In this document: positions 1-10,526 of the stretch, in pieces | How positions within the stretch are numbered: the stretch's first letter is position 1 | Layout: every line of letters begins with the position of its first letter | Assembly: GCA_038247415.1 (NCBI GenBank) | Contig: JBBRUX010000074.1 | Location: 1-10,526 of the forward strand | Length of the DNA stretch: 10,526 nt | Direction of reading: 5' to 3' | Source of the DNA: Chitinivibrionales bacterium | GTDB lineage: Bacteria; Fibrobacterota; Chitinivibrionia; Chitinivibrionales; WJKA01 | Made by a program: the position numbers and the translations under genes | Notes under the pieces: generated by a model | The model's input: the letters and a program-made list of their open reading frames with translations, nothing else | Databases searched by the model: none | Told to the model about the DNA's origin: nothing

Positions 1-42
1 CCCCAAGTGTGGGGGTAGGGGGTTGGGCTATCAAGGAAAGCA

Positions 43-144
43 TTTTCCAAGTTGGATTTAAAGGGCTACCGAGCCCTTTCCATCATAATCAGTATCAGTT
101 TTTATTTTTCCAAGGTGGATATAAATGGCTACCTAGTCTTTTCC
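43..144. repeat. Two imperfect 39-bp direct repeats (43-81 and 106-144), 63-bp period, each containing palindromic segments
   Basis: TTTTCCAAGTTGGATTTAAAGGGCTACCGAGCCCTTTCC vs TTTTCCAAGGTGGATATAAATGGCTACCTAGTCTTTTCC, 33/39 identical. Copy 1 contains the perfect hairpin AAAGGGCT-ACCG-AGCCCTTT (60-79). Confidence 0.7.
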
Positions 145-187
145 CTGCAACTATCCAAGCCTTCCGCAGGAGGCTAGATTTTATCGC

Positions 188-1045
188 TTAAGCCTCCCCC
201 GCATCTGCATTCCTAAAATGCTTGGGCGACACCCCGCTAAATTTTTTAAACTGTGCCGAAAAGTAAAGGGGTTCATCGTATCCGCAGGTTATAGCAATTT
301 CTTTTATAGTTCGAGCAGAATTTTTTAAAAGGTATCCTGCCCAATTAAGCCGTTGAGCGATAAAAAATTGCATGGGCGAGACTTTGAAGTGTTTTTGGAA
401 TAAACGGTAGAAATGCGTCTGACTGCATCCTGCTTCTTTGGCTAGTTCTGCATTTGTTAGTGGACGATCCAGGTTTTTTTGGATATAATCTAACACTCGG
501 GTTAATTCTTGTGGATGAGCATGTTTAAGCTCTTTTCCTAAGCCCAGTAAAATTTCGTAGGCAAGTAGGGATATCTTTTCGGTGTTTTGTGAATTGCCTT
601 CTTTCAATAGTATATAGGCAGCTTTAAGCAAATGGGTAAATTCGGCAGGCGTGTTTGGGAGAATTACATCAGATTCGTATAATCCAGTGAGTCGGGTGAG
701 CTGATCTAAAAGCGGGCCACTCAGGGTGATAAAGCGCTTATGCAAAAATCCTGCACTGCCTACCCGATAGCGATGCTGCGATCCTTTTCTGAGAATAAAA
801 ATGCCGCCTGGCCAGATGGTGTATTCGCGGCTGTTTTGCAAAAAGATAGCATTTCCCATAGTAATTTGTTCTATACCAAATATTTCCGAGTTTGTTCTGC
901 TAAAAGATCGGTCGGCACCCCAACGCGAAACTCCAGCCGTTTCAATTGAAACCGGAGGGTTAAAAATTGCATGTTCAAGATTGTGGTGCCCAATCTGATA
1001 CTCATCAAATAAGGATGGGTTAATTTTATTATGGTAGGATTTCAT
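188..1045 (-). CDS. AraC/XylS-family transcriptional regulator
   Basis: 285 aa. C-terminal double HTH (LTNAELAKEAGCSQTHFYRLFQKHFKVSP...TIKEIAITCGYDEPLYFSAQFKKFSGVSPKHFR) and an N-terminal cupin-like sensing region. Divergent from a glycoside hydrolase gene. Confidence 0.95.
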   Translation of the reverse strand: MKSYHNKINPSLFDEYQIGHHNLEHAIFNPPVSIETAGVSRWGADRSFSRTNSEIFGIEQITMGNAIFLQNSREYTIWPGGIFILRKGSQHRYRVGSAGFLHKRFITLSGPLLDQLTRLTGLYESDVILPNTPAEFTHLLKAAYILLKEGNSQNTEKISLLAYEILLGLGKELKHAHPQELTRVLDYIQKNLDRPLTNAELAKEAGCSQTHFYRLFQKHFKVSPMQFFIAQRLNWAGYLLKNSARTIKEIAITCGYDEPLYFSAQFKKFSGVSPKHFRNADAGEA

Positions 1046-1068
1046 ATGTTTTAAGATACATTATTATA

Positions 1069-1097
1069 TTGAGTTGGTTTGTGCTTGAGGGTATATT
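1069..1097 (+). promoter_or_regulatory. Putative sigma70-type promoter of the GH57 gene
   Basis: TTGAGT (1069-1074), 17 nt, TATATT (1092-1097). The -10 hexamer is the same as in the rRNA/tRNA promoters of this window. Confidence 0.6.
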
Positions 1098-1144
1098 ATA
1101 TCAGTTGTTAAAGAATCGACAATTCACTTTTTTTGGGAGGTACG

Positions 1145-2365
1145 ATGAAGTATTGCGCAATTTTTCACGCAAACCTCAATTATGCTTATCTTCTACCGGA
1201 AAAGTACGAGTATGTAATCCGCAATAGCTATGAGCTTATTGTAGATACCATGCGCGAACAATTCCCTACTCAGAAGTATGTATTCGAGGCGTCGGGTTTT
1301 ACTATCGACAAAATTGCCGAACTCTGTCCCGATGTTATGGCAAAGTTTAAAGCTGCCGTTGATGCTGGTCAGTGCGAATTCATGGGATCACCCTATGCAC
1401 ATCTCATGATGTCAAACTTCCCAGAAGATATGGATATCTGGTCTCTCGAATTTTCTCAGGAAGCCTACGAACGCCACTTGGGCAAGCGTCTTGTGAGCGG
1501 TTGGAACCCAGAATGCGGCTGGATGTCATACGTTCCTCATGCATTCCAAAAAACGGGTTTCAAGCAGATTACTCTCGATTTCGAAGGTTATTCGCTTTCG
1601 TCAATGCCTGAAGTTCGCGCTGTAGAGTATAATTCCGATAAAGGTGCATGCTATGGCCTCGATCTTCCCTGGTACGATTTGCCAGGCGATGAAAAAGCTC
1701 TGCATTTCCCTTTCAAAAATATTGTTCCTGGTCTTAATGGGTTTACTCGTTCCGATCGCTTGTGTCAACCTGCACTTCGTTGGCTCATGGGTATGTATCC
1801 ATTCGAACAGTATATGGATCCTATTCGTAAATACAGCAAAAAAGACGAAGGTTGCCTTATCGTTTTTGCAGAAGATGCCGAATATATCGGTACTGCTGGC
1901 TGGTATTTCATGAAATACTACAAGCAATACGACCGTTTGTTCGAAAGAATGCCCGATGCAAAAGAAAAGTTCTGTCATTTCATGAATGTTATGCAAGACG
2001 AAATGAATGCAGAATTCATCTCCTTCGACTCTGCCTGCAACGATCTTCCTGCAGTCGAAAAGCCATTTTATGTTGAAGATGGTTTGGCATGGCATCGCGC
2101 TTGGTCAATCGCTTGGACATACACTCCAGAAGCGAAGGAATTCGATCCTATCGTTATGGGTCTACGCGACAAGGCATTGGCAGCGCAACAGACAGCCAAG
2201 AATCCTGCCGACCGTGCACGTATCCGTCAAGCATGGTATCATATTACCAGTGCCGCAAACTCAGATGGTCGCTGGCCTCCACCGCCCGATTTGGTCTGCC
2301 CTTTCAATAAAGAATGGGTTGCAGAACAGATTGCTTTGGCGCAAAAGGTACTTGTCGACTTCTGA
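1145..2365 (+). CDS. Glycoside hydrolase family 57 protein (alpha-galactosidase-like motif set), cytoplasmic
   Basis: GH57 conserved regions: FHANLNY, EFMGSPYAH, GWNPECGW (nucleophile Glu), FAEDAEYIG (acid/base Asp), AANSDGRW. Start moved to ATG 1145 behind GGAGG (1136-1140). No signal peptide. Confidence 0.85.
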   Translation: MKYCAIFHANLNYAYLLPEKYEYVIRNSYELIVDTMREQFPTQKYVFEASGFTIDKIAELCPDVMAKFKAAVDAGQCEFMGSPYAHLMMSNFPEDMDIWSLEFSQEAYERHLGKRLVSGWNPECGWMSYVPHAFQKTGFKQITLDFEGYSLSSMPEVRAVEYNSDKGACYGLDLPWYDLPGDEKALHFPFKNIVPGLNGFTRSDRLCQPALRWLMGMYPFEQYMDPIRKYSKKDEGCLIVFAEDAEYIGTAGWYFMKYYKQYDRLFERMPDAKEKFCHFMNVMQDEMNAEFISFDSACNDLPAVEKPFYVEDGLAWHRAWSIAWTYTPEAKEFDPIVMGLRDKALAAQQTAKNPADRARIRQAWYHITSAANSDGRWPPPPDLVCPFNKEWVAEQIALAQKVLVDF

Positions 2366-2392
2366 TAAACGGTATTTATCTTTAGTAAACAG

Positions 2393-2428
2393 AAAAGGAC
2401 GAATCAGCAATGATTCGTCCTTTTTTTT
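2393..2428. terminator. Bidirectional rho-independent terminator
   Basis: AAAAGGACGAATCA-GCAA-TGATTCGTCCTTTT followed by more T. Perfect stem with a GNRA loop, between the convergent GH57 and acidic ORFs. Confidence 0.9.
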
Positions 2429-2442
2429 GCTCTAGATTGTAA

Positions 2443-2521
2443 GTGCGCCCGGCAGGGCGCGCCTGCGTGAAGGCCCGGGTCAATTTCCCCAAGGGATCAA
2501 GGGGATTCGCATGCCGAGCAA
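2443..2521. other. GC-rich structured non-coding element of unknown identity (candidate ncRNA, group IIC intron 5' remnant, or tRNA-Arg 3' remnant)
   Basis: The minus strand folds into a 9-bp closing stem (UGCUCGGCA/UGCCGGGCG, two G-U pairs) enclosing UCCCC/GGGGA and GCCU/AGGC hairpins. The plus strand begins GTGCGCCCGGCAGGGCGC just after a terminator. Confidence 0.4.
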
Positions 2522-2541
2522 GAGGCTATAGGGGATGTAGA

Positions 2542-2721
2542 TTACAGCAGATCCGCGGCAGTGTCATCATCCTCGGTCAGAGCCCCAAGATCTGCTTTGC
2601 GATTGCCTGCAAAATCTAATTCGTCAACAGAAATTTCATCATCGGTAAGCAGGTCATCTTCTGGAAAATCCATGGATTCACGCAAAATATCATCTGCATC
2701 ATATATATCACTAGAAATCAT
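2542..2721 (-). CDS. Small highly acidic hypothetical protein (59 aa)
   Basis: ATG at 2721 with GGAGG 6 nt upstream (+ strand CCTCC 2728-2732). MISSDIYDADD...DDDTAADLL has 21 D/E and only 3 K/R. It ends upstream of the bidirectional terminator. Confidence 0.7.
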   Translation of the reverse strand: MISSDIYDADDILRESMDFPEDDLLTDDEISVDELDFAGNRKADLGALTEDDDTAADLL

Positions 2722-2826
2722 TTCCTGCCTCCGGGTGCGGGTGTGCAAAAGAATGTAGAGGAAAAATGCCTATAGTCCCAAAATGGCTATTGATAGGCTT
2801 CGGGTAGAAAACATAAATTATTTTTT

Positions 2827-2982
2827 ATGATTATGCCAAAAAAAATTCGAATTCCACTTCCCATTCAAGTCGAAAAAGTACACAAAGACAAATCTATGTA
2901 TACTCGCAAGGCTAAGCACCCTGCTACAATGGTTGCCCCTGAACAAGATAATATCCCACATTCTCAAAAAAAATCACGATAA
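2827..2982 (+). CDS. Small basic protein (51 aa) with an ArfA-like YxRKxKH motif; candidate alternative ribosome-rescue factor
   Basis: Manual translation: MIMPKKIRIPLPIQVEKVHKDKSMYTRKAKHPATMVAPEQDNIPHSQKKSR*. Absent from the ORF track (<60 aa). Upstream TTGATA (2790-2795), 18 nt, TAAATT (2814-2819) would put the transcription start at or near the ATG. Alternative start at 2833. Confidence 0.6.
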   Translation: MIMPKKIRIPLPIQVEKVHKDKSMYTRKAKHPATMVAPEQDNIPHSQKKSR

Positions 2983-2998
2983 TTTTTTACTTAATCGT

Positions 2999-3025
2999 TA
3001 AAGTCTTTAAGGAACCTGCCGATAC
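2999..3025 (+). promoter_or_regulatory. Sigma28 (FliA/SigD) promoter
   Basis: TAAA (2999-3002), N15, GCCGATAC (3018-3025). Extended form TAAAGTCT-N11-GCCGATAC vs the consensus TAAAGTTT-N11-GCCGATAA. Lies upstream of a FlgM-like gene. Confidence 0.8.
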
Positions 3026-3071
3026 TCAGTATAGGAGAGAGTGTAGCCTGTTCTAAAAGCGCCACAATAAC

Positions 3072-3103
3072 AAAAAAGCAAAGACAGTCGTCTTTGCCCT
3101 TTT
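3072..3103. terminator. Hairpin/terminator inside the sigma28 leader; better U-tract on the minus strand
   Basis: AAAAAA-GCAAAGAC-AGTC-GTCTTTGC-CC-TTTT, with a perfect 8-bp stem (3078-3085/3090-3097). Confidence 0.55.
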
Positions 3104-3185
3104 GCAATCGGCGGGAAGAGAAACGGCAATTTCCCTATGTTTAAGGTATCGGTATCTTATTTAAAAATCTTGAGTGTTATTTATC

Positions 3186-3449
3186 ATGATACAAGCATTA
3201 TCACACTACAGAATTTTAGACTATAAAGCTGCGAATGATCCCCGCGGCGTGGTGCGAGCTGCTGCTGCTTCTTCTACCGAAACTAAGCCATCAAGTTTTA
3301 AAGAGATTTTGGCAAAAAAAGAAGATATGAGTCGTAGTGAGCTTCTTAATTCGGTTCGTGAACGACTCAAAAAGGGCTTTTATAATTCAGATGCAGTTAT
3401 TGAGGATTTAAGCACCTCGTTTGCATCAGTCTTTAATCAGAAGCAATAG
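3186..3449 (+). CDS. FlgM-like anti-sigma28 factor
   Basis: 87 aa from ATG 3186 (GTG 3174 is an alternative). Low-complexity A/S N-terminal half. C-terminal SRSELLNSVRERLKKGFYNSDAVIEDLS matches the FlgM pattern R..kv..ik..i..G.Y..d....ia. Sigma28 promoter upstream. Confidence 0.65.
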   Translation: MIQALSHYRILDYKAANDPRGVVRAAAASSTETKPSSFKEILAKKEDMSRSELLNSVRERLKKGFYNSDAVIEDLSTSFASVFNQKQ

Positions 3450-3480
3450 TGTTAAAAATCGTTAAAAAAAGGAGTCTTTT

Positions 3481-3684
3481 ATGAAAGTTTCTAGCCCGCA
3501 GCCAGCAAGCGCCCCAGTTCCTCAAAGACCTGTTGTAAAACAAGACGAAGAAAAAGTGGCAGAAAAGAAACCTGCCGTTGTAGAAAAAAGCAGGGTAGCT
3601 ATCGAACCCGCCAAAGAAAAACCCGTTGAATCACGAGCTGAGCCTAACAATTCCCCAGCAAATGGAATCAATCTTACCGTCTAA
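3481..3684 (+). CDS. Small disordered P/E/K-rich protein with C-terminal G-I-N-L-T-V (YjfB/putative motility protein-like tail)
   Basis: 67 aa, AAGGAG RBS at about 3469-3474, followed by a terminator, directly downstream of the FlgM-like gene. Confidence 0.7.
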   Translation: MKVSSPQPASAPVPQRPVVKQDEEKVAEKKPAVVEKSRVAIEPAKEKPVESRAEPNNSPANGINLTV

Positions 3685-3705
3685 TTTGTTTGGTTGATAC
3701 TAATT

Positions 3706-3742
3706 AAAAAGCTTCGAGCCTCCGTGGTTCGAGGCTTTTTTT
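3706..3742 (+). terminator. Rho-independent terminator ending the sigma28 unit
   Basis: AAAAA-GCTTCGAGCC-TCCGT-GGTTCGAGGC-TTTTTTT. The 10-bp stem has two G-U pairs that form only on the + strand. Confidence 0.85.
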
Positions 3743-3786
3743 CTGCCGGTACACAAGCGTTGGTCCAGACTGTTTCAATTAATTCT

Positions 3787-3816
3787 TTGCCCTCCCCACG
3801 CCTTCCAGTGTATTTT
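3787..3816 (+). promoter_or_regulatory. Putative sigma70-type promoter of smpB (probably leaderless)
   Basis: TTGCCC (3787-3792), 18 nt, TATTTT (3811-3816). ATG at 3823 with no SD sequence. Confidence 0.45.
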
Positions 3817-3822
3817 TGTGCC

Positions 3823-4278
3823 ATGAAAATTATTTCTCAGAATCGTAAAGCGTATCACGATTATGATATTCTCGAAACTTTTGAAGCTGGTATTGTTCTA
3901 AGAGGCTCGGAAGTTAAATCAATCCGTGCTGCCAAAATTGTACTCGTGGATAGTTATATTGCAGTTGTAAAGGGTACTCTTATGCTTTACAACGCACACA
4001 TTAGCCAGTATACACAAAGCAGCATGTGGGCACCCGATCCATCGCGTGTTCGACCACTTCTCATGCATAAAAAAGAGATCGAGTATCTTGCTTCTGCGGT
4101 AGACCGAAAGCAAATGACCCTTATTCCTCTCAAAATTTATTTCGACAAGCAGTGGGTAAAGGTTGAGCTTGGTTTGTGCCGCGGAAGAAAAACCTACGAT
4201 AAACGACAAAAAATTGCCGAACAAGATTCCAAAAGACGTATTGCAGGTATTATGAAAGAGCACAGAAATGCTCATTAA
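3823..4278 (+). CDS. smpB: SsrA-binding protein SmpB
   Basis: NRKAYHDY..LETFEAGIVLRGSEVKSIR, RPLLMHKKEI, TLIPLKIYF, KVELGLCRGRKTYDKR. Start set to ATG 3823 (151 aa) because the longer ORF-track start runs through a terminator. Confidence 0.98.
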   Translation: MKIISQNRKAYHDYDILETFEAGIVLRGSEVKSIRAAKIVLVDSYIAVVKGTLMLYNAHISQYTQSSMWAPDPSRVRPLLMHKKEIEYLASAVDRKQMTLIPLKIYFDKQWVKVELGLCRGRKTYDKRQKIAEQDSKRRIAGIMKEHRNAH

Positions 4279-5530
4279 TGAGAATGTGGTAGCGCACATC
4301 AAAAATCGTTTGGTGTTCCTCCTGATACTTATGAGTATTGGCTTTGGTGCGTTTCCAACATATGCTGTGGTGACACTTCAAAAAAGCAGTGCCGATCGCC
4401 CTATCCCGGTGCGCGCACTGATTCGCAATAATCAAGTATATGTGGCGCTTCCGTCGGTGAGTGCAGCTCTTGGGTATACACTTACCCGGGGGAACATCTC
4501 CTTTACGCATAATCTTAAAAGCCAAACCGACAGCATCGTGCTGATCGAGGGAGCTGCTTGGTATACACGCGACGATACAACCTACCAGATGCGTGCTGTG
4601 CCGATACTGCGTTCGGATACGCTCTTTGTGGCAGCATCAGAAATTCCCGGTGTGTTTACACAAGGAAACGACCCCGGTTTACTATGGGACGAAGTGCGCA
4701 AAGTAATTGAGCCACGGCTTTTGGTTGGTTTACATGCTGGCACATCATTAGTCGGTTCGCCCGTGCGCGATTCGCAACCCCATCTTAAATCCTCTGCTGT
4801 TCCACCTGCTGCAAAAGAGAAGCTTCCTTTAATACGAACGATCGTTCTGGATCCCGGTCATGGTGGAAAAGACCCGGGTGCAATAGGACCCGATGGAATT
4901 CAGGAAAAAAATATTGTATTGCCTTTGGCGCTTATGGTTCGGGATGGGCTCAAAGCACGAGGCGGGTTTAAAATTTATCTTACCCGTGAGACCGATGTCT
5001 TTATTCCGCTTCGACAAAGAACAAAATTTGCCAATAGCAAGAAAGCAGATCTTTTTGTAAGCATTCATGCAAATAGCGTTGGTGGTCAGCAACGTCAAAA
5101 GGATGCAAAAGGGTATAAAATCTATTTCTTGTCGCAAGCGAAAAACGAAGAAGATAAACTCATTGCCATGCGAGAAAACTCGGTTGTGGACATGGAAGCC
5201 GAAACCGATAAGGGTAGCTATTTGCAAAATATTCTCGTTGATCTGGTTGGCAACGAATATCTTGCCGAGAGCGAGGATGTTTCTATCCTTATTGCAGAGG
5301 AGATCGCCACCAGTATGCCGTCTACCGTGGCACTTAATAAGGGCGTTGGGCAGGCTAATTTCTGGGTCCTTAATGGAAGTTATATGCCTTCTGTTCTTAT
5401 TGAAACTGGTTTTATTTCTCACCCAGAAGAGCAGAAACTCCTTGCAGATAAATCGTATCAGCGTAAAATGGCCGAAGCAATAGCAGACGCAGTCGTTCAA
5501 TTTCGGCAAAAGATCGAAAAGGGTTTGTAA
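4268..5530 (+). CDS. N-acetylmuramoyl-L-alanine amidase (Amidase_3, AmiA/B/C-like), exported
   Basis: IVLDPGHGGKDPGA, EK, LRQRTKFAN, FVSIHAN, MPSVLIETGFIS. N-terminal hydrophobic signal (LVFLLILMSIGFGAFPTYA). Start overlaps the smpB stop. Confidence 0.95.
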   Translation: MLINENVVAHIKNRLVFLLILMSIGFGAFPTYAVVTLQKSSADRPIPVRALIRNNQVYVALPSVSAALGYTLTRGNISFTHNLKSQTDSIVLIEGAAWYTRDDTTYQMRAVPILRSDTLFVAASEIPGVFTQGNDPGLLWDEVRKVIEPRLLVGLHAGTSLVGSPVRDSQPHLKSSAVPPAAKEKLPLIRTIVLDPGHGGKDPGAIGPDGIQEKNIVLPLALMVRDGLKARGGFKIYLTRETDVFIPLRQRTKFANSKKADLFVSIHANSVGGQQRQKDAKGYKIYFLSQAKNEEDKLIAMRENSVVDMEAETDKGSYLQNILVDLVGNEYLAESEDVSILIAEEIATSMPSTVALNKGVGQANFWVLNGSYMPSVLIETGFISHPEEQKLLADKSYQRKMAEAIADAVVQFRQKIEKGL

Positions 5531-5595
5531 TCAGACATTTTTGCGGTAACTATGCAAATTAAGCGTGATAGCACGATTCCAATTGATTAGATTGC

Positions 5596-5624
5596 TGGAC
5601 AGTTTGGCTTGCGAAGGATATTTT
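5596..5624 (+). promoter_or_regulatory. Putative sigma70-type promoter of the yebC-ruvCAB operon
   Basis: TGGACA (5596-5601), 17 nt, TATTTT (5619-5624). Confidence 0.5.
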
Positions 5625-5714
5625 ATAGCAGTCATCGAGATTTTTTCGAGTATCGGGTGCATCGAATACCATTAGTAATATCAGGTTATTTATCAACATA
5701 AGTGAGGGGGACGT

Positions 5715-6461
5715 ATGTCGGGTCATTCCAAGTGGGCTACTATTAAACGAGCAAAAGGCAAGACCGACGCTGCTCGTGGCAAAATATTTAACCGCCTAAT
5801 TCGAGAAATTACCATAGCTGCTCGCGCTGGTGGTGGTGATCGCGAAGGCAACCCCCGGTTACGCGCTGCAATTGGCAATGCCAAAGCTCAAAATATGCCC
5901 AGCAAAAATATCGATAATGCTATCGCTAAAGGAACGGGCAGTCTCGAGGGAGTAAATTACGAAGAATTGGTTCTCGAAGGTTTTGGTCCTGCTGGTATCG
6001 CATTTTTGGTTGAAGCCATGACCGATAATAGAAATCGCACGGTTGGCGAAGTTCGCCATGCATTTACTAAAGCAGGCGGTAACCTTGGTGCTGCTAATTC
6101 GGTAAGCCGGCTCTTTAAAACACGTGGTCAAATTAGAGTGGCACTCGAATCTGCTAAAGAAGATCAACTTATGGAAATTGCACTCGAAGCCGGCGCCGAA
6201 GATATGTCTACCGACGATGAGGGCTACGATATTATCACTCCCGTCGACTCGTTTGAAGCGGTGCGGAGCGCTTTGGTTAAACTTGGTATCGAGCCAACAT
6301 CTGCAGAACTCACTAAAATTGCAGAAACTACCATGCCCGTTACGGGAGATGCTGTAGCCAAGGTACTTAAGCTCGAAGACGCTCTCGATGATCTCGATGA
6401 TGTGCAACACGTTTATGGCAATTTTGAAATTAGCGACGAAGACCTGGCCAATCTTGGCTAA
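5715..6461 (+). CDS. yebC: YebC/PmpR (TACO1) family protein
   Basis: MSGHSKWATIKRAKG...GNPRLR...EGFGPAG...TDNRNRT...LDDLDDVQHVYGN. Canonical position before ruvC; GAGG RBS. Confidence 0.97.
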   Translation: MSGHSKWATIKRAKGKTDAARGKIFNRLIREITIAARAGGGDREGNPRLRAAIGNAKAQNMPSKNIDNAIAKGTGSLEGVNYEELVLEGFGPAGIAFLVEAMTDNRNRTVGEVRHAFTKAGGNLGAANSVSRLFKTRGQIRVALESAKEDQLMEIALEAGAEDMSTDDEGYDIITPVDSFEAVRSALVKLGIEPTSAELTKIAETTMPVTGDAVAKVLKLEDALDDLDDVQHVYGNFEISDEDLANLG

Positions 6462-6470
6462 GAGGAATGC

Positions 6471-7049
6471 ATGATATTCTTTGGTATCGATCCAGGAACC
6501 GCGATAACGGGTTACGGTGTTGTTCGTACCGAAGGAAATCGTATATTCTGGGTCGATAGCGGGGCGATAGTTACGAAGCCCGCTATGACTCTTCCCGAAA
6601 AATTACTCTGCATATACGATGGACTGTTCGAAAAAATAGCAGCCCATACCCCAAATTCTGTATGCATCGAGCAAGCCTTTTATGCTAAAAATGTTCACAC
6701 AACGCTCATATTGGGGCATGCACGTGGAGCAGCTATGCTTGCAGCGGTTAAACACGGCGTGCCTGTTGCAGAGTTTACACCACGAGAAGTCAAAAAATCT
6801 ATTGTGGGCAATGGCAATGCAGAAAAGCAACAGGTAGAATACATGATTCGCCTGTTGCTTTCGCCTCCCGATGGTTGTAATCTTCCCGATGCATTCGATG
6901 CGCTTGCAATTGCTCTCTGTGGATTCTATCATGGGGTAGAGCGTAGTGTGCAGAGCCTTGGCAAACCGCACACAGCATCTATTCCAAAATCGTCTCGTTC
7001 ATTTCGAACGCTTGACAAAAAATCATTGGCAGCACTGGGGATAACATGA
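6471..7049 (+). CDS. ruvC: Holliday junction resolvase RuvC
   Basis: GIDPGTAITGYG, CIEQAF, LGHARG, VKKSIVGNGNAEKQQV, DAFDALAIA; catalytic D/E/D/D present. Confidence 0.97.
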   Translation: MIFFGIDPGTAITGYGVVRTEGNRIFWVDSGAIVTKPAMTLPEKLLCIYDGLFEKIAAHTPNSVCIEQAFYAKNVHTTLILGHARGAAMLAAVKHGVPVAEFTPREVKKSIVGNGNAEKQQVEYMIRLLLSPPDGCNLPDAFDALAIALCGFYHGVERSVQSLGKPHTASIPKSSRSFRTLDKKSLAALGIT

Positions 7050-7660
7050 TCGATTTTATCCGGGGTACGTTAGTTGTTAAAACGCCATCTTCTATTGTGG
7101 TAGAAGCGGGTGGTGTTGGGTATGGTATTTCTATCCCATTGTCAACCGCAGAAAAATTGCCCAATCTCAATACCGAAGTTAAAATGCTTACTCATTACCA
7201 TGTGAGAGAAGACGCGCATAAACTGTATGGTTTTTATACCGAGAATGAACGCGAAGTTTTTCGTGCGCTTATAAGTATATCAATGGTGGGGCCAAAGGTG
7301 GCACTGGGGATTTTATCGGGAGTTTCGGTGCCGGATCTTGTGAGGTCGGTAGCTTTGCAGGATGATACACGCTTGCGATCTATCTCTGGTGTAGGGCCAA
7401 AAACCGCCCAAAGACTTATTATGGAGCTAAAAGGCAAATTAAATGGACTCAGCGAAATCTCATCGCTTGAATCATCATCAGGATCCAGTAGTAATGGGTC
7501 CCAAACAAACAGTGCCGTGCGTGCAGAGGCTTTCGCTGCAATGCTATCTCTTGGGTATGTTGACAAACAGGTTCAGTCGGCACTCGCGCGGGTAGAAAAA
7601 ATTATAGATTCCGATGCGCCCGTCGAAAAGTGGATCACTATGGCGTTGCAGGTAATTTAA
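7046..7660 (+). CDS. ruvA: Holliday junction branch-migration protein RuvA
   Basis: MIDFIRG, GGVGY, VREDAHKLYGF, HhH motifs VGPKVAL and GVGPKTAQRL, domain III AMLSLGY. ATGA-type overlap with ruvC. Confidence 0.97.
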   Translation: MIDFIRGTLVVKTPSSIVVEAGGVGYGISIPLSTAEKLPNLNTEVKMLTHYHVREDAHKLYGFYTENEREVFRALISISMVGPKVALGILSGVSVPDLVRSVALQDDTRLRSISGVGPKTAQRLIMELKGKLNGLSEISSLESSSGSSSNGSQTNSAVRAEAFAAMLSLGYVDKQVQSALARVEKIIDSDAPVEKWITMALQVI

Positions 7661-7675
7661 GAGAAAGTTTATATA

Positions 7676-8719
7676 ATGGAAGATGAACGGTTAATCGGTG
7701 GTGCAAAGCGCGACAGTGATGATCAATTCGAGATCACGCTTCGTCCTCAAACGTTCGACGATTTTATCGGACAAGAATCACTCAAAGACAATCTCAGGGT
7801 TTTTGTTGCAGCTGCCAAGCAGCGCGGAGAAGCTCTGGATCATGTTTTATTCTGTGGCCCACCTGGTTTAGGCAAAACAACACTCTCGCGCATTCTTGCG
7901 GCAGAGCTAGGGGTATCAGTTCAAATCACATCTGGGCCGGTTATCGAGAAGAAAGGAGATCTGGCAGGCAATCTTACCAATTTGGCTGCTCGGGATATCC
8001 TTTTTATCGACGAAATTCATCGGCTCAACCGGATTGTAGAAGAATCACTGTATCCCGCCATGGAAGATTATGTATTCGACATAACCATTGGTGAGGGGCC
8101 ATCAGCTCGATCGGTTCGGCTTCCGCTTAAACCCTTTACCCTTGTTGGAGCTACAACCCGTACCGGCATGTTAACAGCGCCAATGCTTTCGCGCTTTGGT
8201 TATGTAGGTCGGCTTAACTACTATACTGCAGCAGATCTTAAAATTATAGCACTCAGGTCTGCCCGGATACTCGATGTCCCTTGCGAAGATCAAGCAGCGT
8301 TTGAGCTCGGGCGCCGTGCACGGGGAACTCCTCGAATTGTTAATCGTCTGCTTCGACGGTGTCGGGATGTGGCGCAAGTAAAGGGAGATGGAAGTATTAC
8401 GGTTGCTGTGGTTAAGCAAACATTGTCTATGCTTGGTGTCGACGACGAAGGTCTTGACGAAATGGATCGTCGCATTCTGCATGCTATTATAGACCATTAT
8501 CAGGGCGGGCCAGTAGGCGTAAATACCATTGCCGTCGTTGTGGGTGAAGAACCCGAAACCATAGAAGAAGTATACGAACCATTTCTTATTCAATCTGGGT
8601 ATCTTAAACGAACTCCCCGAGGTCGAGAGGTCACCGTAAAGAGTTATAAATATTTCGGTATTATTCCTCCGCAACGGGCAGAAACGCTGCAATCCGATCT
8701 CTTCGACGATAAAACCTAA
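7676..8719 (+). CDS. ruvB: Holliday junction branch-migration ATPase RuvB
   Basis: LRPQTFDDFIGQ, Walker A GPPGLGKTT, Walker B ILFIDEIHR, GATTR, RGTPR, YEPFLIQ.G.L.RTPRGR. Confidence 0.98.
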   Translation: MEDERLIGGAKRDSDDQFEITLRPQTFDDFIGQESLKDNLRVFVAAAKQRGEALDHVLFCGPPGLGKTTLSRILAAELGVSVQITSGPVIEKKGDLAGNLTNLAARDILFIDEIHRLNRIVEESLYPAMEDYVFDITIGEGPSARSVRLPLKPFTLVGATTRTGMLTAPMLSRFGYVGRLNYYTAADLKIIALRSARILDVPCEDQAAFELGRRARGTPRIVNRLLRRCRDVAQVKGDGSITVAVVKQTLSMLGVDDEGLDEMDRRILHAIIDHYQGGPVGVNTIAVVVGEEPETIEEVYEPFLIQSGYLKRTPRGREVTVKSYKYFGIIPPQRAETLQSDLFDDKT

Positions 8720-8736
8720 TAGCATGGAGCATACTT

Positions 8737-8958
8737 ATGAATAGCTGGGAAGAAGTTGGAAAGTTTTTATTATATGCCGGCCTCATTATTATTGGTCTGG
8801 GACTTTTTTTTATGGCATTTGATAAATTGCCGTTTGGTCGATTGCCAGGCGATATACGACTTATGCAGGGAAAATTAAATATCCATATACCTATAGTTAC
8901 CTGCCTTTTGGTGAGTGCTGTTATTACTATTATTATAAATGTGCTCCATAAAAGGTAA
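8737..8958 (+). CDS. DUF2905-family small membrane protein
   Basis: Two hydrophobic segments flanking GRLPGDI...IPIVTCLLVS. Typical position after ruvB; GGAG RBS. Confidence 0.88.
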   Translation: MNSWEEVGKFLLYAGLIIIGLGLFFMAFDKLPFGRLPGDIRLMQGKLNIHIPIVTCLLVSAVITIIINVLHKR

Positions 8959-8962
8959 TTCC

Positions 8963-9247
8963 ATGATTTCTGGATCTCGGGGGATCGAATATTCGGTGTT
9001 TGGAAGGGTTCAAGGAGTCGGGTTTCGGTATTTTGTGCAGGATATCGCTTTAAAGAATGGCTTAACGGGGTGGGTTCAGAATGCTTTGGATGGGTCTGTT
9101 GATGGATATGCGCATGGATCTGTGGCTACAATAGAGATTTTTATCGAAATGTTGCATGAAGGACCATTACTGAGTCGGGTAGATCGGGTTGTTGTTAACG
9201 ATCAGCCAGCTCCATGCGATGAAAAAGGATTTGCTATTAGGGCTTAA
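8963..9247 (+). CDS. acyP: Acylphosphatase
   Basis: V.GRVQGVGFR and LTGWVQN.DGSV signatures, then GP..SRV. Start set to ATG 8963 (94 aa). Confidence 0.93.
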   Translation: MISGSRGIEYSVFGRVQGVGFRYFVQDIALKNGLTGWVQNALDGSVDGYAHGSVATIEIFIEMLHEGPLLSRVDRVVVNDQPAPCDEKGFAIRA

Positions 9248-9310
9248 ATGGCGATTGTGAGGCAATTGTTAGGCTATAGATAAAAAAAAACAATAATTCT
9301 AATAAAAAAC

Positions 9311-9339
9311 TTGCGCACAACAAAGTGGTGTCGTATATT
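9311..9339 (+). promoter_or_regulatory. Sigma70 promoter upstream of tRNA-Arg, with A-rich UP-like region
   Basis: TTGCGC (9311-9316), 17 nt, TATATT (9334-9339). A-tracts upstream; boxA-like TGATCTTTGAAA at 9354-9365. Confidence 0.7.
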
Positions 9340-9394
9340 AAACGGGCTCGAAATGATCTTTGAAACAGCATTTTTCGCTTTCTACTTTATTTGC

Positions 9395-9468
9395 GCCCCT
9401 ATAGCTCAGTTGGATAGAGCACAGGTTTCCTAAACCTGGGGTCGCAGGTTCAATTCCTGCTGGGGGTA
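9395..9468 (+). tRNA. tRNA-Arg (anticodon CCT), CCA not encoded
   Basis: Acceptor GCCCCTA/TGGGGGT, D-arm GCTC/GAGC with A20, anticodon stem CAGGT/ACCTG with loop TTCCTAA (CCT at 9429-9431), T-arm GCAGG-TTCAATT-CCTGC, discriminator A. Confidence 0.97.
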
Positions 9469-9525
9469 TGTCTTCCAAACAATGAAAACATCCTGATTCA
9501 GGAAAAAGAAAACGAAGAAATAGAT

Positions 9526-9677
9526 TTGACAAGAATAAGCAAATCAAGTATATTAAAAGACTGTGAAAATTTGAAATAAAAAATATATTTGACAAACGAT
9601 TCGCAATCAATTATATTTAAATGCTGTTGAAAATGAAATAAAATAAATTTGACAAATTAAAACGCGTCAAGTATATT
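9526..9677 (+). promoter_or_regulatory. Three tandem rRNA promoters forming a degenerate ~60-63 bp repeat
   Basis: TTGACA-N17-TATATT at 9526/9549, 9589/9612 and 9649/9672, each preceded by an A-rich tract and followed by CTGT. Confidence 0.9.
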
Positions 9678-9705
9678 TTTAAACTGTAAAAAAATTTTGT
9701 TATAT

Positions 9706-9717
9706 TGCTCTTTGAAA
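9706..9717 (+). promoter_or_regulatory. rrn antitermination boxA
   Basis: TGCTCTTTGAAA between the promoters and 16S, followed by a boxC-like TGTGTG. Confidence 0.75.
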
Positions 9718-9774
9718 GCTTTGATATGTGTGATCGAATTTCTGAACATAATGTTGATTTATAATTATTAATTA

Positions 9775-10526
<752 letters not shown>

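Follow-up and report, generated by a model that had tools for sequence, protein, structure and literature searches.

Three small proteins are among the closest known comparisons for the gene considered here: ArfA (YhdL) of the gamma- and beta-proteobacteria, BrfA (YqkK) of Bacillus subtilis, and ArfT of Francisella. ArfA rescues ribosomes trapped on defective messages through RF2-dependent hydrolysis of the peptidyl-tRNA, and its loss is synthetically lethal with that of ssrA. According to the available portion of one review (PMC8012679), ArfA residues Q27-E30 form a strand that is added to the beta-sheet of RF2 domain II/IV, the N-terminus (residues 1-26, with A18) acquires order on RF2 and matters for its activation, and the KH motif occupies a pocket of the mRNA entry channel. 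The same portion holds the KH motif common to ArfA and BrfA to be convergent, and describes arfA and brfA as being expressed from mRNAs that lack a stop codon. ArfT belongs to a different, repeat-containing family, as set out in the accessible part of PMC6514570. In the available text of PMC8012679 and PMC11633108, ArfA is placed only in the gamma- and some of the beta-proteobacteria and BrfA in Bacillus, and the survey of 2024, which covers over 15,000 genomes, reports in the portion of PMC11633108 at hand that none of 1,956 Fibrobacterota-Chlorobiota-Bacteroidota (FCB) genomes has arfA. The authors of the review, again in its available portion, expect that there are more small release-factor-recruiting peptides, invisible to sequence searches (PMC8012679).

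The window analyzed here is a stretch of 10,526 nucleotides from a Chitinivibrionales bacterium. It contains an unannotated 51-codon gene on the forward strand (2827..2982, stop codon at 2980-2982) for a very basic peptide, a probable distant relative of ArfA; a second in-frame ATG at 2833 gives a 49-aa product as an alternative start. The ORF list and its translation returned exactly the protein quoted in a preliminary description of this DNA, which had postulated a minimal or divergent rescue factor in a non-proteobacterial host; the host is indeed a member of the Fibrobacterota. In a single, composition-adjusted pairwise BLASTP comparison with E. coli K-12 ArfA (E=8e-5), residues 14-32 of the window protein align without a gap on ArfA residues 28-46, with 10 of the 19 positions (VEK, K, K, Y, RK, and KH) identical. 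As had been described, VEK and YxRKxKH are present and KDKSM stands in place of KGKGS, and Y25-T-R-K-A-K-H31 lies opposite ArfA Y39-M-R-K-G-K-H45. Both proteins are small, basic peptides with the same order of elements: P-L, a short V-E-K strand, a lysine-rich stretch, and Y-x-R-K-x-K-H. The N-terminus, said to be much shorter than that of ArfA, has 12 residues before the strand-equivalent segment versus 26 in ArfA; the region before the core is thus 14 residues shorter, and a counterpart of ArfA residues 1-14 is absent. BrfA and ArfT can be likened to the window protein through their published descriptions, which give them the same proposed job and a small size, and BrfA has, in the available description, both the KH motif and the terminator-in-ORF design that is seen in relatives of the window gene (PMC8012679). 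No sequence kinship with BrfA or ArfT was detected in a Pfam search at E<=10, which gives DUF7230 only for the window protein, and the KGG-type repeat of the ArfT family is absent from it.

The comparison with ArfA profiles that the preliminary description had suggested did not recover the protein. Pfam ArfA (PF03889, threshold 25.5 bits) gives no match even at E<=10; an ArfA HMM run over the whole genome found two unrelated sub-threshold places only, and not the window ORF; and an ArfA-type profile made from the E. coli protein and seven phage proteins scored the ORF at 5.6 bits (E=57) genome-wide. Formally, the window protein falls outside Pfam ArfA. The family that does match is Pfam DUF7230 (PF23876), with 21.9 bits (E=1.9e-4) over profile positions 18-34 of 42 and residues 17-33 of the protein, a score that lies below the curated gathering threshold of 27 bits and so short of formal membership. 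The window protein is a sub-threshold member of DUF7230, with a basic core that is homologous to that family. Three PHROG families (2701, 6310, and 18092) match as well, phrog_2701 at E=4e-4 over residues 15-31. Furthermore, when a profile built from eight phage-only proteins of the DUF7230 type was run against the 88,856 six-frame ORFs of the genome, the window ORF came first (E=0.014) and the runner-up stood at 5.8. In the Atlas, clusters with DUF7230 consist of 78-80% viruses, and the window gene groups with the DUF7230-type proteins of phages and of Fibrobacterota. A literature search found no paper that names DUF7230, and the family has no assigned function.

DUF7230 proteins, of which p003 of Acinetobacter phage Ac42 (51.6 bits) is an example, share with the window protein the core V-x-K/R-D-K-x-K-Y-x-R-K-x-K-H and a size of 40-55 aa, and the phage members, like the window gene, have an ordinary stop, in their case a few residues past KH. 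What sets the window protein apart is an N-terminal signature of its own, RIPLP, together with a tail of 20 residues; its gene lies on a bacterial chromosome, and no phage genes are near it. A connection between this group and ArfA is provided by a protein of Pseudoalteromonas phage J2-1 (ATN93434.1), in which the core R-D-K-T-K-Y-x-R-K-x-K-H of the window family is joined to an ArfA-type N-terminal half. This protein scores 41.3 bits with Pfam ArfA over residues 7-46 and 28.6 bits with DUF7230 over residues 26-50, and it passes both cut-offs (25.5 and 27 bits, respectively) on overlapping residues; BLASTP aligns it with the window ORF at 8/15 identities (E=3e-4). Phage ArfA proteins such as this one and gp30 of pelagiphage HTVC027P (PMC12753301) have a longer, ArfA-like N-terminus, and their function is annotated by homology only. 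In addition, a protein from a viral contig (L049) has weak matches to both DUF7230 and ArfA, and E. coli ArfA itself matches DUF7230 at E=0.11. Aligning DUF7230-like with ArfA-type alignments by hhalign gave P=0.001 in the expected register; hhalign probabilities were low, at 6% and 21%. By way of the phage protein that passes both cut-offs, the DUF7230 group connects to, and overlaps, Pfam ArfA.

The ORF is a real, conserved protein-coding gene under selection at the protein level, as the conservation among relatives and purifying selection sought by the preliminary description were both found. Four relatives were identified (G002, E=7.7e-5; G011, E=7.5e-4; L013; and L074), and they have the pattern R-I-P-L-P-x5-V-x2-D-K-x2-Y-x-R-K-x-K-[HY] in common; the alignment of the subfamily (five members) has thirteen invariant positions. 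The codon differences are for the most part synonymous. Within a 24-codon core, each pair differs by 7-14 synonymous versus 6-11 non-synonymous codons, and the differences lie mainly at third positions (5, 5, and 19 at the three positions for the window gene versus L074). Of the aligned Fibrobacterota members, 15/15 match both DUF7230 (best 7.2e-6) and phrog_2701 (best 7.9e-8). The subfamily is patchy in the order, being present in 3 of 81 genomes; weak matches in G043 and on contig C14 of the host's own genome (E=0.02-0.03), whose frames of 15-16 aa are interrupted by stops, were not taken as members. Wider searches returned little. A word-indexed search of 5.8 billion clustered proteins gave the query as the sole exact or near copy, and phmmer against 1.84 billion representatives gave three matches at E<=0.001, namely the query and two long repeat proteins, which, with 27 and 4 matched stretches, were rejected as repeat-inflated. 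No NCBIfam family was returned for any of five small ORFs, tblastn found nothing in 50,697 phage records that matches the window ORF, and sequence searches of the PDB with the window ORF and with alignment A2 gave 0 at E<=10 and no ArfA chain.

Given these findings, the reading that we favor, with a probability of about 0.6, is that the window ORF encodes a minimal peptide of an ArfA/DUF7230 superfamily, acting as a release-factor-dependent rescue factor for ribosomes that have stalled at the 3' end of mRNAs lacking a stop codon. In this model, drawn by analogy with ArfA, the basic core, V18-x2-D-K-x2-Y-x-R-K-x-K-H31 (2878..2919), which ends in KH and matches DUF7230, the three PHROG families, and ArfA, would lie from V18 to K30-H31 in the vacant mRNA entry channel of the 30S subunit, which would confine recognition to ribosomes without downstream mRNA. 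The segment I13-Q-V-E16 (2863..2874) together with the RIPLP motif would occupy the decoding center, with strand pairing to domain II/IV of a class-I release factor, whose GGQ loop would then hydrolyze the peptidyl-tRNA without a stop codon. The pairing of I13-Q-V-E16 with ArfA Q27-R-V-E30 comes from the ungapped BLASTP register, while hhalign favors another register, with a 3-residue gap, around this segment; the segment may play the same RF2-pairing role as ArfA Q27-E30. R8-I-P-L-P12 (2848..2862) is invariant in 5/5 subfamily members (alignment A8) and by position would correspond to the P-L-F region of ArfA just before the RF2-contacting strand, a correspondence for which the ungapped BLASTP register was extended by eye. 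A complex prediction with the ORF (alignment A8) and the RF2 of the same organism (alignment A7) returned a score of 0.00, which speaks neither for nor against binding. No laboratory test of any family member was found in the literature; the supplementary tables of PMC11633108 and PMC6514570 may list related matches.

The relatives of the window gene differ from it in the design of their 3' ends. In 30 of 34 related loci, from Fibrobacter and others, a hairpin with a T-run lies no more than 75 nt past the KH codon, and in 29 of the 34 it precedes any stop, which makes it an in-ORF intrinsic terminator of the arfA/brfA design. At least four unrelated hairpin sequences serve in this way (the Fibrobacter type, L003, L016, and L017), the tails past the hairpin are 4 to 49 codons long, and the relatives' fold z-scores are -3.6 and -2.5. 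Such a design would place the product of the relatives under the control of tmRNA. The Fibrobacter family, annotated as "hypothetical protein," comes from the same phylum, has the core R-T-R-V-V-R-D-K-T-K-Y-N-R-N-L-K-H, and, like the window protein, matches DUF7230 and the PHROG families below threshold. Unlike the window protein, it is longer at the N-terminus by about 40 residues, its genes have a strong Shine-Dalgarno sequence, and a terminator hairpin of 12 bp lies within the ORF, beyond which the tails are unconserved. Pairing in this Fibrobacter hairpin holds for 98.4% of cells, versus 44-64% when the pairing is slid; two-sided compensatory changes were seen in 0 of 12 pairs and 82 of 500 shuffles reach the score, which gives no formal support from covariation, and the conservation of this hairpin could partly reflect that of the amino acids.

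The stop-less mRNA design of ArfA is found in the relatives of the window gene and not in the gene itself, which, unlike arfA, brfA, and the Fibrobacter relatives, ends in an ordinary stop codon and lacks a regulatory hairpin. A terminator scan found no hairpin before the stop at 2980-2982, and therefore the tmRNA-controlled design is not a property of this gene; the in-ORF terminator is also missing in three of the four closest relatives. The 20-residue C-terminal tail (PATMVAPEQDNIPHSQKKSR; 2920..2979) is unconserved among the relatives (A8) and without a hairpin or terminator, and the stretch 2917-3040 folds into less structure than its shuffled versions do (z = +2.22). Thus, an ArfA-like tail of about 20 aa had been described correctly as to its length, but with a normal stop and no hairpin it is a tail without ArfA-like regulation. 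Given the ordinary stop and the unstructured 3' end, production of the window copy, as of the phage versions, is probably constitutive or relies on a simple transcript that may be leaderless.

Directly upstream, a sigma-70-like promoter match (TTGATA, an 18-nt spacer, and TAAATT; 2790..2819, forward strand) agrees at 9 of 12 positions. A plausible promoter had been noted earlier; sites of this kind are not above chance in the region (5 observed versus 3.1 +/- 1.8 in shuffles). Use of this promoter would set the transcription start near 2826 and leave the mRNA with little or no leader; neither ATG (2827 or 2833) has a Shine-Dalgarno sequence ahead of it. The five sequencing runs listed as containing this DNA are DNA metagenomes, with no RNA run among them. 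About 95 nt 3' of the stop codon, a terminator-like hairpin on the forward strand (3078..3103), with an 8-bp stem, a 4-nt loop, and then CC and TTTT, is present in both the MFE and centroid folds and is likely to be the 3' end of the transcript; the consensus terminator scan missed it because its T-tail has only 4 T. The smpB gene (3823..4278, forward strand; Pfam SmpB, E=5e-55, with the ATG at 3823 as the most likely start) begins 841 nt past the stop of the ORF, in agreement with the distance of about 850 bp given earlier, and small ORFs at 3174-3449 and 3481-3684 and a terminator-like site at 3716-3737 lie between the two. The proximity is not conserved: smpB is absent near 43 other loci of the family (154 kb). 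Its nearness looks coincidental, and smpB is a neighbor outside the unit. No tmRNA was found in 40 loci of the family, where a single tRNA-Met occurs in L049, and within the window no prophage genes adjoin the ORF.

The genome in which the peptide would work is 96% complete and has both tmRNA and smpB. Its only two genes with an RF-1 domain encode RF1 and RF2; a gene for ArfB was not detected at this completeness. Most relatives have a third RF-1-domain copy, which in G002 and G004 has the size of ArfB, and the majority of Fibrobacter genomes likewise possess a third such gene. G002 has both the window-type gene and the ArfB-size gene, and there is no clean complementarity between the two.

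Other explanations of the ORF have to be weighed against this. The idea that it is not a gene at all, but a chance frame, a non-coding element, or an element of the opposite strand (which carries a 49-aa ORF at 2818-2967), could draw on the missing Shine-Dalgarno sequence, the missing annotation, and the finding that among 5.8 billion clustered proteins the query is its own only near copy. It is contradicted, however, by five members that keep the amino acids of the forward frame while their codons differ mainly at third positions, and by the 15/15 related ORFs that match the same protein families, and we consider it very improbable. It is also improbable, though less so, that a real small basic protein binds RNA or DNA in some unrelated role and resembles ArfA by convergence in a K/R-rich motif only. 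The similarity spans only about 19 residues of biased composition, ArfA profiles miss the ORF, and the KH of ArfA and BrfA is itself held to be convergent in the available text of PMC8012679. In addition, Y.RK.KH alone occurs four times in the 7.68 million six-frame residues of the organism's own genome, as chance would have it; a second such site, on contig C63, is out of frame inside a PAS-domain gene and was dismissed as chance. Yet the extended motif V..DK..Y.R..K[HY] occurs once in these residues, at the window ORF, which the phage-only profile also singles out genome-wide, and the BLASTP E of 8e-5 was composition-adjusted. Furthermore, a graded series of intermediates has the elements in the same order, and one protein, that of phage J2-1, lies over both Pfam cut-offs.

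A more serious contender, although still unlikely, is that the protein is a ribosome-binding homolog of ArfA and DUF7230 with another job, one that does not recruit a release factor: a plug of the empty mRNA channel (for hibernation or as a competitor), a modulator of trans-translation, or a phage-derived accessory gene for phage-host conflict. The mostly viral character of the nearest family, seen both in the Atlas clusters and in the three PHROG families, would fit such a role, as would the patchy distribution (3/81) and the lack of a tmRNA-linked design in the window copy; moreover, the N-terminal part is 14 residues short, and in ArfA the N-terminus is needed for RF2 activation, according to the portion of PMC8012679 consulted. 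On the other hand, the strand-equivalent segment (IQVE versus QRVE) and the upstream P-L are kept, no prophage genes adjoin the ORF in the window, and relatives from the same phylum are stop-less, a design otherwise known, in the available part of that review, only from back-up rescue factors (PMC8012679). Taken together, these results leave a minimal or divergent rescue factor as the best explanation: the reality of the gene, its kinship to a DUF7230 group that overlaps ArfA, the in-ORF terminators of the relatives, and a genome with tmRNA, SmpB, RF1, and RF2 in which ArfB was not detected favor the original proposal, whereas ArfA profiles miss the ORF.

If so, the window gene and its relatives represent a concrete candidate rescue family in a distant phylum. 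This family is tied to ArfA via phage intermediates and takes in two kinds of gene: stop-less ones, whose design puts them under tmRNA control, and ones that end in a stop codon. These findings suggest that back-up rescue of the ArfA kind occurs well outside the proteobacteria. The core of about 31 residues would mark the minimum for sensing an empty mRNA channel and engaging a release factor, and such a minimal core bears on peptide inhibitors of rescue pathways. A broader and more tentative hypothesis, to which we give distinctly less credence than to the rescue function itself, is that a single superfamily of rescue peptides, all sensing the mRNA channel, comprises both DUF7230 and ArfA, and that phages have carried it into Fibrobacterota and further phyla. 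In that case, the window gene would be its most stripped-down cellular form, with the core of about 31 residues, no N-terminal activation segment, an ordinary and perhaps leaderless mRNA, and no tmRNA control, and trans-translation would have no other back-up in this genome, which would lack ArfB. Were this hypothesis true, release-factor recruitment would need far less peptide than the ArfA structures suggest, and ArfA-type rescue would be widespread rather than a speciality of the beta- and gamma-proteobacteria.

The proposed gene occupies positions 2827-2982 of the forward strand (51 codons, with an alternative in-frame ATG at 2833) and encodes MIMPKKIRIPLPIQVEKVHKDKSMYTRKAKHPATMVAPEQDNIPHSQKKSR, a protein that proved identical on re-translation to the one quoted in the preliminary description. 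Searching very large protein collections with the single sequence retrieved nothing but the query itself and two long proteins, which were rejected as repeat-inflated artefacts. Because small ORFs of this kind are rarely called as genes, six-frame genome searches were more informative. These revealed relatives in a genome of the same family (G002, E=7.7e-5) and in another of the same order (G011, E=7.5e-4), and further relatives are present in an unclassified MAG (L013) and a metagenome contig (L074). All five aligned proteins have in common R-I-P-L-P-x5-V-x2-D-K-x2-Y-x-R-K-x-K-[HY], with 13 invariant positions. Over the 24-codon core, pairwise codon differences among the five members comprise 7-14 synonymous versus 6-11 non-synonymous changes, and the differences between the window gene and L074 number 5, 5, and 19 by codon position, the third position dominating. 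Since third-position and synonymous differences dominate among the five members, the pattern is a signature of protein-level selection in the frame of the ORF, and a chance ORF or a feature of the opposite strand is consequently ruled out. The conservation and purifying selection that the preliminary description named as a check are thus found, with four relatives identified. The subfamily is patchy, being carried by 3/81 genomes of the order, a count that leaves out two weak matches with internal stops.

Several searches place the product near DUF7230. This was the only Pfam family to match at E<=10, and it did so below threshold (21.9 bits, cut-off 27; E=1.9e-4; residues 17-33); NCBIfam gave no match. 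Across 296 Fibrobacterota genomes, the DUF7230 model gave sub-threshold matches in 90 and matches over the cut-off in none. Eighty-two of the 90 fall in one family of 151 genomes, whose matches, to judge from the names of proteins in a profile search, are largely those of the genus Fibrobacter. The gene behind these matches is small and conserved, with a strong Shine-Dalgarno sequence that is perfect at loci L016-L045 (e.g., L043:1387-1593:+). Its product has ~65 conserved residues, ending in L-R-T-R-V-V-R-D-K-T-K-Y-N-R-N-L-K-H-K-K-S-L-A-D-A-G-D-F-P-F, and then a tail variable in length and sequence. Of 6,729 candidate proteins, 777 matched a profile of 15 Fibrobacterota sequences at E<=0.1; the 120 listed lack Pfam domains throughout, and those among them with a name are Fibrobacter 'hypothetical protein'. 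All 15 sequences match DUF7230, though below the cut-off, and they match phrog_2701 (15/15), phrog_6310 (13/15), and phrog_18092 (12/15). In the ESM Atlas, taken as a lead only, the window ORF adjoins DUF7230 clusters that are 78-80% viral. Furthermore, a profile built from eight phage proteins alone ranked the window ORF first of 88,856 six-frame ORFs in its own genome (E=0.014; runner-up, E=5.8). We conclude that the window ORF is a divergent relative of DUF7230.

A connection between DUF7230 and ArfA emerges from the phages. A tblastn comparison of E. coli ArfA (K-12 record) and the protein of a viral contig (L049:2947-3075) with phage genomes yielded a graded series of proteins. Those with the K-G-K-G-S-Y core of ArfA (e.g., pf16, Arash, Y3, CRP-212, XM05, RsoM2USA, and RXM) pass the Pfam ArfA model (25.7-72.5 bits), and p003 of Acinetobacter phage Ac42 is clearly DUF7230 (51.6 bits). 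In the protein of Pseudoalteromonas phage J2-1 (L064, 283-435), annotated by its depositors as ArfA, an ArfA-type N-terminal half is fused to R-D-K-T-K-Y-R-R-K-K-K-H, and both curated cut-offs are exceeded by overlapping matches (ArfA, 41.3 bits, residues 7-46; DUF7230, 28.6 bits, residues 26-50). The L049 protein, which both models match weakly, has an N-terminal half like that of phage Y3 and a C-terminal half like DUF7230. Both phage proteins are thus mosaics, ArfA-type in the N-terminal half and DUF7230-type in the core, which suggests that the two Pfam families are better treated as one superfamily. As side observations, the ArfA-family gene of Salmonella phage Arash (L067, 217-441; Pfam ArfA, 69.6 bits from an ATG at 298) is labelled 'ribosomal protein L2' in its record and looks mis-annotated, and a tRNA-Met gene (L049:1763-1839) precedes the ArfA-like gene of that contig by 1.1 kb; no tRNA or tmRNA was found in the other 39 loci scanned.

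Direct comparisons point the same way, though less strongly. E. coli ArfA matches the DUF7230 model at E=0.11 and the 15-sequence Fibrobacterota profile at P=0.006, and a profile-profile comparison of 18 DUF7230-like with eight ArfA-type sequences aligned the expected segments (P=0.001, probability 21%), with a 3-residue gap opposite the extra K-G-K of ArfA. By BLASTP, the window ORF shares 10/19 identities, ungapped, with E. coli ArfA (E=8e-5, single comparison) and 8/15 with the J2-1 protein (E=3e-4). However, the Pfam ArfA model does not match the ORF, and an ArfA-type profile retrieves it from its own genome only at E=57; profile searches of PDB sequences found no ArfA chain. The ArfA-likeness originally proposed is thus upheld by BLASTP and by J2-1 but not by the ArfA models, and homology of the window ORF and DUF7230 to ArfA, supported by intermediates and short alignments, is likely, though short of proven.

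In published accounts, ArfA is confined to gamma- and some beta-proteobacteria (PMC11633108; PMC8012679), a 2024 survey lists arfA in 0/1,956 FCB-group genomes (PMC11633108), ArfT belongs to a different, wide family (PMC6514570), and one phage ArfA gene is reported as expressed in pelagiphage infection (PMC12753301). Phage ArfA genes are annotated as such in GenBank; in the literature, we found no functional test of phage ArfA/DUF7230-type proteins and no paper naming DUF7230. The window genome, belonging to Fibrobacterota, is indeed non-proteobacterial, as had been supposed. As reviewed in PMC8012679, the basic C-terminal part of ArfA occupies the vacant mRNA entry channel, where KH (the Lys-His closing the basic core) fits into a pocket, while Q27-E30 extend the domain II/IV sheet of RF2 by one strand, and residues 1-14 and the region around A18 acquire order upon RF2 opening; only 46-48 residues are visible in the maps, and cutting ArfA to 40 residues abolishes activity. 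The BLASTP register aligns the window protein one-to-one with ArfA residues 15-45. In this register it has the same V-E-K as the ArfA strand and the same Y-x-R-K-x-K-H but no counterpart of residues 1-14, in keeping with the shorter N-terminus first described. The peptide would then act as ArfA does, but through an activation segment of reduced size.

Regulation sets the window gene apart. In arfA and brfA, a hairpin or terminator within the ORF gives a stop-less mRNA, and the product therefore builds up only upon failure of trans-translation (PMC8012679). A terminator scan of the 75 nt past the KH codon at 34 Fibrobacterota loci found a stable hairpin and then a T-run in 30, ahead of any stop codon in 29 of these. 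Two loci hold variants of the Fibrobacter gene: L029 (1387-1569:+) follows the ordinary design, its stop 24 nt past KH preceding a strong, dissimilar terminator, and in L023 (1387-1632:+) 27 nt are inserted between KHKKS and the hairpin. The Fibrobacter hairpin (12 bp, dG -16 to -20 kcal/mol) begins 2-3 nt past KH; L016, L017, and L003, which is the window gene's orthologue in G011, carry hairpins of unrelated sequence at the same place. Frames continue 4 to 49 unconserved codons beyond the hairpin, and folding z-scores are -3.6 for L043 and -2.5 for L003. In the Fibrobacter stem, 98.4% of cells pair versus 44-64% when slid, with no formal covariation because no two-sided compensatory change was seen; more weight attaches to the repeated appearance of dissimilar hairpins at one position. 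This design is absent from the window gene, G002, L013, and L074. The window gene has a stop codon 60 nt past KH, a 3' region less structured than shuffles (z = +2.22), and a first terminator-like hairpin at 3078-3097. In its ordinary-stop ending it resembles the phage members, whose stops lie a few residues past KH. It is without ArfA-style regulation.

The promoter first claimed is present as a sigma-70-like match at 2790-2819, from which transcription would begin at the first ATG itself, but such sites are no more frequent in this region than in shuffled sequence; no Shine-Dalgarno sequence lies upstream. An AraC-type regulator and a GH57-like gene precede the ORF, and a divergent 68-codon ORF (2542-2748, reverse strand), whose very acidic product has no Pfam or NCBIfam match, starts 78 nt from its ATG. 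Downstream, smpB (Pfam SmpB, E=5e-55; probable ATG at 3823) is followed by genes for an amidase, yebC, ruvC, ruvA, ruvB, a DUF2905 gene, and an acylphosphatase, the yebC-ruvC-ruvA-ruvB cluster (5715-8719) being ordinary. The neighbourhood of smpB had been emphasised; however, two small forward-strand ORFs lacking family matches (3174-3449, whose C-terminus may be FlgM-like, and 3481-3684) and a terminator-like site (3716-3737) intervene, and 43 further loci (154 kb) show no smpB close to the family gene. The proximity is probably coincidence.

Most of the 296 Fibrobacterota genomes have three RF-1-domain matches (a tally that takes in one unpublished genome, G253, on which no result depends). 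The window's own genome, 96% complete and with a tmRNA gene and smpB, has only two such genes, identified from their sequences as RF2 (L056, with the S-P-F motif) and RF1 (L057); the RF2 frame starts at a TTG just past the usual prfB +1 frameshift site. No third copy of ArfB size was found in this draft. In G002 and G004, a frame of 144-148 aa contains the third match, so that G002 carries both a window-type and an ArfB-size gene; the three matches in G011 are RF1 and two RF2 fragments.

The rescue-factor reading, then, holds in part. The window ORF is a genuine Fibrobacterota gene for a minimal, divergent peptide of ArfA/DUF7230 type, yet it falls outside formal Pfam ArfA membership and is not regulated like arfA. 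We give a probability of roughly 0.6 that its product would be a release-factor-dependent ribosome rescue factor. If so, and bearing in mind that absence of ArfB from a draft genome is no proof, the peptide may be this bacterium's only back-up rescue.
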